Below are positions 1-64,000 of a DNA stretch of 64,000 nucleotides, in pieces. A program made the translations under genes and the position numbers. Within the stretch, counting starts at the first letter, position 1. Each line of letters begins with the position of its first letter. The DNA comes from Candidatus Diapherotrites archaeon LH_S9 (GTDB taxonomy: Archaea > B1Sed10-29 > WALL01 > JAGXON01). The stretch is from positions 1,597-65,596 of the forward strand of contig JAGXON010000004.1 of assembly GCA_023659865.1 (NCBI GenBank). The letters are read 5' to 3'. The notes under the pieces were generated by a model. The model made no database searches. It was not told the origin of the DNA and saw nothing but the letters and a program-made list of their open reading frames with translations.

Positions 1-147
1 ATAGCCAAACAATCTTCTTACTATGTCAACTGCTCTGAGAAAATCCGCGTTATACTCTTTCTTACAGGTTTGACAGACTGCTGTGGACTGAGAACTTCTC
101 GTTATTCGTCCTAAACAGTCCCTGCAAACTTGAGAGGTATATGCAGA
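1..147 (-). pseudogene. tnpB: TnpB (IS200/IS605 OrfB) C-terminal remnant, running off the window edge
   Basis: Manual minus-strand translation SAYTSQVCRDC...CQTCKKEYNADFLRAVDIVRR matches the TnpB YTSQxCxxC zinc ribbon and a degenerate N/HADxNAAxNI motif; preceded by an in-frame stop, no start codon. Confidence 0.75.
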
Positions 148-199
148 TTATCTCACGCTGATATTTAGAGTAGCATCGTATTTAAAGGTTTTGCTTCTG

Positions 200-240
200 T
201 ATTCCCTCCCAAACATTTAAGTTTGGAAGGGGTCTTAGAA
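200..240 (-). mobile_element. Probable IS200/IS605 left-end hairpin
   Basis: Inverted repeat ccctcccaaac (204-214) / gtttggaaggg (221-231), 1 mismatch, just upstream of the tnpB remnant. Confidence 0.5.
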
Positions 241-282
241 GCATGAGTTCAGATAAATGTCTTTTTTAATGGTTTAGTATAA

Positions 283-915
283 TCACAACTCCTTCTTAGG
301 AAGGCCTTTTTCATCAATGTGTTTCTCGATCTCTTTCTCCAGCTCTGTTTCATGGCTTGGGAAATTCTCGGTTCCTTTCTCCTCTTTCCTGTGATACACC
401 TTGCAGCTATTATCGCTCAAAACCCATTTAACGCCTTTTGTGGTTATAGTGAAATGATCGGCATAGAAACTAACTTCAGGCCTTTCCACACCCAGGTCCA
501 GCTTAACGCTTGAGTGAATAGGGAAATCCTTTTCTCTTTCAAGCCTTGCGGGTATGCCTGCAGCCCTTAGAACTCCAACGAGCGTGCCTCCCCAAATATT
601 GCAATCGGCTTTTCCTTCCTCAAATTTTTTCAGAACATTAACTTTTTTTTCTCCTGCATCCGAAGGCATCTTTATAAACCATTTAAAATCAGCTTCACTT
701 CTCAAATGATTTATCGCATTCAAAATATTCTTTTCTAGAGATTCATCTGGATCTATGATTTCTTCTGCATATTTCTCGAACTCCTTTGGGTCTATCTCTT
801 CCAGGTAAGGGTCTGCGGGTCTTTCGTTCAAAAGATCCTCGTAAACGTTTTCCTTCAGGCCTCTGTCAAGCAATTCTTTCTTATGCTTTTCTCTTATTTC
901 CTCTAGCGCCATCAA
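283..915 (-). CDS. Transglutaminase-like domain protein
   Basis: GKADCNIWGGTLVGVLRAAGIPARL motif, with downstream His (PIHS) and Asp (YADH) as candidate triad partners. Confidence 0.7.
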   Translation of the reverse strand: MMALEEIREKHKKELLDRGLKENVYEDLLNERPADPYLEEIDPKEFEKYAEEIIDPDESLEKNILNAINHLRSEADFKWFIKMPSDAGEKKVNVLKKFEEGKADCNIWGGTLVGVLRAAGIPARLEREKDFPIHSSVKLDLGVERPEVSFYADHFTITTKGVKWVLSDNSCKVYHRKEEKGTENFPSHETELEKEIEKHIDEKGLPKKEL

Positions 916-1487
916 ACCCCTTCTTTATCTGACTTAAAGCTTGCTTCTGCTAAAGTGGAATGGAGTGACTGGATTGTTCTTTTTCCCTGGTCCTGTTTTC
1001 TTCGGAAGCCAGGAACTATCGAGTCAGGGAATGTTTGCCCTCTAAGCTTTCCGTAAACTTCCTCCATACGATCAAAGATTTGAACAGCTTTATCTGTTTT
1101 TCCTTCAATCACAAGATCCAGGGCATGTCTTTTCATTTCTCCAATAGCGTCAAGAACTCCAAGAAGATAAGGCTCTGGCGGAACATCTACTTCAGGAAGT
1201 TCTTCTTCTGCAACCTGGCTCTTAAGCACCAGTAACTCAACGTACTCCTGGAAAGGAGTTTTCATCGTCTTTTTCCTGAAGAAAGGATACTTCCCTAGCT
1301 TCTTCTCCATCTTATCCAACTTTTCCTCGATTTCGTCCTGCTTCTTCCGAGCTTGCTCGAACTCTTTTTCATGCACGTTTTTTATTGCACGACTGCACAA
1401 ATTAATTATATCTCTTCTGATAGGAAGAACCTCGTCTCTCACCCGTCTAATGTTTTCAACTTCATTAATTGCTTCATCCACGTTCAT
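912..1487 (-). CDS. Translin family (archaeal C3PO-like) RNA-binding protein
   Basis: QEYVE and YLLGVLDAIGEMKR motifs plus RRKQD; ATG at 1487 (alternative GTG at 1496). Confidence 0.85.
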   Translation of the reverse strand: MNVDEAINEVENIRRVRDEVLPIRRDIINLCSRAIKNVHEKEFEQARKKQDEIEEKLDKMEKKLGKYPFFRKKTMKTPFQEYVELLVLKSQVAEEELPEVDVPPEPYLLGVLDAIGEMKRHALDLVIEGKTDKAVQIFDRMEEVYGKLRGQTFPDSIVPGFRRKQDQGKRTIQSLHSTLAEASFKSDKEGV

Positions 1488-1498
1488 CAAGATCACTT

Positions 1499-4201
1499 AT
1501 GTCATTTGAGTTATTGGAACCAAAAGTTAAAAGACTAATTGAAGAAAGGTTCGACCAACCAACAGAAGCCCAGAAAAAAGCAATACCAAAGATAACGGAA
1601 GGAAAAAACACGCTCCTGATAGCACCAACAGGCCTAGGAAAAACAGAGGCCGCAATACTCCCTGTTCTGTCGGAACTGGTTAATCAAGAGTCTGAACCCA
1701 TCCAAATGCTTTACATCACTCCGTTAAAGGCCTTGAACCGAGATCTCGTCGATAGGATAACCTCGTGGACGGAAGAGCTCGGCATAACTTGCGAAGTCCG
1801 GCACGGTGACACATCAAGATCGCAGAGATCAAAACAAGCAAAAAATCCGCCGCAGATACTTATTACGACACCTGAAACCCTTCAGAACATACTGCCCGCA
1901 AAAAAGATGGGAAAACACCTCTCGAACGTTTCAAAAGTAGTTGTCGACGAGATACACGAACTTGCAGAAAGCAAAAGAGGTTTGCAGCTAAGCATAGCTC
2001 TAGAAAGACTGCAAAAAAGAGCGCAAGAAGTTCAAAGAATTGGTTTGAGCGCCACGGTTGGAACCCCGGACGAGACAGCCAAGTTCCTCGCAGGAACAGA
2101 CCGAGACTACAAAGTAGTAGACGTTACATTCGCCAGAGAGATTGATCTATCCGTGGAAAGTCCTTCAGCCCAGGAACAGGACCGGAAGGACTCAAAAAAA
2201 CTTCATTTAGATCCAGAAGCTATTTCAAGACTAAGAAGACTTCACGAACTCGTTGAAGAACACGAATCTGTCCTAACTTTTGTAAACACTCGGCAGATGG
2301 CGGAATTGCTTGGCTCCAGGTACTCTGCATGGGACTCTCAGCACGGTATAAAAGTCCATCACAGTTCCTTATCAAAAGACACGCGCGTACTAGCGGAAGA
2401 AGAATTCAAGGAAAAAAAGATAAAAGGCGTGATCTGCACTTCCAGCCTTGAACTAGGAATAGACATAGGGAGCATCGATTTAGTAGCTCAATACACTTCC
2501 CCAAGACAGGTGAACAGGCTTCTTCAGCGAGTTGGGAGATCAGGCCACGGCCTAGGACGCGTTCCAAAAGGGGTGGTAATCTGTTCGAACCCAGAGGATA
2601 TAGCTGAAGCTACAGTAGTGTGCAACAAAGGGAAAGAAAATGAGTTAGAAGCTATTGAACTCCGTAAACGAGCTTTGGACGTGCTAGCGCACCAGTTGGT
2701 CGGCATATCACTGGATTTAGGTAGAGTGACAAAAGACAGTGTTTACGAACTCGTGAAGAAAGCTTACCCGTTCGCAGAATTAATCCGAAAGGACTTCGAT
2801 GACACTCTCGAGCAAATGGAGTCCGAAAGATTTGTCTGGATAGATGGAAACACTTACAGGAGAAGTAAAAAAGCTTTCAAGTACTACTACGGCTCCGTAT
2901 CAATGATTCCTGCAAAAGAAAAGTTCTTCGTCAACAGCACTTCTGGAGAAAGTGTTGGGACATTAGACGAAGCGTTCGTCGCAGAGTACTTGAGGCCCGG
3001 TAAGATCTTTATAACTAAGGGAAGGCCCTGGAAAGTCGTTGACATCCGGGAAAAGAAGGTACTGGTCGAGCCAAGCACAGACATATCTGCGGCGATCCCT
3101 GACTGGGCAGGAGAAGAGCTGCCAGTACCCTTTGATATTGCTCAGGAAGTAGGAGAACTCAGGAAAAAACTTGCTGAAGGAAAGAAAATTGATGAAAGCG
3201 TGCTTCAGCCAGACGCAGCAAGAAAACTGAAGGAATCAGTTGAAAAACAACTTGAGCACGGGTTCATGCCAGACCACGAGACTATCTTCCTCGAGACCTT
3301 TCAGAACACTGTTGTCATGCACGCGCACTTCGGCACCAAAACCAACATAACGCTAAGTAAACTGCTTTCATCGCTGCTTACGTCTTTCCTCGGACAAGCG
3401 ATAAGTGCGACCGCAGACCCCTACAGGATTATCTTCCAGTTTCCAGCTAAAACAAGGCCGGATCTGCTGAAAAAGCATTTGGAGGACCTCGAGCCCGATG
3501 CAGTCAGGCCAGTGCTCGACAGAACTCTTTCCAGAAGTTCTTTGTTCAAATGGAAGTTTTTACACGTCGCCAGACGATTCAGTTTGATTGGGAAAAAATC
3601 AAATTACAAGAAGTTCCGCATAAGATCGCTTATAAACGCTGTCATAGATTCACCGATACACAAAGAAACCCTGAACTCAATCTATCACCAGAAGATGAAC
3701 ATAGAGAAGACGAAAGAGATTTTGGAACGAATTCACGCACAAGAAATCAAGATAAAAGAAAAAAAGACCGCTCAACCAAGCACTTTTGCTTCTTTCTCTC
3801 GTAAAGGCAAGGACTTGTTCGTCCCGGAAAAGCCCACGGCCAAGATCCTTGAACTAGTGAAGAGCAGGATACTTGACAAGAAACAAGGATTCAAGTGCAT
3901 AAACTGCGGTCACAAGTGGTATAAGAAGTTGGAAGAGCTGGAGGACAAGGTTAAGTGCCCTGAATGCGGTGGGAAAATGGTCACTTTCCTTAAAGCAAGC
4001 AAAAAGAAGAAGGTAGCATCGCTCATCAAGTCCTACGGGAAGAGAGCTGTCTGGGCTCTTAATGCTCATGGAGTCGGTCCAGTAACTGCGACGAGATTGC
4101 TCAAGAACCTTCGGGAAGACGAAAAAGACTTTTTCAAGGACTTGGTTAAAGCCGAAAGGCAATACATAAAAACAAAGCATTACTGGAAGGATAAGGAATG
4201 A
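1499..4201 (+). CDS. lhr: Lhr-family SF2 helicase with C-terminal Cys4 zinc motif
   Basis: APTGLGKT, ITPLKALNRD, RHGDT, DEIHE, SLELGIDIG, QRVGRSGH; CINC...CPEC near the C-terminus; ATG at 1499. Confidence 0.93.
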   Translation: MSFELLEPKVKRLIEERFDQPTEAQKKAIPKITEGKNTLLIAPTGLGKTEAAILPVLSELVNQESEPIQMLYITPLKALNRDLVDRITSWTEELGITCEVRHGDTSRSQRSKQAKNPPQILITTPETLQNILPAKKMGKHLSNVSKVVVDEIHELAESKRGLQLSIALERLQKRAQEVQRIGLSATVGTPDETAKFLAGTDRDYKVVDVTFAREIDLSVESPSAQEQDRKDSKKLHLDPEAISRLRRLHELVEEHESVLTFVNTRQMAELLGSRYSAWDSQHGIKVHHSSLSKDTRVLAEEEFKEKKIKGVICTSSLELGIDIGSIDLVAQYTSPRQVNRLLQRVGRSGHGLGRVPKGVVICSNPEDIAEATVVCNKGKENELEAIELRKRALDVLAHQLVGISLDLGRVTKDSVYELVKKAYPFAELIRKDFDDTLEQMESERFVWIDGNTYRRSKKAFKYYYGSVSMIPAKEKFFVNSTSGESVGTLDEAFVAEYLRPGKIFITKGRPWKVVDIREKKVLVEPSTDISAAIPDWAGEELPVPFDIAQEVGELRKKLAEGKKIDESVLQPDAARKLKESVEKQLEHGFMPDHETIFLETFQNTVVMHAHFGTKTNITLSKLLSSLLTSFLGQAISATADPYRIIFQFPAKTRPDLLKKHLEDLEPDAVRPVLDRTLSRSSLFKWKFLHVARRFSLIGKKSNYKKFRIRSLINAVIDSPIHKETLNSIYHQKMNIEKTKEILERIHAQEIKIKEKKTAQPSTFASFSRKGKDLFVPEKPTAKILELVKSRILDKKQGFKCINCGHKWYKKLEELEDKVKCPECGGKMVTFLKASKKKKVASLIKSYGKRAVWALNAHGVGPVTATRLLKNLREDEKDFFKDLVKAERQYIKTKHYWKDKE

Positions 4202-4923
4202 ATCCAGCACTGGTTTACTCGAAGAAAGACCTTGCAGGAAAGAACATAGCAAGGCACATCACGCAAAAAACGGATCTTCCGTTGATGGAAATAGAGCAGG
4301 ATATAATCTACGCGGAAATAGATGAACTGAAAAAAGATCACGGCTTCGACTATGCCGTAATGCTCTCCAGACACAAGAGCAAGTCAGGAAAGCCTTGCTT
4401 CACTGTTCACGCGCCCGGGAACTTTGACGAAGCAAAGTACGGAGGAGAAGAAAGAACTCTAGCGAAAACAATTGCGGAACCCATGCACAGAATTTACTTG
4501 GAGCTAAGGAAAACTAATCAAGACTATGCGGTCTGTAGAGAGGCAACGCATCACGGTCCTACTCCAGAAACTCCGTTGTTCTTCGTTGAACTAGGATCCA
4601 GTAAAACAGAGTGGAAAGACGAAAAAGCAGCAGATTTTATCGCCGGATCAGTGGTACGAGGATTGGAGTCAAGTGAAAAATTTCCCGTAGCCCTTGGGTT
4701 TGGAGGCGGGCACTACTGTCCAAAGTTCTCTGAAATGACTGGAACTGCTTTCAGCCATGTTTGTCCAAAGTACATGCTAGACGCCTTGAACAAGGATTTG
4801 ATCGAGCAAATGGTTTCAAAGACTTTTGAAGAAGTTGAATTGTTTTCTTTTGACGGAAGCAATTTAAGTTTGAGACATAAAAAGCTTTTGGATGTTTGGC
4901 GTCCAAGAAAGGGATCAAAGTAG
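4198..4923 (+). CDS. dtdA: D-aminoacyl-tRNA deacylase (DTD2)
   Basis: SRHKS, TVHAPGNF, EATHHGP, ELGS, GFGGGHY motifs. Confidence 0.92.
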   Translation: MNPALVYSKKDLAGKNIARHITQKTDLPLMEIEQDIIYAEIDELKKDHGFDYAVMLSRHKSKSGKPCFTVHAPGNFDEAKYGGEERTLAKTIAEPMHRIYLELRKTNQDYAVCREATHHGPTPETPLFFVELGSSKTEWKDEKAADFIAGSVVRGLESSEKFPVALGFGGGHYCPKFSEMTGTAFSHVCPKYMLDALNKDLIEQMVSKTFEEVELFSFDGSNLSLRHKKLLDVWRPRKGSK

Positions 4924-5006
4924 AGTAGTGACGAACTTACTATCCCTAAAAAAATGTTTTTTGTCGAGATTAACCTTTTATGTTTCTTTTCAGTAACTAC
5001 TATGTT

Positions 5007-5816
5007 ATGTCCTCCCACCCAGTTAGTTTTGGAGAATCTGGAGACGAAGAAAAGTTCGTCAAGTTCTCCCCGAGCCTGATGAAGGCTAACAAAAAGCTTA
5101 TTTCCAGTGAAGCCAGCCAAAGGGACAAGAAAAAGGCTTTCAAGGAAATAGAGAACACTATTGAGGACTTGATTGAAGTGGAAAAGCTTCCGGAAAGGAA
5201 AAAATTTGATTACTTGCTCACTTCCATGCACGCAGTTCATGGGGTAGTTGAAGGAGAAGAAAACGGCTGGATAGACACGGAACTTGCTGACAAGTACATA
5301 GAGGACGTGAAAAACCGCTTAGGCGAGAACTGGAAGGAAGGACTCACTATCTTCCAAAAGTTTCACGGAAACCACGTTGAAAACATAGTAAAAAGAACGA
5401 ACTACGAAGTTGATCCCGAAATAACTTTTAAACCAGACGAAATTTCTGCCATAAGCTTCTCTGAATCAAAAGACAATGATTTTAGGCCTATACAAGAAGT
5501 GTCAATGCTGATGAATGAAGCAGAGGAATACCTGCGCAAGCACCAGGAAGAAAACCCTAAGGGGGGCTACGATGGCAGGTACAGGCACGAGTACTTCGGA
5601 AAAGTCGAAGAAATGCTCGAAAAGTTCTTTTCAATAGATGAACTTCACGAAAAAGACTTTGAATCCGCGCTAGTGACAGCAATGTCTTTGGCCAATCACA
5701 TAAGGAAAGCAGAAGAACTAGGAGGAGTGGAAAAAGACTCTGCATTTGACTATATAGAGTCCGTGAAACAGAAGATAGGCGAAGACAAGTGGAAACAAGA
5801 AGTTGAGGAAGCTTAA
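5007..5816 (+). CDS. Hypothetical acidic helical protein with a two-fold internal repeat
   Basis: Long ORF; KYIEDVKNRLGENWK vs DYIESVKQKIGEDKWK. Confidence 0.7.
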   Translation: MSSHPVSFGESGDEEKFVKFSPSLMKANKKLISSEASQRDKKKAFKEIENTIEDLIEVEKLPERKKFDYLLTSMHAVHGVVEGEENGWIDTELADKYIEDVKNRLGENWKEGLTIFQKFHGNHVENIVKRTNYEVDPEITFKPDEISAISFSESKDNDFRPIQEVSMLMNEAEEYLRKHQEENPKGGYDGRYRHEYFGKVEEMLEKFFSIDELHEKDFESALVTAMSLANHIRKAEELGGVEKDSAFDYIESVKQKIGEDKWKQEVEEA

Positions 5817-5824
5817 CCCTTTCG

Positions 5825-6299
5825 CCAGGAAGTCCACTTCCAGATAGAATAGTTGGTGGGGGATGAATTGGCACAATGTTTATATAGCAGTTGGTAATTA
5901 GAGTATGTGTATCATATGCCATCAAGACCAAAAAGTTACTACGCTACAGAACACTGGCACGATCGGCAGATTCGCTAGATTTCTAACCTACAAAGCAAAA
6001 GGTAAAAAAGTAATAGAAATTAGCGAGGCAAACACGACGAAAGAGTGCTGTATCGGCGGAAAAAAGGAGGACAGGCCATTATACGGGAGGAATATCAACT
6101 GCGATTGTGGAAACCGAGATAAAAACTCTGCTGTAAATAATGGATCGTTTCCTATCGCAAGAACGCTCTGTGGACGAGCAATCTCTCTTCATGAGAGGTT
6201 TGCTGCGACAAACAGGTTTGGAATACGCTTACAAGCCAATGTCCAAACACTCGCAGGAAGCCACTTCCCAAATCTATGATTTTGGCGGTGGTAGTTCAC
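5825..6299 (+). mobile_element. Internally deleted non-autonomous IS200/IS605 element
   Basis: Left-end-like gccaggaagtccac...gtgggggatgaattggc, tnpB fragment, right-end-like gaagccac...gtggtagttcac ending in TCAC (6296-6299). Confidence 0.75.
5905..6279 (+). pseudogene. tnpB: Degraded TnpB C-terminal fragment
   Basis: FLTYKA...EISEANTTKECC...CDCGNRDKNSAVN: eroded zinc ribbon/RuvC-III region; N-terminal part missing. Confidence 0.8.
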
Positions 6300-7675
6300 G
6301 ACAACTGTTCTCCAACTTTTTTATCGAAAGCAGTTAAAAATTGCTCTTTCTTAGCTCTAGGTATTCTAGCGCCAGCCGCAATAGTGTGGCCGCCTCCTTC
6401 GCCATCAAATTTTTGAGCACATTCCTCTAAAGCCTCTCCAAGGTCAAGCCCTTTTCTTACGAGTGTCCAAGTAGCTCTTGCTGAAGCCTTGTAATTTCCT
6501 TCCTTGTTTATCGCTAGAGCAACTATTGGCTTCGAGTTATTTATAGTTTTTGTACCGTAAAGCATTCCTGCGACTATGCCGATTAAAGTTTCTTTAATGT
6601 TCTCGCCAGCATCAAGCACTTGAAAGTTTTCTTTTTCGTTCACGCCATTGTTCTGAGCCCACTGCATGCCTTCTCTCAAAAGACGTCTGTGCATCTTCAG
6701 CAAGTTCTTTGCCTTCTCGTACTCTTCTTCTCGATTTCCTTTACAGACCTCTATACCTATCCTTCCTTTCTTGTGTCTACCGCAAGCGTTCAGAAGAGTT
6801 GAAAAACCTTTACAATCCTTTATTACGGTCTTGTTTCTTTCTTGTTTGAGCTCGTAAACTTCTCCAACCATGTTCTGAAGCAAGAAATCAGGCACACCGT
6901 GAGAAAGACCGTAAGTAACAAGCTCTGAAATAAGTTTTTTCTGCTGCTCTCGATCCAGATCCACATAGTAAACGTCTGAACCCGTTGGCAGACCAATTTT
7001 TTCCAGGAAACTGTAGCAATTAGCTTCGTCTCCCGTCAAGCCAGGTAGAAAAGGGTCGCTGGAATAGCTCAGGAACTGCGCTAGAGGTCGAGTGTGCCTA
7101 CCGTAAAGCTTTATATCGTTTTTCACAGTAAGAACGTTGTTTTCTTTCCCGTCTTTTATTATGTCTCTATTGGTGCCGATGACTTGCCCATCTGTTTCCT
7201 GCATGTCACCAACCGCCCCAACGATTGCTATAGCTGCAAGATCCTTATTCTTTTTGCTCATAGCTTTTGCTGCAGCGTAAGTAACTCCTGCTCCACTTAT
7301 CTCTTTGTTGCCATCGATATCAAACAGGTGAGCGTTCAAATGCGGCTTATCTGTTTCGTGAAGCGTTTCATGATGGTCGCATATGGCAAATTTGTCGAAA
7401 TTGTTCTCCAGGACAGGCACCTGGCCTGAACCCATGTCGAGGACGATCACTTCTTTCCCCATCTTCTTTATTTCTTTTGCTCTTTCTTCATTCAATTGTT
7501 TAGTAGGTACTATCCTATGTGGTTTCCCAATCCTGTCGAGTGCTTTACTCATTATTCCTGCAGAAGCTAGTCCATCAGCATCATAGTGAGTGACTACTGT
7601 AAGGTCTTTTGCGTTTTCCAAGAAATCTACGACTGGTTCTGATCCTTCCACTATTCGTTCCAGCATTTTTCTCAC
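6296..7675 (-). CDS. recJ: RecJ-like DHH/DHHA1 phosphoesterase
   Basis: HYDADG, DMGSG, DHH, GAVGD, GGGHTIAAGA motifs. Confidence 0.9.
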   Translation of the reverse strand: MRKMLERIVEGSEPVVDFLENAKDLTVVTHYDADGLASAGIMSKALDRIGKPHRIVPTKQLNEERAKEIKKMGKEVIVLDMGSGQVPVLENNFDKFAICDHHETLHETDKPHLNAHLFDIDGNKEISGAGVTYAAAKAMSKKNKDLAAIAIVGAVGDMQETDGQVIGTNRDIIKDGKENNVLTVKNDIKLYGRHTRPLAQFLSYSSDPFLPGLTGDEANCYSFLEKIGLPTGSDVYYVDLDREQQKKLISELVTYGLSHGVPDFLLQNMVGEVYELKQERNKTVIKDCKGFSTLLNACGRHKKGRIGIEVCKGNREEEYEKAKNLLKMHRRLLREGMQWAQNNGVNEKENFQVLDAGENIKETLIGIVAGMLYGTKTINNSKPIVALAINKEGNYKASARATWTLVRKGLDLGEALEECAQKFDGEGGGHTIAAGARIPRAKKEQFLTAFDKKVGEQLS

Positions 7676-9010
7676 TTATACTACTGCCCACTCGTCCAGA
7701 CTTGGTGACTTTGCGCTGATGTCGAGTTTGTCTGCGAGCGTTTCTGCTAGTTCCACTGTCTTTGAAGCTTCTCCGTGAACTGTGAACAGTTGCTTGAAGT
7801 CCGGAAGGTCTTGCGCGTACTGCATCAGCTGCTGGTAGTCGGCGTGAGCTGAGAAATGGATGTTTTCGACATCGCATTTGACGTCAAGCTTCTTTTGGTT
7901 CCCTTTTTCATCGGTCACAACTACTTTTTGAACTCCGTCAAGCAGTTCTCTTCCGAGAGTTCCTTCAACTTGGTAACCGACGAGGATGACTCTGTTTTTC
8001 TTGTCTCCTGCCAGTTCCTCTAAGTATCCTACTGAAGGGCCTCCTGTGAGCATGCCGGAAGTAGCTAGGATCACTGAATCAGGGTATTTCAAGACATTTC
8101 TTTTGTTTCTGGTGCTAGGTATTTCAAAGTAATCTGATTCGAATGGATCGTCTGCAGCTGAAAGAATTCTGTTTATTATCTCTTCCTTCAGCCATTTAGA
8201 GTTCTGCCTGTGTATTCTTGTGGCTTTGTTGACCATCCCGTCCGTGAACCCTTTTGTTTTAGGGAGGAAACCGCTCTCGATATAGTTCTGTAGAGTGATC
8301 ATTATTTCTTGTCCTCTGCCGACAGCAAAAACAGGTATCAATGTTTTTCCGTTCCGCTTCATTGTTTCTTTTACTTTTTCCGCTAGTCTTCTCTGTGTTT
8401 TCTTGAGTGATTCGAGCCTGTCTTCTTTTGATCCGTAAGTGCTTTCCATTATCACTACGTCTGTTTCCGGTATATCAGTGTCTGCTGGGGGTAGTAAAGT
8501 TGTTTCTCTGTAATTAAGATCTCCTGAGTACAGGAGGCTTCTTCGGCCGTCATCGAGTCTTATTGAAGAAGAGCCGATGATGTGGCCTGAGTTGAAGAAC
8601 GTTGTTTCTATTCCTCCGAATTTCTGAGGGTCTCTGAACTTTATGAGTTCTGTTCTCTTTAGTGCTTTCTTCATCGCTGACTCGCTGAAGATTTGTTTGC
8701 CCTTCATCTTCCCTATCTTACGATAATCGGCTAGTAATAGCTGCATCAGATCTCTTGTAGGCTTCGTTACTAAGAATTTGCCTTTGAATCCTTTTTCGAC
8801 TAAGAAAGGTGCGAATCCAGAGTGATCTAAGTGAGCGTGACTGATCGCGACGTAATCTATTTTTTTTGCTAGTTTCTTGTTTATGTCGGGGAATTCTTCC
8901 CCGCTGCCTAGTTTGACTCCAGAATCTAGGAGGATCTTTTTGCCTTTAGTTTCAACTAAGACTGCAGATCTTCCTACTTCTTTTGCCGAACCTAGAAATT
9001 GTATTTCCAT
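7676..9010 (-). CDS. beta-CASP metallo-beta-lactamase ribonuclease (aCPSF-type, no KH domains)
   Basis: EVGRS, SHAHLDHSG, GHIIGS, ESTYG, FAVGRGQE, FSAHAD, VHGE. Confidence 0.9.
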   Translation of the reverse strand: MEIQFLGSAKEVGRSAVLVETKGKKILLDSGVKLGSGEEFPDINKKLAKKIDYVAISHAHLDHSGFAPFLVEKGFKGKFLVTKPTRDLMQLLLADYRKIGKMKGKQIFSESAMKKALKRTELIKFRDPQKFGGIETTFFNSGHIIGSSSIRLDDGRRSLLYSGDLNYRETTLLPPADTDIPETDVVIMESTYGSKEDRLESLKKTQRRLAEKVKETMKRNGKTLIPVFAVGRGQEIMITLQNYIESGFLPKTKGFTDGMVNKATRIHRQNSKWLKEEIINRILSAADDPFESDYFEIPSTRNKRNVLKYPDSVILATSGMLTGGPSVGYLEELAGDKKNRVILVGYQVEGTLGRELLDGVQKVVVTDEKGNQKKLDVKCDVENIHFSAHADYQQLMQYAQDLPDFKQLFTVHGEASKTVELAETLADKLDISAKSPSLDEWAVV

Positions 9011-9223
9011 TGTTATGTTATCTCGTTTGTTGATTTAAAAAAATCTCTTATTTAGTAAAGAGGGGGTTAATGAATAATTATTGGTGGAAACATATATAAA
9101 ACCTTGACTAGAATTTTTGGGTTGAAGGAAAGTACGTGCAAATTTTTCTTTTCAACCAAAAAAGTCAAATATTTTAATAGATAAGGGCACTAATTAGAAG
9201 CAACAGTTTTTGGAGGTAGGAAA

Positions 9224-10459
9224 TTGGCAGAACTTGTGCTCCTTCTGGGAGCAGCAACCATTGGGCTCGTTGTAGGAGTCGTTATAGTCTTAGTAAAGTA
9301 CTATAAGCCTTTTTCGTTTCCTGTACCAAAAAAAGGAAAGAAAGAAGGCTGGAAACAACTTAAGAGACTATGTAAAGAACGTGCGAAGGTTAAATCAAAG
9401 CGAGACGCACTTAAAGATAGTTATAAAGCTAAAAAAGTGGATGAGTCTACTTATGTTTCAAGGGACTCCAAGTACGAGCACAAACTAGATGCTCTTGATG
9501 CAGAGATAAATAAGTTAGTCAAAGAGCTATCGGAAGAATTCTTACCGGAAAGACTTAGCGAGGAAGCAAAAAAGTTCAAGGAAATGACCGACCTCGTAAA
9601 CCTGAGAAGAAAAGCCCAGGAACTAAGCAAGGAAAAAAATAAACTCGAGAACAAATTAGACTCTCTCTCAGTTGAACTCGATGAAACGGAAAGCATGGAA
9701 GAAGAAGCCACTGAAAGAGCAAAGAAACTCGAAAAACAACTTGAAAAAGAGAGAAAGAAGAAAAAAGAACTAGAGAGCAACATAGAAGATTTAAAGAACA
9801 CCATTGAGGGGTTCAAAGAAGAAAAAGAACAAGGAGGCAAGAAAAGAAAAGCCAAGAGACTGGAGAACCTCAGAAAAGAAAACAAAATCCTCAGGGAAAG
9901 AATAGACAGAGTAAAGAAGAGACAAGATAATACATCGAAACAACTTAAAGTTCTGGAAGTGCTCATGGACAGATACGACCAAGAACTGGCCGACAAGGAA
10001 TCAAAAACAGCCTCTGAACTGAAATCATTAATTAAGCCAAAATCAGAGACAGTTAAGGATCTTGTAAAAGCTCACGACAGCCCAAGAAAATCATTCGAGT
10101 TCGTTAGAGATGAAGTAGAGGAAATAAATCCAAACATAGAAATCTGGTTATCGCCAGACGATATAGACACAATAAGAGCAGCCGACCACGAAGACCGAGC
10201 CATACTACTTTGCTCGATGCTGAAAGCGATGGGAGAAGATGCAAAAGTAATAGTAATCGAACTGATGAACGGCATGGAAAGAGCACTAGTGCTGTTCACT
10301 AAAGATTCCTGGGACTACCTGCTCGACCTCGAAGAAATAAGAGAGTTCAGCGACTACAAAGGCAAGAAAGAAGAACTTTTAAAGGAATACTCGTATAAGA
10401 AAAGCCCAGTAAAAGAAGTTCTTTACGAATTCAACGACAAAAAATACGAGGCATCATAA
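9224..10459 (+). CDS. Membrane-anchored coiled-coil protein with a degenerate transglutaminase-like C-terminal domain
   Basis: N-terminal TM helix, long K/E heptads, RAADHEDRAILLCSMLKAMG. Confidence 0.7.
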   Translation: MAELVLLLGAATIGLVVGVVIVLVKYYKPFSFPVPKKGKKEGWKQLKRLCKERAKVKSKRDALKDSYKAKKVDESTYVSRDSKYEHKLDALDAEINKLVKELSEEFLPERLSEEAKKFKEMTDLVNLRRKAQELSKEKNKLENKLDSLSVELDETESMEEEATERAKKLEKQLEKERKKKKELESNIEDLKNTIEGFKEEKEQGGKKRKAKRLENLRKENKILRERIDRVKKRQDNTSKQLKVLEVLMDRYDQELADKESKTASELKSLIKPKSETVKDLVKAHDSPRKSFEFVRDEVEEINPNIEIWLSPDDIDTIRAADHEDRAILLCSMLKAMGEDAKVIVIELMNGMERALVLFTKDSWDYLLDLEEIREFSDYKGKKEELLKEYSYKKSPVKEVLYEFNDKKYEAS

Positions 10460-10460
10460 C

Positions 10461-10643
10461 ATGTCAGTCAAGATAGATCACGAGAAATGCATGCACTGCG
10501 GCGGATGCGTATCAGTATGCCCAGTACTTGCAATGGAGCTAAAAGAAGGAAAAATCGAACACCTCCCAGAAAAATGCATCGACTGCGGAGCCTGCATAAA
10601 AGTCTGTCCAGTCGGCGCAATAAAAAAGGAGGAAGAAAAATGA
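10461..10643 (+). CDS. 2[4Fe-4S] ferredoxin
   Basis: Two CxxCxxCxxxCP motifs. Confidence 0.95.
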   Translation: MSVKIDHEKCMHCGGCVSVCPVLAMELKEGKIEHLPEKCIDCGACIKVCPVGAIKKEEEK

Positions 10644-11845
10644 ATTACGACAAAAAATGGGACGTAATAGTTGTTGGAGCCGGACCAGGGGGTTCAAAAA
10701 CAGCAGAAGAATTTGCAAAAAGAGGAGCAAAAACACTCGTAGTGGAGAAAAAACAACAGATAGGACCCCCAAAAAGATGCGGAGAAGGCCTATCACAAAG
10801 ATGGATGGAGATAGCGAACCTTGATCCTGACCCTACCTGGACGCTTCAGAAAATAACTGGAACAGTACTTGTAGCACCTAACGGAGAAGAGGCATGGATT
10901 GACACCGAAGACAAAGACCAAGCAGGATACATAATCGAAAGAAGCAAATTCGAAAAAGACCTCGCCTCTGATGCGATAAGAGCTGGCTCTAAGTTTATGC
11001 TTAAAGCAAGAGCAGCTGACTTAGTAAAAGAAAACGGGAAGATTGCCGGAGTCAAAGTAGTGAGAGAAGGAAAACCAATAACTCTTAAATCAGATATCGT
11101 GGTTGGAGCAGACGGAGTAGACTCAATGATAGCAAGAAAAGCAGGACTTAACTCCACCCTACCTCTATCAGAATGTGATTCAGGCTACCAATACGAGATG
11201 ACAGGCGTGGACTTGAAAGACCCGCACAAAATGGAACTTTACTTCGGTTCAGAAGCAGCAAACAGAGGCTACGTCTGGATATTCCCAAAAGGAAGCGACA
11301 TAGCCAATGTTGGAGTAGGAATAACAGGAGAAGACGAAAAAACAGCTAAACACTACCTCGACAGATGGATGAAACACAACCAAGAAAGATTCAAAAACGC
11401 GTCAATAACCGAAATAAACTCAGGAGTAGTTCCCGTAACCAGTCCAATAGATCAAATGGTATCACACGGTCTCATGCTTGTTGGAGACTCTGCAAGAATG
11501 GTTAACCCAATGCACGGAGGGGGAATAGGACCAGCACTCGAAGCAGGGATCATGGCAGCAGAAATAGGAGTTCCGGCACTAGAAAAAGGTGCTGAAAAAC
11601 AATTCCTCCAGCCATACCAAGAAAAATGGGAAGAAAAAAGAGGAAAAAACTTCAAAAAAATCCTTAAAGTACGACACTTTTTCGAAAAACTTTCAGACAA
11701 ACACCTGAACCTGATAGCAGAAAATGCAGACCCAGACGTACTCCTCAACCTAGGGCACAGGAAAAGCCTTTCAAAAATAGCAAAAACGCTACTTAAATCC
11801 AGTCCACAATCAATAGGGTTCGTTAAAGACTACATAACAAAATGA
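10640..11845 (+). CDS. Digeranylgeranylglycerophospholipid (geranylgeranyl) reductase
   Basis: GAGPGG, PKRCGEG, GADG, GYVWIFPK, GDSARMVNPMHGGGI; ATG at 10640 overlaps the ferredoxin stop. Confidence 0.9.
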   Translation: MNYDKKWDVIVVGAGPGGSKTAEEFAKRGAKTLVVEKKQQIGPPKRCGEGLSQRWMEIANLDPDPTWTLQKITGTVLVAPNGEEAWIDTEDKDQAGYIIERSKFEKDLASDAIRAGSKFMLKARAADLVKENGKIAGVKVVREGKPITLKSDIVVGADGVDSMIARKAGLNSTLPLSECDSGYQYEMTGVDLKDPHKMELYFGSEAANRGYVWIFPKGSDIANVGVGITGEDEKTAKHYLDRWMKHNQERFKNASITEINSGVVPVTSPIDQMVSHGLMLVGDSARMVNPMHGGGIGPALEAGIMAAEIGVPALEKGAEKQFLQPYQEKWEEKRGKNFKKILKVRHFFEKLSDKHLNLIAENADPDVLLNLGHRKSLSKIAKTLLKSSPQSIGFVKDYITK

Positions 11846-12702
11846 AAATAAAAACTCCTCTAGTGACGATAGGCCTCACTCTCTTCTCAATAGTTCTTTA
11901 CCTTGCTCTATCAAAAGGAGCACCCTACGTACACCCAATAACAGAAATGACGAAATTCGGCCTATACAAAGGAAACGTTCTAGGCCTAGCGGCCTATTCC
12001 TTCACTCATATTGGTATAAGACACTTAATCAGCAACATGGTCGTGTTCTTTTCTATGGGGTCGCTCCTGGAACAACACATAGAAGGAAAACACGTACTAG
12101 GGATATTTGTTTCCTCCGGCGTCCTCTCAGGATTTATCTACTCTATGATATATCCTTCGGTATGGGTGGTAGGAGCAAGTGCATCAATAGCAGGGATAAT
12201 AGCAGCAGCGGTAATAGCGGACTTCAAAAAAGCTGTTCCCGTGCTCATAATCTCTGTTCTATCGATATCATTCATATTTTTTCCGTTAACAAACCACTCT
12301 CTTTCTTTTCTCCAGCAAGAGAAGAAAGAAGCAAGCCTTAAATCAATGGAAGAGGTAACTAAACTTAATACATCAGTTCAATCAATCCAAGAGCAAGTAG
12401 AAGTACTGGGGAAAAAGATAGAGGCAGGAAATGCAACCGAAGAAGAAATAATCCAGTACCAGACCCTTCAAACAAAAATGCAGAGCATTTCAACTGAAAT
12501 GCAGCAAGAAGCAGCTCAAGCAGAGCAAAAACAAAAAGAAAAAAAAGCAATATCTGAAGGAATGGAAACAGAATCGATGGCTCCTGTATCAAACCTCATA
12601 CACATCTTTGGAGTACTGACAGCAGTACTTTACTTAGCTATATTGGATAAGGAACTATTCTACAAATTTAAGAGGGATATAGTTGGAATTTTCAAATCTT
12701 GA
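11842..12702 (+). CDS. Rhomboid family intramembrane serine protease with coiled-coil insertion
   Basis: FTHIGIRHLISNM, VGASA (catalytic Ser), IHIFG (catalytic His). Confidence 0.85.
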   Translation: MKIKTPLVTIGLTLFSIVLYLALSKGAPYVHPITEMTKFGLYKGNVLGLAAYSFTHIGIRHLISNMVVFFSMGSLLEQHIEGKHVLGIFVSSGVLSGFIYSMIYPSVWVVGASASIAGIIAAAVIADFKKAVPVLIISVLSISFIFFPLTNHSLSFLQQEKKEASLKSMEEVTKLNTSVQSIQEQVEVLGKKIEAGNATEEEIIQYQTLQTKMQSISTEMQQEAAQAEQKQKEKKAISEGMETESMAPVSNLIHIFGVLTAVLYLAILDKELFYKFKRDIVGIFKS

Positions 12703-13687
12703 AACCCATGAAATCGTTGAAGAACTCCAGAAAGTTCTGGATGAAAGAGTCAAAAAAGTCCAGCTAGTCTCTGAAAAAGAATACAAGCTAAGACTCGAGA
12801 AAAACAACATTGTAATAGCTCCTCCAGAAGCTCTTTACCTCACTAAAAGACCATACCCTGCAAAAAGACCTGACAACTTCTCCATGTATGCCAGGAAAAG
12901 ACTTAGCGGAAAAAGAGTCAAAAAGATAACTCAAAACAATTTTGACAGAGTCATAACAATCCATTTTGAAGACGGCTACAAGCTCATTGCAGAACTATTC
13001 GGAGAAGGCAACCTCATCCTACTCGACAAAGCCAATCTAACTCGAAAGGCCCTTGAATACCAAGAATGGCGGGATAGAAAAATAAAAAAGAAAGAAGAAT
13101 ACCGCTACCCGCAACCCAGAGGCAAAGATCCCTTCAAGATGAACGAAGAGGGATTTGTTGAACAAACAAAAAACGAAAGAGCGCTCAAAGCACTAAAGAA
13201 ACTTCTTAACATGGGAGAAAAGTACTTGAAAGAAATATGCCAAGCCACAGAAATTCAAGAACAGGAAAAACTCAACGAAGAAAAGTCAAAAAAACTATTT
13301 AAGGAACTTAAAGAACTTCTCAAAAAGCAAAGGAAACCAGGAATACAAACCGAACCAGTCATATTTCCATTAAAATCAGTTGAAGAAGAATTCGAAGAAA
13401 AAGAATCCTTTAACGCGGCTGTAGATGACTACAGGGCAAAAGAAAAAAAGTCCAGAAAAAAGCAAACAAAAGAAAAAAAGCTATCAAAACTGCAGCACAG
13501 GCTAAAACAACAAAAGAACGCCAGAAAAAAATTCAAGGAACAAATAAAACAATACAAAGAGAAAGGCAACTGGATCTACAATCACTTGAATGAACTAAAG
13601 CAAGTGTTCATGCAAGAGGATTTCAATAAAAAAATAGACGGCCTCAAGATTAAAAGGAAAGGAAAAAAGCTAGTGCTCGAGGAATAA
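12683..13687 (+). CDS. rqcH: NFACT/Rqc2 family protein, N-terminal portion only
   Basis: FSMYARKRL, QNNFDRVI, LIAELFGEGNLILLD, WRDRKI, ESFNAAVDDY; ends in the coiled coil. Confidence 0.8.
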   Translation: MEFSNLETHEIVEELQKVLDERVKKVQLVSEKEYKLRLEKNNIVIAPPEALYLTKRPYPAKRPDNFSMYARKRLSGKRVKKITQNNFDRVITIHFEDGYKLIAELFGEGNLILLDKANLTRKALEYQEWRDRKIKKKEEYRYPQPRGKDPFKMNEEGFVEQTKNERALKALKKLLNMGEKYLKEICQATEIQEQEKLNEEKSKKLFKELKELLKKQRKPGIQTEPVIFPLKSVEEEFEEKESFNAAVDDYRAKEKKSRKKQTKEKKLSKLQHRLKQQKNARKKFKEQIKQYKEKGNWIYNHLNELKQVFMQEDFNKKIDGLKIKRKGKKLVLEE

Positions 13688-13948
13688 TTACTGAAGAGTG
13701 CTTTCCTCAACCACTACTACATCACTAACAGCAGAAACTGCTTTAAACGGTACTGAAACAGTATCGCTACCTTTAGCTATCCCTCTCGCGAAAGAGCTTT
13801 CTTTGTTCAACTCTATGACAAAGGTCTCCAAATCCCCATTCATTTCATCTATTTCTATGTCACTAAGCCTTCCGATCGTTTCTCCTTTGTCGGTAATTAC
13901 TTTCTTACCGCCTAACTGTTTTGCTATAGCAAATTTGCGGGTTACCAT
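13688..13948 (-). CDS. PRC-barrel domain protein
   Basis: GKKVITDKGETIGRLSDIEID...VPFKAVSAVSDVVVV. Confidence 0.88.
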   Translation of the reverse strand: MVTRKFAIAKQLGGKKVITDKGETIGRLSDIEIDEMNGDLETFVIELNKESSFARGIAKGSDTVSVPFKAVSAVSDVVVVEESTLQ

Positions 13949-14021
13949 ATGTATCACTAACTCCAAACACTATTAGAAAGGATTCATTTAAAAAGTTTTC
14001 CATCAAAAAAACAATACAAAG

Positions 14022-14390
14022 ATGAAGATAAGAATAAACATCAACGGAATAGAGCTAGAAGGAGAGCTCAACGGAGACAACCCTGACGCCTCAGACAACA
14101 TATACTCAGTACTACCCTTGAACTCTAAGATAAGGACATGGGGAGACGAAATATACTTCCCCATACCTACAGATCTCTTTTTAGTCAACACAACAACCAA
14201 TGTAAAAGTAGGGGACATAGCATACTGGGAAGGCGGAACCGCACTATGCATATTCTTCGGACCGACTCCAAAAAGCACAGGAGACCAACCCATTCCAGTT
14301 TCCCCCGTAGGAATCCTCGGGGGAGTACGGAAACCAGAAAAGCTGAAAGGAGTTAAAGAAGGGCAAAACATTCACGTGGAGGCAATATAA
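14022..14390 (+). CDS. Cyclophilin-like fold protein (DUF369/TM1367-like)
   Basis: WGDEIYF, GDIAYW, LCIFFGPTP. Confidence 0.85.
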   Translation: MKIRININGIELEGELNGDNPDASDNIYSVLPLNSKIRTWGDEIYFPIPTDLFLVNTTTNVKVGDIAYWEGGTALCIFFGPTPKSTGDQPIPVSPVGILGGVRKPEKLKGVKEGQNIHVEAI

Positions 14391-15334
14391 TGGGTGAACA
14401 CCAAGAAAAGCTGGAGACAAAAGGATACAAACTACTGGGGGATCACGGAGCTGTCAGCCTTTGTCACTGGACCAAAAAAAGCATAACAGAAAACAGGACC
14501 TGCTACAAGCAAAAATTTTACGGTATAAACTCACACAGATGCCTCCAGATGACTCCATCTATATTCTGCCAGCAAAAATGCGTTTTCTGCTGGAGGCCGC
14601 AAACCCTTTCAAAAACCATTCCAGAAGATATCGACTGGCTTGAACCAAAAGAACTAATAGAAAAAGCACTCAAAGCTCAGAAAAAGCTCTTGGAAGGTTA
14701 CTACGGCATGCTGGATGATTTGAACGAGCAGAAGCTTGATCAAGCCCAGGAACCTAATCAAGTAGCGATATCACTGACAGGAGAACCAACAATATACCCC
14801 TACATGTCGGAACTGATAAAAGAATTCAAGAAAAAAGATTTCACAACTTTCCTGGTGACCAATGGGCTTAAACCAGATTTACTGGAGAACATGGAGTTAC
14901 CTACACAGCTTTATGTTTCCCTAGAAGCATTTTCAGAGGAACTACACAAAAGAATAAACATCCCGTTTGAAGAAAATTCCTGGCAAAAGATACAGAGAAC
15001 GCTCGAACTGCTTTCAGAACTCGACACTCGAACCGTGATCCGAACTACTTTGCTCAAGGACTGGAACATGGAAGAACCAGAAAAATTCGTTCCCTTGTTC
15101 GAGAAAGCTAGTCCTAACTTCATAGAATTAAAGGCCTACATGTTTATTGGCTCGTCCAGGCAAAGACTATCAATCGGTAACATGCCAAGGCACTACGAAG
15201 TCAAAGAATTCGCGGAAGAAATAGTTCCAGAACTCTCTGAATACGAGATAGAGGATGAGGACTCGCAATCAAGAGTGGTTCTACTTAGAAAAGAGGGAGC
15301 CGAAAGAAAGATTCAAACGCCTTCAGGTTCATAG
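14390..15334 (+). CDS. taw1: 4-demethylwyosine synthase (Taw1/TYW1 radical SAM)
   Basis: CHWTK, CYKQKFYGINSHRC, CQQKCVFCWR, SLTGEPT. Confidence 0.95.
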   Translation: MGEHQEKLETKGYKLLGDHGAVSLCHWTKKSITENRTCYKQKFYGINSHRCLQMTPSIFCQQKCVFCWRPQTLSKTIPEDIDWLEPKELIEKALKAQKKLLEGYYGMLDDLNEQKLDQAQEPNQVAISLTGEPTIYPYMSELIKEFKKKDFTTFLVTNGLKPDLLENMELPTQLYVSLEAFSEELHKRINIPFEENSWQKIQRTLELLSELDTRTVIRTTLLKDWNMEEPEKFVPLFEKASPNFIELKAYMFIGSSRQRLSIGNMPRHYEVKEFAEEIVPELSEYEIEDEDSQSRVVLLRKEGAERKIQTPSGS

Positions 15335-15658
15335 CCTTTCAGAGCATCTAGGGCAATATCCTGCACGTGCCTGCTTTTGTCATCCGAAAGTTTTTGAAGG
15401 CCTTCAGCCTCATCCTTTATACCCTCATCGTTAAGCAAGTAACTAAGTGATTTAGTGGGTTTGACATGACTGCCGGGAAGTCTTCTTCCGACAACTGGGG
15501 GTAGTTCACTCCTTACTTCACGATGATTGTCTTCAGTTAGTCAAAAAGATGATCTAAACCGCTTTCTTTTCTTGTTTTCAGCTCCTTAGCAGCTTTTTTC
15601 CTTATTTTTCAACGACTGCTTCCGACTGTTTCTTAAGCTGGAAGGGTATCTCACTCAT
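15313..15658 (-). pseudogene. Probable HEAT-repeat gene remnant
   Basis: Manual translation across frameshifts and stops: KIRKKAAKEL...LTEDNHREVRSEL...LQKLSDDKSRHVQDIALDAL. Confidence 0.45.
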
Positions 15659-15747
15659 GTTTTCACACAATTTTTAACGGCTTTTTTTCACACACCTCGA
15701 AAAAACTTAAGAACACAAACCATAAAAAGTAGTCAAGGTGACAAAAA

Positions 15748-16854
15748 ATGAAATACGATAAATTTGGACCACAAAAAGTAGTTCACGTTTACAACCCAAA
15801 AACAAACGTAAAAGGATTTGTAGTCATAGACAACACAGCACTCGGCCCAGGGAAAGGCGGGATAAGAATGACGCCGAGCGTAACTCCAGACGAAGTCTTT
15901 AGATTAGCAAGAACAATGACATGGAAATGCGCTCTAGCAGAACTTCCTTTTGGAGGAGCAAAATCAGGAATAGTTGCAAACGACCGAGAACTTACCTTGG
16001 ACCGGAAAGAAAAAATAGTCAGAGAATTCTCAAAAGAACTTAAGAACATCGTTCCAGAAGAATACGTGGCAGCACCCGACATGAACATGGCAGGGCAAGA
16101 AATGAAATGGTTTGCAGAAGAAAACGGAAACATGAAAGCCTGCACAGGAAAACCAAAAGAAATGGGGGGCATACCACACGAACTAGGGAGCACGGGTCTA
16201 GGAGTATTCCACTCAGGAAAAATAGCACTGGAACACATGAACAGAGACATGAATGACGTGACTGTAGCCATAGAAGGATTCGGAAACGTCGGTCACTTCA
16301 CCGCAAAATTCTTTGAAGAAGCAGGAGCAAACGTTGTTGCAGCCTCGGACTCTAGCGGAGTAATCTACAACCCAGAAGGTCTTGAATACAACAAACTCAA
16401 GTCAACAAAAGACAATCAAGGCGCAGTAACCAAGCACCCGAGCGGAAAAGTGCTCGATAACCCGAAAATCTTCGAACTAGACGTCGACCTCCTGATTCCA
16501 GCAGCAATACCGAACGTGATAACCAGCAAAAACGTTGACAACGTTAAAGCCGACTTGATAGTTGAAGGGGCTAACCTGCCGATCCCCCCAGGAATTGAGA
16601 AAAAACTGCACGAAAAAAACGTGCTTGTAGTACCTGACTTCGTGGCTAACGCCGGCGGAGTAATCTCTTCTTACGTCGAGTACAAGGGCGGAGACGCAGA
16701 CGAAATGTTTGAAATGGTTCCAAGAAAAATCGAGAAGAACACACAACTAGTGCTCGAAAGATCTGAACGAACCGGCAACTACCCGAGAAAAGAAGCTCTT
16801 GAGATAGCTCAGGAAAGAGTACTAGAAAAATGCGATTTCTGCGGAGAAGACTAA
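15748..16854 (+). CDS. gdhA: Glu/Leu/Phe/Val dehydrogenase (glutamate dehydrogenase-like)
   Basis: GPGKGGIR, MTWK, FGGAKSG, APD, TGKP, GFGNVG, EGAN, PDFVANAGGV. Confidence 0.9.
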   Translation: MKYDKFGPQKVVHVYNPKTNVKGFVVIDNTALGPGKGGIRMTPSVTPDEVFRLARTMTWKCALAELPFGGAKSGIVANDRELTLDRKEKIVREFSKELKNIVPEEYVAAPDMNMAGQEMKWFAEENGNMKACTGKPKEMGGIPHELGSTGLGVFHSGKIALEHMNRDMNDVTVAIEGFGNVGHFTAKFFEEAGANVVAASDSSGVIYNPEGLEYNKLKSTKDNQGAVTKHPSGKVLDNPKIFELDVDLLIPAAIPNVITSKNVDNVKADLIVEGANLPIPPGIEKKLHEKNVLVVPDFVANAGGVISSYVEYKGGDADEMFEMVPRKIEKNTQLVLERSERTGNYPRKEALEIAQERVLEKCDFCGED

Positions 16855-17454
16855 CTAAATTTCTATTTCTTCTCCGGGCTTCAGAACAGTGTCGAACGGC
16901 AGTTCACTGTAATCGTATCTGCGGATCTGATCCAACGAATTGAAGTGCATTGGAATAACATGAGCGCCAATGTCTTCAGCAGCTTTTTCAGCGTCACCTA
17001 AACCCATTGTGTACTTCCCACCGATCGGAAGCAAGGCATAATCAACTTCTAGCTCTTTCATAAAAGGCAGTCGATCCGTGTCACCCGCATGATACACTTT
17101 TTTTCCCTCGGATTCGATCACGTAACCTACTCCTTTGCCCTGTGGATGGAAAGACTTGTTGATATTGTGTGCAGGAACCGTTCTAATTTTGACTGTTCCA
17201 AAACTCTTTTCGTCATTCTGCTTCATTCCAACTGCATCAAACTCTTTTGCATCACACTCAGGAGCAAGAACAACAGTATCTTCTGTCTTTATCTTGTTTA
17301 TCTTTTCTTTGTCCGCGTGATCGTGATGCCCGTGAGTCAAAAGCACTAAATCCGCTTTCTCACTGTAGTCACCGTCCCAGAAAGGATCTATGTAAACGGT
17401 CTTCCTGTTCGTCTTTACTCGAAAGCTCGCGTGACCAATCCACTTGATCTTCAT
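16855..17454 (-). CDS. MBL-fold metallo-hydrolase (UPF0173/UlaG-like)
   Basis: GHASF, THGHHDH, YHAGDT, LPIGG, PMH. Confidence 0.88.
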   Translation of the reverse strand: MKIKWIGHASFRVKTNRKTVYIDPFWDGDYSEKADLVLLTHGHHDHADKEKINKIKTEDTVVLAPECDAKEFDAVGMKQNDEKSFGTVKIRTVPAHNINKSFHPQGKGVGYVIESEGKKVYHAGDTDRLPFMKELEVDYALLPIGGKYTMGLGDAEKAAEDIGAHVIPMHFNSLDQIRRYDYSELPFDTVLKPGEEIEI

Positions 17455-18807
17455 TCAATCACCACCGTAAAGTTGATCGTAAAGTTCTTTCATGGAAGTG
17501 TCCGTAAAACAATAGTTGCAGTCACTGCTCTCAGGGCACTCACCAAAAAGCCGTCCCTGAGGTTCAGCGTATTTACCGAGAGCTGGTTCCTCTTCTTTGA
17601 TGCTCAAAGCCATTTCCATAGCTTTTTTCCTGATCTCCCACTGTGCTTCAAAGCAAGTTCTTTTTGCGATAGCGTGAGCAGCATTCCAGCCATTAACGTG
17701 AATCAAGTCATAAACCTGTAAAGCATGAGGGATAACTCCGATTGCCTCGCTTTCTTCGACACCGTCCGCCACAAGACCTTGATAAAGCCCAAGCAAGCTA
17801 TTGCATACATCTAAATACTTTTTGACTTCTCCTGCTTGTTTAACTGTTGGTGGGACGATCCAGTTCCCCCGCTCGACAGCACTGTAAATCGGTTCCACTG
17901 ACTGGTTCCAGGTCCTTTGTCTTGTGGCCTGATGGAAAGCGGATAAGGACATGGGTGAAAGGAAAGTGAAGTGAACGTGCTTCAGATTGGCTAATTCTTC
18001 TTCTTTTCTCTCTTCCAGTGCTTTTTTTATTCCTTCTTCATCGATCTGGAAGGCGCTTTTATCGATCAAAACGGTTTTTTTGCTTCCTTCTTGTTTTATC
18101 AGGTCCGTTAAAGTTTTGTTTTTCCTCGCGAAAAGCTGTGAAGAAGGGAACCAGGAAAGAGTCTCGTAATTGTCGTAGTACTCGGTTTCTCTTCTCTTAA
18201 GCACTTTCGGATTAATTTTCTTCCCTTCTTCAATCATTTGATTTATCGTGTTTTCAGTTTCTAACGGAACGTTTTGCTCCATACTCATGGAATGCAGGTG
18301 CATCAGCTCCCGGGCGTTCCCCCAGCTCTGTATGCTCGTCTTCGTGTAAAGCGGGATTGCGTTTCTAGCGTCTTCTTCAGGCACACCAGAATCAATTAAT
18401 TCATTGTAGGTTTCGAAGGATCTGTCGATAACTTTTTTTGCATTCACTGAAGAGTTTTTCAGAGCGTCAGGCAAGTGATAGTCAAGTGCTTTAACTCGTC
18501 TCAGTGACTGCTGCAAGTGCATTAAGTACTCTGGAGCACAAAGCAAAAGCGTGGTCGCCCTAGTAGTTTTTTTTATCGAGTAACAAAAAGCGTTCTGATC
18601 TAAGACGGCTCCGTGTCCTCTTCCAGCGCTCTCCTGGATTACTTTTTCTTTTTTTTCTTCCACGTTAGAGTCTTTGTCTTCCTCGAACATTTCAAGTGAA
18701 GTGCTTGGACTGAAGCATCCTAAGGCACCGTAAACAGAGAGATCGGTTGAAGTCATTCCAGTTAAGTCTTTTCCATTGAGGGTTGCAATCAAGTTCACTT
18801 TAGACAT
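17455..18807 (-). CDS. thyX: FAD-dependent thymidylate synthase ThyX-like protein, tandem two-domain form
   Basis: GHGAVLD, QQSLR, GVPEEDARNAIP, NARELMH; second domain HQATRQR, KRTCFEAQWEIR; probable ATG at 18807. Confidence 0.8.
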   Translation of the reverse strand: MSKVNLIATLNGKDLTGMTSTDLSVYGALGCFSPSTSLEMFEEDKDSNVEEKKEKVIQESAGRGHGAVLDQNAFCYSIKKTTRATTLLLCAPEYLMHLQQSLRRVKALDYHLPDALKNSSVNAKKVIDRSFETYNELIDSGVPEEDARNAIPLYTKTSIQSWGNARELMHLHSMSMEQNVPLETENTINQMIEEGKKINPKVLKRRETEYYDNYETLSWFPSSQLFARKNKTLTDLIKQEGSKKTVLIDKSAFQIDEEGIKKALEERKEEELANLKHVHFTFLSPMSLSAFHQATRQRTWNQSVEPIYSAVERGNWIVPPTVKQAGEVKKYLDVCNSLLGLYQGLVADGVEESEAIGVIPHALQVYDLIHVNGWNAAHAIAKRTCFEAQWEIRKKAMEMALSIKEEEPALGKYAEPQGRLFGECPESSDCNYCFTDTSMKELYDQLYGGD

Positions 18808-18882
18808 ACAACTTTTTTCTTTCCCGAAATTTTTAACTCTTCTGTCGGCCACTTTTTTAAGATAGAATGATAAAACAAAAAT

Positions 18883-19083
18883 ATGTTGTTTTTTACCTGG
18901 CCTTGGCAAAAAGAAGAAGAGGAAGAAGAAACAAAGGAAGAAGAAAAGCAGGAACCTGAAGAGGAAGAAGGACCTATTTGTGCTCTTTGTGGTGAACCAG
19001 GAGCAGACAAGAAATTTGGTGGCAAGAACTTCCACAAGAAATGTTTGAGGAAAGCTAGAAAGCAAGCAAAAGGAATGATGTAG
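18883..19083 (+). CDS. Small acidic/basic zinc-binding protein
   Basis: Poly-Glu stretch then CALC...FHKKC. Confidence 0.65.
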   Translation: MLFFTWPWQKEEEEEETKEEEKQEPEEEEGPICALCGEPGADKKFGGKNFHKKCLRKARKQAKGMM

Positions 19084-19086
19084 CTT

Positions 19087-19674
19087 TTATTCTTCCACGA
19101 TTTTCCTACTCGGTTCCTTCTCCTTGAAGATTTGTGCTCTGAAGCGATAGACTTCAGCTCCTTCCTTCCAGCAATTCATATTAAGCCCTGCTTTCCAGCA
19201 AGTCTGGTTCAAAAACTTTTCAGCAGTACTCCAACCAGCTTGCTCAGGAACCTGTGGCAACAAAAGACCTGAACGACCTCCTTTTTTTATTATCAGGCCG
19301 TGAGTGCCTAAATCAATTTTTTCCGGGTAAGGTTCATCCAATTTCTTTGGTTTCGTTAACACACTTAACTCAATCACGATGTCATTGAGTTCTTCTTTCT
19401 GCAGGTCCTTGAACCTTGGATCTCTTGTCGAGGAAACCGCTGCCTCGATCACTCCATCAACCAAAGGCTTTTTTGGATAAGGTAAACCAATACAGCCTCT
19501 GAGAACATCTTCCGGATACGTGTTCAAGGTACAGAAAACCCCTCGTTTCTGCCTAAGTTTCTCACTGCATTCAGGAGCACTGATCTTCTTTTCTTCCCCC
19601 AGATATTTTTTTATAGCTTTCCTAGCAGTTTTAACCAACAGTTTTCCTTCTTCCAGAGAGAGCTTTTGTTTCAT
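19087..19674 (-). CDS. AMMECR1 domain protein
   Basis: RGVFCTL, LRGCIG, DPRF, ELSVLT, GLLLPQV; probable ATG at 19674. Confidence 0.92.
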   Translation of the reverse strand: MKQKLSLEEGKLLVKTARKAIKKYLGEEKKISAPECSEKLRQKRGVFCTLNTYPEDVLRGCIGLPYPKKPLVDGVIEAAVSSTRDPRFKDLQKEELNDIVIELSVLTKPKKLDEPYPEKIDLGTHGLIIKKGGRSGLLLPQVPEQAGWSTAEKFLNQTCWKAGLNMNCWKEGAEVYRFRAQIFKEKEPSRKIVEE

Positions 19675-19713
19675 CAAAACCTTTTTGTACTTTCCTGAGT
19701 TAAAAGATTTTTG

Positions 19714-20517
19714 ATGCTTGACCGAAAACCTAGTTCCCATAAAGGAGAAAACGGAAAAATCCTCGTAGTTGGAGGAAGCAAAAAATACTCTGGAGCACCA
19801 TTCCTTGCGGGAATGGCGGCGCTAAGAGCCGGCGCCGACCTCGTGACAGTAGCAACTTCAGAAAAAACAGCTCGAACCATTAACTCTCTCTCACCAGACC
19901 TCATAACTCTGAAACTCGATGGAGAAAAACTAGAAAAAAAGCACGTGAAACAAATAGAGCCAGAAATACGGAAATATGATTGCTTGCTTCTAGGGCCAGG
20001 TCTCGACAACGCTAAAGGAACGCAGGAAGCAGTTAAAGAACTCTGCAACGAGAGCTTGCCGAAAGTCGTTGATGCTGATGCGCTTGTTAAAGGAATCAAC
20101 AGAGAAGAAAGTGTTGTAACACCTCACGCAAGAGAATTTAGGGAATTCTTCGGCAAAAAACCAGTTGAAAAAAACGTTAAGGAACTTGCGTCTGAAGAAC
20201 AGATCATTTTGCTTAAGGGGCCAACAGACTTTATCAGTAATGGGAAAGAAGTCTTCAGGAACGAGGAAGGAAACGCTGGAATGACCGTTGGTGGTACAGG
20301 CGACGTGCTGTCAGGATTAACTGCTTCTTTAGTAGCTCAAGGAAAAAACCTTTTTGATTCTGCTTGCCTGGCTGCAGAAATCAATTCAGAGGCAGGAAAT
20401 AAGTTGTTCCGAGAGTTCGGTTACGGTTACATTGCGTCGGATTTGGTGTCGGTTGTGCCCGAAGCGTTTATGGATGTTGTTTCGAACGAGGCTGAAGCCT
20501 GGCAGTACTTTAGGTAA
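19714..20517 (+). CDS. nnrD: ADP-dependent NAD(P)H-hydrate dehydratase
   Basis: SHKGENG, GGSKKYSGAP, GPGL, DADAL, TPHAREF, GGTGDVLSG. Confidence 0.92.
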   Translation: MLDRKPSSHKGENGKILVVGGSKKYSGAPFLAGMAALRAGADLVTVATSEKTARTINSLSPDLITLKLDGEKLEKKHVKQIEPEIRKYDCLLLGPGLDNAKGTQEAVKELCNESLPKVVDADALVKGINREESVVTPHAREFREFFGKKPVEKNVKELASEEQIILLKGPTDFISNGKEVFRNEEGNAGMTVGGTGDVLSGLTASLVAQGKNLFDSACLAAEINSEAGNKLFREFGYGYIASDLVSVVPEAFMDVVSNEAEAWQYFR

Positions 20518-21382
20518 GTGCTGCTATAGAGATGAATACGGCGCCAGCCAGCATTACTAAGGTACCTAAAAGTCTTTCTTTCATATGTTTTTCCTTGAAG
20601 AACACTCCCCCCCACACTACTGTTAACATGAGACTAATTCTTTTTATGGAGATAACGTAGGGTACGAGAGCTTTTTCAATTGCCATATATTGAGATACTA
20701 ACGCTAAAGTGGATACAACTCCTATTCCAATCAGTTTGTAGGGATTATTGCTGAATCCTTTTCTGACCTTGTTTCTGTGCTTCCATGCAAAAGGTAATAA
20801 GCCTAAAGCTAGAAAACCGTGTATTGCCATTGTCCAGAATAAAGGTGAAGAGGCAACTACTCCCATTTTACTGAAGTTGATGGATATGCTCCAAATTAAT
20901 GCGTTCCCTAGCATTAGTAGTGCTCCCTTACTCTTAGAAAGAGCTTTTATTGGTTCTAAATAACCTTGAACTGCTCTGTCTACGTGAAGAGTGTACGCAC
21001 CTGTCACAACTAAAAGCACGCCAAAGATGCCTAGAGGTGAAGGTACTTCTCCTAGAATCAAAGGACTTGTCACAAGTAAGAACACAGGAACGAAAGCTAG
21101 TAGAGGTATAACTGCAGAAATATCGCTTTTCTGGAGTGATTTCACAAAGTTGAGCGTTGCTATGACGTTCAACGGTCCTGAGACAGCTAAAGCTGTCCAG
21201 AAGTTTATCTTGATTTCAGGTATCCCTAGAAAAGCTATTACTGGCACTAACAGGAGAAAAGGGACGAGTCGAAAAAGCCATGCAACTGCGTGTCTTTCCA
21301 CGTTCTTGAGACTTTTCTTTAGAACTGCGTTTTTTATAGAGTCCATAAAGGCCGTGTTTAAACTCAAGAGTAACCATAACAT
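20510..21382 (-). CDS. EamA/DMT family transporter
   Basis: About 10 TM helices in two repeats; LILGE, FFKEK. Confidence 0.85.
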   Translation of the reverse strand: MLWLLLSLNTAFMDSIKNAVLKKSLKNVERHAVAWLFRLVPFLLLVPVIAFLGIPEIKINFWTALAVSGPLNVIATLNFVKSLQKSDISAVIPLLAFVPVFLLVTSPLILGEVPSPLGIFGVLLVVTGAYTLHVDRAVQGYLEPIKALSKSKGALLMLGNALIWSISINFSKMGVVASSPLFWTMAIHGFLALGLLPFAWKHRNKVRKGFSNNPYKLIGIGVVSTLALVSQYMAIEKALVPYVISIKRISLMLTVVWGGVFFKEKHMKERLLGTLVMLAGAVFISIAALT

Positions 21383-21663
21383 GCCTTTTTTTATACATCA
21401 GTACAATTAATAAGGTTTTTTCACAGTTTTGTTAACTTGGTTCTCAGGCAGTTTCAATCACACCCAACACTAGGAGGGCAAAAACCGCGAACGAGAAGAC
21501 CTAGCCCTCTAAAAGAGAAGAACGAGACACCAGAACGATACCTAAATACTTACTTTTTATCAGAGAGAAAGTTCCCTCCAGCAGAACGAAGGTTTTTTGA
21601 TTTCATGAGCTGGCCGAAACCTTTTTATTTAGAACCTCAGGAAATGTAAATGGGGAGAGAGAA

Positions 21664-24600
21664 ATGAATTTCTACAAGCATTTCTTCATTATATTCTGCG
21701 TAGCCTTGCTTCTGCCAACAACAGCTCTAGCAGCTGGAGAAAACTCCGTTGACTTAACCAAAGAAAAAAACAAAGTATCTTCAGATCTTAAATCCGCTTC
21801 AGAAAGCTCGAGCACATCCTTTTCGATCCTGGACTTTGTTTTCGGAAAATCTCTTTCTTACCTAGCTGATTTAATTGAGAAAATACCAGGATACCTCGTT
21901 TACCCTACAGCTGAAAGGATAGCGAGTCAAGCAAGGCTAGAAGCGTATAAGGTACCGGTTCAAGACGTTGACGAAAAAGTGGATGCGAAGTTCAAGAAGT
22001 ACTTGACAAAAGAAGACAAGAACGCCAAGTTATCCAAGCAAAAAATGGTTTCTTCATGGGAAACAATAAACTCAGCCAGACAGTCCAAAGAAGATCTTAA
22101 AAGAGTTTGCCCGGATTCTGTTTTTGATTGCGTGATGCATCTTGGGGAAATAACCAGGTTGGTTTACATGGGTAATTCTGAAGCAATATCTTCCGCGAAC
22201 TTTTTATGGCAATCAAATCTTGACGCGCTCTCTGAACTAGATGCAATGGGTGCAGACCAAGTTAAGTACTCTGAAGAAAGTTCCGTGGCTTTTGAAAAAG
22301 TTTCAAAGTCTCTCGAAGACTTAAGGGAAGATCCTTCTTCTTCCAAAGAATTTCATTTCCTTGCTTCTGCGCTGACTTCCTATAACTCTGTTTTTCCGAA
22401 AGGAGAGTCTGCTGAAGTATGGAAGCCAGTTAGAAAAAGTTATTTTGTATCTGCTTGCAATGATTTCATTCGGGGAATAGATGTTTCCTTGAACTGTGCT
22501 CCTCTAAAAGCGGTTGATGCTTTCACTTTCATTCCAATGGATTACTCTAGACCGTTCAATAGGCTTGCAGGGTACACTCAAGGAACAGGAATGGTCGAGC
22601 TCCTGAAGTTAAGGAACGAACTGACGGGAATTAAGGAAAGGCTGATAAAAGAGAAAGAAGAATCGTTTAAAGAAGCTGTTTCACTTCAAGAAAAAGCTGG
22701 AAACAAGATTAAGAGCGTGGAAGAGCAAGAACCCGAGAAAACAGATCTAGTGCTAATCAGAAAAATAGATTTATCGACTCCTAACAACTCGGAAACGCCT
22801 GAAGAAACACTGGATGAATCTAAAAAGCTTTTACAAAAATCTGAAGAACTTTACAAAAAATCTGAAGATAAATTCCAGATAATGAAGGGGTCTAAAGATC
22901 CTGAAGCAAACTACGTTACTGATTCAGTGCTTCTAGCGCAAAGATCTTCTTTCAAATCTGATAGCGCGCTGAAAAAAGCAAGAGAATGCAATAAAGATCT
23001 TGAAGAACTTCTTGAAAAAGCAGAGCAGAAGTTCCAGAAAAATCTGGAGCAAACAAAGGTAGAAGACAAAGTGACAAGGCTTTTTTTGAAGAGAGCAAAG
23101 CAAAAAACCCAAGGGAAGACCTCGAAGACAATTGGGCAATCCCTGAAGGACTATGCTACTGCAATAACTTATCTTGATTACATACATTGTTTTAACACCG
23201 GAGAATGCCGCGAGACAAAGAAAACCTTTCCTGCACAATACCAAAAGACCAGGCAATTGCTTGAAAGAGCTGAAGAAGACGGTTTACTGGTTTCAGTTGA
23301 AGAGGAAGAGCTCAAGAAGATAAAAGAAAGGCGCGAGGAAATCAGTGAAGAAGAACCAGCTCTATTCCTCCCTGAATACGATTCTCTTACAAAAGAATTG
23401 AAAAGCATAAGGGAAAGAATTGTGATCAAGGCAACAAAAGAGTTCGGTAACCTTAACTCGCTCAGAGAAAAAGCAAGAAAAGTTTCAGAAGAAGACAAGT
23501 TCTCTCAATACTTCTCTCAACAAGAATTGATCCTACCTGAAGCAATAGGGAAACTAAAAGAAATCCAAGCGTATTACAAGAAATTGATCGAGGAATTCGA
23601 GCCACACGTCTACTCTAAAGTAACTGGATACGAATTCCTTGAAACACCTTCATGTAACAAAGAGAAAATAACAATAATGCACGTGAGAGTGTTCAATCCG
23701 TTTCAAAAAACTCTTGAAGACATTGAAACAAATTTCGCTTCCATAAAACCAGTTTACGTTAACTCGACTACCGCTTTCTTTCACGATGGGAAAATGAACC
23801 TTTTCATCGATTCTGTGAACGGAAGACAATCAAGAAATTTCTTGATAAAGGCAAAAACAGTACCCATGGGATGCAGTTACGGAGAGCAAGAAATACGCGT
23901 GAAAGCAAAAACAGATTTAAGCAAAGCAGAGTTGTTCGTTCCCTATCACGATTTTGTTCACTCCATTGAATCACTTAACACTAGAGTTACAGAGAAAAGA
24001 AAAACTAGCCAAGGGACTATGATGACCGTGAGGAACTTGCCAGAAGGAGAAACCACGATAGAAGTGAAAAAACTTGAAGATACTGAAGAAGATAACAGCA
24101 CCTTTTCGAACGCCACCTCGCCAGAAGATCAGATAATCGAGGAAGAGTACGATTACGAAGAAAAAGAATTCAACCAAACAATGAACGAAATCGAAAACAC
24201 TTCAGAAAACACTGAAGAGGCACTCAAGCACTACAAGAAAGCCATGATATACAAAGACGCTGGAGAAAACGAGAAAGCCCTTCAGGAAGTAAAGAAAGCA
24301 AATCAAGAACTTGACGAAATCAAGAGAAAAGCAGAAGAAGACAGGACGCAGAAGATATCAGAGCTCCGGAACTCTTTTTCTTCACTGAAGAAAAAGAAAT
24401 TAATCCTGCAAAAGCATGGAACCAGCGTCAGTCTTGAATCGTTTCAGGAACTGCTTGAAAAAACCGTTAACTCGAAGCAAGGTAGGAAAAAATTTTTGAA
24501 GAACTTCAGGAAAGCAAGAGACAAGGTAGAACAACTCAATCGGTCGATGAACGAGAAAGCAGTAAAAAAAGTAGGAGAGATGAAGAAACAGAAAATCCAG

Positions 24601-25158
24601 TTCACTAGAGCAGAAGAAAAAATTCAGGAACTTGAGAAAGCGCTTGAATTCCCGAAAGAACTTGAAGGAGAAATTTACCATCCTTTCTCCAGCGTTTCCG
24701 TTTCCGCTTACAGAAAAGAACTCAAGAAAACAAAGGAAAAGTATCAGGAAACGGAAGAAAAGTTATCCGAACCTGCTTTCAAGGCTCTTGAACAAATAAA
24801 CTCACCTCCAAATCAAATCCAGGAACAAAAACAGGATTTGGAACAAAAAATAACTCGGAAAATAGATTCCTTGAAACAATCCGCTGAAAACAAGTTAACA
24901 AAGGTATCGGACTCCGACTCTTCGCTGGCGAGGAAAGCCAGAAAAAAATTCAATCAAGCAGAGTACGTAAAAGCATACGCTTACGCGACTTACTTGAACT
25001 CCAGAGAAAAAGTTAAGAGACCTCAGTCCGGAAGCATAATCCAGGAAGACTCCTTGATTTTCGTACCTTTAGTGTTGGCGGGTGCAGTACTGTTCTTCAA
25101 GTTCGCAAAGGAACCGGAGAAAGAAACCAAAGTAAAGAAGATAATGAAAAAGATTTGA
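21664..25158 (+). CDS. Large secreted, C-terminally anchored coiled-coil hypothetical protein
   Basis: 1164 aa; signal peptide, long helical K/E segments, central beta-rich region, C-terminal TM and basic tail. Confidence 0.75.
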   Translation: MNFYKHFFIIFCVALLLPTTALAAGENSVDLTKEKNKVSSDLKSASESSSTSFSILDFVFGKSLSYLADLIEKIPGYLVYPTAERIASQARLEAYKVPVQDVDEKVDAKFKKYLTKEDKNAKLSKQKMVSSWETINSARQSKEDLKRVCPDSVFDCVMHLGEITRLVYMGNSEAISSANFLWQSNLDALSELDAMGADQVKYSEESSVAFEKVSKSLEDLREDPSSSKEFHFLASALTSYNSVFPKGESAEVWKPVRKSYFVSACNDFIRGIDVSLNCAPLKAVDAFTFIPMDYSRPFNRLAGYTQGTGMVELLKLRNELTGIKERLIKEKEESFKEAVSLQEKAGNKIKSVEEQEPEKTDLVLIRKIDLSTPNNSETPEETLDESKKLLQKSEELYKKSEDKFQIMKGSKDPEANYVTDSVLLAQRSSFKSDSALKKARECNKDLEELLEKAEQKFQKNLEQTKVEDKVTRLFLKRAKQKTQGKTSKTIGQSLKDYATAITYLDYIHCFNTGECRETKKTFPAQYQKTRQLLERAEEDGLLVSVEEEELKKIKERREEISEEEPALFLPEYDSLTKELKSIRERIVIKATKEFGNLNSLREKARKVSEEDKFSQYFSQQELILPEAIGKLKEIQAYYKKLIEEFEPHVYSKVTGYEFLETPSCNKEKITIMHVRVFNPFQKTLEDIETNFASIKPVYVNSTTAFFHDGKMNLFIDSVNGRQSRNFLIKAKTVPMGCSYGEQEIRVKAKTDLSKAELFVPYHDFVHSIESLNTRVTEKRKTSQGTMMTVRNLPEGETTIEVKKLEDTEEDNSTFSNATSPEDQIIEEEYDYEEKEFNQTMNEIENTSENTEEALKHYKKAMIYKDAGENEKALQEVKKANQELDEIKRKAEEDRTQKISELRNSFSSLKKKKLILQKHGTSVSLESFQELLEKTVNSKQGRKKFLKNFRKARDKVEQLNRSMNEKAVKKVGEMKKQKIQFTRAEEKIQELEKALEFPKELEGEIYHPFSSVSVSAYRKELKKTKEKYQETEEKLSEPAFKALEQINSPPNQIQEQKQDLEQKITRKIDSLKQSAENKLTKVSDSDSSLARKARKKFNQAEYVKAYAYATYLNSREKVKRPQSGSIIQEDSLIFVPLVLAGAVLFFKFAKEPEKETKVKKIMKKI

Positions 25159-25159
25159 A

Positions 25160-25681
25160 CTACTGAAAGAATTTACTCCAATCAAAATGCCTTTTCCCCT
25201 TTTTCCTTCCTTCTATGAACCCTTTTATCTCTTCCACGGCATCTTTAACCTTTCTTGAAGTTGTATCAATCTCGAAAACTTTTTCTTTCCCGTAATTTTT
25301 TATTGAGTGCACGACACAGTAATCAACCGCTTCAGCTTCAAGATTCTCTTCTATTTTTTCTTTATCCCAGCCCTTCTCTTCAAGTCTTCCTCGTAATTCC
25401 TCAGGGTCAGTCCTCAAAACAAAAACAAAATCGGCTTCTAGAGAAACATTGCAAAGGATTCCACCAGAAATAACTCCTTGGACTCCCTCTAGATTGTCTT
25501 TCAAGCCATTTAGATCAACTATAAGGCTGTCTTTCTTTTTTCCTGTGTACAAACCATTGTCTTTCACTAAGTCATTAGCTTCAGTGAATTTTTTTTCAAG
25601 AGCCTCTGCAAGCTTTTTTCCGATCGTGCTTTTTCCTGTTCCTGGGGTTCCAGTAACTATTATTCTTTCAGGCTTTTGCAT
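25160..25681 (-). CDS. Adenylate kinase 6 / Fap7-like NMP kinase
   Basis: ITGTPGTGKST, VLRTDPEEL, KIEENLEAE, EIDTT. Confidence 0.88.
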   Translation of the reverse strand: MQKPERIIVTGTPGTGKSTIGKKLAEALEKKFTEANDLVKDNGLYTGKKKDSLIVDLNGLKDNLEGVQGVISGGILCNVSLEADFVFVLRTDPEELRGRLEEKGWDKEKIEENLEAEAVDYCVVHSIKNYGKEKVFEIDTTSRKVKDAVEEIKGFIEGRKKGKRHFDWSKFFQ

Positions 25682-26666
25682 AGGTTTCGATAACTCCCTG
25701 GAAGGCAGCAATTATTAAGGGGCCTAAAGCAAACCCTGGTGGTCCAAAAGCAAGTATACCGCCGATGAAGGCTACTAGGATCAGTGCAGGGTGGGTTTTT
25801 GATATTCCTGAGGTTATCCATGGTCTTATGAATGAATCAACTGAGAAAAACAGGAATGCTGCTAGTAATAAGACAATGGCTCCTGCAAAATAGTTTTTGA
25901 ATAACAGTAGAGCTATTCCAAGAGGGACTAGAACCGTTTGAGATGCTACGAGTGGTAGGAACTGCATTATTCCTGTGAGTATGGCTATGAATACAGCGTA
26001 GGGAATGTTCAGGAGGAATAGGGTTATTCCAGTGGTTACAGCGGTGAAGGATGATGTATAAACTGATCCTACGAACATGCCTTCTGCTTTTCTGTCAATG
26101 TTTTCCAGGGCTTCATTCAGTTTATCTTTGTCTTTTGCAGGTATGGAGTTTAGTATAGGTTCTTTTAATTTTCTTCCATCTTTAAGTAGGTAAAAAGCGA
26201 AAACGAAGGACAGGAAGACAGTTACGATGAGGTTGATTACTGCCATGACAGAGGAGTATATTTTCTGCGCTAATTCTTCTGATGTTCCAGCTATGCTGCT
26301 TACTGCTGAGTTGTAAGCTTCTGTAGAGAACTTTTTAATGTCGGGGTGGTCATCGAGAAAGTGTTGGGCTGTGCTGATGGTTTCTTCAAGTTCTTTGTTT
26401 TCTAGTTTACTGATTTTTTGTGATTCCTTCACCAGTATGGAGGCAGAGTAGGCTCCTAGTGAAACGAAGAGCATGATGATTACTATTAATGTTAGGGCTG
26501 AACTAGCAGTGTACCCTATTGATTCTTTTGCTTTGTAAGCTATTGGTCTAGCGATGTAAGCTAAGGCAACTCCGTAAGCTAGGCTTTGTAGCAATGGAAG
26601 TCCTACGATTATGCTTCCGATAAACAGTATCAGAAGGGTTATCCCGATAACTTTCTTTGTTTCCAT
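25668..26666 (-). CDS. AI-2E (PerM) family transporter
   Basis: FYLLKDG, DSFIRP, HPALILVAFIGGILAFGPPGFALGP. Confidence 0.9.
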   Translation of the reverse strand: METKKVIGITLLILFIGSIIVGLPLLQSLAYGVALAYIARPIAYKAKESIGYTASSALTLIVIIMLFVSLGAYSASILVKESQKISKLENKELEETISTAQHFLDDHPDIKKFSTEAYNSAVSSIAGTSEELAQKIYSSVMAVINLIVTVFLSFVFAFYLLKDGRKLKEPILNSIPAKDKDKLNEALENIDRKAEGMFVGSVYTSSFTAVTTGITLFLLNIPYAVFIAILTGIMQFLPLVASQTVLVPLGIALLLFKNYFAGAIVLLLAAFLFFSVDSFIRPWITSGISKTHPALILVAFIGGILAFGPPGFALGPLIIAAFQGVIETYAKA

Positions 26667-26745
26667 ACCTGATTAATTAGATTGACCTCGAGTTTTTAAT
26701 TGTTTTTATTTGATGGAGATGTCGCTAAGGAAAGCTAGAGGTAGT

Positions 26746-27627
26746 TCACTCTTTTATCTCAGCTGAATCTGCTACTCCATCTCCATCGAGATCAAGAGCC
26801 TGAAAGACTTTTTCAGGTTTCTCGCCAAAAGATTCCCCGTAGTTTGTTAAACCAATAATTGCTCCTTTTGTTCCGTTTATAGAATTTCCTGCAACCACCA
26901 GAATGCTTTTATCGTAATTCCATGGATTAACTTCCTTAACCAAAAGCCCGTGGTCCTCCCGATATTCTTCTCCCGTGTTACTGGAACTTATTTTGTTCAC
27001 AGCTCCTTCCACGATCTTTATCGGGAGGTCATCGTTCACTTCCGCCATCACTCTGTTTACTATTGGTCCGCCGAGTAGTACAAGATTTTTCTCAAGTTCT
27101 TTTTCCCGCACCTCGGTATCTAACCTAGTGCAAAGATCTGTTTCAGACGCAAGAGAACCCAGGTACATAGCCAGATCCCCAACATAGTAGCCGTCTCTTG
27201 CACGAGCATTATGCGGCCCGTGAGGGTCAGGAGAACCCACAACTATCTTTGCGTCAAATTCTCCCTTGCTGTAAAAGTCTTTTAGGAATTCAGGCACTAC
27301 TATTTCCTTCGAACTCTTCTCCTGCCAGTTTTCTTTTGCTACAACGCTCATAGCTGGAGCTACTGATCGGTAGATTCTTGCAGTTGCACCCCTAATGTCC
27401 TTAGTTCTAACTACTTTTATCAAACCAGTTTTTCGGAGCTCGTTGATATGATAATATACTTTCTGCGGGTCCATACCCATTCTTCTTGCTATATTTGCCG
27501 GATAATCTTGTTTTTCCAAGATTTCCTTAAGTATCTCCCATCTTGTCGGATTCAAGGCTTTTCTGAGTGCTTCAGGGTCCTTGAACAATTTTGTTTTCGT
27601 GCTCTTGTTTTTTCCAACTAATCTCAT
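26746..27627 (-). CDS. ArsR-type HTH protein fused to an S-layer-C-like domain
   Basis: ALNPTRWEIL...QKVYYHINELRKTGLI; NLVLLGGPIVN; terminal DLDGDG. Confidence 0.75.
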   Translation of the reverse strand: MRLVGKNKSTKTKLFKDPEALRKALNPTRWEILKEILEKQDYPANIARRMGMDPQKVYYHINELRKTGLIKVVRTKDIRGATARIYRSVAPAMSVVAKENWQEKSSKEIVVPEFLKDFYSKGEFDAKIVVGSPDPHGPHNARARDGYYVGDLAMYLGSLASETDLCTRLDTEVREKELEKNLVLLGGPIVNRVMAEVNDDLPIKIVEGAVNKISSSNTGEEYREDHGLLVKEVNPWNYDKSILVVAGNSINGTKGAIIGLTNYGESFGEKPEKVFQALDLDGDGVADSAEIKE

Positions 27628-27767
27628 TCAACCACTATAATATTCGTTTTAATGGTTTTTTGTTTTTTGCTGTTTAATAATGTTTCTGAAGCATTTTTGC
27701 TGGAGAAGGTGTAACGAGTTTTTTAATAATCCTTTTTAAATAAGATCGCGAAAGTCTTTAATGTTTC

Positions 27768-29483
27768 ATGTGTGGCATAATAGGATACAAAGGAACTGAA
27801 AATGCTCCAGAAGTAATTTTCAACGGGCTGAAAAGACTAGAGTACAGAGGGTACGACTCATGGGGGATGGCCACAGCCAATGGATCAGGCCTGGATATAG
27901 TGAAGCAAGAAGGAGAACTGGAACCAAGTAAAACAACTGAAGAAAGTAATATTGGCATAGGTCACAACAGATGGGCGACACACGGAAAAGTTTCCAAGAC
28001 GAACGCTCATCCACACGTTTCTTGCGATAATCGGTTTGCAGTAGTCCATAACGGCATAATCGAGAACTGGAAGGAGCTCAAAGAAGAGCTGAACGGCCAC
28101 GAATACGTTTCTGGAACCGATTCAGAAGTAATAGTTCACTTCATCGAGGAAAAAACAGGTACTGAAACTGTTGAAGAAGCTATAAGAGACTTCCTGAACT
28201 CAGCCAAAGGAAGTTTTGCGGTCGGGCTCTTGGACTCGAAAGAAAAAAATCTTTTTGCGTTCAAAAGAGGTTCTCCACTAGCCTTAGGGGTCGATGGAGA
28301 AGGAATTTTTTTCGGATCCGACATATACGCGTTTTCAGGGTACACTAACGAATCACTTTTTCTGGAGGACAATGAATACGTTGTCATAGAAAACGGAGGA
28401 TTTGTTCTAAAAGACGTTTCAGGAAAGAGGATACAAAGAAAAACCAGGAAATTCGAGTGGAAAGAAGAAGAAATAGATCAAAAAGAATTTGACCACCACA
28501 TGATAAAAGAAATCAAGTCGATACCTAGAACAATCCAAAAACTGAGAACATCTCTGCATTCAGAACAGCGTGAAAGTTTGAAAGAACTAAAAAACCTGAT
28601 TCAGGAACATGAAAAAGTCATATTCACCGCATCCGGAACAAGCTACCACGCATCGCTCCTTGGAGTGTTCTTACTTCAAAAAGCAGGCGTAGAGGCTCAG
28701 ACACTGATTGCCTCAGAATTTGAGAACTATGAAAGAGCTGACGAAAACACTCTTGTCGTAGCTGTCTCTCAATCCGGAGAAACAAAAGACGTTCTCGATG
28801 CAATAGAACACTCCAAGGGGAAAGGAGCAACAATAGCTTCTATTGTCAACGTCCCGCACTCTTCTATAGAAAGAAAGTCCACGGTTTCAGTTAGAGTAAA
28901 AGCAGGACAAGAAATCTGTGTCGCAGCAACCAAAACATTCGCGAATCAGGTAGCATTATTCCTAGAACTCGCTAGAGAAACAGGAATCGATCTCAAGACC
29001 AGTGAACTCGCGGAAAAAATCTCTGAAACTATTGAAAAAAACGAGGGAAAAGCAAAGAAACTAGCAAAAGAACTTAAAGACAAGAAAGACATTTACATAA
29101 TTGGAAGAGGACCAGCTTACCCTGTAGCCAGAGAAATAGCCTTGAAACTAAAAGAAATCGCTTACATTCATGCAGAGGGAATGATGGGAGGCGAATTAAA
29201 GCACGGGACACTAGCGCTCATAGAAGAAGGAACACCCGTAATTTCTTTGATCCCTGAAAACAGTTCAGAAATCGAGTCAAACGTAAAAGAAGTCGAGGCC
29301 AGAGGCGCAAATTCCATCCGAATCGCAAGTTCGGGCGACTTCGAAGTACCGGAATGCACTCCAGAAGAATTCACTTTCCTTGCAACAGTGATTGGGTTCC
29401 TTTTAACGTACTACACTGCAAAAGAAAAAGGTTTACCGGTCGACAAGCCCAGGAACCTTGCAAAATCAGTTACCGTTCGATGA
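27768..29483 (+). CDS. glmS: Glutamine-fructose-6-phosphate transaminase
   Basis: MCGIIG, LEYRGYDS, RWATHG, HNGII, SQSGET, ELKHG, PRNLAKSVTV. Confidence 0.97.
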   Translation: MCGIIGYKGTENAPEVIFNGLKRLEYRGYDSWGMATANGSGLDIVKQEGELEPSKTTEESNIGIGHNRWATHGKVSKTNAHPHVSCDNRFAVVHNGIIENWKELKEELNGHEYVSGTDSEVIVHFIEEKTGTETVEEAIRDFLNSAKGSFAVGLLDSKEKNLFAFKRGSPLALGVDGEGIFFGSDIYAFSGYTNESLFLEDNEYVVIENGGFVLKDVSGKRIQRKTRKFEWKEEEIDQKEFDHHMIKEIKSIPRTIQKLRTSLHSEQRESLKELKNLIQEHEKVIFTASGTSYHASLLGVFLLQKAGVEAQTLIASEFENYERADENTLVVAVSQSGETKDVLDAIEHSKGKGATIASIVNVPHSSIERKSTVSVRVKAGQEICVAATKTFANQVALFLELARETGIDLKTSELAEKISETIEKNEGKAKKLAKELKDKKDIYIIGRGPAYPVAREIALKLKEIAYIHAEGMMGGELKHGTLALIEEGTPVISLIPENSSEIESNVKEVEARGANSIRIASSGDFEVPECTPEEFTFLATVIGFLLTYYTAKEKGLPVDKPRNLAKSVTVR

Positions 29484-30545
29484 ACCTTCAGCCATGAAGT
29501 TAGAGAGTTTCTTCAACGCTTTTTTCTTTTCTTTTCTCCCGATTTCAGCTTGCTTAACTGTTTCCTGCATAGTTTTTATTGTCTGTCCATAAACTTCTTC
29601 GTCTACAGGATGAGGATGACCGTCTTTCCCGCCGTGAGCAAAAGAGTAAGTTGCCGGGTCATCAAAACTTGGTTTCTCGTTGTACACAAGATCAGAAACC
29701 AGTGCCAGGGCTCTCAAACTTTTTTTACCCAACCCCTCCACTTCAACTAACTCTTGATAGTCCTTTGGCTGAAGTTCCTCAGCTTTCTTCAAAGCCTTTT
29801 TCACCTGCGGACTGATTTTAACGTCGTGATGAGCTGGCATTCCACTCAAACTCGTCTGTCCTTTCGGCCGGAAGTACTTCTGAATGTTTTTACCATCTTG
29901 CACCAGATCCACGCTGATGTCCCGGACTTTACTGCTTTCTCTCGCAGTTAAGTCAAGAGCTTCTCCTTTCTTTTCCGCGCAGATACCGGTGTGCGGTTCC
30001 TCAATCAGCTCGTCTGTTGAAAACCAGTGGTATCGCCTGGCCCATTTTTCTTTCATCCCCTGCTGGATAACGCACCAGTCCCCTTTTTCCGTGAACAGAA
30101 AAGAGTGATGGTAAAGGCTGTGACCGTCCTGTACGCAGTTCGAGTCGACTTTAGCGCTTGTACGGCTTCTTTGCTCTAGTGCATCAGCTCTAGATGGTTT
30201 CACATCAAGCAAGTCCGCATTCTTCTTTATTTCTTCCGGAGCCTTTTTCGAGGTTTTCCCTTTCCCACCGCATACGGCTATTCCTGTTTCTTCTGGATCT
30301 ATGGCTTCTTTGAGCACGCCGCAGGTTACTGTGGTGACTCCTGAGCTATGCCAGTCGAAGCCTAGAACAGAGGAAAAAGACTGGAACCAGATTGGGTTGC
30401 TTAAACGTTTCAGGAGCTCTTTCTCTGAGTTTTCTTCTACTATTACTTGTGTCAGTGGCTTGGCTAGCTTCCGCATTTTTTTGAAAAGCCATTTCGGGCA
30501 GTGTCCTCCGTGCAGAGGAAGGTTCATCGACTTTTTTTTGATCAT
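29466..30545 (-). CDS. DUF763 domain protein
   Basis: LPLHGGHCPKWLF, GFDWHSSG, QQGM, RRYHW, SFAHGGKDGHP. Confidence 0.9.
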   Translation of the reverse strand: MIKKKSMNLPLHGGHCPKWLFKKMRKLAKPLTQVIVEENSEKELLKRLSNPIWFQSFSSVLGFDWHSSGVTTVTCGVLKEAIDPEETGIAVCGGKGKTSKKAPEEIKKNADLLDVKPSRADALEQRSRTSAKVDSNCVQDGHSLYHHSFLFTEKGDWCVIQQGMKEKWARRYHWFSTDELIEEPHTGICAEKKGEALDLTARESSKVRDISVDLVQDGKNIQKYFRPKGQTSLSGMPAHHDVKISPQVKKALKKAEELQPKDYQELVEVEGLGKKSLRALALVSDLVYNEKPSFDDPATYSFAHGGKDGHPHPVDEEVYGQTIKTMQETVKQAEIGRKEKKKALKKLSNFMAEGSSNGN

Positions 30546-30642
30546 CTAACAAAGTGTTAACTTCATCTAAATTAAATAGTTTGGCAGTGTTTTTCCGAAG
30601 GATTTTATTTCCTTGTGTTCATAGTTTTGGTTGGTGGCTAGG

Positions 30643-31317
30643 ATGAAAGAGAATTTGGATTCGGGTGAAAAAAACCGTTCTCTTAAGGAACATATGGTTT
30701 TTTCAGTTGGTGGCATCAGTGACCGCAGGATTCACAATATCTTGGGAAACTACTTGAGGAGGAACCCGATTTCTCTGAAGGAAGAGATAGAAGGAGGAGA
30801 ACTAGGGGTAGGGGTGGAAGAGTATTTCAGTAAGCCTGGTTCTCAGATGTTGGAAGAGAAAGAGGCACACAAGTTTTCTTCAGGATTCAGAAAAGATATT
30901 GCCGAAGGGGTTATGAAAGCCTTGAGGTATGAGAGCGCTCAAGAAGCTGCCGAAGAGTACGGATCTAGGTTTCAGAGGAGAGAAGATCTTTTGCTAGGAG
31001 AGGGCGAAGAGACTGAAGAAGATTTGGAAAAAGAGGTTGAGAAAAAGAAGGTGGTGAATCTTTCCTTTCTTCGGTCGAGTTTACACGACCTTTTTGAGGA
31101 AAAGGGGTATACACTGAACGAAAATGTGGTAAGAAATCATCTAGGGAGAGTAGGATTCAATCTAGGCAAATTCGATCAAGAAGCTTCTCTTCCCGACAAA
31201 ATTTCTTTGCCCCGAGCTCACGATTTTCTTGAAGAACTACAGGATACTTTTGGTTTAGAGGACGAGGAGATAGGTAGCGTGAAAAACGAGTTAGACATTC
31301 AAGCAGAAGAAATCTAA
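30643..31317 (+). CDS. Hypothetical acidic protein
   Basis: ORF fills the gap between flanking genes; no motif recognised. Confidence 0.6.
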   Translation: MKENLDSGEKNRSLKEHMVFSVGGISDRRIHNILGNYLRRNPISLKEEIEGGELGVGVEEYFSKPGSQMLEEKEAHKFSSGFRKDIAEGVMKALRYESAQEAAEEYGSRFQRREDLLLGEGEETEEDLEKEVEKKKVVNLSFLRSSLHDLFEEKGYTLNENVVRNHLGRVGFNLGKFDQEASLPDKISLPRAHDFLEELQDTFGLEDEEIGSVKNELDIQAEEI

Positions 31318-31667
31318 TCCTGGTTGATGTCCTCAATAACTTTCTTCAAGATAACGCTCAAAACTTTCTGCTCCCCAGGATTCAACGCTTTTGTCACATC
31401 ATTAACTTTAAAGAAAACGGTTCCCTCGTTCTTGTTAACCCATATCTTGTTTTGATTTCCTTGGAACTCGTGCACCGTGCTCCAGGAACCAGTTTCATCT
31501 TTCAGAACCCTGAGTATATGGCCTAATTCGACGTCGCTCATTTTTAACTTGGTCCAGTCCCACTCTTCTTCTTTTTTTTTGCCGATGTGGATGTAGGCAT
31601 CGCTTTCACTGGTCTGGATCTTCAGGCAGGTGTTCTTCCCGAAAAAAGGCTTGTTGTACATCTTCAA
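31314..31667 (-). CDS. Hypothetical protein, possible Whirly/PC4-like fold
   Basis: Two apparent beta-strand/helix units (..KMSDVELGHILRVL; ..ALNPGEQKVLSVIL). Confidence 0.65.
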   Translation of the reverse strand: MKMYNKPFFGKNTCLKIQTSESDAYIHIGKKKEEEWDWTKLKMSDVELGHILRVLKDETGSWSTVHEFQGNQNKIWVNKNEGTVFFKVNDVTKALNPGEQKVLSVILKKVIEDINQD

Positions 31668-31954
31668 TCGTATTCTTTTATCTCTTCGTCCAAAGCTTTC
31701 TGAAGCAAGACGATAGCGTTACCTAGATCTCTTTTGTTCAAACTGTTCGTGTACTTCCAGTTACCGTCATCGTCTCGGTAAGCTCTTTGCAGAACGTAAC
31801 TGTTCCACTTGTTACCTTTTTTCTCGTGCTTGAAGACGCTTAAAGTCGTGGTTCCGATATTATACTTTTTTTCAGGCTTTTTTCCTTTCCGTTTTATGTC
31901 TTTGACTTCTTCTTCGATCTCGATTTCCTCCAATTTTTTTTGTTCATTCATCAT
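31664..31954 (-). CDS. Hypothetical protein, possible PC4-like ssDNA-binding protein
   Basis: LQRAYRDDDGNWKYTNSLNKRDL followed by an amphipathic helix. Confidence 0.7.
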   Translation of the reverse strand: MMNEQKKLEEIEIEEEVKDIKRKGKKPEKKYNIGTTTLSVFKHEKKGNKWNSYVLQRAYRDDDGNWKYTNSLNKRDLGNAIVLLQKALDEEIKEYD

Positions 31955-32001
31955 ATCACGATAATAAACTTTGTGACCTGTTCATAAATAATGGTTTCTT
32001 T

Positions 32002-32757
32002 TCAACCATCAAAATCCTTCAGCATTCTCTGCTTTCCTTTCAAACCTTTTATCTCGCTCCCAGGATTATGAACCTCGTAATCCATTTCATAGAACTCGAA
32101 ACCCTCTTCCTCAAGAAAATCACATGCATTTGGAGTGATTCCTGGCGCGCAAATAATCCCTCGAGTGTTTTTTTCCTTTCTCTTATCAACTTCTTCCACG
32201 TAACGCTTTAACTGAGTCACTGCATCCAGTCCTGCTTTACGTCTCTTAACTTCGATGACCACGTTATTTCGTTCCTTGTCTCGAGCAAAGACGTCAATTT
32301 TTCCTTTGCTCAAAGGACTCTCGTTCTTTATTGGTCTCAAACCTTTCTCTATGTGCTCCAGGTCCTGCATCAGCAAGTTCGATAATTCTTCCTCGGTTCC
32401 GAACATCTTCAACGAGTTATCGTCATCCATGTCGAAACTCTTGGCTTCCTTAACTTCGCTGAACTTTGCTTCAAGAACCTCCTCCGGATTGCGTCTGCTA
32501 GCTCGAACTACTAGTTGATCATCATTTATTTCAGTGGTTATGACGCCGTCAGGCGGCTGGTAATTGATTGCTTTCAAGTTCTTGTTCTGGTGCACTAGGA
32601 AGGAACCGTCTCCTTTAACGATCACGGCTCGCTCTCCTTCAGCTAGCTTTGAGACTGCTCGGCCAGTGTACTTGACTCTGCAGGTGCCAATAACTATCAG
32701 AAATTCTTCACTAGAAACAGCTTTGTCCACCGCTTGCTTTGCTTCCTGCAGTTCCAT
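32002..32757 (-). CDS. nucS: Mismatch endonuclease NucS/EndoMS
   Basis: YTGRA, KGDGSFLVH, NYQPP, IDVFARD, EVKR, QLKRY; C-terminal PIP-like QRMLKDF. Confidence 0.95.
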   Translation of the reverse strand: MELQEAKQAVDKAVSSEEFLIVIGTCRVKYTGRAVSKLAEGERAVIVKGDGSFLVHQNKNLKAINYQPPDGVITTEINDDQLVVRASRRNPEEVLEAKFSEVKEAKSFDMDDDNSLKMFGTEEELSNLLMQDLEHIEKGLRPIKNESPLSKGKIDVFARDKERNNVVIEVKRRKAGLDAVTQLKRYVEEVDKRKEKNTRGIICAPGITPNACDFLEEEGFEFYEMDYEVHNPGSEIKGLKGKQRMLKDFDG

Positions 32758-32765
32758 ACAGATCA

Positions 32766-34880
32766 CTAAGTTGTGGTAGTTGTGTTAAAACTATAGCAAT
32801 TGCCCGCCGAATTCTTATCTACTGCTAGATTTCCTGCTCTATCCTCTGATTTTACTTCGAAGTAGTACGTTGTCCCAGCTGAAAGTCCGCTTAAACTAAT
32901 AGAATGGCTTTCCACATATGTGTCGTCAAAGGTTGAATTATTCAACGTATCGCAGTTTGTTCCATTTTTTCCATAGTTTACTTCACTCCTGGCACTTTCA
33001 TTAGTATCCCAGGTTACATCGGCTGAACTGTTTGTGGTACTACTAGGGGATACCCCCTTTTTGGTTGTTGTGGCGTCTATAGTGAAGCTCTTGCTTTCGT
33101 TTCCTATGTTTCCTGCTGGATCAGTGCATGAGAAGTTTGCAGTATAACTTCCATTGTCCACTGGACTGAATTCCTTATACCAATAACTACTGTTTACACT
33201 GTTCATGTTCCCGTCAGTGGTGATCCCCCCGTTAATGGAGATGTTCGACTCATACCTGCAGTTGTCCACGGTTTCGTTAGTGGAGACGTTCAACCATACT
33301 GTGTTTTCGGATAGGGGAGAATTGGAGGGCGATTCCACAGTAAGATTTGGAGCAGTGGTGTCTATAGTGAAGCTCTTGCTTTCGTTTCCTATGTTTCCTG
33401 CTGGATCAGTGCATGAGAAGTTTGCAGTATAATTTCCATTGTCCACTGAACTGAAGTTCTTATACCAATAAGTACTGTTTGTACTGTTCATGTTTCCTTC
33501 CTCGGTAGTGAACTCATACCTGCAGTTGTCCACGGTTTCGTTAGTGGAGACGTTCAACCATACTGTGTCATTGGATAGGAAAGAATTGAGGGGTGATTCC
33601 ACAGTAAGGGTTGGAGCAGTGGTATCAGTAGTTTCAACGTCAAAATCCCAGGTTTCGAGATCGCTTGCCAGGCCGTCTTCGTCCTCGCAAATAACGTAAA
33701 CAGTGTACTCCGTGTTGTTGGAGAGGCCTGAATGGGATTCCGAGTGACTTGTCTTGTAGTCAGTTGAAACGTCATCCAGGTCATCGTCATCGAAATCAAA
33801 CTCTAAGTCATCGTCTTCGTCCACTGCGTATTTGCATACAGCGTCTTCATCTGTCTCAAAACTGATTGTTATAGAGCTGCTATCTACCGTGCCATCTGGT
33901 TCCGTGTCACTTATTTCTGGAGCTGCATTAACCATGGCGCAGGCGTCGGTCACATCTGATTTTCTTTCGTTACTTGTTTTGTCAACTGCTGTCACAACAA
34001 AACAGTATTCCACGCCTTCACTCAAGCTACTTATTGTGCGGCTGGTTGAGCTCTTTGAAGCTACGGATTTTATTGCAGTGAGGCCTATAACGGTGTTCAG
34101 TTCGTTGTCGCTTTTGTATATTTTGTATTTGTCGAAGTCTGAAGCTGTTGACTTGTCCCACGAGAGTTTGATGCTGTCTCCTTCTCCAGTGTTCTCTGCA
34201 GTCAGTCCAGTTATTTTGTTCGGAGGAGTTTCATCTACTTCCGTGTCGATTTCAAGATCTCTTGTTATCTTTTTTTTGTTCCCTGCTTTGTCTACCGCTT
34301 TTATCCTTATCTCGTAGTCACCGTCTTCCAGATCTTCTAAGGTCGTGGTGAAGGTCTTGTTGTCATCTGTTTCCAGGTCCAGGTATTCACCGCTCAAGCT
34401 TGATCCAGGGATCTCTATCTCTTCGTTTGAGTTTATTTCTATGTCTATTGTGTTTTTGTTAAAGGTTTTTCCATCTGTTATGTTGATGTCGAGTTCAGAC
34501 GGTTCTGAGTCTACAGTGAAAGAAAAGTTTTTTTCCGCTTGATTTTCTACTTTGTCTTCAGCCTTCACGTAAACGCTGTGGTCTCCTTCTTCTAATTCAG
34601 TTAAGCCAGCTGAGAAAGTTTTTTTGTCTGATGAATTTAGTGCAACGGTTTCTCCGTCCACGCTGAAGTTCAGAACAATCACTTTTTCGCTGAATTTTAT
34701 TGAGAAGCTCGGTGAACTGTTGTTAATCAGTCCTAATGGTTCTGCTTCAGGTACTTCAAGATATATGTCTTCTTGCGGAGTCACTGTGTCGTTGGTCTTG
34801 TTCTGTTCTTGATTGGATGTTATGCATCCGGCTGAAAGTAGTGTTATAGCTATTAGTAGTACGGGAACGAATTTTTTCAT
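32766..34880 (-). CDS. Cell-surface lipoprotein with Ig-like/fibronectin type III repeats
   Basis: Lipobox-like LSAGC; DKAGN/DPAGN Ig motifs; FnIII LSWD...YCFVVTAVD and LSAGTTYYF; many N-x-S/T sequons. Confidence 0.8.
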   Translation of the reverse strand: MKKFVPVLLIAITLLSAGCITSNQEQNKTNDTVTPQEDIYLEVPEAEPLGLINNSSPSFSIKFSEKVIVLNFSVDGETVALNSSDKKTFSAGLTELEEGDHSVYVKAEDKVENQAEKNFSFTVDSEPSELDINITDGKTFNKNTIDIEINSNEEIEIPGSSLSGEYLDLETDDNKTFTTTLEDLEDGDYEIRIKAVDKAGNKKKITRDLEIDTEVDETPPNKITGLTAENTGEGDSIKLSWDKSTASDFDKYKIYKSDNELNTVIGLTAIKSVASKSSTSRTISSLSEGVEYCFVVTAVDKTSNERKSDVTDACAMVNAAPEISDTEPDGTVDSSSITISFETDEDAVCKYAVDEDDDLEFDFDDDDLDDVSTDYKTSHSESHSGLSNNTEYTVYVICEDEDGLASDLETWDFDVETTDTTAPTLTVESPLNSFLSNDTVWLNVSTNETVDNCRYEFTTEEGNMNSTNSTYWYKNFSSVDNGNYTANFSCTDPAGNIGNESKSFTIDTTAPNLTVESPSNSPLSENTVWLNVSTNETVDNCRYESNISINGGITTDGNMNSVNSSYWYKEFSPVDNGSYTANFSCTDPAGNIGNESKSFTIDATTTKKGVSPSSTTNSSADVTWDTNESARSEVNYGKNGTNCDTLNNSTFDDTYVESHSISLSGLSAGTTYYFEVKSEDRAGNLAVDKNSAGNCYSFNTTTTT
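33075..33623. repeat. Intragenic tandem repeat (285 + 264 bp), one Ig-like domain each
   Basis: gtctatagtgaagctcttgctttcgtttcctatg recurs at 33075 and 33360; near-identical translations. Confidence 0.9.
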
Positions 34881-34914
34881 GTTTTGTTTTTGGTTGAAAG
34901 ATCAATAAAAAGTT

Positions 34915-36414
34915 TTAGACTAGCCGCTTCACGATGTTCGCGAATGCTGGTCGAGTTATTGTCACTCCTACCGTGACTCCGAGTGCAGTTGTTATCGCGA
35001 ATCCTTTGAGCATTCCTAGGCCCATAGTCATCAGCGGAAGCATGGTAGCTATAGTGGTTATTCCTGCTGCTAGAACGATTCCGAACGCTTTTTTGATTCT
35101 TTCCAGTAAGCTTTCTGCTTCTTCTTCTGTTTTTCTGAGTGCTCCGTCAGTTACAATGATTTGCTGGTCTATTCCTGTTCCTAGTACTGCGATTATTCCT
35201 GCTATTGCCGGGAGATCTATTTCCCAGTGAATCAGTGAGGCTACTCCAAGGACGAGTATGACTTCACAGAGGTTGGTCCCAAGCATTGCGAGTGTTATCT
35301 TTGGTTTCCTGTACCTGGCGAAAACTATTAATGAAACAACTACTAATGCTAGCACGCCCATCAGTAGAGCGCTGTTTATGAAGTTTTCTCCGAGCGTGGC
35401 AGAGATTGTGTTCGTGCTAGCGATTTCTGTTGACACAGGTAGTCTTCCTGATCTGAGTATGACAACCATCGAGTTCATTTCGTTCTGAGCTTCCTTGAAG
35501 TTTGGTGCACCGCCTGTAATAACTGCTTGTCTTATGGTTTCTCCGCTTGTGACTCCTGGCGTTAGCGAGAGAACTGACTTAAGCCCTAGTGCGCTCCAGC
35601 TCCAGTAATCTTCTGTTTTCAGGGCTTCTGTTACTGAAGCGTTTTCGGGGATCGTGTAATTGTTATTTTCAGGCACTACGACTTTTTCTGATGTTTCTAG
35701 AAGTGTTTTGTTGAAGGTGTCTGAAACGACTATGTTTGTTTTTGAGTTTTTTTCCAGTTCTTCGAAGCTTATTTGTCTGCTGTTTGGGCTGGCAGGGTCC
35801 ACATGCATTGTTTCTTCTTCTTCCGCGATTTTTTCTGGGAGTAGGATAGTTGCGTTTCTCGGGCGGTCGATGAACATGTAGATCATGTCGCATTCTGTTA
35901 CTCCTCCTTCTTTCTTGCATCTTCCTTCAGCTTCTTCAGCAAATTTTTGTGCTCCGTCTTTTGAGATCTTGAACGGGACTTTCCATTGCTGGGTTGAGGA
36001 CAAGTAACCGTACCCTTTTTGCGGGTTAGTGATTATTTGATCCAGGTCATCAGATTCAAGCACTGTGGTTCCGTCTATCGAGGCTTCGAACCGTCCTTGT
36101 TTTGACAAAATGTTTTTTATCGAGTCCACGTCCTGTTCTTCTTTTGAAGAAACTTCCACGAGTATGTGCTGGTTACCTCTTCCCTTCACCGAGATGTCTT
36201 TAAGTCCAAAACTGTTTAATCGGTTTTGAAGTATTGTGGTCATGGTGCTCATCTTGTTCTCTCCAACTGATTCTTCTAGCCGGATTGTTATGAGCGAACC
36301 GCCTTTCAAGTCCATTCCGTAGTCCAATCCGATGGTGAAAAGTGGAACTATTCCTACGACTATAACTGCTGTGATGAGCAGTAGTATTCTCCAGTCTTTA
36401 GTCCATTTTTTCAT
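34915..36414 (-). CDS. secD: Protein translocase subunit SecD
   Basis: GMDLKGGS, RLNSFGLKD, LRSGRLP, ISATLG, GTGIDQQI, GFAITT. Confidence 0.93.
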   Translation of the reverse strand: MKKWTKDWRILLLITAVIVVGIVPLFTIGLDYGMDLKGGSLITIRLEESVGENKMSTMTTILQNRLNSFGLKDISVKGRGNQHILVEVSSKEEQDVDSIKNILSKQGRFEASIDGTTVLESDDLDQIITNPQKGYGYLSSTQQWKVPFKISKDGAQKFAEEAEGRCKKEGGVTECDMIYMFIDRPRNATILLPEKIAEEEETMHVDPASPNSRQISFEELEKNSKTNIVVSDTFNKTLLETSEKVVVPENNNYTIPENASVTEALKTEDYWSWSALGLKSVLSLTPGVTSGETIRQAVITGGAPNFKEAQNEMNSMVVILRSGRLPVSTEIASTNTISATLGENFINSALLMGVLALVVVSLIVFARYRKPKITLAMLGTNLCEVILVLGVASLIHWEIDLPAIAGIIAVLGTGIDQQIIVTDGALRKTEEEAESLLERIKKAFGIVLAAGITTIATMLPLMTMGLGMLKGFAITTALGVTVGVTITRPAFANIVKRLV

Positions 36415-37373
36415 TTTCTTTCCACCCACGCCTTCAGTATTACTGCGTTCATTAACCAGGTTGCTATCAGGTCACCGATTAATCCTATGAACAGCACTAA
36501 ACCAATTTGGAAGATCGTGTTTATTTGAGCGAAGTAAGACACGAGAGTGATTACCGATACAACGCCTAGAGTGGTTCCGGCCATTGTTAAACCTGTTTTC
36601 ATTGCATCCAGTAGCTTTTTACTGGTTTCTCCAGTTCTTTCGAGCACGTTACTGGTGAGCATTATGTCTGTGTCTACAGAGTAACCGATAAGCAGTAGTA
36701 ATGCTGCGATCGTGGGCATGGTTAAGTGAATTCCGAATGTGCTCATGACTCCTATTGTGAAAAGTATGTCAAATATTGCTGCGCCTATGACGTAGGATGA
36801 AGGAGCTATTTGCCTGAATTTTATGAACACGATTGCTGCCATGAACAAGAACCCGACAATGAGTGCTCTTATCGAAGTGTCCCAGAACAATTTACTTAGT
36901 TCTGCTCCTACGTGTTTAAGGCTTATTTCTTCTTTGTTCACGCCTAGCACGGTTGTTAAGTCTTCTCTTAAGTTGCTGTAAAAGTTGTTTTCTGCTGCTT
37001 CAACTACTTGAGAGGCTTCTCCAGTTTTGTTTGTGTACTTGCTGGCGATTTGTTTTGCTTGAGCCGGATCTGAATCTACTATCTCTTTTGCTTTTGCTAT
37101 GTCTTCCTGGTCTTTGAACTCTATTATAACTCCTTTTTCTTCAGAAACAGGGTTTTTGGTTAGCCTGACCGAGCTTTCCTTTATTCCTTTTGTTCCAAGG
37201 AAATTTTGGATATCTCCAATCGTTTTGTCGGTGTTCATCGGAGCTATTATGCTTGCTCCGCCGGTAAGGTCAATACCTCGCGGTAGTTGCGGAGCCATCA
37301 ATGCGCTGACTATCGCTAGGATAATTGGAATGAGTAAATAGTACTTGTATTTTTCGTTTTCATATATGTTCAA
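36411..37373 (-). CDS. secF: Protein translocase subunit SecF
   Basis: GIDLTGG, IAALLLLIGYSVDTDIML, TWLMNA. Confidence 0.93.
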   Translation of the reverse strand: MNIYENEKYKYYLLIPIILAIVSALMAPQLPRGIDLTGGASIIAPMNTDKTIGDIQNFLGTKGIKESSVRLTKNPVSEEKGVIIEFKDQEDIAKAKEIVDSDPAQAKQIASKYTNKTGEASQVVEAAENNFYSNLREDLTTVLGVNKEEISLKHVGAELSKLFWDTSIRALIVGFLFMAAIVFIKFRQIAPSSYVIGAAIFDILFTIGVMSTFGIHLTMPTIAALLLLIGYSVDTDIMLTSNVLERTGETSKKLLDAMKTGLTMAGTTLGVVSVITLVSYFAQINTIFQIGLVLFIGLIGDLIATWLMNAVILKAWVERK

Positions 37374-37436
37374 AGTAATTCACCGTAGAACATAGCATAA
37401 GCTGAGCTTGATGAGGTCGTTAATGTGTTCTCTTTT

Positions 37437-37598
37437 CTACCTTCTACCTACTGTTAGTCTAGTTTGGTTCCTTGCTGTTTTTCTTCTTGCGTTACGCGTC
37501 CTATTCCTCACCTGGGTTCTTTTGTTCTTACTTCTTTTTTTGATTGCTTTCTTCCCTTTTTTTGGCGTTTTGTAGGTTCTTTTGGTTAGTTTTGGCAT
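37437..37598 (-). CDS. 53-aa very basic small protein (below the ORF-track cutoff)
   Basis: Manual translation MPKLTKRTYKTPKKGKKAIKKRSKNKRTQVRNRTRNARRKTARNQTRLTVGRR; GAGG RBS-like and AT-rich promoter-like sequence upstream. Confidence 0.6.
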   Translation of the reverse strand: MPKLTKRTYKTPKKGKKAIKKRSKNKRTQVRNRTRNARRKTARNQTRLTVGRR

Positions 37599-37676
37599 AT
37601 TTTGTTCCTCTTTAACTAAGTAATTAAAACTTTAAATAGTTTAACCTCATTTTATTATTAAGTCTTTTGGGGAGAG

Positions 37677-38462
37677 TTGAAAATGAAGAAATATGTTTTA
37701 ATAGCCCTGCTATTGCTGTCGAGCGTTTGGTGCTATTCTACTACTGGAGTAGAGCACTTAAATGTTTCTGTGGATAATCCAGCTTATTTGGAAGTGAGTA
37801 CTTTATATAGAAAACCTTTTTCAGCAAAAGCTATTTCTTTTGATGGTGGAGACGTCTTTATGGGGTTCTCTTCTCCTGCCGGAGGTTTTTTCACCGCGGA
37901 CGATAAAGAGGATCCGGGAGAGATCGACAAAGAAATTTTCTTTGGACCGGATCCGGCTGAAGGAAACTGGCTGATGAAACTAGGGTTACGTGACGATCCA
38001 GGAGACGCTTTGAAATCCGAATTAGCTCTGGAACTGGACGATGCATTCATTCTACCGCTGGAAAAAAAGGAATGGCAAAGAAAAACAGATTTAAGGGGTT
38101 TGAAAGAACCGGAAGCAATAATAGAAGTGAACTTAACAGTTACTTCTAAGGGTTCTCCTTTAAGCAACGTGAGCATTTCCTTAGACAACGAGTTCGCTGG
38201 AAGAACGAGTGCAACTGGCTCGAAAAATGCTTTATTAGCCTGCGGTCAAAATCATGCTATCAAGTTAACGAAGCAGGAGTACGAGACTAGGCTAACTCAA
38301 TTTCGTTTGAAGTGCTTCGAGAAAAAGAAAAAGTTTTCTTTGAACAAGAAAGATCGTTTCACAGACGAAGAAGAAAGCTTACCAGTTTCCGAGAGAATAG
38401 AGGGAAAGAAAAGTTTTCTGAACTGGATCAAGAGCTTCTTCACTGATCTTCTTGGTCTCTAG
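37677..38462 (+). CDS. Secreted hypothetical protein with carboxypeptidase-regulatory/PEGA-like domain
   Basis: Signal peptide; GSPLSNVSISLDNEFAGRTSATG...KQEYE. Confidence 0.65.
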   Translation: MKMKKYVLIALLLLSSVWCYSTTGVEHLNVSVDNPAYLEVSTLYRKPFSAKAISFDGGDVFMGFSSPAGGFFTADDKEDPGEIDKEIFFGPDPAEGNWLMKLGLRDDPGDALKSELALELDDAFILPLEKKEWQRKTDLRGLKEPEAIIEVNLTVTSKGSPLSNVSISLDNEFAGRTSATGSKNALLACGQNHAIKLTKQEYETRLTQFRLKCFEKKKKFSLNKKDRFTDEEESLPVSERIEGKKSFLNWIKSFFTDLLGL

Positions 38463-40119
38463 TCCACCTTGTGCTCACGGCAACCCCTCTATCGAAGTCC
38501 CGTATCTCTTTTGCGCTAAGCTCTGCCGTTCCACTACCAAGCAGTTTCCCGTCCAGATTCTCTATCAATACTTCTTTTCCTGCACGGACATCGCTAGAGC
38601 ACTCTTCAACGAACTTCGCGAAAACGCTTTTCCCGTCCTTCACAAAAGGCTCGGAATCCCGATCCACGACCACCGTATTCCCCTCGGTTTCTTCATGGAT
38701 CTTTTCCGACAACTTATGCGGAATCAGAGTCCCGTCAGAGCACCGTACGCTCGCCAGCACTTCATCATCCTTGTGAACGCTTCTGATTCTTCCAGTGTTC
38801 CCGGTCTTTATCTGGACGTCTTCATCAAAAGCGTTTCTCAGGCTATACATGTACTTGGCCAGGCCATTGATTCTCTCTAGGTCGGTGACTTCAGGAAAAT
38901 CTTCTTCAGGATTTTCTGGTAGGATTCTCTGGCCGAACGGGTACATTTCAAGAACTTCTGCTGGAACGTCTTTGAACGGGAACGCTTCAACAAGTTTCTT
39001 TGAATTCATAGGTTCCTGCATTCTTCTCTCGTGCCTCAGGAGCTCTGGCCTGTTTTTACTTTGCTCTGAGAGCCAGAAGAACCTTTTTTTTGTGAACACG
39101 TCGAGTTCTTCTAGGTATTCTTGATAGTTCTTCATCTTCTTGAACGCCTTTAAGAGCGCGGGATGGGTTCTGGCCCGTGTTTCCAGCAGCTCCCATAAAG
39201 TGTTCCGCCTTATGTGTTCCTTTATTCTCTTTATTTCTTCCAGGCATTTCCAGAGGTTGTGCTCAGCTAACAGTTTTTCGTTTAGTTCGCTTGCCTTGTA
39301 TTTGGAGCACACTGGACATGAGCAAGGCAGCTCTTCTAGGTCTTCTAGTCCGATGGTTCCGGTTTCGGTCAAGTACTTTTTTCTTTCCGCGAACAAAGCG
39401 TAGGACGCGGAATCAAATATATCTGCTCCGAGTGCCACGGGAAAGCAGAAGAACATAGGATGTCCTGCTCCGAACACGTGCACTGGCTTGTTCTGAGGTA
39501 AGATCTGTTTGACTACGTGAAGCTGATCGAGGACGTTACTGAACTCGTAAGCGTTCATCTGAGGTACTATCGAGCCAAGAGCATAGAAATCGAAATCCAT
39601 TTCTGCTAGTTTTTCTGCAGATTTTTTCCGTAGGTCGAGGTACTTCCCTCCTTGCAGTGGCCCGGCCCAGCGCACGTTTCCTTCGAAAAGTTCTTGTGCT
39701 TCCTTGCATCTTTCTAGTGTCTTGTCTAGGTTTTCTTCTATCTCTCTTTTTTTCCCGGTTCCAGGGATGTCTAATGGGACGCCTGCGTCTGCACCTATTT
39801 TTTTCTGGAATTCAACGATTTCTTTGTTCGACACGTCGATGTCTCCGTACTCCATCAGCTGATAGGCTCCGGAATCCGTCATAACGAATCCGTCAAAACC
39901 AATGTAGTCGTGCACGCCTTCAGAAACAACTTTTTCCCTGTCTTTTTTCCTTAGTATGTATGAATTGGTTATCAGTGACTTTACACCCATCTCCTGCATT
40001 CTTTTCGTTGATATTGATGGCTTGTTTGGGTTGTAAACAGGGAGAAGAAAAGGGGTTTCCAGTCCAGCGAATTCACTGATTCTTCCGCCCAGATCTTTTT
40101 CCTTTAATTCCATGTTCAT
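38440..40119 (-). CDS. tgtA: tRNA-guanine(15) transglycosylase with PUA domain
   Basis: ETPFLLPV, TDSGAYQ, LDIP, HVFGAGHP, FDSASY, CSCPVC, HNL; C-terminal PUA. Confidence 0.95.
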   Translation of the reverse strand: MNMELKEKDLGGRISEFAGLETPFLLPVYNPNKPSISTKRMQEMGVKSLITNSYILRKKDREKVVSEGVHDYIGFDGFVMTDSGAYQLMEYGDIDVSNKEIVEFQKKIGADAGVPLDIPGTGKKREIEENLDKTLERCKEAQELFEGNVRWAGPLQGGKYLDLRKKSAEKLAEMDFDFYALGSIVPQMNAYEFSNVLDQLHVVKQILPQNKPVHVFGAGHPMFFCFPVALGADIFDSASYALFAERKKYLTETGTIGLEDLEELPCSCPVCSKYKASELNEKLLAEHNLWKCLEEIKRIKEHIRRNTLWELLETRARTHPALLKAFKKMKNYQEYLEELDVFTKKRFFWLSEQSKNRPELLRHERRMQEPMNSKKLVEAFPFKDVPAEVLEMYPFGQRILPENPEEDFPEVTDLERINGLAKYMYSLRNAFDEDVQIKTGNTGRIRSVHKDDEVLASVRCSDGTLIPHKLSEKIHEETEGNTVVVDRDSEPFVKDGKSVFAKFVEECSSDVRAGKEVLIENLDGKLLGSGTAELSAKEIRDFDRGVAVSTRWTRDQEDQ

Positions 40120-40701
40120 TCATTTCTCTTTTTTCTCCAGCTGGATCAGCATAATGCCTATACCTACGAAGGCGACCCCACCCATACCAAGAATTAGGAA
40201 ATTCTGGTTGTAAGTTTTTACTTCCTGTTCTTTTTCCAGTCCTTGGGATTTTCCTTCAAGAATCAGCAGTGCTTTGTGTACTCTTTGCTTTCCTTCAAGG
40301 TATTTGGCGCTCGAGAAAGCTCCTAATGCTTTCTGGTAATTGCCCTCGCTTTTTTTGCGGTAACCTGTTCGCATGTACAGCCCTGCAGCGCTCTCGTAAA
40401 GGTTTCCTTTTATCCTGTAATCCGATTTTGCAGGTGCTTTCATCTTGTCTGCTGCGTCCTCGTAGTATCCTGCAGCTTCAAGATAGTAAGTGTTTCCCTC
40501 GAGCGTGTATCCTTCTTCAATCAAACAAGAACCTGCTTTCTTGTAAGCCTCTCCTTTTTTGGCAAGGACAGAGTAACCAGTTTCGTTTCCGTACTGTTGC
40601 TGGAAATCAGTGATTATTCTCATACAGTTCTGAGTGTCTGCTGCCTGAACTGCTAGCGTGAACAAAATCAGTAATAGTGGGATCAAAAACTTCTTTTTCA
40701 T
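40120..40701 (-). CDS. Secreted, TM-anchored TPR/SNAP-like helical protein
   Basis: Signal peptide, YxxAA/AG helical repeats, C-terminal TM. Confidence 0.65.
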   Translation of the reverse strand: MKKKFLIPLLLILFTLAVQAADTQNCMRIITDFQQQYGNETGYSVLAKKGEAYKKAGSCLIEEGYTLEGNTYYLEAAGYYEDAADKMKAPAKSDYRIKGNLYESAAGLYMRTGYRKKSEGNYQKALGAFSSAKYLEGKQRVHKALLILEGKSQGLEKEQEVKTYNQNFLILGMGGVAFVGIGIMLIQLEKKEK

Positions 40702-40821
40702 CAAACTATTTTTTCTCAGGAATACATTAAAAGTTTTCATCAAAAGTTTTCATCTATATAAAAGAAGTTGCATAAAAATAATAATAAGTTTTCTGAAATT
40801 CAGTGCCTGACAGGTGATTTC

Positions 40822-41070
40822 ATGAGCAAAGATTTAGAACAACTAAAATCAAGGATGGACAAAGTAATAGACGATAATTCGGTCCCAAAAAACATAAGAG
40901 AGGCAGTGAAGAAATCCAAACAAAAGATTTCGCAAGATAACAAAGAAGTAAGCTTTACCAACGCCATTTACATGCTTGATGAAGCTTTAAACGATATAAA
41001 CGTTCCATTTCACACCAGAACCGAGATGATGGGATTGATCTCGGAACTAGAAAGGCTTAAAAATGAATGA
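40822..41070 (+). CDS. UPF0147 family protein
   Basis: DNSVPKNIR, DINVPFHTRT, ISELE. Confidence 0.9.
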   Translation: MSKDLEQLKSRMDKVIDDNSVPKNIREAVKKSKQKISQDNKEVSFTNAIYMLDEALNDINVPFHTRTEMMGLISELERLKNE

Positions 41071-42073
41071 AGAACGAAAAATCGATTTAATAACGGAAAG
41101 GACCGAAGAAGTCGTTAAGGAAGAGGAACTAAAGAAACTCTTCCAAGAAAAAGACCAGCCAACGGCATACCTTGGATTTGCACCAACAGGAAAACTTCAC
41201 ATAGCTCACTTTGCTTACCCGCTCAAAATATCTGACTTCCTTGAAGCAGGATTCGAATTCAAGTTCTTGATAGCTGACCTGCACGCTTTCATGGACAGCC
41301 AGAAAACCCCTTGGGATCTTCTAGATTCTAGAGCAGAATACTACGAAAGATGCATAAAAGCAATGCTGAAAGCAGTAGGCGAAAAAAGAAAAATCGAGTT
41401 CATAAGAGGGTCGGACTACCAGGAATCCGAAAAATACGTTATGGACCTGTTCAGACTGCTGGGAGAAACCACGGTAAACAGAGCAAGAAGAGCAGCATCT
41501 GAAGTAGTCAGATTCGAAGAAAACCCAAAGCTCGGAGGCTTCGTATACCCGCTGATGCAGGTTAACGACGTCAAAGCACTGGACGCTGATGTCGCACTAG
41601 GTGGAATAGACCAGCGCGGAATATACATGCTTTCAAGAGAAACGCTTCCAGACATAGATTACAGAAAACCTATCTCGGTCTTCATGCCTCTCCTGCCAGG
41701 ACTTTCAGGCAAAAAGATGAGTGCTTCAGACAAAAAATCCAAGATAAGTCTACCAGCAACAGAGAAAGAGATCGAAGAAAAAATAAAAGAAGCTTACTGC
41801 CCGGCAGGCAACCCTCGAAACGTTTTAGTTCAGTTCACAAGAGACGTTCTCCTACCAGTGAACAAAGAAATAAACGTTTACCGGCCAGACAAGTACGGTG
41901 GAGACAAGAAGTACACTAGCTTCCAGGAGCTGGGGAAAGACTTTGAAAAAGAGGACTTGCACCCACTTGACCTGAAGAAAGCAATAGCAAGACAGGTTAA
42001 CGAGCTGTCGGAGCCGGTTAGGAAAGAGTTTGAAGGAGAAGAAGACCTTCTCAAGCAAGCTTATCCTGAATAG
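41063..42073 (+). CDS. tyrS: Tyrosine--tRNA ligase
   Basis: YLGFAPTGKLHIAH, ADLHA, YPLMQVND, GGIDQR, KMSAS, LHPLDLK. Confidence 0.95.
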   Translation: MNEERKIDLITERTEEVVKEEELKKLFQEKDQPTAYLGFAPTGKLHIAHFAYPLKISDFLEAGFEFKFLIADLHAFMDSQKTPWDLLDSRAEYYERCIKAMLKAVGEKRKIEFIRGSDYQESEKYVMDLFRLLGETTVNRARRAASEVVRFEENPKLGGFVYPLMQVNDVKALDADVALGGIDQRGIYMLSRETLPDIDYRKPISVFMPLLPGLSGKKMSASDKKSKISLPATEKEIEEKIKEAYCPAGNPRNVLVQFTRDVLLPVNKEINVYRPDKYGGDKKYTSFQELGKDFEKEDLHPLDLKKAIARQVNELSEPVRKEFEGEEDLLKQAYPE

Positions 42074-42117
42074 GCTCGGACCAAAAACTTCTTTAGAGCC
42101 CTCAACCCTAATTATTC

Positions 42118-43623
42118 TTGAGAACTCTTCCAGGTGAAAACTTCTTGAAACAAGAGATAATACAAAAATTTGAAGAAAAAAGGAAGATAATCACTTCAGA
42201 AGCCCTAGAGTATCTTCTTGGATGCGCTGAACCAGAAAAAATCGCGGAAAAGACCTTGGAAGAAACAGATGGTTCTTTCATAGAATTAGACGATGTTAAA
42301 AGGAAGAAAAAGAAGTTCAAACCAGAGAAAGTGGAGATAAAAAAAGGAAAGAGCTTTAAGCCAAAAGCAAAAGACATAGAGCCTGATATCAAAATATTTA
42401 GAGAAAAAGAGGTTACGGGCAACTCTTTATCTGAAGGAACGGAAAAAGACTTCCATAAACACTTTCTGGACCGATTTCAAAGACTCTCCAAAATCCTCCG
42501 GAAGAGAGGAAAAGCAAAAAGAGATTTGGCGTCAGTAAAAAAAGCAGGATCCTCCAAAGACACTCAAGCAATTGGGATGATAAACACTAAGCGCAGAACA
42601 AAAAACAATCACTACTTCATGGAAATAGAGGATGAAACAGGAACACTTAACGTCCTAGTCCCGAAAAACAACAAAAAACTCATAAGGTTCTCTCACTCCA
42701 TCATAGAAGACGAGGTAATAGCAGTAGAAGGAACGCTTAAAAACGATTTGTTCATAGCCAACAAGATAATTCGACCGGACATACCGCCAAAAGGTCATAA
42801 AACACCTGACGAAACCGTGAGAGTGGCGATGATATCTGACACTCACTTCGGAAGCAAGTACTTCATGAAAAACAAGTTCAAAAAGTTCTTAAGCTGGTTG
42901 AACGGAGAGAAAGGAAACGGAGACCAAAGAAAGGTAGCTGGAGAAGTGAAGTACCTGATTATAGCTGGAGACATTGTTGACGGAATAGGTATATACCCCG
43001 GGCAAAACAAAGAACTCGAGGAAACAGACGTATTCGATCAATACGAAATGGCAGAAGAATACCTCAAAAAAGTTCCAGAACACATACACATAATCATATC
43101 CCCCGGAAACCACGATGCAGTAAGAACAGCAGATCCACAGCCAGCACTACCAGAAAAATTCATGCCAGAACTATTCCAGCAAGATAACGTCCACAGAATC
43201 GGTTCCCCAGGATACATCTCTCTTCACGGCGTAGAAATACTTGTGTACCACGGAGCATCGATTCACAGCATGGTCCCTCATATCCCTAACCTGACTTACA
43301 GGGAACCAGAAAAAGTCATACCTGAATTCCTGAAAAGACGGCACATGCACCCATTGTACGGCGGAAAACCCCCCATATCGCCGGAACCAAAAGACTACCT
43401 TGCAATAGACCGAGTTCCAGACATAGTTCAAGTAGGAGACGTTCACAGAAACGGATACGAGACATACCGAGGAGTTCTAGGGGTTAACTCCGGTACCTGG
43501 CAAGCAGAAACACCTTTCCAAGTAAAGCAAGGGCACGAACCCACACCAGGAGAACTTCCAGTTATTGACCTCAGTTCACTGAAAATAAATGTGATTCACT
43601 TCAACAAAGGAGAGAAAAAATGA
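42118..43623 (+). CDS. polB: DNA polymerase D small subunit DP1
   Basis: OB fold, SDTHFGS, AGDIVDGIGIYP, PGNHD, YHG, NSGTWQ; exact start uncertain. Confidence 0.95.
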   Translation: MRTLPGENFLKQEIIQKFEEKRKIITSEALEYLLGCAEPEKIAEKTLEETDGSFIELDDVKRKKKKFKPEKVEIKKGKSFKPKAKDIEPDIKIFREKEVTGNSLSEGTEKDFHKHFLDRFQRLSKILRKRGKAKRDLASVKKAGSSKDTQAIGMINTKRRTKNNHYFMEIEDETGTLNVLVPKNNKKLIRFSHSIIEDEVIAVEGTLKNDLFIANKIIRPDIPPKGHKTPDETVRVAMISDTHFGSKYFMKNKFKKFLSWLNGEKGNGDQRKVAGEVKYLIIAGDIVDGIGIYPGQNKELEETDVFDQYEMAEEYLKKVPEHIHIIISPGNHDAVRTADPQPALPEKFMPELFQQDNVHRIGSPGYISLHGVEILVYHGASIHSMVPHIPNLTYREPEKVIPEFLKRRHMHPLYGGKPPISPEPKDYLAIDRVPDIVQVGDVHRNGYETYRGVLGVNSGTWQAETPFQVKQGHEPTPGELPVIDLSSLKINVIHFNKGEKK

Positions 43624-46600
43624 AAGCATCTGAACAAATCCAGGATTACTTCGAGTCCTTAAGACAGAAAACAAGCAAGGCGTACGATGCAGCCGAAAAA
43701 GCAAGAGCTAAAGGCCTCGACCCATCTACAGAAGTGGAAATCCCGATAGCGGAAGGAGTAGGAGGCAGAGTCGAGAAACTAATCGAAGAAGAAGGGCTAG
43801 CGGAACGCATAAATCAGTTAATGGAAGAGAACTCAAGAGAAGAGACAGCGCTCAAGCTCATAAAATTCATAATCAACAAGACAGACGACAGAGAAGAAGG
43901 AATAGATAAAGCACTAAGAGCCGCATTAGCCCTTTACACAGAAGGCGTTGTAGCCGCACCAATAGAAGGAATATCAGATATAAACATAGAAGAAAACCCT
44001 GACGGAAGCGAACACCTCTCCCTATATTTCTCAGGACCAATAAGAAGTGCAGGAGGAACCGCGCAAGCCGTTACAATGCTTTTCGCTGACTACGCACGAC
44101 AATTGATTGACTTAGAGGAATACAGGCCAACCAAAACCGAGGTAGAGAGGTACGTGGAAGAAATAGAGATGTACGACCAGCAAGTATCAAGACTGCAGTA
44201 CACGCCTTCAGGAAAAGAAATAAGAGGGATAGTTAACAACTGCCCTGTCTGCGTGACTGGCAGGCCAACAACCCAGGTGGAAGTGCAGCTTCACAAAGAC
44301 CTTGAAAGAGTTGACACGAACCGAGTAAGAGGTGGAATGTGCCTTGTGATTGGAGAAGGAATAGCCCAGAAAGCAAAAAAAGTGCAGAGGTACGCAAAAG
44401 AATTTGGATTAGACTGGAGCTGGCTTCAGTCCCTGATAAAAATCGGGAAAGCGTCTTCTTCATCAGAAGAAAAACAAAAAAAGAAAATAGAACCGTCATT
44501 CAAGTACTTGAGAGACGTCGTGGCAGGAAGACCTGTGTTCTCCCACCCATCAAGAGAAGGAGGATTCCGCTTAAGATACGGAAGAAGCCGAAACAACGGC
44601 TTGATGGCGAAAGGAATGCATCCAGCGTCCATGTACATTCTTGGCAAGTTCCCTGCAATAGGAACGCAGCTGAAGGTTGAAAGACCTGGAAAAGGAATGG
44701 TAGTCGTACCGTGCGACTCGATAGAAGGACCTGTAGTACGTTTAGCGGACGGATCCGTTGAAAGAGTTAAGTCAGTGGAACGCGCGAAAGAAATCGAGAG
44801 ACAGGTGAAAGAAATAATTTTCCTCGGAGACTTATTGGTGTCTTTCGGCGACTTCCTTCACTCAAACCACTCCATTATACCTTCAGGCTACGTGGAGGAA
44901 TGGTGGGTAAAAGAACTGGAAGGAGAAGGAGGAGAAGTGGACGATCCTTCAGACGTTTCAGCTCAGGAAGCAGTAAAACTTTCAGAACAATACGATATAC
45001 CTCTGCATCCAAAGTACACGTCTCCATTTAATGACGTGAAACTAGAGGGACTGAAAAAACTCATTAAATGGCTTGACTCGGAAAGAAAAAACTCGGAAGA
45101 AAAAAGAACTCTGGAAAAACTACTCATACCTCACGAAACAGAAGAAAACAAGATCATCATACCTGAAGACTGGGAGCACATCCTGAAAAAAGTCTTGAAC
45201 TACGAAAAAACTGCTGAAGTAGTTGACAGACTCCAACCAGACTCGACAATGGAACTCGTAGAAGAAATCTCGAACATAAAAATAAGAGAAAAAGCACCAG
45301 TCTACATCGGAGCCAGGATGGGAAGACCAGAAAAAGCACGAGAAAGACATATGCAGCCTTCACCCCACATACTTTTCCCAGTAGGCAACTACGGAGGTAA
45401 GACTCGGTCAGTACTCAAAGCAGCTAGAAAAAAGAACATCTCAGTTGATCTAGCGAGATTGAAGTGCCCGAACTGCGGGAAAATAGTTGCTGCTTACAAG
45501 TGCCCGGACTGCGGTGAAAGAACTGAAGTAGTTAAAGTATGCCCTAAATGCGGAACAGAAGCAGAAGAAAAGTGCCCAAAGTGCGGGAAACGGGTCTCTG
45601 GATACGAAAGAAGAACAATAAACATCAAAAGACTTATGAGATCAGCCAAAAAAAATGTTGGCTCACCGCAAGAAGACCTAAAAGGGGTTAAGATGACCAT
45701 GAGCCGGAACAGATGCTTCGAACCGCTGGAAAAAGGCATAATTCGATCAAGACACGACGTACACGTATTCAAAGACGCTACCTCACGGTTCGATGCCACG
45801 AACCTGCCTTTAACCCACTTCAAACCAGGCGAAATCGGAACCTCTGTAGAAAGACTCAGAGAACTTGGTTACGAAAAAGACGTGAACGGAGAAAAACTCG
45901 AAAGACCGGAACAAGTAGTTGAACTCAAGCCACAGGATGTAGTGCTTCCGAAAGAAGCAGGAGAGCACCTGCAGAGAGTCGCTGGATTCGTGGACGAGCT
46001 GCTGGACAGGTTCTACGACCAAAAGATGTTTTTCGAAGCCGATAACAGAGAAGACCTGATAGGCGAACTACTCTTATTCCTCGCACCACACACTTCAGCC
46101 GGAGTTCTTGGCCGAATAATTGGCTTCTCAACCGTTAGAGGTATTTACGCTCATCCTTACTTTATTGCTGCATCGAGACGTGACTGCGACGGAGACGAGA
46201 ACGGTGTAATGCTTTTGATGGATGGATTGCTAAATTTCTCGAAAAGCTATCTTCCTTCAAGCAGAGGAGGGAAGATGGATGCGCCGCTCGTGCTGACGCA
46301 GATTCTGGACCCGTCCGAAGTCGATGACCAGGTTCACGAGCTCGAGACTATCGACGAAATACCTTTATGGTTCTTCAAACAATCCATGAAATTCAAGAAA
46401 CCGAAAGAAATTGATCTGGACATAGTTGAACAAAGACTAGGTCAGGAAAACCAGTACGATGGATTCGGTTTCACGCACTCGGTTTCAGATATTTCTGAAG
46501 GCGTGACTCAATCTTCTTACACGTCTTTAGGGAACATGAAAGAGAAAGTGAACGCGCAACTAGGGTTAGGGAGGAAGATAAGGTGTGTTGACGAGAAAGA

Positions 46601-46931
46601 TGTGGCCAGCAGGCTTCTGGACTGTCATTTCATGAGAGATATTTACGGTAATCTCAGAGCGTTCGGTGAGCAAAAGTTCAGGTGCGTTGACTGCAACAAG
46701 AAGTACAGGCGGTACCCGCTTCCTGGTGAGTGCAGTAATTGCGGTGGAAGAGTTATTCTAACAATTTCTAGAGGCTCGGTGGAGAAGTACTTGAAGTTAT
46801 CGAAAGAGATTGCTCGAAAGTACGGGTTATCTGACTACGTGAAACAAAGGCTCGAGCTCGTTGGAGACGAGATAGAATCCGTTTTCGTGAACGAGAAAAG
46901 CAAGCAATACGACTTGACTGAATTCTTCTGA
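43620..46931 (+). CDS. polC: DNA polymerase D large subunit DP2 (no intein)
   Basis: GPIRSAGGT, RLRYGR, RMGRPEK, RRDCDGDE, MDAPL; PIP box KQYDLTEFF. Confidence 0.97.
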   Translation: MKASEQIQDYFESLRQKTSKAYDAAEKARAKGLDPSTEVEIPIAEGVGGRVEKLIEEEGLAERINQLMEENSREETALKLIKFIINKTDDREEGIDKALRAALALYTEGVVAAPIEGISDINIEENPDGSEHLSLYFSGPIRSAGGTAQAVTMLFADYARQLIDLEEYRPTKTEVERYVEEIEMYDQQVSRLQYTPSGKEIRGIVNNCPVCVTGRPTTQVEVQLHKDLERVDTNRVRGGMCLVIGEGIAQKAKKVQRYAKEFGLDWSWLQSLIKIGKASSSSEEKQKKKIEPSFKYLRDVVAGRPVFSHPSREGGFRLRYGRSRNNGLMAKGMHPASMYILGKFPAIGTQLKVERPGKGMVVVPCDSIEGPVVRLADGSVERVKSVERAKEIERQVKEIIFLGDLLVSFGDFLHSNHSIIPSGYVEEWWVKELEGEGGEVDDPSDVSAQEAVKLSEQYDIPLHPKYTSPFNDVKLEGLKKLIKWLDSERKNSEEKRTLEKLLIPHETEENKIIIPEDWEHILKKVLNYEKTAEVVDRLQPDSTMELVEEISNIKIREKAPVYIGARMGRPEKARERHMQPSPHILFPVGNYGGKTRSVLKAARKKNISVDLARLKCPNCGKIVAAYKCPDCGERTEVVKVCPKCGTEAEEKCPKCGKRVSGYERRTINIKRLMRSAKKNVGSPQEDLKGVKMTMSRNRCFEPLEKGIIRSRHDVHVFKDATSRFDATNLPLTHFKPGEIGTSVERLRELGYEKDVNGEKLERPEQVVELKPQDVVLPKEAGEHLQRVAGFVDELLDRFYDQKMFFEADNREDLIGELLLFLAPHTSAGVLGRIIGFSTVRGIYAHPYFIAASRRDCDGDENGVMLLMDGLLNFSKSYLPSSRGGKMDAPLVLTQILDPSEVDDQVHELETIDEIPLWFFKQSMKFKKPKEIDLDIVEQRLGQENQYDGFGFTHSVSDISEGVTQSSYTSLGNMKEKVNAQLGLGRKIRCVDEKDVASRLLDCHFMRDIYGNLRAFGEQKFRCVDCNKKYRRYPLPGECSNCGGRVILTISRGSVEKYLKLSKEIARKYGLSDYVKQRLELVGDEIESVFVNEKSKQYDLTEFF

Positions 46932-46974
46932 AAAACCTCAATCTTTTAAACTTATTACGGGATTAAATGATGCA

Positions 46975-47760
46975 ATGTCTTCAGAGAAAACAAAACTAAG
47001 GAAATCCAATTCCTACGTCAAGAAAAGACAGAGGATAAGGAAAGTGAAGTTCTTGAGCGCAGGACTGTTTTACCTGCTTTTCCTAGCTTCAGCATTAGTT
47101 GAACAAGGAATAAACTCGTTGTTGCTTGGAATATCTGCTCTTCCTATGGCAGTAGCGTCAGTCGCAGCCTACGTGGATTTCGAGCACTCGATACAGAAAC
47201 TTGATTCGCTCGCGTTCCATTTATTTGAAGCAAAAAGAAAAGTCATCCTCTTCCGCGTGAGGCAAGACGAGAAACTCAAAGAAGAAGCTATTTCGGAACT
47301 GGTAAGTGCCGTGATCTGTTTGAAGAAACTTGAAGTCGAGTCAAGACAAAGATTCTTGCTTAAAAGCTGTTTCGTGAACGATCACATCACGAAAACACTG
47401 AAGACTCTTGAAGAATACGTGCTTCCGTCACTTGAATCCGAACGAGAACTAAGAAAAATAGAGGAGATCCTAGGGGGCTTGCTGCAGAAAATACTTACAG
47501 GAAACTTCAGAAAAGTAGAGGAAGCAAAGGAAGAAGCAGCAGAAAACCTGGAGAAACAAAAAATGGTTTACCCAATCAAAAGCAAGATCCGGATGAACCT
47601 AGCGAGAAAAAAGTTCAGATTTTACTTCACGTTCGTGCTCTCCTTAATTGCCTTATCTCTTTTTATTTACTCTATAATGCCAGGGATAACAGCAATAATC
47701 TTAAGTGGTTTCGTTTCACTGACAATAGCTTCAGTGATCCTGAAATCAGAATTCAGGTAA
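46975..47760 (+). CDS. Hypothetical membrane protein
   Basis: Two N-terminal and two C-terminal TM helices flanking a helical domain. Confidence 0.65.
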   Translation: MSSEKTKLRKSNSYVKKRQRIRKVKFLSAGLFYLLFLASALVEQGINSLLLGISALPMAVASVAAYVDFEHSIQKLDSLAFHLFEAKRKVILFRVRQDEKLKEEAISELVSAVICLKKLEVESRQRFLLKSCFVNDHITKTLKTLEEYVLPSLESERELRKIEEILGGLLQKILTGNFRKVEEAKEEAAENLEKQKMVYPIKSKIRMNLARKKFRFYFTFVLSLIALSLFIYSIMPGITAIILSGFVSLTIASVILKSEFR

Positions 47761-48573
47761 TCACTTGAAGTAAAGAATGTAGATAACTAAAACAAGTATC
47801 AGCACTGCAAGAAAAGTGTACCTGCCAGCTCTCGTGCCAGAAACCCAGCCAAACAAGTTCTTCAAGGCCTCACCACTCTTGCTCTTTCCTCCGTGACCTT
47901 TGCTCATTTTCTTTATCCCGGAAGAGGTTACTCTGAAAACTTTTTTAGAGTAATCAACCCATCCTTCAGGTCTCTTGAGATCGCTTAAAGTGTCTTCTGT
48001 TACTTCAAGGAACCCTCTTTCTCTTTCAGGTACTTTCTGGATGTTGAAAGGGCTTCCGGATATTCCGTCAATGTCGATTCTTTGGGTTCGACCGCCTTTC
48101 AGGTCAACCCAGATTCTCCACATTGGAACGTAACGCAAGTCGAATCCGGAGAGAACTATGTCGTCTCTTGAGATGCTTTTCATCTCTCCAGCTAATTTCA
48201 CTTTCGCGATTTTTCTTCCTTCTTCTTCAGAAACTGTTTGCTTGAGCATGTCGTGTTCTACATCGTGCTCGATTTCTTTACGGCTCTCCACTGGAATCTC
48301 GTTCAAGATCTGCATCAGCATTGGCTCTAAATTGCTTTTCCGAGCGTCTAGAACCATCTGCGAACCGTATTCTTGGGTGACTTCTCCTTTTCCTGGAACT
48401 TCTTGTTCCTTGTAGACGTCGTAGTTGAAGAACCAGTACGGCTTGTAAATAAGTTTTACATTAGCTAAATCAAAGTCCTTCCAGTGGCGTTCTTCCAGAA
48501 GAGTTTCCAGAATGCCTAGAATCTGTTTAGATGTTAGATTCAGTTGATAGGCAGGGTGGTCGAGCCTAGCCAT
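47761..48573 (-). CDS. Hypothetical protein with C-terminal TM anchor
   Basis: Duplicated LIYKPYW / LRYVPMW motif; tail anchor; directly downstream of sepF. Confidence 0.7.
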   Translation of the reverse strand: MARLDHPAYQLNLTSKQILGILETLLEERHWKDFDLANVKLIYKPYWFFNYDVYKEQEVPGKGEVTQEYGSQMVLDARKSNLEPMLMQILNEIPVESRKEIEHDVEHDMLKQTVSEEEGRKIAKVKLAGEMKSISRDDIVLSGFDLRYVPMWRIWVDLKGGRTQRIDIDGISGSPFNIQKVPERERGFLEVTEDTLSDLKRPEGWVDYSKKVFRVTSSGIKKMSKGHGGKSKSGEALKNLFGWVSGTRAGRYTFLAVLILVLVIYILYFK

Positions 48574-48582
48574 CTACAGCAC

Positions 48583-48945
48583 TTACTTAGCTATTTTAAC
48601 TCCTTGCGGAGCAATTAGCAACTTGTACTCACTTAGTCTGGCGATGTCTCCATCAATCCCTTTTGCGTTTCCCTTTATCTTGGAGACAGCTTTCTTCAGC
48701 TTCATCGTGTTCCTTTCGAAGAGAGGCTTGATGTTCAAAAGCACTATGTTCCCGTCTTTCACTCGATCATTCACTTTCTTTGTGTCCGGAGATTCCTCTA
48801 AGGTCATAGGCCTTATCCACATGTCTGCTTCTTCTTCAAGCAAGTCTTCTTCCTCTAATCCAAGAGTATCGAGATACTCTTCGATTTCGGTATCTTCTTC
48901 TGAACTACCAATTTTTTTTGAAAATTTGTCAAGAATTCCTGGCAT
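48583..48945 (-). CDS. sepF: Cell division protein SepF
   Basis: GNIVLLNI...GDIARL...LLIAPQGVKI. Confidence 0.88.
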   Translation of the reverse strand: MPGILDKFSKKIGSSEEDTEIEEYLDTLGLEEEDLLEEEADMWIRPMTLEESPDTKKVNDRVKDGNIVLLNIKPLFERNTMKLKKAVSKIKGNAKGIDGDIARLSEYKLLIAPQGVKIAK

Positions 48946-49032
48946 ATTTTTTTACCTCTAATATTTATTTAGGTGGAGGATTAAAATCATTATCGCCTGA
49001 CCAAAGTTATGTTTCTCTATTAATATAACCTT

Positions 49033-50262
49033 TTGGATAATGGGGGAATACTATTGAGTGACGATATTTTTGAGACAGAGGTTACAAGGGAGACCATTTT
49101 TGAGGACAGAGACGTACTAAGCCCTCACTACATACCCGACAAACTACCTCACCGAGAAAAACAGATAGAAAGAATAATGGAAATACTTGCGCCAGCACTG
49201 TCGCACAAGAGGCCTAGTAACTTGTTCATTTACGGAAAAACAGGTTCTGGTAAAACAGTTTGCAGTAAAAGAGTTCTGCAAAAACTTAACTCGGTTAAAG
49301 AAAAGTACGATGCAGACGTGGAAGACGTTTACACCAACTGCCGAGTTCACAACACCAGGTACCAGGTGTTCACAAAAACTGCTGAAGCAGTGTTCCCGGA
49401 CGAGGACTTCCGAGGCTATTCCTCAACGCACCTGTACGACAAGATGCTTGACTACATCGAGGACAAGAACCTCACCTTCATATTCGTTCTGGACGAACTT
49501 GACAAAGTCAAAGACCTCGACGACCTCATCTACACTTTGACCAGAGCTAACGATGACCTGAACCAAGGAAGAGTAGTGATAATCGGGATTTCGAACAGAG
49601 TCACGTTCAAGGAAAAACTTGACCCGAGAAGCAAAAGCACTTTATGTCAAGAAGAAATGGTTTTCCCACCGTACAACGCGGAAGAACTTCACTCAATCCT
49701 CGAAGAAAGAGCTGAAGAAGGATTCAAACAAGGAATGTTCAAAGACTCAGCCATAGCTTCTGCATCAGCTTTCGCAGCTAACGAGTCAGGCGACGCCAGG
49801 TACGCTCTAAAGCTGTTGATTAAAGCAGGTGAAATAGCTGACAAGAAAGCTGAGCCAGTGACCGACGATCACGTTCAGGAAGCTCGTAGCGCAGTAGAAA
49901 AAGAAATCGTTTTCGACTTGATCGAATCACTTCCCGAGCACCAGGGAATCGTTTTGCAGGCCGTGGCCTCTCTTTCCAAGGAGGGCGGTAAGTACTCGAA
50001 GCTCGTTAAAACTGACGAGGAGGATGCGGACAAAGTTCTTTTTTCAGGAGAAGTCTACGATCGTTACGATAAACTGTGCAGGGACTGGAGCAAAAAGCCT
50101 CGTAGCTCAAGATGGTTCAGAGAGTACTTGAATGAACTGGAAATGCTTGGATTGATAACAACCAACATCTCAGGCAAAGGCGTTCGAGGCAACACTAGAC
50201 TCATCAGATTGTCTTTTCCTCCGGACGAGGTAAAAGAAGCCGTGGAAGAAAAGTTCAAGTGA
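49033..50262 (+). CDS. cdc6: Orc1/Cdc6 replication initiator
   Basis: LPHRE, GKTGSGKT, LDELD, LDPRSKS, FPPYNAEEL, GDAR, C-terminal wHTH with GVRGNTR. Confidence 0.96.
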   Translation: MDNGGILLSDDIFETEVTRETIFEDRDVLSPHYIPDKLPHREKQIERIMEILAPALSHKRPSNLFIYGKTGSGKTVCSKRVLQKLNSVKEKYDADVEDVYTNCRVHNTRYQVFTKTAEAVFPDEDFRGYSSTHLYDKMLDYIEDKNLTFIFVLDELDKVKDLDDLIYTLTRANDDLNQGRVVIIGISNRVTFKEKLDPRSKSTLCQEEMVFPPYNAEELHSILEERAEEGFKQGMFKDSAIASASAFAANESGDARYALKLLIKAGEIADKKAEPVTDDHVQEARSAVEKEIVFDLIESLPEHQGIVLQAVASLSKEGGKYSKLVKTDEEDADKVLFSGEVYDRYDKLCRDWSKKPRSSRWFREYLNELEMLGLITTNISGKGVRGNTRLIRLSFPPDEVKEAVEEKFK

Positions 50263-50264
50263 AT

Positions 50265-50618
50265 CTAGCAAGTTGAGTGAATCACGGCGGTCACAACGGA
50301 CTTGTCTTCTTGATCGTTGTATAACTGGATTGCTTTCGGTGACTTCGCAGTCAATAAATTTATTTCTTTTCCTTCCAATAGTTTTTTCGAGTCTTCACTA
50401 ACTTCCAGTTTACCGTACTGGCCGGTGCCAACGATCAGCAGTTCGGTGTTGTCGTCGATGTGTCTGTTTGTTTCTTTTGTTTCAATCAGGTGGTTTTCTG
50501 GTCTGTAGCCTCTTTCTTTTGCTTTTCCGTTGGTTCTGATTTCGAGGTCTTCGTTCCATTCTTTGTTGTTGAACACGATTTTTCCGAAGCTTGCTTCCTG
50601 GAATTCAGGCATTTTCAT
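50265..50618 (-). CDS. Mth938-like domain protein
   Basis: FGKI, LIVGTGQYG, AIQLYN, IHSTC. Confidence 0.9.
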   Translation of the reverse strand: MKMPEFQEASFGKIVFNNKEWNEDLEIRTNGKAKERGYRPENHLIETKETNRHIDDNTELLIVGTGQYGKLEVSEDSKKLLEGKEINLLTAKSPKAIQLYNDQEDKSVVTAVIHSTC

Positions 50619-50709
50619 CCTCTACTCCTTAAATTCTTTTCTTCCTTTTAACTTTTCGTTTTTTCGAAATGAAAGAGTGCAATGTGGTGCATCATAACGA
50701 TGGACACCT

Positions 50710-51198
50710 CTAAAGACTGATTTTGCTCTCTTCTTTAAGCGTAGAAAGAGCGGCTATACCATTCACCTTGATGACTCTTCCTTTACCAGTCTTTATTATA
50801 CCTTCTCTAGCAACTTCATAGTACTCATCCTGATCCTTGGCTTTTATCTTGACCAGAAGCTCCCACTCGCCGGTAAGAGTGTGCACTTCCTGGATTGCTG
50901 GATGGCTGAACGCGATTTTTTCTCCCAGATCCTCATCGAATTCGAAGTCTTCCTCCTTCTCAGGATACTTCAGCTTCACTAGCGCAAAATAAGTCATTCC
51001 CTTGCCTGCTTTCTTTGGATTAACTTTTGCATTGTAGCCTTCAATCACATTTTTTTCCTCCAACTTCTTTATTCTGGAATGCACTGTAGATGAAGGGACG
51101 TCAAGCGCTTCAGCGATCTTTTTAACTTTCGGGGAGCACGTGTCCCCATTCTGTGCTAGGTTCAAAATACTTTTATCTAAGTCATCAAGCTCCGTCAT
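50710..51198 (-). CDS. Lrp/AsnC transcriptional regulator
   Basis: LDDLDKSIL, STVHSRIKKLEE..VIEGY, LTGEWELLVK. Confidence 0.92.
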   Translation of the reverse strand: MTELDDLDKSILNLAQNGDTCSPKVKKIAEALDVPSSTVHSRIKKLEEKNVIEGYNAKVNPKKAGKGMTYFALVKLKYPEKEEDFEFDEDLGEKIAFSHPAIQEVHTLTGEWELLVKIKAKDQDEYYEVAREGIIKTGKGRVIKVNGIAALSTLKEESKISL

Positions 51199-51407
51199 AA
51201 AATCACTTTATTGTTTTTTATTCAGGAAGTATATAACTTTTTGGATATCGTCCTTGTGATCGTAAATCCTACTGGATCACGATGATTTCTGAATTTTGTT
51301 TCCACCTTATTTAGGACATTTGTCGAAACAAAAAAATATAATCCGAATAATTTCTATTATAGTGTATGACATATGATTTTGAATGCTTATCGTATATTTC
51401 TGTCAGG

Positions 51408-51467
51408 AATTGATTTATTTTCTGGATGATACTCAAAAATTGATTTGTTTTTTGGATAACACCCAAA
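51408..51467. repeat. Intergenic tandem 30-bp repeat x2
   Basis: aattgatttattttctggatgatactcaaa / aattgatttgttttttggataacacccaaa, 25/30 identical. Confidence 0.75.
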
Positions 51468-51544
51468 CCTTTTTAAGTATGGGGTAGCGTAATGAGTATT
51501 GCTGGGTGGGCTTTTGACTAAGCCTCATTGGTGGAACCAGTTTG

Positions 51545-51582
51545 GGGGAAGAAAAGCTGTTTTCATGGTTTTTCTTCCCTCC
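51545..51582. terminator. Stem-loop just downstream of the 51605 gene
   Basis: gggaagaaaa...ttttcttccc inverted repeat. Confidence 0.35.
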
Positions 51583-51604
51583 GCTTTCTCAATTTTTTGC
51601 TCGT

Positions 51605-52696
51605 TCAGCTTAGTTTCTCTTTCTTTATCTGTTCCTTTAATTGTTTTTTAAGGACGCTCACGTAGTTCTCGAGCAAGGTGCTTTTCATTCCTCCAGGCAG
51701 TTTATGGAGAGGTTCATCGATTTCATCAATTTTTTTCATGTACTTCTTTTCTCTTTCTTTCATTTGTTTTTTCCAATCTTCTTTTTTAGATAATCTTCCC
51801 GCCTCTTTTTTGATGAAATCCTGGAACTCTGGGTCTCGCTCAATAACTTCCTCCCAAACTTCTTTCAATTGTATTACTGCTGCTCTTCCGCCTCCTCCTC
51901 TTCCGTACTTCTTAAGCAATTTCCTTTCCTTTTTCCTAAGTTTCTTCAATTCTTTCTCAGTCAATTCATGCTTGGTCTCCCCAATCTCTTTCTCCGTGCT
52001 TTTCTTCACGATCAAGCCAACAATTACTGCAGCAAAAAGCGCTAGAAGGATGCCAGCTCCAATCAAAGGCCACTGATACTTCCGGTAAAACGGAACCATG
52101 TAACTCGTGGTCAGGGTCTGAATGTTCTTGTTGTCTCCAGGGTCTTTAGCCACGATTTTTAGTTGGTTTTCTCCTTCTTTTAACTCGTAGTTGAATGTGA
52201 AGCTCCCGTCTTCATCAGCCTTGCCAAGTTCTTTTTCGTTCACAAGGATGGTTGTCCGGCATTTTTTGGATTGATTGCACTCAATCGCAGGGTCCGTCCG
52301 GCCGCTGATTTCTATTATTTTCTGATTGTTCTCGTCTGGAATAGGGTCCGGCTCTAGTTGTGTAGTGTTGTCCCAGGACACGACTTTAAAGGTGTTCGGG
52401 AGATCGTAGCCTGACGGTAGGCTTCCCGTTATCCCCCATATATTTTTGCTTTTCTCTTCTTGGAGAACTAGGAGTTTTTGGGAACTAGGAGTTAAATTGA
52501 ATTCTTTTTCATGGGTTTTAGCGTTTATAGTGACATTGAAAGCACTATGACCTCTTGCGCTAGTTTGAGTCCTGATGCTGTCAGGTCTTTGTCGTACGGT
52601 GATTGAAAAATCGTTTTTTTGGAGTGCGGGTTCTTGCACTGCTAGGGCTGAAGGTATTAGTATTAGTGCTGTGAGTAGTAGCCAGGCTTTTTTCAT
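51605..52696 (-). CDS. Type I membrane protein with extracellular Ig-like domain and charged cytoplasmic tail
   Basis: Signal peptide; ISGRTDP...DGSFTF..LKEGEN..IVAKDPGDN; TM; K/E-rich tail. Confidence 0.75.
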   Translation of the reverse strand: MKKAWLLLTALILIPSALAVQEPALQKNDFSITVRQRPDSIRTQTSARGHSAFNVTINAKTHEKEFNLTPSSQKLLVLQEEKSKNIWGITGSLPSGYDLPNTFKVVSWDNTTQLEPDPIPDENNQKIIEISGRTDPAIECNQSKKCRTTILVNEKELGKADEDGSFTFNYELKEGENQLKIVAKDPGDNKNIQTLTTSYMVPFYRKYQWPLIGAGILLALFAAVIVGLIVKKSTEKEIGETKHELTEKELKKLRKKERKLLKKYGRGGGGRAAVIQLKEVWEEVIERDPEFQDFIKKEAGRLSKKEDWKKQMKEREKKYMKKIDEIDEPLHKLPGGMKSTLLENYVSVLKKQLKEQIKKEKLS

Positions 52697-52722
52697 TGGT
52701 TCACTAAAAACAGTTGTTTGTT

Positions 52723-55323
52723 TTAAAGTTTTTTTCTGGTTATGGTGTAGAGGGTTGCGAGAAGTATTGTTAGTGTTGTTAGTAGGATTGTTGGTGTGTT
52801 TGTTTTTTGTTTTTGGGTTGTTTTGCCTGTGATGCTTGCTTTTTGTTTTTCTTGTTTTTGTTTTATTTGTTGTAGTTTTTGTATGGTTTTTTGTTTTGTT
52901 TTTGGTTTTTCTGTTTGTTTGGTGGTTTGTTTGTTTTCTTGTGTTTTTTCTTGTGTTGTTGTTTTGTTTTGTTTGGGTTTGTGGTTTGTTTGTTTTTGGG
53001 CTTCTTCACTTGTTGTTTTGTTTGGGTTTGTGTTTGTTGGTGTTCTGCTTGTGCTGCTGCTTGTGCTTGTGCCGCTTGTGCTGGTTGAGCTTGTAGTGGT
53101 TGTGCTTGTGCTGCTTGTGCTTGTGCTGTTGCTTTTGGTGCTTGTTTTTGTGTTGGTTTCAGTGTTTTCTTCTGTCTCTGTGTGTTTTTGTGGGGGTTTG
53201 ACTGGGTTGGTTAGTGGGATTTGTTTTTTGTTTTTTGTTTTGGTTGTGTGTTTTTTGTAGCATGGGAATACTATTTTGTTGGTTTTGGTGAATGTTCCGT
53301 TGTTTAGGCGTTTGTAGCAGGTGCCGCGTTTTGGCATGTGTTTGCATGGTCCTTTTGTAGAGGTTTTTGTGGTGAGTTTGTTGTTGTAGCATTGTTGTTT
53401 GGCTTCTGTTGCTGTGAGGTCGGTTGTGTATATTTCTCCGTATTTTTTTTGTTGTCTGTTGTCTGTCGCTCCTAATATTTCTGGCGGTCGATACGTCATA
53501 TTCAGGTTCCATTTGTATGTGGTTCCCGAGTTTTGGTCCCAGATGTCCCAGGTGTAGTCGTCGTAGTTCCCTGCTGAGATGTTCCAGAAGTATGCTGGTA
53601 GATCGTCTGGAGTTACTAGTTCTGTCCAGGGGTAGTCTTTCCATCCTTTTGCCCACATTGTGAGGTTGGTTCTTACTGTGTCTGGTTCTAGGTCTTCTTC
53701 GTTGAGGTTGCCTACTTCTGATATGATGTGGAATGTTGTTCCTGTTGTGATTGTGTCTGGTGCGTATACTCCGTGCCATAGCCATGTGTAGGTGGAGTTT
53801 ATGTACGCGCTTGTGTTGTCTTCTTCTCCGGAGTTGTCGTTGTCGTCTTGTGCTTTTATGTGTAGGGTTTGGTTTGTTTCGGGTATGTTTGTGAATGTTA
53901 GGATCCATTTCGAGTTGTTTTCTGTGCTTGTTAGGTTGGAGATGTTTATTGATTGCCAGTTGCTTTCGTCGTAGGCGTAGTCTACTTGTGCCATTGCTGA
54001 GTCGTTTGTGAAGGTGACTGTGATGTTGTCGTCGTAGTAGTAGTTGTCGTTTGGATTCGTGTCGTTTTCGTAGTTCCAGTTCCCGTACCCTCCGTTTTCT
54101 ATAAAGTTTTGAGTGTAGTTTGCGTCCAAAATCGTGATGTTTGGTCCAACAGAGTTTTCAATAAAGTACACCCATGCTTTATCCCCTATGTTTCCTGCTT
54201 TGTCTACTGCTTTAACTTTTGTGGTGTGGTTCCCGTCTCTAAGTGATACTGGGTATGGTTGTAGGCAGGGGAAATCACTGTTGTTTGCCCAGCTTCCGTT
54301 ATCTCTTTTTACTAGGTAGTATGCTAGGTCAGGATCGTTCCTACTTTTGTTACACTCTCCTCCTGCAAGAGAGTCAGTGCTATTCCAGTTAGGGTCAGCA
54401 CTTGAATATGTACTTCCATTCTCTGGATCGATGATTGTTACGTTTATAGTGCTGGAATCTTTTTCGTAGTTGTATGGTTTTGTTGTGTTGGTTTGGGGTT
54501 GTGTGGGGATGTCGTTTGTGGCTTTGAGTTTTATTGTTCCTGTTGGGTTTATTGTGATGTTTGTTGCTGTGCAGTTTCCGTTTGTGTAGTTTGTGTTGTT
54601 CCATGTGCTTTCGTTGTCTACTGTGTATTCGCATGATTTTATTCCGGTTTGTGGGTCTGTGGTTTTTGCTGTGATGTTTAGTTGGGGTGAGTGTTGTGGG
54701 TCTGGTAGTATCCAGGTGGTGTTGTTTTTGTAGCCTTCTGAGAATTGTATGTTTTGGAATTGTGGTGGTGTTTCGTCTATTTGGAATTTTCTTGTTCTGT
54801 TTCCCCAGCCGTTTGTGTTGTTGCATGCTATATGGATTTCGTGTTCTTCTGGTGGGGTGTAGTCGATTGGGTTTGTTAGTTGGGTGGTGTTGCTTGTGTT
54901 TGTGTTTATTGTTCCTATTTCTGTCCAGTTGCCGTTGTTAACTTGGTATTGGCAGTAGGTTGTGTTTGAGTTGTCGTCTGTTGGTGTGAAGGTGAAGTTG
55001 GTGACGTTGCGGTACCATTGGTTTTTTGGGTGGTCTATGGTGATTGTTGGTGTTGGTGCGTTGATTGAGACGGTGATGTTGTCTATTAGTATTCTTCCTC
55101 CTTTTTTGTAGGTGTCTCCGCATTTTCCTTCTGTGTCGCAGGCTCTTGCGTATAGTGTGTGGTTTCCGTTGTTTAGTTGGGTGAAGTTGTGTGTTTTGTT
55201 TGTGGTGTTTTCCCAGGTTGTGGTGTCTTTTTTGGTTTGGTAGTGTTGTATGTCGTTTGCTGTTGAGTTGTATTTTATTTCGATCCATGTTTCATTGGTT
55301 TTGTAGTTGTTTGTTGGTGAGGT
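52723..55323 (-). pseudogene. C-terminal part of the split surface glycoprotein (Ig-like domains, S/T linker, TM anchor)
   Basis: Frame of ORF 52723..54171 continues through repeat copy 1; shares YFIENSVG with the upstream ORF; no signal peptide of its own. Confidence 0.7.
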
Positions 55324-56564
55324 CTTAGTACGTCTCTGTCCTCAAAAAACCAATGGTACCGCAACGTCACCAACTTCACCTTCACACCAACAGAGTTTTC
55401 AATAAAGTACACCCATGCTTTATCCCCTATGTTTCCTGCTTTGTCTACTGCTTTAACTTTTGTGGTGTGGTTCCCGTCTCTAAGTGATACTGGGTATGGT
55501 TGTAGGCAGGGGAAATCACTGTTGTTTGCCCAGCTTCCGTTATCTCTTTTTACTAGGTAGTATGCTAGGTCAGGATCGTTCCTACTTTTGTTACACTCTC
55601 CTCCTGCAAGAGAGTCAGTGCTATTCCAGTTAGGGTCAGCACTTGAATATGTACTTCCATTCTCTGGATCGATGATTGTTACGTTTATAGTGCTGGAATC
55701 TTTTTCGTAGTTGTATGGTTTTGTTGTGTTGGTTTGGGGTTGTGTGGGGATGTCGTTTGTGGCTTTGAGTTTTATTGTTCCTGTTGGGTTTATTGTGATG
55801 TTTGTTGCTGTGCAGTTTCCGTTTGTGTAGTTTGTGTTGTTCCATGTGCTTTCGTTGTCTACTGTGTATTCGCATGATTTTATTCCGGTTTGTGGGTCTG
55901 TGGTTTTTGCTGTGATGTTTAGTTGGGGTGAGTGTTGTGGGTCTGGTAGTATCCAGGTGGTGTTGTTTTTGTAGCCTTCTGAGAATTGTATGTTTTGGAA
56001 TTGTGGTGGTGTTTCGTCTATTTGGAATTTTCTTGTTCTGTTTCCCCAGCCGTTTGTGTTGTTGCATGCTATATGGATTTCGTGTTCTTCTGGTGGGGTG
56101 TAGTCGATTGGGTTTGTTAGTTGGGTGGTGTTGCTTGTGTTTGTGTTTATTGTTCCTATTTCTGTCCAGTTGCCGTTGTTAACTTGGTATTGGCAGTAGG
56201 TTGTGTTTGAGTTGTCGTCTGTTGGTGTGAAGGTGAAGTTGGTGACGTTGCGGTACCATTGGTTTTTTGGGTGGTCTATGGTGATTGTTGGTGTTGGTGC
56301 GTTGATTGAGACGGTGATGTTGTCTATTAGTATTCTTCCTCCTTTTTTGTAGGTGTCTCCGCATTTTCCTTCTGTGTCGCAGGCTCTTGCGTATAGTGTG
56401 TGGTTTCCGTTGTTTAGTTGGGTGAAGTTGTGTGTTTTGTTTGTGGTGTTTTCCCAGGTTGTGGTGTCTTTTTTGGTTTGGTAGTGTTGTATGTCGTTTG
56501 CTGTTGAGTTGTATTTTATTTCGATCCATGTTTCATTGGTTTTGTAGTTGTTTGTTGGTGAGGT
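54146..56564. repeat. Tandem duplication, 2 x 1178 bp with a 63-bp templated junction
   Basis: 54146-55323 = 55387-56564 (offset 1241); shadow ORFs in the two copies translate identically; no differences in the stretches compared by eye. Confidence 0.95.
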
Positions 56565-58622
56565 GATGTTTATGTCTGGTGCTTGTGTGTTTACTGTGAT
56601 TGTTATGTTTTTTTCGGGTCCTGTGTTTCCTGCTTTGTCTGTTGGTTTTGCGTGGATGGTGTATGTTCCGTCTGCGAGTGTTATGGTGTGTGTTCCGTTT
56701 CCTGTTGTTTCGTTTGCTGTGTTTTTTTGCCATTCTGAGTTGTTTATTTTGATTTCTGCGTAGTCTGGGTTTTCGTCGTTTATTGTGTAGTTTGTTTTTA
56801 TTGTGTTGGTTGTGTTGAATTTGGTTCCGTCTTTTGGTGCGGTTATGTTGATTGTTGGGGGTGTGAGGTCTACTTTTTGTTCTATTTTTGTTGTGTTGAA
56901 TGCGTAGATGAGTCCTCCTTGGGTTGTTGATATGTAGAGTTTGTTTTTGTTTATTATTGGTGTTTGTTGTGTCCATCCGTCTAGTGGGTGTTCCCAGAGG
57001 TTTTTCCCGCTGTTTTGGTTTATTGCTTGTAGTTTTCCTTGTCCGTTGGTTATGTAGATTAGTTGGTTTTTGATTTTTGGTGTGGATAGGATCCAGTTGT
57101 GGTTTCCGGTGTTTTCCTCGGTGTAGTTCCAGATTTGTTTGTGGGTTGTCATGTTGATGGCGTGGAGTTTTCCTCCGTTTTGGGTTGGGTTGCCTTTGGT
57201 TCCTATGTAGAGGGTGTTGTTGGTTATGGTTGGGTTTCCGAGGATTGATCCGGTTTTGTATTTCCATAGTTTTTTGCCGTTGGTTTTGTTGAATGCGTAT
57301 ACTCCGTCTGCGCATGCGATGATTGTGTTGTTCAGTACTATTGGTTTTGCGTCTATCCAGTTATAGTCTGTTTTTCCGTTCCAGATTGTTTCTAGTGTTG
57401 TGGCGTTTAGGGCGTGGATTTTGCTTCTTCTTCCTCCTACGTACACTATTCCGTTTTCTACTACGGCTTCTGAGTATCCTCTGATTCCTTTTCTTGTTTT
57501 TAGTTTTTCTCCGTTGGTTTTGTTTATTTTGTAGAATTTTGGTGCGGTTCTTGATGCGGTTTCAATGTATAGGTTGTCTCCGTTTATTGTGGGGCGTGTT
57601 TTTCCTTTTGAGAGGGTTGTGTTCCATAAGTATTTTTGGTTGGTTAGGTTTAGGGCGAATAGTATTCCGTCTGAGGTAGATTGGTATAGTACTCCTTCTT
57701 CTATCAACGGGTTGCCGTTTACTCCATCTGGTAAGTTGGTGGGCGCGCTTTTGTTCCATATGGTTTCTCCGTTGGTTTTGTTCAGGGCGTGTATGAGGTT
57801 GCTGTCTATTCTGGTTCCTACGTAGATTTTTTCTCCGTCGGACCCGAGATCGGGTTCTATTCTTCGTTTTATGTCTAGTTGTCTTCTCCATGTGATTGCG
57901 TCGCTTGATTCGTTGAGGGGTCGGGTCGTCGCGATTGCTATTGGCTGGCTTGTTTGTCCTCCTTCGTTGTCTATTATTCTTACAACGGCTCCGATTCCGT
58001 GACTGGAGTAGTCGGGTGTGGGGTTGTATTCGTGTGTTATTGTTGGTTCTGTGGTTGTTGTGGTGTTGTTTGGTGTTAGTTCCCATTTGTATTTGGTTAT
58101 GTTTCCGTCTGTGTCGTGTGAGTTGGTGGCGTTGAATAGGATTTTTTTCCAGGTTTTTTTGGTGGTTGTTATGTTTGGTATGGGTTTTATGTTTATGTTG
58201 TATGTTCTGTTTTCTGTGGTTTCGGTGGTTTGGTTTGTGTCGTGGCATTTGATGTTCCATTTTGTTGTGGTGTTTATTGTGGTGTTGTGGAAGATTTTGT
58301 TGTGTCCTTGTGTGGGGTTGGTTAGGGTTTTTTGGGTTTGTAGTGTGTTGTTGGTTTCGTTGGTTTGGAGTGTGCAGTTTTTGAGGGTTGTTTGGTTTGT
58401 TATGTTGAATGAGTATCTGGTTTGGTAGGTGTTGTTGTTTTTTAGCCATTGGTGGTTGATGTGTCTTGTGGTGTTGTTTTTTGGGTTTTTTAGGGTTATG
58501 TTGAGGTTGTTTGTGTTTGTTATTGTGTTTTTTGTGGTTTTTGCGGTTGCTGTTGCTGTTAGTGTTGTGAGAATGAGTACAACGGTTAGTACCAGGGTTT
58601 TCCCCCAGGACTTTTTCAGCAT
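55275..58622 (-). CDS. Surface glycoprotein N-terminal part: signal peptide, PKD domain, PQQ-like beta-propeller, Ig-like repeats
   Basis: FNATNSHDTDGNITKYKW (PKD), repeated (H/Y)ALN..TG...W (PQQ), DKAGN motifs; last ~35 aa derive from the junction. Confidence 0.85.
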   Translation of the reverse strand: MLKKSWGKTLVLTVVLILTTLTATATAKTTKNTITNTNNLNITLKNPKNNTTRHINHQWLKNNNTYQTRYSFNITNQTTLKNCTLQTNETNNTLQTQKTLTNPTQGHNKIFHNTTINTTTKWNIKCHDTNQTTETTENRTYNINIKPIPNITTTKKTWKKILFNATNSHDTDGNITKYKWELTPNNTTTTTEPTITHEYNPTPDYSSHGIGAVVRIIDNEGGQTSQPIAIATTRPLNESSDAITWRRQLDIKRRIEPDLGSDGEKIYVGTRIDSNLIHALNKTNGETIWNKSAPTNLPDGVNGNPLIEEGVLYQSTSDGILFALNLTNQKYLWNTTLSKGKTRPTINGDNLYIETASRTAPKFYKINKTNGEKLKTRKGIRGYSEAVVENGIVYVGGRRSKIHALNATTLETIWNGKTDYNWIDAKPIVLNNTIIACADGVYAFNKTNGKKLWKYKTGSILGNPTITNNTLYIGTKGNPTQNGGKLHAINMTTHKQIWNYTEENTGNHNWILSTPKIKNQLIYITNGQGKLQAINQNSGKNLWEHPLDGWTQQTPIINKNKLYISTTQGGLIYAFNTTKIEQKVDLTPPTINITAPKDGTKFNTTNTIKTNYTINDENPDYAEIKINNSEWQKNTANETTGNGTHTITLADGTYTIHAKPTDKAGNTGPEKNITITVNTQAPDINITSPTNNYKTNETWIEIKYNSTANDIQHYQTKKDTTTWENTTNKTHNFTQLNNGNHTLYARACDTEGKCGDTYKKGGRILIDNITVSINAPTPTITIDHPKNQWYRNVTNFTFTPTDDNSNTTYCQYQVNNGNWTEIGTINTNTSNTTQLTNPIDYTPPEEHEIHIACNNTNGWGNRTRKFQIDETPPQFQNIQFSEGYKNNTTWILPDPQHSPQLNITAKTTDPQTGIKSCEYTVDNESTWNNTNYTNGNCTATNITINPTGTIKLKATNDIPTQPQTNTTKPYNYEKDSSTINVTIIDPENGSTYSSADPNWNSTDSLAGGECNKSRNDPDLAYYLVKRDNGSWANNSDFPCLQPYPVSLRDGNHTTKVKAVDKAGNIGDKAWVYFIENSVGVKVKLVTLRYHWFFEDRDVLRPHQQTTTKPMKHGSK

Positions 58623-58720
58623 TTTTTCCCCCTCAACCTCATTTTTTTCCTTTAACCCTTATATGTGTTTATATTAGTTTAAAAACTTAGGGGGGAAATT
58701 AGAAACTGAAGAGTTACAAC

Positions 58721-59536
58721 TTAATTAGTTTCCCACACTGTTACGTTGGGGGGATCGATAGAATGTAGCGAACAAATGTAACACTCTTTGTTTAGGTCAC
58801 TAGAGAAGTTTAACCTTATCTTTTTTGGATCACTTATCTCATCAGCTAATCCAGATATATTTAACTCATTAACTCCTCCTTTAATACTTTTAATACTACT
58901 GTTTATTAGTATATCGCAATATTCTCCTTCGCAATATTCATCCGTAACATTAACACTTACGTTCATTCTATCAAACTGTGTTCCGAGTGGTATTGTGGAC
59001 GTGTTCTTAAACGTAAGGAGCCTATCACCTTCATAGGGATCTATTTCTCCTCCCCCACAGCTATATCTATCCGTTCCGCTTGCAGCGGTTAAAGTATAAT
59101 TATAGTAAATTGTTTCTGTTTCACCGTTCTCTAAAGGAGTGCCGTATCGGAACCAGGCGTTATCAGTACTGTTGTTCAAATAAGCGGTCCGGCCTCTGTT
59201 AGTTACTTTCAGCTCGAACTTCTGCTTACCGATCTCGCAGGAAGCAGAAGCAGGCTTCTCGCTTGTGGATTCGGTTCCGCCGTTCCGTTCAAGTTCTTCT
59301 CCAGAGTTAGTTAAAGAAATCGAGTCCGGAACAGTTTCACTCGTTCCATCATACCTGGAATCATAGCCGTTAAGTTCTATACCAGCTAAACTGCACTTGT
59401 GCTTATCTTCACTGATCTTCCCTCTTTCTTCGGCTGGGGTCATCATCTGGTTCGCGACCAACACGACAGCTACTGCAATCGCCAGTATAGCGGCCAGTAT
59501 CAACAAGTACTCGAGTGAGCCCTGTCCTTTTTCCAT
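58721..59536 (-). CDS. Class III signal peptide protein (archaeal type IV pilin-like)
   Basis: MEKG/QGSLEYLLILAAILAIAVAVVLV. Confidence 0.85.
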   Translation of the reverse strand: MEKGQGSLEYLLILAAILAIAVAVVLVANQMMTPAEERGKISEDKHKCSLAGIELNGYDSRYDGTSETVPDSISLTNSGEELERNGGTESTSEKPASASCEIGKQKFELKVTNRGRTAYLNNSTDNAWFRYGTPLENGETETIYYNYTLTAASGTDRYSCGGGEIDPYEGDRLLTFKNTSTIPLGTQFDRMNVSVNVTDEYCEGEYCDILINSSIKSIKGGVNELNISGLADEISDPKKIRLNFSSDLNKECYICSLHSIDPPNVTVWETN

Positions 59537-59569
59537 TAGTTTAATCAATTCATCCGAAACTTAAATAGT

Positions 59570-61741
59570 TTACCAGTTCTGTAAAGTTGTCTGAGGCTGA
59601 TCTGTTTTCCGCACTTTCTCAAGCTCTTTTTCATCAACTTCCTGGCCTAGTTGTTTCTTGATTTTAGCGGCTAGTTTCCCGCCAAGAATCCTTGCCAAAT
59701 CCTTTGAATTCGTTTTCTTCAAGCCATTCACGGTTTTCACCTGGTTTTCAAACAATTTTCTCGCGCGAACTCGGCCGATTCCCTTTAATTCAGCTAGCGG
59801 CAGCAGCTCGGATTTAATACCGTGCTTTATTCTTCGACGAAGTTTCTTCAATCCCGAGAAATCGAGTTCTCTGACCTTGCACAATTCTTTTGCAGAGTAA
59901 GCCATCCACTCAGCGTTACTCATTATCCCTCTTAATGTCCCGGGCTTCACGTTAAATTCCTCGAGTATTTCTTCGTCAGTTTTTTCACTGATCCATGCTT
60001 CCATGAGCTTCGCGGTCTTGAATTTTTTCAGGAACTGGTATTCCTCGAAACCAATGCTCACGACATCGAAACCAAGTTCGTTGTCACGAGAGTGCGCTTC
60101 ACTCCACAGATCGTCTTCTTCTCCTTTTCTCACTCGCAGGTACGGCTTCATTTCCTCTGTGTCAACCAGAGCGTAAAGCAATCCAAGGACCTTGAAATCT
60201 CTTTCCTGGAACGCTTCAAGCATCGAGTGAGAAGAGTAAGGATCCAGGTAAAGCTCGGAAGTTCGTTTACCTAGCTCGGTAGCAACAAGCTTTCCATCAG
60301 TTTTTTCCACGAAACCTTTTTCGTCAAGCTCGTTCAGAATGCGATCAACTTTGTTCTTCAGCACACGACTTTCTCCGTACTGATGAGCGTGGAAACTGCT
60401 CATCAAAAACTCTTCCAGGCCTTCCTCGGTTCCAACGAATCTAGCGGCAATGCTTGCGAGCAACTGGGTTCTTAGCACTGGCTCCAGCGCTAGCTGCGAG
60501 TCAACTGGTTCAGGGGTTCCTTTCACGTACTTGTCCCAATACTTTTTCTTCTTGTTCTTGTTCTTCACGGCAATGATGGCTTCTCCTTCGTCATTGTACT
60601 GTGGTCTAGCGATTCGGCCGCTTTTTTGCTTGTATTCTCTGACCGGGATCTCCTTGATTCCAGCGGAAGTGTACCGAGTCATGGATTTGTGCACTGCTCT
60701 CTCAGCCGGCAGGTTCACACCCATCGCTACTGTAGGGGTTGCAGCAATAGTGGATAATTCTCTTTCCTTAAATGCTTTTTCCACTATGGTTTTCTGCTCG
60801 TGCACTAGTCCAGCGTGATGGAATGCCGAGCCTTTCCTGATGCAGTCCGCGAGTTTCTTGCATTGTTTTGTAGGTTGCTCTAGCGCGCTTAAGACCTTTT
60901 CAGCTATTTTGTTTAGTTTTCCTTTGTTTTTCGGATTCGATAAGCCTGCTACTTTTTTTGCAGTGGATTCAGCGCTTCTTCTGGTTGACGTGAACACTGC
61001 TGTTTGCTCGTTTTCTTTGAGAGAGTCTTCGATTAACTGCATTGTTGGTGAGGACTGGTTTGACTGGATTTTTCTTGTTCCTTCGGTTGTTTTGATGGTT
61101 CCGTTGAAGTAAACGCCTTCCACGAGTTTTGTAGGCCGCCAGTCGGAGCTTACTAGTTCGGAGTCAAGCCAGTCAGCGATTTCTTCTGCGTTCGGTATCG
61201 TGGCGCTTAATGCGAGTATTTGTACGTCCTGGAAAAGTTGCTGGAATCTGGTGACGAGTACTTCAAGGGTTGGACCTCGATCTGAGTCAAGCAGGTGTAC
61301 TTCGTCGACTATCAGGAGTTTTATGTCTGGAATCCATTTTGTTTTATGTCTCATGAGGGAGTCAAGTTTTTCGTTACTGCAGAAGATTGCGTTTTTTTTC
61401 TTGAGCCATGAGTCTTTTGAGTCAAGGTTCCCGAGCGATAGACCTGGTTTGAGTCCTATTTTTTTGTATTTCTGGAAGTTTTTGTGTTGTTCGTGGGCTA
61501 GGGAGCGCAGGGGGCAGGTGTAAGCGGTTTTCTTGTTTTTTTCCAGGTTTTTGAGTGCTGCTAGTTCTGCAACAAGGGTTTTTCCTGATCCGGTCGGGCT
61601 TGCTATAACGAGGTTCTTTTTTTCTTCAAGAAAATTGGTTTCCAGTGCTTGTTTTTGCACTGGGTTGAGTTCTTTTATGCCTTGGTCTAGGAGTATTTGT
61701 TTTACTTCTTGTTTGAATCCGTGTTTTTTGAGTTCTTCCAT
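59570..61741 (-). CDS. hel308: Ski2-like helicase Hel308/Hjm
   Basis: SPTGSGKT, DEVH, LSATIPN, FHHAGL, GVNLPA, C-terminal HhH GIGRVRARKL; probable ATG at 61741. Confidence 0.93.
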   Translation of the reverse strand: MEELKKHGFKQEVKQILLDQGIKELNPVQKQALETNFLEEKKNLVIASPTGSGKTLVAELAALKNLEKNKKTAYTCPLRSLAHEQHKNFQKYKKIGLKPGLSLGNLDSKDSWLKKKNAIFCSNEKLDSLMRHKTKWIPDIKLLIVDEVHLLDSDRGPTLEVLVTRFQQLFQDVQILALSATIPNAEEIADWLDSELVSSDWRPTKLVEGVYFNGTIKTTEGTRKIQSNQSSPTMQLIEDSLKENEQTAVFTSTRRSAESTAKKVAGLSNPKNKGKLNKIAEKVLSALEQPTKQCKKLADCIRKGSAFHHAGLVHEQKTIVEKAFKERELSTIAATPTVAMGVNLPAERAVHKSMTRYTSAGIKEIPVREYKQKSGRIARPQYNDEGEAIIAVKNKNKKKKYWDKYVKGTPEPVDSQLALEPVLRTQLLASIAARFVGTEEGLEEFLMSSFHAHQYGESRVLKNKVDRILNELDEKGFVEKTDGKLVATELGKRTSELYLDPYSSHSMLEAFQERDFKVLGLLYALVDTEEMKPYLRVRKGEEDDLWSEAHSRDNELGFDVVSIGFEEYQFLKKFKTAKLMEAWISEKTDEEILEEFNVKPGTLRGIMSNAEWMAYSAKELCKVRELDFSGLKKLRRRIKHGIKSELLPLAELKGIGRVRARKLFENQVKTVNGLKKTNSKDLARILGGKLAAKIKKQLGQEVDEKELEKVRKTDQPQTTLQNW

Positions 61742-62142
61742 TTTTTGATCATTTTCTCGTGGTCGAACGCTAGTTCCGGCAGTTTTTTTTCTTCGAATGC
61801 TTTTACAGAGGTGGTTTCGGTTGTTTTGTCGGTAATTTTTTGTTTTGCCTTGCATTTAAAGCATATTGATATTGCTCTGCCGCGAGGATCGCGCTCAGGA
61901 TCGTCGAATACGCCGATTAGTTTTTCTGGTTTGCATTCGTAGCCTGTTTCTTCTTTGACTTCTCGTTTCAGTGCGTCTTCAGCGGTTTCATTGATTTTTA
62001 TTATGCCGCCGGGCAGCGCCCATTTTCCTTTTTCTGGTTTCCATTTTCGTTTCACGAGCACTAGTTTCTTGTTTTTTTTGAGTATTGCGTCTACGGTGAG
62101 CAAGAAGTTTGTTTTGTTTATTTGAGTGTTTATGTCCGTCAT
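61702..62142 (-). CDS. NUDIX hydrolase (ADP-ribose pyrophosphatase-like)
   Basis: WALPGG...ETAEDALKREVKEETG, RDPRG, LAFDH. Confidence 0.92.
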   Translation of the reverse strand: MTDINTQINKTNFLLTVDAILKKNKKLVLVKRKWKPEKGKWALPGGIIKINETAEDALKREVKEETGYECKPEKLIGVFDDPERDPRGRAISICFKCKAKQKITDKTTETTSVKAFEEKKLPELAFDHEKMIKKWKNSKNTDSNKK

Positions 62143-62768
62143 GTTCTTTCCTTCAGCCAGTTCAGGAGGGTTTGCATTGCTTTGTTCTGTTTTTCGAGTT
62201 CCTTTATTTTTTTGTCTGTTTCCTGTTTTTTTCTTCCGATCATTTCCATGTTGAAGTCCTGGGTTTGCTTCAGGTGCTTGTTCATTCCTGTGAGTTTTTT
62301 TCCTATCTTGCTTGTTTTTGCTTCGTGAAGTCTTTCTCTGTATTCCTCGCTTTTTACGAACATTTTAAGTCTTTTCCGCCACTTTGGCTTGTGGAGCATG
62401 TGCATTGGTGGGTTGACGAGTGAATGTGTTTCTTTGTATTTGTTGTTGGAAACCATTTTTATTTTGTGCTCCCAGTACAGTGGGTCGGTAATTCTTTTTA
62501 GGGTGTCAACAACTTTATCGGTTTTGAGTTTTTTTTCTTTTTTGCTTAGTTTGTCCTGTTTTTCTTTAAGTCTTTCCAGTTCTTTCCTGTTTTTTCCAAG
62601 TTTTCTTTCAAGTTTGTTGGTGTTCGGGTAGATGATCTGGTCTTCTTCTAGCTTGATCACGCCCCCGCTGGTCAAATAGTTCTTGAGTGCTTTTGTTTTA
62701 TTGGTCGCGAGCTCTTCCGGGAACTTTTTCTTAAGGTCGCTTGGCTTGCTGATTATTTCCGTCATCAT
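62139..62768 (-). CDS. Hypothetical Lys-rich coiled-coil protein
   Basis: ORF coupled to the NUDIX gene (ATGA overlap). Confidence 0.7.
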   Translation of the reverse strand: MMTEIISKPSDLKKKFPEELATNKTKALKNYLTSGGVIKLEEDQIIYPNTNKLERKLGKNRKELERLKEKQDKLSKKEKKLKTDKVVDTLKRITDPLYWEHKIKMVSNNKYKETHSLVNPPMHMLHKPKWRKRLKMFVKSEEYRERLHEAKTSKIGKKLTGMNKHLKQTQDFNMEMIGRKKQETDKKIKELEKQNKAMQTLLNWLKERT

Positions 62769-62825
62769 TTCTTCTTATGCAGAACTAATTTATTACTGTA
62801 ACGCTAGAACAAATTAGTGATATTT

Positions 62826-63158
62826 ATGTTACCAGGAAGTTTTGACCCGAGCAAGATGAGCAAGATGATGAAGCAACTTGGCATGGAAACCAATGAACTC
62901 GATGCCACCCAGGTAGTAATCCAATTAAACGGAAAAGAACTAGTTATAAAAGACCCTAAAGTCGTCGAAATCGATATGAAAGGCCAGAAAAGCTATCAAG
63001 TGATGGGAGAAGCAGAAGAAAGAGACAAGAAAAGTTTCACTGATGCTGACATAGACATGGTTTCGACAGAAGCTCATGTTTCAGACCAGCAAGCTGAAGA
63101 AGCCTTGAAAAAACACGATGGGGACATCGCTGAAGCCATAATGGAGCTTCAGGACTGA
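62826..63158 (+). CDS. nac: Nascent polypeptide-associated complex protein
   Basis: KMMKQLG, VVI..ELVIKDPKV, YQVMG, UBA-like GDIAEAIMEL. Confidence 0.93.
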   Translation: MLPGSFDPSKMSKMMKQLGMETNELDATQVVIQLNGKELVIKDPKVVEIDMKGQKSYQVMGEAEERDKKSFTDADIDMVSTEAHVSDQQAEEALKKHDGDIAEAIMELQD

Positions 63159-64000
63159 TCTTGTTCCATGATTTCTGCAGAAACTTTTCTCAAGTCATCG
63201 AAACTTGTCTCGAGCTTGAGCAAGAAGTTTCTTTTCCCTCCTTTTTCTACTTCTTTTTTTGTTCTGAAAGAAGTTGAATTAAATCCAGTTAAGTTGAATT
63301 CCTTAGTTTCGTTGTCTTTGCTGGCAGTTATCGAGTTCGGTAAACTGATTTTTCCTAGTGTGTACCTTGCTGTGACATTACCTTTCACTCCCGGTTCAGA
63401 GAGGTTTTGGGCGTACTCTATTGCTAGCTTCAGCGGATAGTTTTCTGAAGGCAGTTGCCTTACTGAGGCGTTGTATCCTTGTTCTTTCAGGTTTTGCTGC
63501 AGTTCTGTGGTATTGGTTTTGTTTCCGAAGCCTGCGAGTATCTCTTTTCCTGTGATTTCAACTATTTTGAAGGTTTTGTGTGTTTGCCAGGTTTCTGTTG
63601 GCGGTAAGTACATTTTTCTTCCTTCGCGCGCCATTATTTGCTTGATTTGATTGCCTTGCATTGATATTGTGAACATGAAAGTGTTTGAGTCGCCTGGGTT
63701 TGTGTGCGGGTAGATCATGGCGGTCACGTTCCTGTCTTCCAAGCTGATTTTTTCCATTTGACCGGTTTCTTTTCGGGTGGCATTAACTTCTTTTGGGACG
63801 GAAAGTTGTGCTATGCTTACTTTGGTCCCGAAATCCAGTTTTTCACCGATTTTTTGCTTTAGATAGTAGTTAACTCTTTCGTTCATCGAGTGATTCGTTG
63901 TATCTATCCTGATATCGAATTTGTAGAGTCCTTCTTCGCCCGGGTTTTCTTTTCGGGATACGGAAGCGTTTTTCACTCCCCTGATACTCATTATGTCTTC
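63149..64000 (-). CDS. Hypothetical protein, probably 5'-truncated by the window edge
   Basis: Frame is open to 64000 (EDIMSIRG...); several N-x-S/T sequons. Confidence 0.65.
   Translation of the reverse strand, partial: EDIMSIRGVKNASVSRKENPGEEGLYKFDIRIDTTNHSMNERVNYYLKQKIGEKLDFGTKVSIAQLSVPKEVNATRKETGQMEKISLEDRNVTAMIYPHTNPGDSNTFMFTISMQGNQIKQIMAREGRKMYLPPTETWQTHKTFKIVEITGKEILAGFGNKTNTTELQQNLKEQGYNASVRQLPSENYPLKLAIEYAQNLSEPGVKGNVTARYTLGKISLPNSITASKDNETKEFNLTGFNSTSFRTKKEVEKGGKRNFLLKLETSFDDLRKVSAEIMEQDQS

Follow-up and report, generated by a model that had tools for sequence, protein, structure and literature searches.

A duplication junction tiled by templated pieces in a surface-protein gene of a Diapherotrites archaeon assembly: amplification artefact or genuine template switching

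In the 64,000-nt stretch of Candidatus Diapherotrites archaeon LH_S9 DNA analysed here (the window), a tandem duplication within a gene for a large surface protein is joined by a short mosaic of sequences copied from elsewhere in the window. This join resembles a laboratory amplification or assembly artefact at least as much as a real mutation. Two copies of a 1178-nt segment, identical base for base when the window sequence was compared, recur with a period of 1241 nt, and the 63 nt between them is wholly tiled by two reverse-complement pieces, one from the Cdc6/Orc1 gene and one from within the repeat (Table 1). The available indirect evidence leans towards an in-vitro rather than a genuine origin. 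On balance, it is probable that the junction was made in vitro, as an amplification chimera carried into the assembly, and that the genome has one copy of the segment and an intact gene for a 1552-aa protein.

Table 1. Positions in the window of the duplicated segment, the filler with its templates and joints, and the genes concerned.
Feature	Coordinates	Strand	Basis
Exact direct repeat of 1178 nt, copy 1 (the downstream one along the minus-strand gene)	54146..55323		Base-for-base comparison
Exact direct repeat of 1178 nt, copy 2 (encountered first along the minus-strand gene)	55387..56564		Base-for-base comparison
Filler, 63 nt, two templated pieces only	55324..55386		Template tiling
Piece 1, templated on the Cdc6/Orc1 gene (49097-49121, exact reverse complement)	55324..55348	+	Inverted-repeat match
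Piece 2, templated within the repeat (54977-55028, equal to 56218-56269; exact reverse complement)	55343..55394	+	Inverted-repeat match
Donor of piece 1, Cdc6/Orc1 ORF codons about 22-32	49097..49128	+	Inverted-repeat match
Donor of piece 2 (identical sequence also at 56218-56269)	54977..55028	+	Inverted-repeat match
Joint 1, GTGAGG (55317-55322), common to the repeat end and the cdc6 complement of 49123-49128	55317..55323	+	
Joint 2, CAAAAA, 6-nt overlap of pieces 1 and 2	55343..55348	+	
Joint 3, CCAACAGA, 8-nt overlap of piece 2 and the repeat start	55387..55394	+	
Cdc6/Orc1 initiator gene, 409 aa	49033..50262	+	Cdc6_C, Cdc6_lid, AAA_22
Assembled ORF of the surface protein (1115 aa), with signal peptide, PKD, PQQ-type beta-propeller and Big_13	55275..58622	-	
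Continuation frame, 872 open codons, no start codon before 54171	52723..55341	-	

A preliminary description of this locus had identified piece 1 as the exact reverse complement of part of cdc6 and piece 2 as that of a stretch inside the repeat, and both matches were recovered to the base, the latter in either copy. The proposed extension of the first match (55317-55348 against 49097-49128) likewise holds at 31 of 32 positions; the sole mismatch is the T at 55323, which agrees with the repeat, whereas the cdc6 complement has G there. The donor ORF was rightly named cdc6, as its domain matches indicate (Cdc6_C, 1.6e-22; Cdc6_lid, 2.2e-19; AAA domains). As regards a possible replication origin beside cdc6, the ORF upstream of the gene lies only 87 nt from it. 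Each base of 55295-55420 is accounted for by one of four templates, in agreement with the three-switch junction first proposed, with a short overlap at every switch and one donor inside cdc6. Microhomology had been claimed for every joint; this is true of joints 2 and 3, but joint 1 is imperfect, as a terminal mismatch follows its 6 nt. The switches span 6.2, 5.9 and 0.83 kb; the orientation is inverted at joints 1 and 3 and direct at joint 2. All three joints fall within 77 nt, with copied tracts of 25 and about 46 nt (46-52 nt). The preliminary description named in-vivo FoSTeS/MMBIR as well as a phi29 MDA chimera as possible origins, and its biological reading was conditional on the junction being genomic. 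The emphasis that it placed on the initiator locus finds no support: cdc6 is a mere donor 6.2 kb off, within the <10 kb that both mechanisms considered below typically span.

The mosaic pattern of matches is not due to chance. By our own arithmetic, about 4e-6 occurrences of an exact 25-mer are expected when 64 kb is compared with itself, and the chances of overlaps as long as 6, 6 and 8 nt or longer are roughly 7/4^6, 7/4^6 and 9/4^8, respectively. An all-against-all scan for exact repeats of at least 20 nt over the whole 670,822-nt assembly yielded 207 direct and 145 inverted pairs; it contained no second partner for the cdc6 piece and, among the repeats listed, no other internal site joining differently sourced pieces.

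The assembly comprises 38 contigs, the largest exceeding 100 kb, and is 66% complete with 0.07% contamination. Exact 55-nt overlaps with other contigs occur at the contig tips (27 of the 35 tip matches listed), and the assembly is thus the product of a k=55 de Bruijn graph. Such a product, with many unresolved repeats, might be thought to contain a purely computational junction, one whose sequence no molecule ever carried. This is hardly credible: about 116 consecutive 55-mers (55270-55440) contain joint sequences present nowhere else in the assembly, and overlaps of 6-8 nt are far under any usual k, so that graph mis-joins cannot create them. Reads with the junction sequence must therefore, we infer, have existed.

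The duplication has a marked effect on the gene, which the preliminary description did not mention, namely a frame shift with truncation of the ORF. Because 1241 nt, the period, is not divisible by 3 (1241 mod 3 = 2), the 1115-aa ORF passes through copy 2, the filler and 16 out-of-frame codons of copy 1 before it stops. Cdc6-like residues had been reported within this ORF, and the minus-strand frame does read YHWFFEDRDVLRPHQQ through the filler; the 21 filler codons, nine Cdc6 residues among them, are accidental sequence. The continuation frame encodes the rest of the Ig-like region, an S/T-rich stalk and a C-terminal membrane anchor; the frame shift disconnects it from the N-terminal part. 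Removal of one copy and the filler in silico leaves 4659 nt, or 1552 codons with zero stops, and the collapsed protein has a signal peptide, a beta-propeller, Ig-like domains, the S/T stalk and the C-terminal anchor. The junction thus destroys an otherwise intact 1552-aa ORF, which counts for an in-vitro origin.

A further reading is that the duplication is not only real but serves the cell, being either an unstable tandem duplication that turns the surface protein off reversibly or a domain expansion expressed through programmed frameshifting. Long identical tandem arms are intrinsically reversible, and homologous recombination between the 1178-nt copies would restore the gene; in addition, both frames are open over 55275-55341, where a -1 shift would join the two parts. 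However, a programmed frameshift in this overlap was rejected upon inspection, as its 22 codons include no slippery heptamer and slipping by -1 on the filler's T-run leads into a TGA at 55344-55342. The accidental nature of the filler codons speaks against such a use as well, and no relative with the arrangement was found among the 28 homologues described next. We regard a useful duplication as very improbable.

These homologues were the hits at E <= 0.001 from 7997 scored proteins; among them, none but the window's own protein (near-identical) exceeded 28% identity. The best other homologue (P0002) has 28% identity and is 1556 aa long, close to the collapsed 1552 aa; its alignment ends at about residue 945, and thus it does not confirm the single-copy architecture. 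A protein scan of metagenome contigs with the 1115-aa ORF matched 30 pattern stretches, of which tblastn confirmed none, and an exact 34-nt pattern from the repeat end had no match in metagenome or genome contigs, both being scans from which the same genome or very close ones may be missing. A look-up of public sequencing runs for positions 52000-59000 of the window listed none. A DNA-level search of 41 genomes, including the present one, returned short, weak matches only, in three others.

Other structures in the same assembly bear on the origin of the junction. Three fold-backs were found, C3-C23-C3 and C8-C4-C8, in which the middle contig can take either orientation, and C5, which has inverted 55-mer ends; in addition, positions 1-33 of contig C6 are the reverse complement of its positions 1886-1918. 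The loop sizes and the C6 tip distance are 1.3, 6.0, 5.7 and 1.9 kb. Housekeeping genes reside on the C3 and C8 stems and in the C4 loop (Topo VI A and B, ArcS-like, RaSEA, KsgA, L21e, HMG-CoA reductase and AglB/STT3), while the scanned ORFs of C23 had no family match. At C8/C4, both alternative adjacencies are in frame, and the 249-aa partner there matched no family, even with a threshold of E <= 5. That the fold-backs are real palindromes, several kb long and made of Topo VI and glycosylation genes, seems unlikely for a genome of roughly 1 Mb. An IS element or a short inverted repeat was considered as the source of the fold-backs and rejected, since C6 1-1918 had no transposase match, the loop ends share the 55-mer only and each stem is the sole contig of at least 1 kb with its terminal 55-mer. 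The fold-backs and the C6 tip have the form of inverted chimeras from which the intervening sequence is deleted, and their presence in the same assembly is therefore counted for an in-vitro origin of the junction. In our judgement, a completeness of 66% despite contigs of more than 100 kb also fits uneven amplification.

The probable in-vitro origin can be envisaged as follows. During whole-genome amplification, by phi29 MDA or a similar low-temperature strand-displacing step, a growing strand would lose its template at 55323 and would re-prime three times, through overlaps of 6-8 nt, on displaced strands nearby. The first switch would copy 25 nt from the opposite strand at cdc6, 6.2 kb off, and the second 46-52 nt from the opposite strand at 55028-54977; with the third, the strand would regain its original template strand at 54146, 1178 nt behind the point of departure. 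In a k=55 graph, the chimeric path would be a short edge from the end of 54146-55323 to its start, and one traversal of the loop would presumably give copy-filler-copy. Neither templated piece reaches k in length (25-32 and 52 nt), and hence the graph does not prevent such a loop. The contig holds two copies, and a graph loop yields the same contig from one genomic copy; the 100% identity over 1178 nt would then arise because one graph edge was walked twice. On this mechanism, the source DNA would have been amplified and the junction would have low read support.

This mechanism is in keeping with published properties of MDA chimeras. As excerpted from one survey, 85% of such chimeras are inverted, 337 of the 406 inverted ones join segments <10 kb apart, overlaps range from 2 to 21 nt and priming is permitted 'even with some mismatches' (PMC1855051). 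A review gives an overlap peak of 7 nt, mostly 5-8 nt, and a distance usually <10 kb (PMC9984789). The junction's overlaps of 6, 6 and 8 nt and its distances lie inside these ranges and are therefore counted for an in-vitro origin. In the same vein, SPAdes assemblies of MDA single-cell genomes are stated, in the part of the source used, to have tens of potential misassemblies apiece (PMC5794965).

Several features count against an amplification chimera. A very processive polymerase would not usually switch three times in the space of 77 nt and copy as little as 25 and about 46 nt in between. Phi29 polymerase proofreads and is expected to remove a terminal mismatch such as the T at 55323. To survive graph cleaning, the junction needed sufficient coverage along about 171 nt. 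Joint 2, being direct and <10 kb, belongs to the rarest MDA class (11 of 475 chimeras in the excerpted survey; PMC1855051). The published chimera pipelines considered skip segments <50 nt (bioRxiv 10.1101/2022.08.13.503872), and thus there is no reference frequency for short multi-joint chimeras. Further counter-evidence comes from the genome itself, which has two other tandem duplications, one of 269 nt on C35 (268/269 identity) and a diverged one of about 780 nt on C11. Both are apparently genuine, and duplication therefore does occur in this lineage. Lastly, near-identical variant contigs (C12 compared with C6; C2, C9 and C28 with C37) suggest that more than one genotype is present in the data, which counts against a single amplified cell; a population sample fits better.

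The main alternative is a genuine in-vivo duplication by serial microhomology-primed switching (MMBIR/FoSTeS-like) that inactivated the surface gene, and we hold this to be quite possible, although short of probable. A 3' end broken or stalled at 55323 would have moved to the opposite strand of cdc6 (25 nt) and then to the opposite strand at 55028 (about 46 nt), before priming on the correct strand at a point 1178 nt back from its origin; there, synthesis would turn processive and duplicate the segment. Successive short tracts, microhomology at each joint, inverted inserts from a few kb away and an imperfect first overlap form the classical signature of low-processivity MMBIR synthesis, and the junction had enough support for the assembler to retain it. 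Besides the real-looking duplications elsewhere in the genome, archaea have documented simple microhomology-mediated tandem duplications (PMC13167724), and the genome encodes a family-B replicative polymerase. On the other hand, the event would have destroyed a large gene, with the frame shift present in the sequenced cell or the dominant genotype, and zero divergence over 1178 nt demands that it be extremely recent. No independent assembly of the locus was found in the contig and protein scans, and the fold-back joints of the same assembly are best explained as in-vitro chimeras. Moreover, the usual low-fidelity polymerase was not found: in this 66%-complete genome no Y-family polymerase scored over the cut-off and family A (PF00476) had no match, while the control matched in 10 of 14 genomes. 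The fuller proposal, in which an uncultivated DPANN archaeon with a family-B and no detected family-A or Y-family polymerase underwent a genomic three-step MMBIR-like duplication, the copies being still identical and the largest nearby surface protein being switched off in a manner reversible by recombination, is more tentative still.

The two origins have different consequences. If the junction is an artefact, the truncated 1115-aa protein and the separate C-terminal ORF of the public annotation are probably erroneous gene calls. The organism would then most likely have a single surface protein of 1552 aa, intact and comprising the beta-propeller, the Ig-like domains and the membrane anchor, and the fold-back contigs of the assembly deserve caution too. 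If it is real, it provides a clean natural case of serial template switching in archaea and bears on which archaeal polymerase primes from 6-8 nt of homology.

FoSTeS/MMBIR has been described mainly in eukaryotes, and also in E. coli and Salmonella amplification systems. The mechanism is reportedly due to Lee, Carvalho and Lupski in 2007 and to Hastings and colleagues in 2009. It is recognized by at least two microhomology switches with nearby templated inserts; the present junction has three switches and a filler that is templated throughout, and shares with it the short inserts in either orientation; the two copies in the contig would, if genomic, correspond to its copy gain by tandem duplication. 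It differs in the domain of life, in the low-fidelity polymerase that was not found and in being known from an assembly alone. Among the titles and abstracts of the literature searched, no archaeal complex junction of FoSTeS/MMBIR type was found.

Polymerase-theta end joining likewise adds short templated stretches in direct or inverted orientation, each step using microhomology. Its donors are usually found no more than about 100 bp from the break, whereas those of the present junction are 0.8-6 kb away, and the family-A polymerase that it requires had no PF00476 match in the 66%-complete genome. In simple microhomology-mediated tandem duplication, a unique segment is likewise duplicated head-to-tail and the type is known in archaea; its copies abut at one shared microhomology arm without foreign filler (PMC13167724), whereas 63 nt of mosaic filler from two other templates intervenes here. 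The 269-nt duplication on C35 is nearer to this simple type.

From typical MDA chimeras the junction departs in its three joints within 77 nt, its tracts of 25 and about 46 nt, its one direct <10 kb joint and the terminal mismatch at joint 1. It shares with them, as far as the excerpts of both sources extend (Lasken and Stockwell, 2007, PMC1855051; PMC9984789), short complementary overlaps (2-21 nt, mostly 5-8 nt, compared with 6 plus a mismatch, 6 and 8 nt), segments all <10 kb apart and a majority of inverted joints (two of three), as well as the re-priming of a displaced 3' end on single strands close by that is proposed for it here. Fold-back contigs that have the 'inverted with intervening deletion' form occur in the same assembly as well.

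As assembled, the surface-protein gene of LH_S9 carries an exact head-to-tail repeat, in which base-by-base comparison found 54146-55323 (copy 1) identical to 55387-56564 (copy 2) over 1178 nt, with a period of 1241. The 63-nt filler between the copies (55324-55386) derives wholly from pre-existing sequence, with an inverted piece of cdc6 followed by an inverted piece of the repeat itself, and four templates aligned under the junction account for every base of 55295-55420. This alignment bears out in full the preliminary description of the junction, which had noted both inverted pieces and overlaps at all joints and had related them to FoSTeS/MMBIR or to a phi29 MDA chimera. Judging from the sequence, the mosaic match is far beyond chance. 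Whether the junction arose in vitro or in vivo, cdc6 has only an incidental part in it, as a donor within 10 kb. In an all-against-all comparison of the whole assembly (670,822 nt), no other internal site was seen at which pieces of different sources abut.

Features of the junction, the surface-protein gene and the fold-back structures (window positions unless a contig, C3 to C23, of the same assembly is named)
Feature	Position	Description	Remark
Filler piece 1	55324-55348	exact reverse complement of 49097-49121	31/32 when prolonged to 49128, one mismatch
Filler piece 2	55343-55394	exact reverse complement of 54977-55028	donor inside the repeat, hence also at 56218-56269
Joint 1 overlap	55317-55322	GTGAGG	next base, T at 55323, matches the repeat, not cdc6
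Joint 2 overlap	55343-55348	CAAAAA	
Joint 3 overlap	55387-55394	CCAACAGA	
Donor ORF of piece 1	49033..50262	Cdc6/Orc1 protein	
Surface-protein ORF as assembled	55275..58622	minus strand	1115 aa
C3/C23		C3 end runs into C23 in both orientations	loop 1.3 kb
C8/C4		C8 end runs into C4 in both orientations	loop 6.0 kb
C5		inverted 55-mer ends	5.7 kb
C6 tip	C6 1-33	exact reverse complement of C6 1886-1918	1.85 kb inward

The assembled ORF encodes a signal peptide at the N terminus, a PKD-like match, a beta-propeller of PQQ type and an Ig-like domain (Big_13). It passes through copy 2 and the filler (reading ...YHWFFEDRDVLRPHQQ...). Since the period of 1241 nt is not divisible by three, the frame is lost on entry into copy 1, where the ORF meets a stop after 16 codons. 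The correct frame stays open in copy 1 and beyond for 872 codons (55341 to 52723, minus strand) but lacks any start codon ahead of 54171; it encodes what remains of the Ig-like region, the S/T-rich stalk and a hydrophobic anchor at the C terminus. The coding strand is G/T-poor and leaves approximately 390 codons of copy 1 without ATG, GTG or TTG, so that this continuation frame is hidden from ORF lists. Deletion of one copy and the filler by script gave 4659 nt (1552 codons) free of stops, encoding a surface protein with every part present, from the signal peptide through to the anchor. Thus, the junction disrupts an otherwise intact gene, a consequence absent from the preliminary description. 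The collapsed protein (window 52723-58622, minus strand) contains 17.7% Thr, 12.6% Asn and 0.4% Met, and its Ser/Thr-rich stalk is encoded by short degenerate periodic repeats of 9-27 nt at 53028-53139 (GCTTGTGCT-like on the plus strand).

In a search of the protein collection, 28 of the 7997 scored proteins passed the cut-off; the sole near-identical one was the window's own, and the best homologue after it in this collection was 28% identical. A search for sequencing runs covering the locus listed none. A metagenome scan with the 1115-aa ORF found no relatives, and an exact 34-nt pattern at the repeat end had no match in the metagenome and genome collections, searches in which entries from the same genome may be left out. 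Of the 41 genomes compared, LH_S9 itself being one, no other shares the locus DNA beyond short weak matches.

The LH_S9 assembly comprises 38 contigs, three of them >100 kb, and is 66% complete with 0.07% contamination. Of the 35 contig-tip matches listed, 27 are overlaps of exactly 55 nt with other contigs, which marks a de Bruijn graph assembly with a final k of 55. Within a graph of this type, a tandem duplication separated by a unique filler would be the same object as a single-copy segment with one chimeric end-to-start path; both would consist of one 1178-nt edge and a short loop edge, and depth alone would separate them. One walk round the loop edge would give the contig as assembled here. 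A purely computational origin is unlikely, since approximately 116 junction-specific 55-mers had to come from reads; even taken jointly with a functional switch, it is very improbable. Some small contigs are variants of larger ones (C12 of C6 2159-4212; C2, C9 and C28 of C37 16.4-18.5 kb), consisting of many exact blocks of 20-170 nt broken by differences, and one lies within an S-layer-like 834-codon frame. These contigs are strain variants or paralogues and suggest that several genotypes may have been sequenced together, which would fit a population sample and counts against an artefact.

Fold-back structures occur elsewhere in the same assembly. Ordinary single-copy genes lie on two stems, C3 and C8, and on the C4 loop (Topo VI A and B, ArcS-like, RaSEA, KsgA, L21e, HMG-CoA reductase and an AglB/STT3 glycosylation cluster); the C23 ORFs scanned had no family match, and the loop ends have nothing in common beyond the 55-mer. 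A short natural inverted repeat does not account for these structures, each stem being the sole contig of at least 1 kb entering its vertex. Fold-backs of this kind are the graph trace that would be expected of inverted chimeras in which 1.3-6 kb between the joined segments is deleted, where the true continuation is missing. The C3/C23, C8/C4 and C5 structures are probably inverted amplification chimeras where true coverage ends, and the C6 tip is probably another, since C6 1-1918 contains no transposase match. The fold-backs are evidence, not proof, that the read set held well-covered in-vitro inverted chimeras. On C8, an ArcS-like DUF5591 ORF without a start (3010-3543, minus strand) can be extended in frame into both ends of C4 (1-765, minus strand, or 5243-5989, plus strand). 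A RaSEA radical-SAM ORF lies at one end (245 + 170 aa) and an unknown 249-aa ORF at the other (239 + 170 aa). Should the RaSEA adjacency be the true one, the resulting RaSEA-ArcS fusion would be of interest.

Overall, we incline, with some caution, to an in-vitro chimera carried into the contig, because fold-back joints of MDA type occur in three or four other places of the assembly, the parameters of the junction match those of MDA chimeras, the two copies are identical and their duplication wrecks a large intact gene, and the graph loop yields the contig without a real duplication. Such an artefact would be a known kind of thing; its use would lie in a revised gene model, with a single intact surface protein of 1552 aa, and in a caution over the assembly. 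The same exactness, gene destruction and fold-backs tell against a genuine, very recent MMBIR-like duplication inactivating the gene, which nevertheless keeps a substantial, if lesser, share of our confidence. The LH_S9 lineage does make tandem duplications, which favours this alternative. At C35 16390-16933, a 269-nt tandem duplication (268/269 identical, period 275, 6-nt spacer AAGAGA) runs from the 3' end of an open frame of 419 codons into the first ~40 nt of the gene that follows; neither gene is damaged, a 107-codon hybrid frame arises and, unlike the surface-gene duplication, this one looks genuine and recent. An older tandem duplication of ~780 nt at C11 13400-14950 has periods of 775 and 784 and an exact 280-nt core with diverged flanks. 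Simple microhomology-mediated duplications have been documented in archaea (PMC13167724). The assembly, at 66% completeness, encodes a family-B polymerase, with no family-A polymerase found and a sub-threshold match to the Y family. If real, the junction would be a new case of a known rearrangement class, notable mainly since a literature search of titles and abstracts yielded no archaeal example of a complex templated junction.

Across 10.9 Mb of uniquely mapped reads, Lasken and Stockwell counted 495 MDA chimeras, of which 475 were assigned to classes; 85% were inverted, the joined segments lay <10 kb apart in 337 of the 406 inverted cases, and direct joints within that distance were rare (11/475) (PMC1855051). 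Overlaps of 2-21 nt occurred in 93.5% of nearby inverted joints, and extension was considered possible from 3' ends annealed 'even with some mismatches' (PMC1855051). A review places the overlap peak at 7 nt (mostly 5-8) and distances usually at <10 kb (PMC9984789), and SPAdes assemblies of MDA single-cell genomes contain tens of potential misassemblies each (PMC5794965). A long-read chimera pipeline drops segments <50 nt and therefore provides no reference frequency for such short tracts (bioRxiv 10.1101/2022.08.13.503872). The LH_S9 junction, with two of three joints inverted, lies inside the MDA range in its overlaps (6, 6 and 8 nt) and distances (6.2, 5.9 and 0.83 kb). However, it differs from phi29 MDA chimeras in having three switches in 77 nt, with tracts of 25 and ~46 nt, and a middle joint of the rare class (direct, <10 kb). 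Switches so closely spaced and tracts this short are not usual for a highly processive enzyme, and proofreading of the terminal T mismatch (55323) would be expected; the spacing, the middle joint, the lack of a reference frequency and the mismatch count against an artefact. MMBIR and FoSTeS are characterized by short tracts of low processivity, microhomology at every joint and inverted templated inserts from nearby, and in its short tracts, microhomologies and nearby inverted inserts the LH_S9 junction resembles their products.
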